From Armatimonadota bacterium (GTDB taxonomy: Bacteria > Armatimonadota > Hebobacteria > CAIYQO01), in assembly GCA_038248345.1 (NCBI GenBank), contig JBBRXO010000042.1, positions 1-22,766 on the forward strand: a DNA stretch of 22,766 nucleotides. Direction: 5' to 3'. Shown here piece after piece: positions 1 to 22,766 of this stretch (the first letter of the stretch is position 1; every line of letters starts with the position of its first letter). A model generated the notes under the pieces. It had not been told where the DNA came from and did no database searches. It was given only the letters and a program-made list of their open reading frames with translations. The position numbers were made by a program, and so were the translations under genes.

Positions 1-22
1 CTTCGCGGTGGTTACCAGAGAG

Positions 23-2419
23 TCAACCTAAAATATCAATAACCAGCTCTCCCCCCACATTTAGCCGTACTTCCTCCGCGATTTGTTTGCCGCGTAGATT
101 CAAGATGCGGAGGTTTAATTTGCCGTTGATAACCATGAGCGATAACTCTTTGCCGATGATGTGGCAACGGGCCACGGAGCCGGGGAGGGTGATGACGAAA
201 TTGGCGTTGCCAGCGGGGGGACGCAGGGACAGCTCTTGGGCGCGGGCGTCGTAGCAGATGCCGAACTCCGCCTGATAGAGCGCCCAACTGGACGTGGCGC
301 GAGAATAATAATGGCCATTTTCCACGTGGTTGTAGCGCATACCCGCGTCCTCATAGCGTGCGAAGACAGCGTGGGCCACCTCGCGCCCTAACTTACGCTC
401 ACCCAGCAGGGTCAGGTGGGCGGCGACGGTATACTCCACCCCACTCCACGGACAATTGGCCTGGTCGCTACCGCGGCGGGTGACTTCGATACCCCCGCCA
501 TGAGGCCAGGTGCAGTTGGGCAACCAGGAGTGGTGCCCGGCGCCGCGGCGATTATGTTTGACCATAGCGAGCAGCGCGGAGCGCACGCGGTGGTCGGGGA
601 AGAGCCCCTCACCACAGCTTTGCCGATAATACCAGTCGCCATTGAGTTGATCCGTCATGCAGCCGTTATTAGTGGAATCGCTGACAACATCGTAGCTGAG
701 ATTGTAGTATTCGCCGTTCCACAGTTGCTCCTGTAAGGTGGCGGAGGCGCGGTCGGCCTTCTGCCGGTATTCGATAGCTTTCACGCTCTGCCCCTGCCAG
801 CCAGCTAATTCGGCGGCGGCTCGCAGGCAAGCCAGGTAGAGAAAGCCGACGTAGGCCGAGGTGCCGTAGAGCGGCAGCCGGTCATAGGTCTGGTCTGGCC
901 CCAGGTTGTTGGGCAGCCCGTCGCCATCGTTGTCGGTGGCCTCCAGCCAGGCGATGTTGTTCTGCAGCACCGGCCACAGCTTTTCCGCTTCTTTCAAGTC
1001 GCCCGTCCAGCGTGCGTAGCGCCATTGCGCCAGCAGATATTGCGCGCCTAGTTCGATGTGCCCACGCCCATCGTAGGTGTCGCAGCAGTTGAAGTTGCCC
1101 GGCATGGTATGTGGCACCTTGCCACTTGGTTCCAGATTGGCGGCGGTGAGGCGGTTCTGCGCGGCCTCCAACTCCGGGAAGAATTGCAGGATGGCCAGAC
1201 TGCTGTAATGCGCGACATCAACTGTCTGCAGGCCGCCAATACCCAACCCCTCCCAGATGCCGAAACGTCCGGCTTTATCCCACCAGGCAGAGCGCCAGAG
1301 GGAGGAGAGGCCGGACATCACCGCCTGCAATTCCCATTCCGGCAGTGATGAACCATAAAAAGCAGCAGCGAAGGCGCGTGTGTTGCCCTCCAGTCGGGCT
1401 TTTTCTTTGAGGAGAAAATCCGCCACGGCGGCCGCGCTGGTGAAGCGATTAGCGTACTGTACGCCGATCATTTTTCCCGGTTTGCCCCGGTAATCCAGCT
1501 CGCTGAAGTTGGGGAAATACCAGGTGAGCAGGAAGGTGATTTGTGCGGTCTCGCCCGGCTCCAGGTAGATACCCATGCCATACGCGCCACGCGGCATCCC
1601 GGTGGGGCCTGCGTTACTCAGCGCGCCCAATTGTCCGGTCAGGCCATCCTCCAGCGCAAAATCCACATTTTCCAGCGTTCCGGTGGCACGCAGCGGATCC
1701 CACAGATCCCGCCCGGAGTGCGGGTGCAGGGCGTAGCAACTGGCGTGCGGGGCATCACTGACGGCAAATAGCCCCAGCTCCCCTTGTGAGGTAGCGGATG
1801 CCTCCAGCCCGGCGCGGGTGCAGACCAGCCCGGGGGTAGCGCCCTCCAGCACTGTCATACGCGAGGGGAATTCGGTATGGTCATACCCGACGACATTCTT
1901 CAACAAGCCGAAGAGCGTGACGCGGCAGTTGCTCTCGGTGGGGTTTGTCAGGGTAAATGTTAGTGTGGCCCCGGGCGTATTGGAGGCGGCCGCATCGCCG
2001 GGAATGAATGGACTCCACGCCTCCAAGCTGATCTCCAGCGGCATATCGGCGAAGTGGTAATCCAATTTGGCGAAGGGTAGATTCGCCTGATAGTCGATAT
2101 TTTCTGCGTGCTCTACCCAGGGGAGATGATAGGGGTCGCTGAACCAGAACCAGCCGTCCAGCCCCGGATCCTGCCCCAGATTTTTCTCCAACGCCAGGCA
2201 GCGCGGGCCATCGCCAAAGTCAGCGCAGAGGCCGAAGCGCAGCCCGTAGGCCTCCATGGCATCGGTGGCGGCCCCGGCACCCCATGGGCGGTTATTCATC
2301 AGGTGCCAAGCGTGGAAGTGGCCGTCCGGGCGGATCTCTAAACTTCCAGCGCCCACGCCGCCCAGCGGCATCCCGCTGTTGCGACAGCCATTGTTATCGG
2401 TAAATATTTGTTCGGTCAT
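23..2419 (-). CDS. GH116 family glycoside hydrolase (GBA2-like beta-glucosidase/glucosylceramidase)
   Basis: N-terminal GMPLGGVGAGSLE motif, WSPFIPGD..SNTP, FGIWEG (nucleophile region), PDQTYD (acid/base region), WNGEYY, DQLNGDWY, WSGVEY. Start moved to ATG 2419, which has a GAGGA SD. Confidence 0.85.
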   Translation of the reverse strand: MTEQIFTDNNGCRNSGMPLGGVGAGSLEIRPDGHFHAWHLMNNRPWGAGAATDAMEAYGLRFGLCADFGDGPRCLALEKNLGQDPGLDGWFWFSDPYHLPWVEHAENIDYQANLPFAKLDYHFADMPLEISLEAWSPFIPGDAAASNTPGATLTFTLTNPTESNCRVTLFGLLKNVVGYDHTEFPSRMTVLEGATPGLVCTRAGLEASATSQGELGLFAVSDAPHASCYALHPHSGRDLWDPLRATGTLENVDFALEDGLTGQLGALSNAGPTGMPRGAYGMGIYLEPGETAQITFLLTWYFPNFSELDYRGKPGKMIGVQYANRFTSAAAVADFLLKEKARLEGNTRAFAAAFYGSSLPEWELQAVMSGLSSLWRSAWWDKAGRFGIWEGLGIGGLQTVDVAHYSSLAILQFFPELEAAQNRLTAANLEPSGKVPHTMPGNFNCCDTYDGRGHIELGAQYLLAQWRYARWTGDLKEAEKLWPVLQNNIAWLEATDNDGDGLPNNLGPDQTYDRLPLYGTSAYVGFLYLACLRAAAELAGWQGQSVKAIEYRQKADRASATLQEQLWNGEYYNLSYDVVSDSTNNGCMTDQLNGDWYYRQSCGEGLFPDHRVRSALLAMVKHNRRGAGHHSWLPNCTWPHGGGIEVTRRGSDQANCPWSGVEYTVAAHLTLLGERKLGREVAHAVFARYEDAGMRYNHVENGHYYSRATSSWALYQAEFGICYDARAQELSLRPPAGNANFVITLPGSVARCHIIGKELSLMVINGKLNLRILNLRGKQIAEEVRLNVGGELVIDILG

Positions 2420-2439
2420 AATGTAATCCTCAAATGAAC

Positions 2440-2467
2440 AAAAGTCGTTGCAGGTGAACCCTGCGAC
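2440..2467 (-). terminator. Probable intrinsic terminator after metW
   Basis: Minus strand GTCGCAGG-gttca-CCTGCaaCGAC-TTTT (stem with a 2-nt bulge). Confidence 0.5.
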
Positions 2468-2509
2468 AAAAAGGTATGTGTCGGTGGTGCCCACACTCCC
2501 AGCGAAGGT

Positions 2510-3151
2510 CTATGCCCCACGCCGCAACAAAAATATCCCGTACTCGCCACGCCAATCGGGGTAGATGCTGACCTGGCGCGGGTGGGCGCCGTCACCGACG
2601 AAAAGTGCGACTTTACGCATGATGGTGAAGTTATTCTCGCGGCAGAAGGACTCGAAGTCGGCGATGGTGACGATGCGGATGTTGGGCGTGTTATACCATT
2701 TGTAGGGTAAGGCGGGTGACATCGGCAACGTGCCGGTGAACATCAAGTGCATGCGCACGCGCCAGAAGGCGAAGTTGGGGAAGCTGACGATGGCGTAGGT
2801 GCCCACGCGGAGCATCTCGGAGATCACCCGGTGCGGATCCTGCACCTGCTGTAAGGTGCGGCTTAAAACTACATAGTCACTGGCGTTATCCGGCAGGTCA
2901 TTCAGTCCATCATGCAGGTCACCGTGAAAAACGCTCAGGCCTTTGGCGATGCAGGCGGTGACAGACGGCTGGTGCAGGTCTACCCCGCGCGCTGTTGCTC
3001 CGCGCTCATGCTGCAACCGTTCCATCAACTCGCCGGTGCCGCAGCCCAGGTCGAGCACGCGCACGGCTGGTGGCACCAGGTCGACGATGATATCGTAATC
3101 GGGCCGGGAACCCACGGAATTTATTAATGGTTGGGCATCGATGTAGTTCAC
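2510..3151 (-). CDS. metW: Methionine biosynthesis protein MetW (SAM-dependent methyltransferase fold)
   Basis: RVLDLGCGTG, DYVVLSRTLQ, EMLRVG..AIVSFPNF, LPYKWYNTPNI..TIADFE. GTG start 6 nt after a TGcTAAAAT box. Confidence 0.9.
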   Translation of the reverse strand: MNYIDAQPLINSVGSRPDYDIIVDLVPPAVRVLDLGCGTGELMERLQHERGATARGVDLHQPSVTACIAKGLSVFHGDLHDGLNDLPDNASDYVVLSRTLQQVQDPHRVISEMLRVGTYAIVSFPNFAFWRVRMHLMFTGTLPMSPALPYKWYNTPNIRIVTIADFESFCRENNFTIMRKVALFVGDGAHPRQVSIYPDWRGEYGIFLLRRGA

Positions 3152-3157
3152 ATTGCT

Positions 3158-3166
3158 ATTTTAGCA
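3158..3166 (-). promoter_or_regulatory. Extended -10 promoter (TGcTAAAAT), leaderless metW
   Basis: Hexamer lies 6 nt upstream of GTG; no SD. Confidence 0.6.
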
Positions 3167-3206
3167 GTTTTTCGCGCTTATTGCATTGATTGGAGTACAC
3201 TGGCTC

Positions 3207-4871
3207 TCAAATCGGGAATTCCGGGTGATCCGCCCCATTCTTCACCTTCTCAGCTTTTTTGAAGGTGACGTTGCCACGGGAAACGGGATAGTCTATCTGG
3301 GCACCGGCGAGTAATTCTTCGATGGTGATTATTTGCAGGCGCGGGTGAGACCTACCCCAGGGGGAATCGTAGAATCCGGCGCTGGCTGCTTCGGTTCGCA
3401 TCGGTTTAATGGGGTTCTCCATAGAGATCAGCACGCCGATTTCGGCCTTTTCACGATCAAGGACACCGCGCAAATCACGCAGGTGGGCGACGGTGGTATG
3501 GCCCGCCTTTACCGAAAGAACAACTTGTTTTGAGGCATCGTTGCCGATATTATCGTGGAAATATAGCACGCCATCGATACCTTTATCAGCGCCTTTTTTC
3601 TTCTCCACCGGGCGCGCCCCTACCAGCCCCAGCGCCCACCACTGGAATTGGTACGGGTCACTGGCCGCCAATGTTTGTGCGTCGGGGACGGATACCGGCT
3701 CGCCCAGTACTACAAAGGGTAAGTCCCTGCCGAAGGAATCCCAGAGCCGATGCTTCATCAGTGTGACGGCCAGGTGGGTGATTATCAATGCCAACCCACT
3801 GCCGCCCCAGCTTCTGTGCCGCTGCGATGGCCGTACCACAGCCGCAAAAAGGATCAAGCACAACATCGCCGGGGTTGGAGGAGGCGGAGATGATTCTGTC
3901 GAGCAATTCGCATGGCTTTTGGGTGGGATATCCGAGGCGTTCCTTTGCCTGGGCGCCAATGGGGTTGATGTCAGTGATAACATCTACAATGGAGATGCCG
4001 ATTTCTTCATTCAGATAGCGCTTGAATTGCGGGATTTCTCCACTGGGAGGCCAATAGATCAGCCCCATCTCATCGAGGATGTCCAGCTTTTTTGGAACTG
4101 ACCATCCAGACACCTTGTCGTCATATTCTCCTTGAGGACTTTATTCGGAACCGCCCAATGTCTTCCTGCTTTCGTTGGGTCAACACCGCGCCAGGCCTGC
4201 CCGGATTCACCGGTTCTAGTCCCTGCGCCTGTTAGATCACCCAGACGATATTGTCCCACATCATCATGAAAACGATAAAACTGTTTTTTGTAGTTTTCGG
4301 AATAGGGCTGATAGATGAGATTCCAGGTGTAATTATCGGTCTTTGAGTAATAGAGGATGATATCGTGTACTGGCCCCCACCTCTTTGAACCGGAATGGGC
4401 GCTGGTGCGTTTCCAGATAATCTCATTGCGAAAATTCACCGCGCCGAATACTGCATCCATCAACATCTTCAAATAATGGCTGGCCGTCGGGTCACAGTGT
4501 AGATAGATGCTGGCAGTTGGTTTCATCACGCGGCGTAGTTCAATCAGCCGGGGGGCCATCATCGCCAGGTAAGCGAGCATGGTGCTCTCGCCGAGGAAAG
4601 TGCGGAAGGACTGCAAGGCTCGCGACACCTGCCCGCCGTGCTCGACCGTCTTCTTGTACGCCAATGCGGCGGATTGATCCCATTGCCAGGTATCGTCAAA
4701 GGCTTTTATCTGCGACGCCGCTCGCGTGCCATCCGCTTCACCGAAAAGGATATTGTAGCTGGCGTTGCTGTTGAAAGGCGGATCGAGGTACACCAGATCG
4801 ACCGTTTCATCTTTCACATAATGGTCAAGTATCTCCAGATTATCGCCATAATATAGGGTATTGGTATCCAT
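3207..4871 (-). pseudogene. Beta-class N4/N6 DNA methyltransferase fused to a C-terminal Mrr-like restriction endonuclease domain, split by two 1-bp frameshifts
   Basis: ORF 4059-4871 has LYYGDNL and YLDPPFNS (motif IV). ORF 3658-4113 has GYPTQKP and VLDPFCGCGT (motif I) to WVGID. ORF 3207-3983 continues ITHLA..FQWWAL..GADKGIDG..VSVKAG-like LSVKAG. Frameshifts near 4126 and at 3783. Confidence 0.85.
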
Positions 4872-4877
4872 AGCGAT

Positions 4878-4886
4878 ATTATATCA
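4878..4886 (-). promoter_or_regulatory. Extended -10 promoter (TGaTATAAT), leaderless MTase gene
   Basis: Consensus TATAAT 6 nt upstream of ATG 4871; no SD. Confidence 0.65.
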
Positions 4887-4911
4887 GGTATTGGATAGAA
4901 TTGGCAGAAGT

Positions 4912-4944
4912 AAAAACTGGGGCCGGGTTTCCCCGGCCCCAGTT
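4912..4944 (-). terminator. Intrinsic terminator after hpf
   Basis: Perfect 13-bp stem AACTGGGGCCGGG-gaaa-CCCGGCCCCAGTT followed by TTT on the minus strand. Confidence 0.85.
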
Positions 4945-4957
4945 CCTTACTTTATTC

Positions 4958-5479
4958 TCATACTGGCTCGATCAGCCCGTAGTTGCCGTCGCGGCGTTTG
5001 TAGATGACGTTCACTTTGTTGGTATGGGCGTTGAGGAAGACGAAGAAGTCGTGTCCTACCAGCTCCATCTCCACGGTGGCATCTTCGGGGTCCATGGGTT
5101 TAACGGGGAACTTCTTGGTGCGCATGATACGCGGAGCTTCCTCTTCCACTTCGGCGGGTAGTTCGGCGGGCATGAAGCCCTCGATATCGCCGCGTTTGTG
5201 CTCATGGCGCTCTTTGAACTTCTTCAGTTGGCGCTCCAGCTTGTCGGTCACCAGGTCAAGGGCGGCATACATGTCATCAGCACGTTCCTCAGCGCGGATA
5301 ACAGTGCCGTCGGCATTTAGCGTCACTTCGACGATATGCGTGTTACGGGTAATGCTCTCCACTACATGGATATCCTGTACATGGGTGAAGAAACGCTCCA
5401 GTTTCTGCAACTTAGTCGTCGCGTATTCGCGCAACGCTGGTGTTACTTCCATATGCTTCCCGGAAAATCTAATCTGCAT
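4958..5479 (-). CDS. hpf: Long-form ribosome hibernation promoting factor (HPF/YvyD)
   Basis: GKHMEVTPALREY, DMYAALD...KLERQLKK, C-terminal KPMDPEDA..MELVGHDFFVF..VIYKRRDGNYGLI. AAGGAG SD. Confidence 0.95.
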   Translation of the reverse strand: MQIRFSGKHMEVTPALREYATTKLQKLERFFTHVQDIHVVESITRNTHIVEVTLNADGTVIRAEERADDMYAALDLVTDKLERQLKKFKERHEHKRGDIEGFMPAELPAEVEEEAPRIMRTKKFPVKPMDPEDATVEMELVGHDFFVFLNAHTNKVNVIYKRRDGNYGLIEPV

Positions 5480-5505
5480 AATGGTACTCCTTTCTGCTGT
5501 CTTTA

Positions 5506-6663
5506 TTACTTTAAAACAACTGTCGCCACCGCATATGCGGACATACCTTCTTCGCCGCCCACAAAGCCTAATCCTTCTGCGGTGGTGGCCTTTACTGAGA
5601 TCTTTGTCGTGTTTATTGACAATGCGGTGGCGATATTTTCGCGCATTTTCGCAATATGTGGGGCAATTTTGGGTCGTTCCGCGGCCAGTGTCACATCTAC
5701 ATTGCTAATGGCATATCCTGCCGTGGCGATGATTTGTCCAACCTCTGCCAGCAGGTGCAGGCTATCCGCTCCGCGGTAGCGGTCGTCGGTATCGGGGAAG
5801 TGCTGGCCGATGTCGCCCAGCGCCGCCGCGCCCAGCAACGCATCCATCAGCGCGTGGACTAGTACATCTGCGTCGGAGTGTCCTAATAAGCCCAGATGAT
5901 GCGGGATGGTGACTCCGCCGAGGATTAATTTGCGTTTCTCTACCAATCGGTGGACATCATAGCCGAAGCCCATGCGTGGTGGCGCCGGGGTGAGCAGGCG
6001 CTCCGCCATGGCCAGATCTTCGGGGGTGGTAATCTTGAAGTTCATTGCTTCACCCTCTACCACGCGCACCGCATGGCCGGTTTTCTCCACCAGTGCAGCA
6101 TCGTCGGTGACGATCCATTTCTCTGCTCTTGCCTGCTGGTAGGCATCTATTATCAAACCCGTACGAAACCCCTGCGGTGTCTGCGCGCCCCACAACGTTT
6201 CGCGCGGGATAGTGGCGCGAATTATCTGATCGGTATCCACTTGTTTGACGGTATCCGCCAACCGATGTGACACCACGGCGGCGCCATAATGGCGAATCGT
6301 TTCAATACATCGTTCGATTACTGCCGGGGAGATGAAGGGACGGGCGGCATCGTGGATGAGCACCATTTCGGCGCCGGGGTCTACTTCCTGCAGGCCCAGC
6401 CAGACGGACTCCTGCCGTTCGGCGCCACCGAGGACGACTTTCTCACTGACGTGGGCCGGGCCGTCGGCCAGCAAGGCCAGCGCGCGTTCCATTTCGGCTG
6501 CGCCCACTACCAGGATGATCTCACTCACCCCCGGATGGTGGCGGAAAGTCTCCAATGCGTAGCTCAACAGCGGGCGGGCACCCAAGAGCGTCCAGGCTTT
6601 CGGTTCCGGAGCGCCCAATCGTGTACCCGAACCAGCAGCAGGTATGATCACCGAGATACTCGT
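5506..6663 (-). CDS. ispDF: Bifunctional IspD/IspF (MEP cytidylyltransferase + MEcPP synthase)
   Basis: [41 protein letters not shown], then [28 protein letters not shown]. The GGAGG SD points to ACG at 6663; the first canonical start is GTG 6651. Confidence 0.93.
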
Positions 6664-6706
6664 CGCACGCCTCCATTTTCTATACCAGGCAGAGATAATT
6701 ATTCTA

Positions 6707-7852
6707 CTAGTCTGTTTCGCCAGTGCCGTTATCGTTCGTTTTTACTTCCGCGAAGATCATCTTGCCCGCTACGGTTTGCAGCACGCTTGATACGGCTATC
6801 GGTATGGTCTCCCCGACTAGCTTTTTGGCATTTTCTACTACTACCATGGTACCGTCTTCCATATAGCCGACGCCCTGGTTGTACTCTTTCCCTTCGCGGA
6901 CGATGTTGACTGTCAGTTCCTCACCAGGGAGCATCATCGGTTTAACAGCGTTGGCCAGTTCATTCATATTCAAGACTTTTACGCCATGAATTTTGGCTAC
7001 TTTATTCAAATTGAAATCATTCGTGATGATATACGCTTCCAGCGACTTAGCCAGCTTCACCAGTTTCATATCAACGGGGTCACCCGGGACGAAGTTCGCT
7101 TTGTTGTAGCGATCCATGATACGAATAGAGATGGTATTTTCGTTCTGCATCTGGTGCAGGATATCCAGCCCGCGGCGTCCGCGATTGCGGCGCAATCCAT
7201 CAGCACTGTCGGCGATATGCTGTAATTCCTCGATGACGAAGCCCGGCAGGATGAGTTGCCCCTCGATGAAACCGGAGCGGCAGATGTCGATAATGCGCCC
7301 GTCGATGATGACGTTGGTATCCAGGATCTTGGGGACGCCGCGCACAACCTCCGGCGCATTGGTGATGCCCTCTGGCAGATGGGCGCGGAGCTCATCTTTG
7401 ATGCTGAAAGCCACAACATTGCCCAGCCACACCAGGAGTACGGTCTCCATCAGGATGATGGCGAAGATGGCGGGGGAGGCGACGACAGCATAGCCATTCG
7501 CATCCTTTAACAGGCTCATTAGCTGAATGACTTTCGCCAGTGCAAAAGCGACGGAGAGCGAGATGGTGGTACCCAGCAGGGCGGCGACTTTATCGGCAAA
7601 GGGGATGCGCCGCAGATTTTTCCCGACGGTGACGATCTGCCGGAAGAGATACGATCCGATGAGTAGCCCGATGAATATGCCTAAGGTGAGGAATAGCATG
7701 TAGGAAAAAATGATGAAATTCTTATCCACTTCCAACCCAGGACCCTTAAAAACATCTAACCGCAAATAGAGCGGAGTCAATGAAAACCCAATGAGACCAC
7801 CACCAAAAGCAAAGACTGAGCTGAACATTATTCCGAGAATACGTAGACCCAT
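6707..7852 (-). CDS. yacL: Membrane PIN/TRAM domain protein (YacL-like)
   Basis: Four hydrophobic segments, [66 protein letters not shown]. Conserved adjacency to ispD/ispF. AAGGAGGT SD. Confidence 0.93.
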
Positions 7853-7935
7853 TACCTACCTCCTTCAGGAGATGCTGAATAACAAAATGGCCGCAACATG
7901 CGGTCACAAGTGTAACACCAGTTTTTAATATCATT

Positions 7936-7964
7936 ATTATAGGCGAATAGCCTGCGAGCGTAAA
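7936..7964 (-). promoter_or_regulatory. Sigma70-type promoter for yacL-ispDF-hpf
   Basis: TTTACG-17 nt-TATAAT. Confidence 0.6.
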
Positions 7965-7995
7965 GCGAAGAGCCGGATATTTCCCTGCTCTTCGC
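7962..7995 (-). terminator. Probable terminator after the histidine kinase gene
   Basis: GCGAAGAGC-13 nt-GCTCTTCGC-TTT, directly abutting the downstream -35. Confidence 0.5.
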
Positions 7996-8020
7996 CTGGC
8001 AAGCGAGTGTAGCGCCAAAT

Positions 8021-9772
8021 CTATTTTGCTAGCGGCAAGGTGAAGCTGAAAGTACTGCCTTTGCCGGGGCCATCACTGGTTGCGCTGAGATGGCCACCGT
8101 GCGCATCCACCAGGGCACGGGCTACAGGGAGCCCGAGGCCGGCGCCGCCAAAGCTGCGCGTGAGCAACGGTTCGCGCTGTAAGAAGGCTTCGAATAAGCG
8201 TGCGCGCACTTCGGAGGCCATGCCGATACCATTGTCGGTGACGGTTATCACCGCTTCGTTCGCTTCTATTATCGTTTGTACAGTAATCTCGCCGCCTTCA
8301 TCAGTGAATTTGACGGCGTTATCAAGTAGATTGTTGAGGATCAGCATCGTTTTATTCGGGTCAGCGTTTACCTTTCTATCCGCGATATTCTCGGTGTGCA
8401 GGTTAATCTTCTTCATTTTTGCCAGCTCTTGATATTGCTCAATCGATGAGTCGATGATCCTTTTCAATTGTGTGGGGCGGGGTATGACCGATAATCCGCC
8501 GAACTCCAACCGGGCAATGCTCAAGATATTCTCAATCATATCCTGCAGTTTGCGTGCCTGGCGGTCGGCGCTCTTTACCATTTCTGGGTAATGCTCGCTC
8601 TCAGCGGTCACGGTACCGCTGGACATCATCTCCAGGAAGGCGCGCACTGTGGTTAATGGTGTTTTGAGTTCATGCGACATCAGGCTCAAAAAATCGCTTT
8701 TCAAGCGCTCCTGCATGGCCAGATCTACCGCCATTTTGTTGATAGATTCCGCCAGTAACCCCAGCTCATCTCCACTTTTTAGGTTGATACGGGTGGTAAG
8801 ATGCCCGGCGCCGATCTCCTGTGCGCCCAACGCCAGTTGCCGTACCTGCCGCGAGATGATTCCGGCAGAGTGCACCTGCCACCAGAGGGTTACTATAATA
8901 ATCAGGAGGGCAAGGAGAATAAAAAATACAATTTGCCGATAAATGGGCATCATGGTGGTCTGCTCTGAGCTGGCGGAAACTACCGTCCATGCCGCGACAT
9001 GTACCGTGGCAAAGCCCACCATATTGGCTTGCCCATTGAAGGGACTGAGGGTAACGCTTTGACCATCTTTCCCAGAGAAGATCATGTCGGAATTGGGAAA
9101 CTGGTATTCTTTTCCCGTCAGTTCAGTATTATCGCCGGAGCGTACTAGCAATGTGCCTTGTCGATCCCACAGCGAAAAAATATGAGTACGAGCTGAAAGG
9201 TGGATAGAGAAGAGGGAATCGATGGCGTCGGGCAATATCGATGCTGCTATGACCCCGTTAAACGCGCCATCCTTCAATAGAGGATACGCGATGATGATGA
9301 CTTTACTCCCGGTCGACCTGCTGGTTATTAACGATGATACCGTCGGTTTCATCGTCGCTTTCGCTTCAATGAAATAGGGGCGATCACTGACATCGGCGAA
9401 TTTTTCCGCAGTATTGACAATTTCCATCCCACTGACATCCGTGACGAACAGATGATCCCAATCTGGCTGCGCATTGTTTTGGCGCTCGAGTAACCCGTGG
9501 ATCTCGATGAGATCGCCGGACACCGCCTCGCTGGACTGCGCTAAGGTCTTCAAGGTACGCATGTGCCCCTGCAACCATTCGTCAAGGTATATAGCTGCCA
9601 TCTTCGCCTGTTGCTCATTGCTATCCATCACCACAGTGCGGCGCTCGCTAAACCAGGTGAAGAGCAAGATGATGCCAAAGATGAGCAACGGTATTGCGCC
9701 GATGAGCGAAGATATCAGCAAACGGCGCTGAAGTGACAAGCCTTTTAACTTCAAATTATTACTTTTTGGCAT
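8021..9772 (-). CDS. Sensor histidine kinase (2 TM, dCache-like sensor, HAMP, HisKA, HATPase)
   Basis: DVSDRPYF (Cache), DELGLLAESINKMA (HAMP), MSHELKTPL (H box), NLLDNAVKFT, DNGIG, GAGLGL. GGAGGTG SD before ATG 9772; overlaps the murE 3' end. Confidence 0.9.
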   Translation of the reverse strand: MPKSNNLKLKGLSLQRRLLISSLIGAIPLLIFGIILLFTWFSERRTVVMDSNEQQAKMAAIYLDEWLQGHMRTLKTLAQSSEAVSGDLIEIHGLLERQNNAQPDWDHLFVTDVSGMEIVNTAEKFADVSDRPYFIEAKATMKPTVSSLITSRSTGSKVIIIAYPLLKDGAFNGVIAASILPDAIDSLFSIHLSARTHIFSLWDRQGTLLVRSGDNTELTGKEYQFPNSDMIFSGKDGQSVTLSPFNGQANMVGFATVHVAAWTVVSASSEQTTMMPIYRQIVFFILLALLIIIVTLWWQVHSAGIISRQVRQLALGAQEIGAGHLTTRINLKSGDELGLLAESINKMAVDLAMQERLKSDFLSLMSHELKTPLTTVRAFLEMMSSGTVTAESEHYPEMVKSADRQARKLQDMIENILSIARLEFGGLSVIPRPTQLKRIIDSSIEQYQELAKMKKINLHTENIADRKVNADPNKTMLILNNLLDNAVKFTDEGGEITVQTIIEANEAVITVTDNGIGMASEVRARLFEAFLQREPLLTRSFGGAGLGLPVARALVDAHGGHLSATSDGPGKGSTFSFTLPLAK

Positions 9773-11258
9773 GGGCATCACCTCCATCTTTGCGGCGGTT
9801 GAGCGCATCTAAGGCGACTTCCCGGTCATCAAAATGGATAGTCTCTTCGGCGAATATTTGATAGGTCTCGTGGCCTTTGCCCGCCAGAACCACCATATCA
9901 TCCACAGCCGCCTCGTTGATAGCACGCTGGATAGCGGTTTTGCGATCTGGCTCCACTAGTACCTGGGCCAATTTATCAGCCGGGAATCCGGCCATAATAT
10001 CGTCAATAATGCTGGTCGGAATCTCGGAACGCGGATTGTCGCTGGTGACGATTATCCGGGTAGCCCATTTCGCCGCTACCGCTGCCATAAGTGGCCGTTT
10101 GCCGCAGTCACGGTTGCCTCCGCAGCCAAATACCACCGTCACCCGCCCCTGCGATATCTCGTGCGCGGTGGCCAATACCTTATCCAGCCCATCGGGCGTA
10201 TGCGCGTAATCTACAATCACCACTGGGCCACCTTCATGATATACTCGCTGAAATCGTCCGTCTATTGGGGGCGCGGATGATAGCGCCGCCGCCGCCTTTT
10301 CCACAGGTATACCCATTTCGCCCGCTAATGCTAACGCTGCTAATGAATTAGATACGTTGAAGGTACCGAGTAGTTGCGTTATTACCGGAGTTTCCCCCCC
10401 GGGGTGGAGTAAAAGGAAGCTGTTGCCGGTGGTATTGTGTTGCACCTGCACTGCCTGGTAATCGCTTTTATTCTGCCCGAAAGTCACCACCGTCCCTTGC
10501 GCCTGCGCGGCGAAATACTCACAGGTTGGATCGTCGGCATTGAGTACCACAATCATCTGCTTATCTTCCGGTTGATAAGAAGGATTGGTGAATAATGCTG
10601 CTTTGGCGTCTCGGTAAGCTTCAATGGTCTGGTGAAAATCCAGATGATCCTGCGTCAGGTTGGTTAGCGCGGCATAGCGGAAGCTACAACCGAGGATACG
10701 ATGCAGACAGAGGGCATGGGAGGAAACCTCCATCACCGCATGGGTGAGGCCAGCATCGCGCATTCGCGCCAGTAATTGCTGCAACTCCGGAGCTTGCGGA
10801 GTGGTGTGTGGGGCGGGTATCATCTCATCACCGATATGGTACGCCAGTGTGCCGATGAGGCCGGCGGGGTGTCCGGTGGTGAGTAAAATATGACGTAGTA
10901 GTGAGGTGACCGTCGTCTTGCCATTGGTGCCGGTGACCCCCACCAGCGTAAGGGAATCTGCCGGGTGATCATAAAACGCTGCTGATATCAAAGCTAGCGC
11001 CGCGCGGGTGTCGGCAACAACGATGGCGGAAACCCCGTCAGGTACTGATTCCGCGTGCTCCACCAGCAATACTGTCGCCCCGGCCGCCAGGGCCAGCGGT
11101 ATCAACGTGTGGCTGTTTACTTTATCGCCTGACAAGCAGGCGAAGAGGTCGCCCAGCTGCACTTTTCGCGTGTCATAATTGATCCCGGTGACTTCCGTTT
11201 GCGGGTCGCCAATAATAGTAGCTTCAATATTAGCACAAAGTGCTGCGACAGTTTTCAT
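9759..11258 (-). CDS. murE: UDP-MurNAc-Ala-Glu--meso-diaminopimelate ligase
   Basis: GVTGTNGKTT, MEVSSHAL, TNLTQDHLDFH, VDYAHTPD, FGCGGNRD, DNPR (DAP-specific), AGKGHETYQ. Confidence 0.96.
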   Translation of the reverse strand: MKTVAALCANIEATIIGDPQTEVTGINYDTRKVQLGDLFACLSGDKVNSHTLIPLALAAGATVLLVEHAESVPDGVSAIVVADTRAALALISAAFYDHPADSLTLVGVTGTNGKTTVTSLLRHILLTTGHPAGLIGTLAYHIGDEMIPAPHTTPQAPELQQLLARMRDAGLTHAVMEVSSHALCLHRILGCSFRYAALTNLTQDHLDFHQTIEAYRDAKAALFTNPSYQPEDKQMIVVLNADDPTCEYFAAQAQGTVVTFGQNKSDYQAVQVQHNTTGNSFLLLHPGGETPVITQLLGTFNVSNSLAALALAGEMGIPVEKAAAALSSAPPIDGRFQRVYHEGGPVVIVDYAHTPDGLDKVLATAHEISQGRVTVVFGCGGNRDCGKRPLMAAVAAKWATRIIVTSDNPRSEIPTSIIDDIMAGFPADKLAQVLVEPDRKTAIQRAINEAAVDDMVVLAGKGHETYQIFAEETIHFDDREVALDALNRRKDGGDAHAKK

Positions 11259-11267
11259 ATTCTGATA

Positions 11268-11276
11268 ATTGTATCA
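11268..11276 (-). promoter_or_regulatory. Extended -10 promoter (TGaTACAAT) of murE
   Basis: 9 nt upstream of ATG; no SD. Confidence 0.5.
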
Positions 11277-11524
11277 TGTATTGAATAGCTGTTGTGTTAC
11301 AAATAATGCAAAATATGAAAAGACTGTGTGAATGTTTTGTGGATAGTACATACTCCAGATACTGTTCAGACTTATCACCCCTTAGAGTAACCTAACCCCC
11401 TACACCCACGTCGTAAACATAAATCATTCAGGAGGTGGAATTGGGTGTAGGCGAAGTTCAAGTTAGGCATATCCGATTGCTCCTGAGTACACACCCAGCG
11501 CTCATCCCGTTCGTCGATCCCTTC

Positions 11525-11533
11525 TGCTATACT
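11525..11533 (+). promoter_or_regulatory. Extended -10 promoter (TGcTATACT), leaderless DUF167 gene
   Basis: 6 nt upstream of ATG 11540. Confidence 0.6.
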
Positions 11534-11539
11534 AATTGC

Positions 11540-11818
11540 ATGAGCGAAGTGAGTTTGCATATTATCGTGAAACCGAAATCACCGCGGGCGGGGGTGTGGC
11601 GAACAACGGAGGGGGTGCTGGTGCGCGTGACGGCGGCCCCGGTGGAAGGGGCCGCGAATGATGCCGTTATCAAGGCGTTGGCAGCCGCGTTGGCGGTGCC
11701 GAAGAGCCACCTGGCAATAATCGGCGGCGCAGGAGCACGGCTGAAGAAAGTGGCGGTAGATGGTCTGACCGGCGAGGAGCTGGCCGCGAAGGTTGCGGCG
11801 CTTCCCGAATTGAATTAG
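11540..11818 (+). CDS. DUF167 / UPF0235 (YggU-like) protein
   Basis: VKPKS, VRVTAAPVEGAANDAVI..LA..L.VPKS.L.IIGG..AR.K.V. Confidence 0.88.
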   Translation: MSEVSLHIIVKPKSPRAGVWRTTEGVLVRVTAAPVEGAANDAVIKALAAALAVPKSHLAIIGGAGARLKKVAVDGLTGEELAAKVAALPELN

Positions 11819-12681
11819 CGGTTGCCGCGCGGGGTGCCGGTTCCCCAATCATATGGGACACTGCCGTATGGTGTCTTGCTGACGGGAATTTCGATGACGC
11901 TATCGCCCATCGACCACACGGCGGTCAAGTTCCTGGTCAATTGTAGATAACGCGTCCTCGATTCATCCTTCATTCGATTCTTCCCGCCGGTGTAGGATAC
12001 CCCGACGAAGAGGCGCGCTTGATTGGAGCCGACTACACCATCCGCATTGGTCACTCCCAGCTGGGCGGCGAATTGTTGCGAGATCGGGTAGCGAAGCACT
12101 GCCGAGGCCAATGGCTGCTCATCGCCTGCCAGTCCGCTATTCGATCCCTGATACTCCAGCCCCACCACCAGGCCGTTTTTGGCGTAGGCCTCGATGCAAC
12201 CGAATTCGCGTAGGTAAAAACTGCTGTTCGGGCGTTGTTGGGTTACGTTTGTCCCCACAGTTACCTGCACCAGCGGGAATAGGCTGTCCTTGGTGGAACT
12301 GGTGCGGGTTATCGCGATATATGGCTGCAGGAGATCAGCATTACTGCCGGTGGTGGTGTGCAGATAGAGCATCCCCACCGCGGTGCTGGCCCCCGGGATG
12401 AGCGTGGGAAGGTTGAGCTTGGCATTGGCGCCAATGCGATCCGTGGCATCACCATGCAGATAGGCGGCCCCTACCTCCAGGTTGTCCGCCAGGCCATAGA
12501 GCACGCGTACCGGCACCTCTGCACCATTGGCAATATCGGTGCCATCTACACCCAGGACGTACATCCCCGGTGCAATCGTCTTCGCCGTCGGTAATTCCAC
12601 CACCCCCGACGCCCCCAGCAACGAGGGGTAGGCGAAGGTGACGGTTGCGCAGAACAGTAAAAGCCCAGCTAAAATTTTCAT
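11815..12681 (-). CDS. Exported, probably outer-membrane beta-barrel protein (YjbH-like N-terminus)
   Basis: Signal peptide (MKILAG..TFA), PSLLGASGVVELPTA motif, alternating beta-strand pattern (LEVGAAY, LVVGLEY, LFVGVSY). Confidence 0.55.
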   Translation of the reverse strand: MKILAGLLLFCATVTFAYPSLLGASGVVELPTAKTIAPGMYVLGVDGTDIANGAEVPVRVLYGLADNLEVGAAYLHGDATDRIGANAKLNLPTLIPGASTAVGMLYLHTTTGSNADLLQPYIAITRTSSTKDSLFPLVQVTVGTNVTQQRPNSSFYLREFGCIEAYAKNGLVVGLEYQGSNSGLAGDEQPLASAVLRYPISQQFAAQLGVTNADGVVGSNQARLFVGVSYTGGKNRMKDESRTRYLQLTRNLTAVWSMGDSVIEIPVSKTPYGSVPYDWGTGTPRGNR

Positions 12682-12785
12682 AATCGTTCCCTTGTCTGAA
12701 CCCGGATTTTCCTGATTTTAAGGATTTGCTTGATAATCCAACATACGAAGTATATACCTGATTGGCTTTACATGCAAAAAGGAGT

Positions 12786-12809
12786 CGTGGCATGGGAATC
12801 CCGCCCATG
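12786..12809. repeat. REP-like palindrome CATGGG..CCCATG
   Basis: cgtggCATGGGaatcccgCCCATG. A related copy lies at 13933-13959. Confidence 0.5.
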
Positions 12810-12827
12810 AAAACAAGAAACGAAGTG

Positions 12828-13075
12828 AACCACGAAGGCACAAAGAGAGAGAAACAGAGGGCGCAGATTGGCAACAAATATCTAAATCATGGGTGAAATC
12901 CACTGTGAAGCGATGCCGAAATAAATCCCGGTGCATGAGCGGTGGGTATAAGGGGTATTGAGAGGTTTTGTATAACCCAATTGTCATGCCGGGATTTCAA
13001 TCCCAGCGAAAAAAGGTTTTTGCATTTAACCTCCACATTTCCTTATCTTCTTTGTGTCTTCGTGCCTTCGTGGTT
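12828..13075. mobile_element. MITE/REPIN-like element bounded by 14-bp perfect inverted repeats
   Basis: AACCACGAAGGCAC at 12828-12841 and GTGCCTTCGTGGTT at 13062-13075, with a nested imperfect internal IR and no credible ORF. Confidence 0.5.
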
Positions 13076-13089
13076 TTTTTACGCTCATC

Positions 13090-13902
13090 CTAACAGGTAT
13101 ATTTCACCTCGTAATCACCTACCAGTTCATCGGCTCGCTCCCGTTCCTCCTCAGTCAGTGATAGCTCCGCAAATTCTACCCCCATGGCGCTGGTGAAGCC
13201 GGCGCATATCGCGGCCACCACCGTATCTTCGGCGAGCTGGTGGCCGAGGATACGCTGCAGGTCGGTGGCGCCGTCACGCGCTACGCGTTCGGCATCGCTG
13301 CGGTAGAAGACCTGCTCCCAGGCGGCGAAGTCGATGGCGAGGGGTAGCGAGTTCTGCTGCAGGATGACGCCGCCTTTGCGTTGCTGCGCGCTGCCTATTA
13401 TCTTCTGCCCATGCACCATCAGGTCGCAACGCGCTTTGGCGGCGAAGCATGCGGGGTTGCCCGTAGCGGAGACGGACACCGGGTCGCCGGTGCGCACGCC
13501 GGCGCGATGCTCCACCAGCTCTGCCGGCACGCCCAGCAGTTGCAACCCAGCGGCCAGCGCGGTGCCCAGCGTGCGGTAGCTGTCCATCACATAGCTGCCG
13601 GCAGCGGGCAAATCAGCCTCGGCGATGATGATGCTGAAGGTCACCTCGCGGTCATGTAGTATCGCCCGCCCGCCGGTGGGGCGCGTCGCCACCTCGATGC
13701 CCAGCCGTGCACAGTTCTCCAGATTCACATTCCCCACCGCTGGCTGAAAACGCCCCAGCGTCACGCACGGCGGCGCCCAGCGGTAGAAGCGCAGGACAGG
13801 CCCCGACGTCCCCGTCCGCACCGCCTCGCGCAGCGCCACATCCGCCGCCATATTCCACGCCCCCCGCCCATCCTCCGGCGGTATAAATCTCCATTGCTTC
13901 AT
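13090..13902 (-). CDS. Lipoate-protein ligase A / octanoyltransferase (LipM-like, BPL_LplA_LipB family)
   Basis: WNMAAD.AL, LRFYRW.PP.VTLGRFQ, RPTGGRAILH, CF, KIIGSAQ.R. Lacks the LplA C-terminal domain. Confidence 0.88.
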   Translation of the reverse strand: MKQWRFIPPEDGRGAWNMAADVALREAVRTGTSGPVLRFYRWAPPCVTLGRFQPAVGNVNLENCARLGIEVATRPTGGRAILHDREVTFSIIIAEADLPAAGSYVMDSYRTLGTALAAGLQLLGVPAELVEHRAGVRTGDPVSVSATGNPACFAAKARCDLMVHGQKIIGSAQQRKGGVILQQNSLPLAIDFAAWEQVFYRSDAERVARDGATDLQRILGHQLAEDTVVAAICAGFTSAMGVEFAELSLTEEERERADELVGDYEVKYTC

Positions 13903-13909
13903 GGCTGGT

Positions 13910-13918
13910 ATTTTACCA
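13910..13918 (-). promoter_or_regulatory. Extended -10 promoter (TGgTAAAAT), leaderless lipoate ligase gene
   Basis: 7 nt upstream of ATG 13902; no SD. Confidence 0.6.
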
Positions 13919-13932
13919 TAGGTAGGGATTTT

Positions 13933-13959
13933 GTTGCATGGGCGTCCCGCCTATGCAAC
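13933..13959. repeat. REP-like hairpin overlapping the stop codon of the metallophosphoesterase gene
   Basis: GTTGCATGGG-cgtcccg-CCTATGCAAC, same family as 12786-12809. Confidence 0.5.
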
Positions 13960-14985
13960 TACAGCCCATATTGATTGTGGCATCAGGGTGATTTTATCGG
14001 GCACGGCGGGCTTGATCCACTGCTCCAGCAGTTGCTTGACGGTGAGGTCTTCCTTCACTTTCTCATCTACCGGTAGCAACTCACCGACGGATTTGGTCAG
14101 GTGCCAGCCATCGGTGTTGTCGAAGGTCAACTCCAGCCGCCCAACGCATACGCCATAGGCACCAGCCTGCACAATAGGCACCATCACACCCTTGGGGTTG
14201 GCGATCATGATCGGTTGCGGGATAAACGTATGCGAATCTCCGCCGACAATGACGTCGATCCCCTCCACTTTCGCGGCTAGCTGTTTATCCAAATCCACAC
14301 CGATGTGGGTGACGGCGATCAATATATCACACTCTTTGCGCGCCAGCGGCACCCATTTCTTCGCGGTTTCGATGGGGTCACTGATGGTCCAGCCCTTCGC
14401 CTGTGGGTAGTCCTTCACCCGGGGAGCGGTAAGGCCGAGGAACCCCACGCGCATGGCGCCATACCGCCGCACGATGAATGGGTGGATGCCCTCCACCGAT
14501 ACATCGGTGCTGCCGACGGTGAGGTTAGCAGCCAACCAGGGGAATACACTCTGCCGCATCAGGCCGAGCATGATCTGCTTCGATTCAGTATCCGCCTTAG
14601 CTTTGAATTCGTTATTGCCCACGCAGAGCATATCGTAGCCCATCTGGTTGTAGGCGGCGACCTCCGGGACTCCGAAGAATTGCTGGTGCCAGGGCCCACG
14701 CGTGAAGATGTCGCCCGCCTCGATGAGGGCCAGTGGGTTCTTCGCCGCGTTGCGCAATTCGGCGATAAGCGTAGCGCGGCGCGCCAACCCCCCGGCATTC
14801 GCCAGCACGTAACCTTTATCGACAAATTCACTCTGCATGAATTTTTTGTTACTGGTCTGATAATCAAACGGCATCATCCAGCCATGCAGATCATTAGTAT
14901 GCAAAATGGTAAACTGCCACGTCTCCCCAGCCCATGAGGCCATGGTCAACAGCAAAAACAGCAGATAAACAGTAATTTTTCTCAT
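13951..14985 (-). CDS. Exported metallophosphoesterase, 5'-nucleotidase/UshA-like N-terminal domain only
   Basis: Signal peptide, ILHTNDLHG, GGLARRAT, AGD, GNNEF, L.AN, HIG, GGDSHT, IVQAG. GGAG SD and TGgTAGAAT promoter (15006-15014). Confidence 0.85.
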   Translation of the reverse strand: MRKITVYLLFLLLTMASWAGETWQFTILHTNDLHGWMMPFDYQTSNKKFMQSEFVDKGYVLANAGGLARRATLIAELRNAAKNPLALIEAGDIFTRGPWHQQFFGVPEVAAYNQMGYDMLCVGNNEFKAKADTESKQIMLGLMRQSVFPWLAANLTVGSTDVSVEGIHPFIVRRYGAMRVGFLGLTAPRVKDYPQAKGWTISDPIETAKKWVPLARKECDILIAVTHIGVDLDKQLAAKVEGIDVIVGGDSHTFIPQPIMIANPKGVMVPIVQAGAYGVCVGRLELTFDNTDGWHLTKSVGELLPVDEKVKEDLTVKQLLEQWIKPAVPDKITLMPQSIWAVVA

Positions 14986-15042
14986 TATTTACTCCCTGAT
15001 CATTCATTCTACCACAGAAATTTCGTATTGATTAGCCTGGCA

Positions 15043-15065
15043 AAAATACTCCGCCCGCGCACTTC
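15043..15065 (+). repeat. Left direct repeat bounding the TAC cassette
   Basis: AAAATACTCCGCCCGCGCACTTC, 21/23 identical to 16683-16705. Confidence 0.8.
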
Positions 15066-15149
15066 AGGAGTATCGTTTTTAGCGCCCGTCCTGTTCGCCC
15101 AGCCGTGAACGACTGGGCTAGTGGGCTGGCGTTAAAAACGACACTCCTG
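15065..15149. repeat. 85-bp nested palindrome (22-bp outer IR plus inner REP-like hairpin)
   Basis: CAGGAGTATCGTTTTTAGCGCC / GGCGTTAAAAACGACACTCCTG (20/22). Inner GCCCAGCCG-tgaa-CGACTGGGC at 15097-15118. Confidence 0.75.
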
Positions 15150-15225
15150 GCATGAACCTTGCACTTCAAGTTTGTAATATGATATTGTATGATTATATCA
15201 TTCAGATGACAAGGATTTGCGTGGA

Positions 15226-15894
15226 ATGATATATTGTGAGATCGGATACCACGGAACGAGAAGAGATTGTTTGGATGCTATTCTTAGAGAAGGATTCCGT
15301 CCATCTATAGGAGACAAACATTGGCTTGGGGATGGCGTCTATTTTTTCACTGAGCTTTTTTATGCTTATAAGTGGAGATATGACGCATGCAAAGCAAAGA
15401 CGCGAAGGCCTGATATACCATTTGTGGTGGATTGTTGCATTGTCCAAGCTCAAATCGTAACATCGAACGACCGAGTCTTTGATATGACAAAATTTGAGTA
15501 TTATGCTGAATTTCAGGAGTGGCGATTAGAAATTGAACAAATTATGCCCCGCACAGATCGGGCTAAAAACGCGGTACTAGACGGTGTGGTTTTGAACTAT
15601 ATGTTCAGTTATTTCGGGGTGAAGGAATATCGTGAGAAGTTTGATGTAGTAAAGGCGCAGTTTTTATTCGACTCTAACGGGATGCATCTAACTGATCTCA
15701 AATTGCCCAAGGGCATACCGCAAATGCAAATATGTGTAAAGAATTTAATTGCGTCTTCCGGGGAAAAGACGATTCAGGATGTAGTTGAATACTCAATTGA
15801 GAAAAAGATTAAATTCTTTGAAGCGCAACGTCATCAGTATGAGACATATAAGAAGCCAAATGGTGGCTATAATAATAGGAGATACCAGAGGTGA
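15226..15894 (+). CDS. Putative ADP-ribosyltransferase-fold toxin (CmdT-like) of a toxin-antitoxin-chaperone system
   Basis: GYHGT, WLGDGVYFF..A..W, DGVVLN, FDVVKAQF, QMQICVKN motifs. First gene of an operon ending in secB-like. AAGGA SD; alternative start TTG 15217. Confidence 0.7.
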   Translation: MIYCEIGYHGTRRDCLDAILREGFRPSIGDKHWLGDGVYFFTELFYAYKWRYDACKAKTRRPDIPFVVDCCIVQAQIVTSNDRVFDMTKFEYYAEFQEWRLEIEQIMPRTDRAKNAVLDGVVLNYMFSYFGVKEYREKFDVVKAQFLFDSNGMHLTDLKLPKGIPQMQICVKNLIASSGEKTIQDVVEYSIEKKIKFFEAQRHQYETYKKPNGGYNNRRYQR

Positions 15895-15954
15895 TCGACG
15901 CGCATATGGTATTCGTACTGATGGATAGGTAGTATCCTATTTAGGAGATTTAAA

Positions 15955-16227
15955 ATGGGAGCAACGGAAAGATTACAGTCAATGCGAGAGCATTTCGCAA
16001 ATATTACCATCGAAGAGTTCGAGCGTAATTTGCTACGGGCGGGCATAGAAATTATCCGGCCTGCATCTGACGATGGATATTACATGGTATGCCCTGAAGA
16101 AGAAGTTGCGGATTTCGTCGTCCCCAATATGAAAAGAGGCCAGGGCACAAAGATTAATGTCAAGTCTCTAGTTGGAGTTGACAATTATTCTTATGATAAT
16201 TCTTACACATTGGGGATAGCTGCATAA
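15955..16227 (+). CDS. Putative antitoxin with C-terminal chaperone-addiction-like tail
   Basis: 90 aa, TAGGAG SD, located between toxin and SecB, Tyr-rich tail NYSYDNSYTLGIAA ending in AA. Stop overlaps the next ATG (TAATG). Confidence 0.65.
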   Translation: MGATERLQSMREHFANITIEEFERNLLRAGIEIIRPASDDGYYMVCPEEEVADFVVPNMKRGQGTKINVKSLVGVDNYSYDNSYTLGIAA

Positions 16228-16646
16228 TGAATGAGCATAAAACGGAGACCGCAAGTAAACTACGTTTTCTCGACTATGTGGTTGACTATGTAGAATTCAA
16301 AAATAACGCTGCATTCGATGCTGAGGCGGTGGATATTGACTTTAATATCCACCATAAAGTTGTAAGAAACATGCCAGATGCCTATGTGACGTTGCGTATG
16401 AATATTTTCCCGGATGCAGCGGCTAATAACTATCCGTTTAGTTTTTCTATCAGCGCTACCGGGCATTTTCAGATTGATGGCGATGATTCAGAAGAGGCTA
16501 ATAATTTTCTAAACGTAAATGCAGTGGCGATTCTGTTCCCATATTTGCGAGCTCTAGTTACAACTTATACTGCAAATGCTAATGTTACACCATTGATTTT
16601 ACCCCCAGTTAATATCGCAAAAATGCTGGAGAAGAATTCGGAATAG
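16227..16646 (+). CDS. SecB-like chaperone
   Basis: YPFSFSISATGHF, NAVAILFPYLRALVTTYT..ANVTPLILPPVN, a typical SecB-family C-terminal signature. Confidence 0.88.
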   Translation: MNEHKTETASKLRFLDYVVDYVEFKNNAAFDAEAVDIDFNIHHKVVRNMPDAYVTLRMNIFPDAAANNYPFSFSISATGHFQIDGDDSEEANNFLNVNAVAILFPYLRALVTTYTANANVTPLILPPVNIAKMLEKNSE

Positions 16647-16680
16647 GACTGGATTCGAGTCCACAGTCTATATACAACAC

Positions 16681-16730
16681 ACAAAATACTCCGCCCCCAC
16701 ACTTCCATGTGCGCGGGCGGAGTATTTTGT
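16681..16730. terminator. Bidirectional terminator between the convergent secB-like and DUF4139 genes; includes the right direct repeat
   Basis: ACAAAATACTCCGCCCCCACAC-ttccat-GTGCGCGGGCGGAGTATTTTGT, 22-bp stem with 2 mismatches and T-tracts on both strands. Confidence 0.8.
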
Positions 16731-16742
16731 TGTTGATTTTGC

Positions 16743-18806
16743 TTACTCTACCGACAAGTCCTTCAGGAAGGCGCTTAGCTCCTGCTGTTTGGCTAGCAGT
16801 TGTATGCGTAGCGCTTCTTGCTTGTCGCGCAGGTCTTCCAGTTTGGTCTCCTGGTCGTTCAGCTTGGTCATATAGCGTTTGTACAAATCAGAGCCATTGG
16901 TCACTGCCGCCATGTTCTGGCGGAGGCGTGTCTGCTCGTTGACGATGTCGTTGCGCTGGCGGTCATTATCAGCTACCTGGATGGTGATCTGACTGATGGA
17001 GGCCTGCATTTCCTGGGCTTTAAGCACCGCAGCGCGCACTTTGTCGCTCATTTTATTGGTGCTGCCATAGTAGGCCAGGGTATCGGCGTTGATGGAAGTT
17101 AACCCCATACTCTGCCAGGTAATATCCTCTTCGACTACTTCGAATTTCTTCGTCTCGTCGGCTTTGACGGCGATATTGAAGCGATAGAGTTTGTCCGTCG
17201 TCTCGTCGGCCTTTTTCGGTTGCACCAAGTCCCATCCGTTGTTGATAGTGTGTTCCACCATGACTTTGCGGTCTTTACCATCTTTTACACGGAAGGTGTA
17301 GGTGGCAGTGCGTTGGTTTTTATGTTGCACGGTGAAGGCACCGCCGGATATTTTGATCGCTAGCACTTGATCGGAATACTTAGTGTACTCCATTTTACTC
17401 TCGATGCCCAGGTCCATGGCGTAGCTGATCAGGCGGTCTTCTTTGGGGGCCAGGTCTTCAATTGTGGCATCACCCGCATATACGCCATTATCAAAGACGG
17501 TGATCGGGCCGCCCATTAGGTTGACGCCGGTGGTGTTGGTCACCTTCATGCCGTAGAGCGGGATAGTGGCATGGACGACGGGGTTGAAGATAGACACCTT
17601 GCTGGTGGTCACCGGGCTGGTGACGATAGGCAGCATGGCGGACTGCTGACGCGGCAGCGTCACCAGTTCGTTGATCTTATAGGAGAACGCCTGCCCCAGG
17701 TCGCTGGCAGTGGCGGCGGATTTCACGCTACTGTTTAGAGCCTCACCGGCGGTCATCCCAGCGGATATTGAATGCCGAAAGCTGCCGTTGACATAGTCCC
17801 CAGCGGGCGCTTTGCCTGCGTTTGAGTTATACATATTCTGATACGCTCCATTCCCCGTATCTCCTTTAGGTCCTTGTGGGCCCATCACTCCATCAACTGT
17901 TATACCTGTTTCCTCATTAATTGTCAGCGCTGACTCATACGCCACCGGGCGTAGCGAGGCGTAGAGCTTGGACTGCACCAGTGGGCGCTGGATGTAGAGC
18001 GGGGTGTACAAATCTTGGGCGAAGCTGATGGGGCGACCGGCGATGAGTTGCAATTGCACTTTATCCCAGTCGGAATCGCCGGTGTTCTCGACAATCGCCC
18101 ACCCTTGCAGGAAGGAGTTGTTTTCTCCAGCAGCCAGGCGGTAGCTGGTCTTCCACACCGGGGTTTTAGTGATATAGCCGACCATGACGTTGCGCTCGCC
18201 GGTGCCGATGAAGTTGAGGGTAACGGGTTTGCGCTGGTTATCCAGCCCGCTCGCCATCACCACCAGCGCGTCCTGCAGTTCTTTGTTCAGCTTCTGATCC
18301 TTCAGGCTGTAGGTGGAGATGTCATCCATGGGAACCGAGCGCAGCCCGGCATCGGTGAGCAGGTTGAGCACCTCGAAGGTGACCACTTTATCGCCCGCGG
18401 CCTTCTGCTTGGTCTCCACGCCGAGGATTTTGCCGCTGATGTCGCGGTCAGTGCGTACCGTGATCTCTACCCCACGCACGCGGTTGAGCAGAGTGCCCAT
18501 CGATGGGTTGTCATTGAGATTGACGGCGAAGGACTGCAACGTTTTGCTGATAGGGTCTTTCGCGCCGTAGGTGACGGCGCCGACTTTGCCGCCGTCGAGA
18601 TCGAGTACCATCATTGACTTGAGTAAGTCATTGATATCCTCGGTTTTGAAAGAGAGCTGAAAGGTAGCGTTGTCTTTCACCTTCCCGCTCCGTTCCATGA
18701 AGCCGACGCCGCTGGAGAACAATGTTACTCCGGTGACGGGCAAGTCTTGCGCAAAGAGCGCAGCCGCGCTGAGCAGCGCGACTAATACCAATATGTAACG
18801 TGCCAT
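16743..18806 (-). CDS. Exported DUF4139 domain-containing protein with C-terminal coiled coil
   Basis: Signal peptide, VTLFSSGVGF.ER.G, INDLLKS, PVWKTSYRL, LQGWAIVEN..DW..V.L.L.AGRPISF..DLY.P, ISYA.D, EQ.RLR.N. GGAGGAG SD before ATG 18806. Confidence 0.8.
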   Translation of the reverse strand: MARYILVLVALLSAAALFAQDLPVTGVTLFSSGVGFMERSGKVKDNATFQLSFKTEDINDLLKSMMVLDLDGGKVGAVTYGAKDPISKTLQSFAVNLNDNPSMGTLLNRVRGVEITVRTDRDISGKILGVETKQKAAGDKVVTFEVLNLLTDAGLRSVPMDDISTYSLKDQKLNKELQDALVVMASGLDNQRKPVTLNFIGTGERNVMVGYITKTPVWKTSYRLAAGENNSFLQGWAIVENTGDSDWDKVQLQLIAGRPISFAQDLYTPLYIQRPLVQSKLYASLRPVAYESALTINEETGITVDGVMGPQGPKGDTGNGAYQNMYNSNAGKAPAGDYVNGSFRHSISAGMTAGEALNSSVKSAATASDLGQAFSYKINELVTLPRQQSAMLPIVTSPVTTSKVSIFNPVVHATIPLYGMKVTNTTGVNLMGGPITVFDNGVYAGDATIEDLAPKEDRLISYAMDLGIESKMEYTKYSDQVLAIKISGGAFTVQHKNQRTATYTFRVKDGKDRKVMVEHTINNGWDLVQPKKADETTDKLYRFNIAVKADETKKFEVVEEDITWQSMGLTSINADTLAYYGSTNKMSDKVRAAVLKAQEMQASISQITIQVADNDRQRNDIVNEQTRLRQNMAAVTNGSDLYKRYMTKLNDQETKLEDLRDKQEALRIQLLAKQQELSAFLKDLSVE

Positions 18807-18834
18807 TGAAAAACTCCTCCTTCTACGAAAAATT

Positions 18835-18862
18835 GTTCCAAGTTCCAAGTTCCATGTTCCAA
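18835..18862. repeat. Tandem heptamer (GTTCCAA)x4
   Basis: gttccaa gttccaa gttccat gttccaa upstream of the DUF4139 RBS. Confidence 0.75.
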
Positions 18863-18905
18863 GGCTGGTTTAGCGTGTTTAAGTCCGTCAGCCTATTACT
18901 GATCC

Positions 18906-19031
18906 CTTCGAAAATAGATTTGGCGGCCGCTTTGTCCCATTGGTTTTACCTAACCCCCCAGCCCCCTTCCCGCGCCGGGAAGGGGGCTGGGGGGTTAGGT
19001 CGACCAAGGCTAACGCCATAGATACGTCATC
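18906..19031 (+). repeat. ~125-bp repeat, copy 1, with a perfect 25-bp central hairpin (18948-19000)
   Basis: Reverse-complement match to 21106-21230. Core ACCTAACCCCCCAGCCCCCTTCCCG-cgc-CGGGAAGGGGGCTGGGGGGTTAGGT. Confidence 0.9.
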
Positions 19032-19161
19032 AAATTTTCATCCCCATACAATGAAGCGCACTCCATTACTCCTCCTGTATATTTTGACCTTACTTCCTAC
19101 TATGACAAGATTAACACCGGCAAAGTTCCATGTTTTGGTGTTAATTTTGCACAAAGCCCTG

Positions 19162-20223
19162 TTATTTTGCAATTTCCGTCGCGAAAAGTTCGCGCAGCAG
19201 GCGGAGTTGTTGCCGTTGGTCGAAGAGTTGGGTGACACGGGCGCGTCCGGCTTTGCCCATGGCGGCGGCGCGCTCCGGGTGGCGCAGCAGTTGTTGTATG
19301 GCTTCCGCTAGCGCTGCCGGGTTCTCTGGTGGCAGCAGAATACCGGTGACGCCATCCCCCACCACCTCGGGGAGTCCGCCGACATTCGTGGCCACCACCG
19401 GCCGCGCTAACGCCATTGCCTCGATGGCGGATAAGCAGAAACCTTCCTTGCGCGAAGGCATTAGCACAATATCGCAGGCGCGCATCAGCGGGCGCGGGTC
19501 GGACTGAAAGCCACAGAATTCCACATTGCGGCCTATTCCCAGCCGCTCTACCTGCATGCCCAGTTCTTCCCGGCACCGTCCATCTCCCACTATTATCAGC
19601 TTCAGGTTGGGGATAATCGGCAGCAGTTGCGTAAGTGCATCCAGGGCCACATCCTGCCCTTTCTCCGGGACCAGACGCCCGAATATCCCCACCAGCGGAT
19701 CGCCGGGGAGGTGGGCAACTTCTACTTTCGCCGCTGCCAGCACCTGCGGGACGTAATCTGCCAGGGTGATGCCGTTGTGGAGTACACTGATACGAGTCTC
19801 GGGGACATCCTGGGCCACGAAATGTGACTTCACCGCATTGGAGACGGCGATCAAACGTGGCGGAAAGCGATACCAGAAGGCGCTGGTGAAGCCGTGCAAG
19901 GTGGCCACGCAGGGGATGCCCGCAGCCCGGGCGGCAAGTGCGCCGATGAAGGTGGCGGAGGTAAGATGGGTGTGGATTAACTCGATATTACGCTCGCGGA
20001 TTAGTCGTACCAGGCGAAAAACCGAGACCGGGTCTACTTTGCCGCTTGTCTTCCAGCTCACGGGGTCTAATTCGTGATCATGCAGATATTTGGTAAAAGG
20101 TCGGCCCGTGGGGGAGAAGACCGTGACCTCGTCACCGGCTTTGCGTAATTCGCGCACCAGCCGTGCCACGTACATCTCGGCTCCGCCGATATGTGAGGGG
20201 GTTATCAGCTCCAGAATTCGCAT
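19162..20223 (-). CDS. GT4 family glycosyltransferase
   Basis: GGAE, LIHTH, IAVS, LHNGI, GRLVPEKG, PSRKEGFCLSAIEAMA (EX7E), TNVGGLPEVV. Confidence 0.92.
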   Translation of the reverse strand: MRILELITPSHIGGAEMYVARLVRELRKAGDEVTVFSPTGRPFTKYLHDHELDPVSWKTSGKVDPVSVFRLVRLIRERNIELIHTHLTSATFIGALAARAAGIPCVATLHGFTSAFWYRFPPRLIAVSNAVKSHFVAQDVPETRISVLHNGITLADYVPQVLAAAKVEVAHLPGDPLVGIFGRLVPEKGQDVALDALTQLLPIIPNLKLIIVGDGRCREELGMQVERLGIGRNVEFCGFQSDPRPLMRACDIVLMPSRKEGFCLSAIEAMALARPVVATNVGGLPEVVGDGVTGILLPPENPAALAEAIQQLLRHPERAAAMGKAGRARVTQLFDQRQQLRLLRELFATEIAK

Positions 20224-20957
20224 CAGCGCCCCTCTTTCGCAAAGGCGCGCGCGATCTTGTTATGCAAGACCAGCGGCAACGTGTTCCAGCGCATATTCAC
20301 GCGCAAGACGGAGAATCGGTCCGCTGTCGGGCGCTGCGGCCAGGGGGTGGCATCCTTCAACTTGGTAGCGGTGGCCAGGGTGTAGCCCGCGTCGATGACC
20401 GCCTGGCGCACCCGGGTATCCCAGTTGCCGTAGGGATAAGAGAAGGCAGTAACTCGCCTGCCGGTCAGCTCTGTAAGCCGCGCGCCGCTGTAAGCCACTT
20501 CGCTATAGAGGCTAGCGTCATCAAGGTGCGTCAGGCGCGGGTGGGTGAGAGTGTGTGCGCCCATTGCCATCCCGTCGCGTGCCAGCGAACGCAGCTCGTT
20601 TTCGCTCAGCATCGGCACTTCGATATCGCCCTCCTGCTGATCCCATTCGTTAGTTCTACCGATGCCGTCCACCACCACAAAGAGTGTCGTCGGCACTTTA
20701 AGTTCGCGGAGAATCGGCCAGGCGATCTCCCCTACTGAGGCATAACCATCGTCGATGGTCACCGTGAAGTATCCCGTGGCATAGGCGGGGTCGGTGACAA
20801 TCTGCGTCAACGTCGCCGCCTGATACCCGCGCGCGAACATTGAGCGTAATTGCCCCCGCAATAACCCCGCGGTGACGTACTGCCCACTCACGGTAGACCG
20901 GTTAAATGGACTACCGAAGCGATGATACAACAAAATTACCGAAGGCATTGACCCCAT
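20223..20957 (-). CDS. Polysaccharide deacetylase (CE4, IcaB-like)
   Basis: ILLYH, VTIDDGY, GAHTLTHPRL, FSYPYG. 1-nt overlap with the GT4 start. Confidence 0.9.
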   Translation of the reverse strand: MGSMPSVILLYHRFGSPFNRSTVSGQYVTAGLLRGQLRSMFARGYQAATLTQIVTDPAYATGYFTVTIDDGYASVGEIAWPILRELKVPTTLFVVVDGIGRTNEWDQQEGDIEVPMLSENELRSLARDGMAMGAHTLTHPRLTHLDDASLYSEVAYSGARLTELTGRRVTAFSYPYGNWDTRVRQAVIDAGYTLATATKLKDATPWPQRPTADRFSVLRVNMRWNTLPLVLHNKIARAFAKEGR

Positions 20958-21105
20958 ATTATTATGTTACAGAATACGGGCGGGGGGGCAAACGTCGAAC
21001 GCTTGGTAATTTTTCGCAAAAACATGGAATGTTAAATTTTACCAGTATTGACAGTGAGAATAATTGTAGGATTATTTAGTTTGAAGGAGTCAGTAATAAA
21101 ACCCG

Positions 21106-21230
21106 GATGTTGTATCAATGGCGTTAGCCTTGGTATATCTACCCCCCCAACCCCTTCCCGGCGCGGGAAGGGGGTTGGGGGGGTAGATAAAACCAATGGG
21201 GCAAAGCGTCCGCAAAATCTATTTTCGAAG
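21106..21230 (-). repeat. ~125-bp repeat, copy 2 (inverted relative to copy 1)
   Basis: Shares CTTCGAAAATAGATT..CCCATTGGTTTTA..hairpin..ACCAAGGCTAACGCCAT.GATAC with 18906-19031. Confidence 0.9.
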
Positions 21231-21240
21231 AAGGTGAATA

Positions 21241-21597
21241 ATGTTTTTTCTAGCAAAAACTATCGCTTATACAGTTATGACGGCTCCTTTGATCCTCGGA
21301 TACGTTTTATTGGGTGATTACCTGCGTGATAACGGGAAAGAGACCGAGAGTGCAATGACCCTCGACTACGCCGCAGACGATTCAATAGATAACATTCTCG
21401 TACAGACGCCCCAATATGTCATCACTGAAGGAAGACCAACGTCTTCATTCTGGACGAGCACCAGCTCTCCGCCGAAAAATTCAGTGGAGCATAGCGCTTT
21501 CCAGTCATGGTCGTCGAATACTACCGTCGATGCGGAGGTGGGAGCCACGAAATCAGCGGCATCTCCAACGCGAGATAGAGACGTCTCACCGCATTAA
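21241..21597 (+). CDS. Hypothetical protein with N-terminal hydrophobic segment and Ser/Thr-rich tail
   Basis: AAGGTG SD before ATG; fills the gap before the HAD gene; no recognised family. Confidence 0.45.
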   Translation: MFFLAKTIAYTVMTAPLILGYVLLGDYLRDNGKETESAMTLDYAADDSIDNILVQTPQYVITEGRPTSSFWTSTSSPPKNSVEHSAFQSWSSNTTVDAEVGATKSAASPTRDRDVSPH

Positions 21598-21680
21598 TCG
21601 CCTCATATGCAGGTGGTCTTACTCCCCCCATTCGTGCTATATTTAGCCAGCAGATAATGAATGAACAGGGGTGATTGACC

Positions 21681-22346
21681 ATGCTTACTCCCGCACAATG
21701 CGGTGTTATATTTGACCTGGATGGGGTGATTGTCGATACCAAGGAAGCGCATCACGCCTCTTTCTCCCAGCTGGGCGCGGAGGTGGGTTATTCCATCAGC
21801 TCCGAGCAGTTCCAGCATATCTTCGGCATGCACAATAACAGTATCTTCCCCTATCTCTACGGGTGCCAATTACAGGCCGCCGAGATTGAGATGCTGGCGG
21901 ATCGCAAAGAGGCGCTCTTTCGTGCGGTAATCCACGGTAAAATTACCGCGCTGCCCGGAGTGACGGAGTTGCTCCCGGCGCTGGTGGCGGCGGGTTTCAA
22001 GCTCGCTATCGGTACCTCTACCCCGCTGGCCAATGTCGATTTGATCCTCGGTGAGCTGAATTTCGCCCAATATTTCACCGCCATTAGCAGCGCGGAGGAT
22101 GTGACTATCGGCAAGCCCAATCCGCAGGTCTTCCTCATCGCGGCCCAGCGCCTAGGCATCGCCCCCGCGCGCTGCGTGGTGGTAGAGGACGCCATCGCCG
22201 GGGTAGACGCGGCGCTGGCCGGCGGCATGGTACCGCTGGCCGTCACCACCAACCACCCCCGCCCCGCGCTGGAGCACGCCGCCCGCGTAGTAGACTCACT
22301 AGCCGAGGTGGGACCAGCGGAGATGCTGGGGTTGCTGCAGGGGTGA
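21681..22346 (+). CDS. HAD family phosphatase (beta-phosphoglucomutase-like, subfamily IA)
   Basis: IFDLDGVIVDT, GTS, GKPNP.VF, VVEDA..GV.AA. AGGGGTG SD before ATG 21681; TGcTATATT box at 21635-21643. Confidence 0.9.
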   Translation: MLTPAQCGVIFDLDGVIVDTKEAHHASFSQLGAEVGYSISSEQFQHIFGMHNNSIFPYLYGCQLQAAEIEMLADRKEALFRAVIHGKITALPGVTELLPALVAAGFKLAIGTSTPLANVDLILGELNFAQYFTAISSAEDVTIGKPNPQVFLIAAQRLGIAPARCVVVEDAIAGVDAALAGGMVPLAVTTNHPRPALEHAARVVDSLAEVGPAEMLGLLQG

Positions 22347-22438
22347 AGGTAGGTTAACATCATTCCCGATTGTAGAGGCGCATAAAAAAGGACAGTCCTT
22401 GCCGCTCCTATACCACCCCCTGAAGGAGGTGGCTAACA

Positions 22439-22483
22439 ATGGCAAGCACGCTGAAGCGCGCTATTTTACTAGCGGTAGGTTGA
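22439..22483 (+). CDS. Candidate 14-aa peptide MASTLKRAILLAVG
   Basis: Consensus SD AAGGAGGT (22423-22430) 8 nt before ATG; SD and start region lie in predicted stems. Confidence 0.3.
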   Translation: MASTLKRAILLAVG

Positions 22484-22766
22484 AACAGTTTGATCTTTCG
22501 ACCCATTGGCGGAATTGCATAGCGCGGGTGGAGCGCACGCGGTACCCCACGGCGAGGATGGCGTCGAGGTTGTAGTGTTTCACATCGCGATGCACTTCGC
22601 GCGTGCCTTCGCGGCGAACTTGTAAGTAATCCTTACAAGTTCGCCGTTTCATTTATCTCACTTTCTTCGTAAAGCGCTTTCAGGTGCATCGTGATATTCT
22701 GTGGCGTCGTTTGGAACAACTCGGCCATTAATGCCTGCGTGAGCCAGAGCGTCTCTTGCTCGAAAC
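22461..22766 (-). pseudogene. RhuM-family (virulence RhuM / DNA-binding) gene remnant, frameshifted and truncated; 5' end outside the window
   Basis: Upstream frame reads ETLWLTQALMAELFQTTPQNITMHLKALYEESEI. After a +1 shift at ~22641 it continues TCKDYLQVRREG.R.V...VKHYNLDAILAVGYRVRS.RA.QFRQW, then loses similarity and stops. Confidence 0.85.

Follow-up and report, generated by a model that had tools for sequence, protein, structure and literature searches.

The three genes at positions 15226 to 16646 of the window (the whole 22,766-nt stretch of an Armatimonadota bacterium that was analyzed) were best explained as a divergent operon of the CmdTAC type, which, judging from sequence comparison, structural models and analogy with the E. 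coli system, probably aborts phage infection by ADP-ribosylating mRNA. In E. coli CmdTAC (PMC11618068), capture of the chaperone by a phage protein leads to degradation of the antitoxin, after which the toxin ADP-ribosylates mRNA, at the N6 of adenine in GA dinucleotides, so that translation stops. The rule used for calling these systems is a CmdT homologue followed by a second ORF and then a SecB-like gene (PMC9519451, PMC11618068), and the window presents this order of toxin, second ORF and SecB-like gene. The operon widens the known range of CmdTAC rather than revealing a new system. The preliminary description of this DNA had proposed a distant relative of CmdTAC, a proposal that stood on gene order, homology of the toxin to CmdT and the SecB-like third gene.

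Operon layout and genomic setting

The features of the region, in positions of the window, were the following:

15043..15065 and 16683-16705: left and right copies of a 23-bp direct repeat bracketing the cassette (91% identity), possibly an insertion scar
15065..15149: 85-bp palindromic repeat, a shortened MITE-like copy upstream of the toxin gene, outside the system
15172..15225, + strand: candidate toxin promoter (TTGTAA-18-TATCAT, 9/12 consensus matches) and weak ribosome-binding site
15226..15894, + strand: cmdT-like toxin gene (gene 1), 222 aa, predicted H-Y-Q ADP-ribosyltransferase
15955..16227, + strand: cmdA-like antitoxin gene (gene 2), 90 aa, with a strong AGGAG ribosome-binding site
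16227..16646, + strand: cmdC-like SecB chaperone gene (gene 3), 139 aa
16681..16730: hairpin with 22-bp arms, located between the cmdC-like gene and the convergent gene for DUF4139 and probably serving both as terminator; genomes lacking the cassette have it too

As had been described, the three genes are co-oriented and of low GC content, and run against the backbone: all are on the + strand, while the flanking genes (metallophosphoesterase on one side, DUF4139 on the other) are on the - strand. Their GC content was 40.1%, 42.9% and 39.5%, respectively, compared with 55.5% in both flanks and 54.0% in the genome, and when the genome was divided into 5533 windows of 1421 nt, 0.4% of them had values as low as that of the cassette. 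The reported overlap of the end of gene 2 with the start of gene 3 (TAA/ATG, read as TAATG) was confirmed at positions 16225-16229, and through it gene 3 is predicted to be translationally coupled to gene 2. For the toxin gene, the ATG at 15226 was taken as the probable start over an in-frame TTG at 15217, because the arrangement AAGGA-11nt-ATG is common to two relatives (loci L019 and L020); the ribosome-binding site of this gene is weak and far-spaced. Scanning the window for promoters and terminators gave results at chance level, with five promoter-like sites found vs. 5.3 expected, and the Rfam scan of the window returned no match. Contigs of one public run, which may be the source sample, span the whole stretch; the join between gene 3 and the DUF4139 gene is spanned by a single contig of that run, and the left join breaks in a multi-copy repeat.

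The cassette is read as a foreign, patchy insertion that persists at its site in part of the lineage, because it was absent at the same site in a same-genus genome (G001, where a different gene follows DUF4139), present at that site in a metagenome contig (L020, 75% DNA identity over 2.6 kb), and sparsely matched in relatives. The toxin protein used as a query found a match in 1 of 40 related genomes, and of 400 genomes of the same phylum, 28 were matched by the toxin profile, only one of them (G006) strongly; among the weaker same-phylum matches, those examined whose ORF was long and whose downstream sequence sufficed had no SecB. Phage genes were absent from the window, and the neighborhood is neither a prophage nor an obvious defence island. 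The 23-bp repeat occurs once more, weakly, elsewhere in the source genome (contig C130), and its interpretation as an att site is unproven, with no adjacent integrase and no left copy in L020. The MITE-like element represented upstream of the toxin gene measures approximately 198 bp, has terminal inverted repeats of about 20 bp and forms 44 clusters on 39 contigs of the source genome; full copies at C82:11860-12057 and C2:84582-84779 have 10-bp flanking direct repeats. Elsewhere in the window, a gene for a DNA methyltransferase whose C-terminal part resembles a restriction endonuclease was identified by eye at 3207-4871 (- strand), in three overlapping ORF pieces with apparent frameshifts, and positions 5506-7852 (- strand) hold what we take to be genes for a PIN/TRAM (YacL-like) protein, an ispD-ispF fusion and hpf, in this order.

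Toxin, antitoxin and chaperone

Gene 1 had been described as an ART toxin, and this was borne out both by profile comparison and by structure search: its product is, on sequence and model evidence, a CmdT homologue with an ADP-ribosyltransferase (ART) fold and predicted catalytic residues H9, Y39 and Q168. A profile built from 10 toxin sequences retrieved 1630 representatives (50% identity) at E<=0.001, chaperone-less relatives included, and 150 listed representatives together with the first matches yielded an alignment of 132 window-type proteins of 165-260 aa. This alignment was compared with a profile of 118 E. coli-type CmdT sequences, relatives of the E. coli cmdTAC locus L064 (PADLOC scores for PD-T4-9 A, B and C of E 4e-97, 3e-38 and 7e-61, respectively), resulting in an hhalign probability of 99.1% (E 1.3e-18, 163 columns). 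Against E. coli CmdT alone, the window-type profile gave a probability of 93.1%, and direct pairwise identity between the window toxin and E. coli CmdT was detectable over 52 residues only. The two PADLOC models for CmdT (PD-T4-9_A) matched the window toxin at E 4.5e-5 (residues 5-56) and 0.0024, and were matched by 81 and 71 of the 132 window-type toxins (E<=0.01), other PADLOC families being matched by at most 3 of them.

In Pfam, gene 1 matched PARP at E 0.002, under the cut-off, with no RES match at E<=1; NCBIfam had no match for toxin or antitoxin; and PHROG 14664, of unknown function, matched the toxin at E 1e-15, PHROGs giving an unknown-function family for the chaperone as well. The ESM Atlas placed the toxin with clusters without names at 0.96, mostly from Bacillota, one of which carried PARP on 18% of its members. 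Searching the sequences of solved structures returned three matches, all at chance level.

The predicted catalytic triad, of the H-Y-[E,D,Q] type, was kept in most window-type toxins (H9 in 127, Y39 in 129 and Q168 in 119 of the 132), and the matching H, Y and Q were invariant in 118/118 E. coli-type toxins. Y39 aligns with CmdT Y41, the mutation of which abolishes CmdT activity (PMC11618068), and W33, Y39, F40, W50 and C170 were common to both types. The motifs noted earlier were found at residues 8-11 (YHGT), 33-41 (WLGDGVYFF) and 166-171 (QMQICV), except that the first Q of the QxQxCV pattern did not hold across the family, being Q in 70 and E in 51 of the 132 proteins. The residues next to the active site differed between window and E. 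coli types, with YHGT vs. [YF]H[TN]C, WLGDGVYF vs. WLTQGYYF and [QE]xQ vs. RQQ (that is, G10-T11 vs. [TN]-C, D36 vs. Q, and Q/E166 vs. R), and therefore substrate choice may differ as well. The AlphaFold model of the toxin (pLDDT 90.2) had ART-fold structures as its top matches, namely MbcT (Z 9.0, rmsd 3.8, 147 residues aligned), NatT (8.5), VPA0770 (8.3), PARP1 (7.8) and the catalytic domain of diphtheria toxin (7.5), middling values that count as ties when within 1 of each other and that show fold, not function; a CmdT structure was absent among these matches. Foldseek with the same model listed the same kinds of protein, none at E<=0.001.

Gene 2 showed the anatomy expected of a CmdA antitoxin, which has been described as having two paired helices at the N-terminus, an extended C-terminal part without structure, and an LAA degron (PMC11618068). 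In its model, helices were predicted at residues 3-16 and 19-29 (pLDDT 91-96), and mean pLDDT fell to about 50 from residue 51. The modeled disordered tail is rich in aromatic residues (Y42, Y43, F54, Y78, Y80 and Y84) and is the predicted chaperone-addiction region, while the product ends in IAA, its terminal Ala-Ala being a candidate ClpXP degron by analogy with CmdA, where an AA-to-DD change removes toxicity (bioRxiv 10.1101/2024.02.24.581848). Among 30 antitoxin homologues collected from the same gene position, mean identity was 34% over the N-terminal 40 residues and 12% over the tail, and the C-terminal ends were AA in 18, VA in 6, IA in 2, AV in 2, AS in 1 and SS in 1.

Sequence similarity between gene 2 and CmdA was weak but in register. 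The profile of the antitoxin family aligned with that of 15 proteobacterial CmdA proteins with a probability of 57% (E 1e-4, 37 columns), E. coli CmdA alone reached 0.7% against the gene 2 family, and in shuffle tests the N-terminal CmdA profile placed 22/30 window-type antitoxins above 95% of shuffles, the reverse comparison placing 5/15. No named family was found for gene 2 in Pfam, NCBIfam, PHROGs or PADLOC, and its ESM Atlas clusters were without names and under 0.9; the PADLOC model PD-T4-9_B matched 0/30 window-type antitoxins. The variability of CmdA is such that it was left out of the CmdTAC calling rule (PMC9519451, PMC11618068). Altogether, gene 2 probably encodes a distant CmdA, and the suggestion that it might represent a new antitoxin family was not supported, given its CmdA-like anatomy, the weak similarity to CmdA and the known high variability of the latter.

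The SecB signature attributed to gene 3 was confirmed by Pfam PF02556 (46.1 bits, cut-off 26). Its score against housekeeping SecB (TIGR00809) was 39.7 bits, for a cut-off of 102.8, and its best match was PD-T4-9_C (E 1e-17); in PADLOC, the first and third genes matched their CmdTAC counterparts and gene 2 did not. Gene 3 was the sole SecB match in the source genome, in which housekeeping SecB was not found, in line with the non-proteobacterial host that had been proposed. By its sequence, gene 3 is assigned as a dedicated SecB-like CmdC.

Related loci, proposed mechanism and alternatives

For co-occurrence, loci with 36 distinct full-length toxins were taken from genomes, from metagenomes and from viral contigs, and in 33 of them 750 nt or more of sequence was available beyond the toxin. 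The toxin was followed by SecB and an antitoxin-like ORF at 31 of these 33 loci, a count that is partly circular for the antitoxin and not for SecB, and the expected co-occurrence of homologues as a triad was thus upheld. The two loci without the full triad were L013, with a more distant toxin, and L045, a decayed Halanaerobium-type copy. Named hosts of related loci comprised 12 Bacillota and one Methanothermococcus MAG, and copies of the system were present on 6 viral contigs and a Streptococcus satellite phage.

Quick toxin trees resolved two SecB-bearing branches, the window type and the E. coli type, and a third, chaperone-less one (support 95, 100 and 93, respectively), after 15 of 85 toxins (near-duplicates, short or broken) had been dropped, the support values and the trees with the Streptococcus gordonii toxin being drawn from 36-row subsets. 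A single origin of both chaperone-bearing branches was neither shown nor excluded, because the tree is unrooted and long-stemmed. The toxin of the S. gordonii satellite phage scored 75 bits against the window-type profile vs. 44 bits against the E. coli-type profile, and formed a very long, unplaced branch in the quick tree. In the Streptococcus satellite phage Javan248 (L134:1992-3267, MK448383.1), an unannotated ART toxin is followed by an antitoxin ending in FAA and by SecB.

Several variants of the arrangement were observed. A triad is present in the Methanothermococcus MAG (L003:4001-5408), and the contigs L023, L024 and L057, of approximately 30% GC, carry chaperones that resemble that of L003 and may also be archaeal; the antitoxins of L003, L023, L024 and L057 have the ends SS, IA, CS and VA rather than AA. 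On the viral contig L057 (1864-2895), toxin and antitoxin form a natural 343-aa fused ORF with an in-frame internal antitoxin start, followed by SecB; this ORF may reflect either genuine fusion or loss of a stop codon. In gut and viral contigs (L025-L028, L032 and L053-L056), the final ~100 nt of the toxin ORF are shared, in a different frame, with the antitoxin ORF. Decaying Halanaerobium-type copies (L008, L042-L045 and L049) have a split toxin, and a deletion joins the antitoxin start to the last residues of the chaperone. A very divergent toxin-antitoxin-SecB triad, whose toxin was missed by PD-T4-9_A, was found on a Thiodictyon plasmid (L016:1992-3334, NZ_CP020371.1). The chaperone-less sister group of toxins (L079-L106 from genomes of the host phylum, L017 and L018) includes members with a downstream partner of 70-130 aa and a similar helical hairpin, ending in AA in L080, L081, L083, L087 and L090, and others with a small gene upstream (L017, L018, L091, L095-L097 and L099); they are candidates for toxin-antitoxin systems of two genes with an ART toxin.

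If the operon works like E. coli CmdTAC, in which toxin, antitoxin and chaperone form a 1:1:4 complex, the helical hairpin of the antitoxin would bind the toxin and aid its folding, and a SecB tetramer would wrap the aromatic tail and hide the Ala-Ala end, an arrangement of toxin binding and tail shielding that very probably applies here. A newly made phage structural protein would then outcompete the tail for the chaperone, and a ClpP-type protease would remove the antitoxin, the latter step being a probable one. The freed toxin, with NAD+, would modify single-stranded RNA, stopping translation and phage production. RNA is a fairly likely target of the window toxin, while the same GA/N6-adenine specificity as in CmdT is slightly doubtful. 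The trigger is probably other than T4-type Gp23, because the phages of this host differ. Trigger and target may both be new, as the preliminary description had suggested.

It is unlikely that the same three-part control is coupled to another target or reaction, be it another RNA motif or base, DNA, protein, or destruction of NAD+ as in the RES-type MbcT and NatT. These two proteins and VPA0770, all three RES-type toxins that consume NAD, were the top structural neighbors of the toxin, the triad is flanked by residues that are systematically unlike those of the E. coli branch, and long stems set the window toxin branch apart, all of which would fit such a difference. However, those Z values are ties with the PARPs and no CmdT structure was among the matches, sequence profiles link the family with CmdT (E 1e-18), in Pfam the match to PARP was weak and RES was not matched at E<=1, the shared W33, Y39, F40, W50 and C170 are consistent with conservation of the substrate cleft, and both CmdT proteins tested in the cited reports, from E. 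coli, modify mRNA. That the module could serve selfish addiction or the stress response, in the manner of the M. tuberculosis TAC system, rather than phage defence in its host, would agree with the ordinary metallophosphoesterase and DUF4139 neighbors and with the lack of phage genes in the window; moreover, unfolded proteins of the host can titrate chaperones of the SecB type. Relatives of the system are nevertheless carried by viral contigs and a phage satellite, their spread is patchy, and E. coli CmdTAC, HigBAC and MqsRAC, where tested, all protect against phage, which makes this explanation very improbable.

Whether the operon could fire at all depends on a host protease reading the Ala-Ala end. 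ClpP is encoded in the source genome, whereas no clpX match over the cut-off was found in its assembly or in the 77%-complete genome G001, as would be the case if the genes were intact but silent passengers unable to fire in this host. Yet clpP ends 260 nt from its contig end, inside a multi-copy repeat (L063:1-260, C130), precisely where three relatives carry clpX directly after clpP, and clpX was over the cut-off in 7/11 same-family genomes. In addition, the tmRNA tag of the source genome ends in ALAA, and AA ends are rarer than expected among its long ORFs (1 of 1444 vs. 15.8 expected, P 2e-6). Because of the contig break at clpP, the clpX genes of relatives, the ALAA tag and the avoidance of AA ends, the host likely has an AA-reading protease; with the catalytic residues all intact besides, a silent passenger is extremely unlikely. 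The repeat after clpP is a tandem, multi-copy element of ~125 bp, and no extension was obtained from contigs aligned onto the clpP contig end.

A divergent CmdTAC operon that probably acts on mRNA is the preferred reading. A second and mechanistically distinct CmdTAC lineage, with another RNA motif or base and a chaperone that senses phages of Bacillota, Armatimonadota-like hosts and methanococci, is rather unlikely. If this were true, the AA-less archaeal copies, the fusion and the chaperone-less sister group would form a natural series showing how addiction to the chaperone and the sensing of phage were gained or lost, and would open a first way to study ADP-ribosylation of mRNA in the immunity of archaea.

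Comparison with known systems

Among ADP-ribosyltransferases, CmdT was the first to be described as modifying mRNA, and Gram-positive homologues of CmdTAC are already in print; no names of taxa with homologues were found in the supplements of PMC11618068. No paper on the window branch or on archaeal CmdTAC was found in the largely open-access literature searched. The operon overturns nothing known. It marks a large, distant toxin branch, in which standard defence profiles detect the toxin weakly and miss the antitoxin altogether, and it bears on the generality of mRNA and GA specificity in the CmdT family and on the reach of chaperone-based phage sensing beyond Proteobacteria, possibly into archaea. 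A RefSeq-wide SecB/TAC survey by Nakamoto, Atkinson and colleagues (about 2025) is said to include a second ART-toxin TAC class, and reportedly covers translation-blocking ART toxins from E. coli, B. subtilis and Streptococcus gordonii; if the window branch corresponded to that class, it would be less new still.

Toxin-antitoxin systems of the RES type (MbcTA 6FKG, NatRT 8QNL and ParST 6D0H) share the ART-like fold and gave the best structural scores. The RES motif has Arg in the first strand, whereas His occupies this strand in 127/132 window-type toxins. A RES-Xre system was ruled out, with no RES or Xre match in Pfam at E<=1, no Xre-type antitoxin, and SecB as the third gene. DarTG, a phage-defence system, also has an ART toxin, DarT, whose substrate is nucleic acid, but it was discarded as well: no DarT or DarG match was found in Pfam or PADLOC, the structural Z was 4.4-4.8, and gene 2 encodes a 90-aa hairpin and tail instead of the macrodomain or NADAR hydrolase antitoxin of DarTG.

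Among SecB-bearing systems, CmdTAC of E. coli O112ab:H26 resembles the window operon in the aromatic residues of the antitoxin tail and the Ala-Ala end, and in CmdTAC and HigBAC these elements are needed for ClpXP-dependent activation, the chaperone being the phage sensor (bioRxiv 10.1101/2024.02.24.581848). The O112ab:H26 CmdA has about 121 aa (AA at 120-121) vs. 90 aa for gene 2, and the two are likened by description only. Compared with CmdTAC of E. coli ECOR22 (PD-T4-9), the window toxin belongs to a separate branch, is 30 aa longer and has other residues beside the active site; direct comparison finds a 52-residue N-terminal part only, and the PADLOC antitoxin model misses gene 2. The window operon is chromosomal, while that of ECOR22 lies in a P2-like prophage hotspot, and the host of the window operon lacks housekeeping SecB, unlike the E. 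coli host. In the remaining respects, the window operon is closest to the ECOR22 system as described in PMC11618068 and PMC9519451, from which it shares the toxin-antitoxin-SecB order, an H-Y-Q ART toxin in which Y39 corresponds to Y41, an antitoxin of variable sequence with two helices, an unstructured tail and an AA end, a SecB-like third gene, and the character of a mobile, low-GC insertion.
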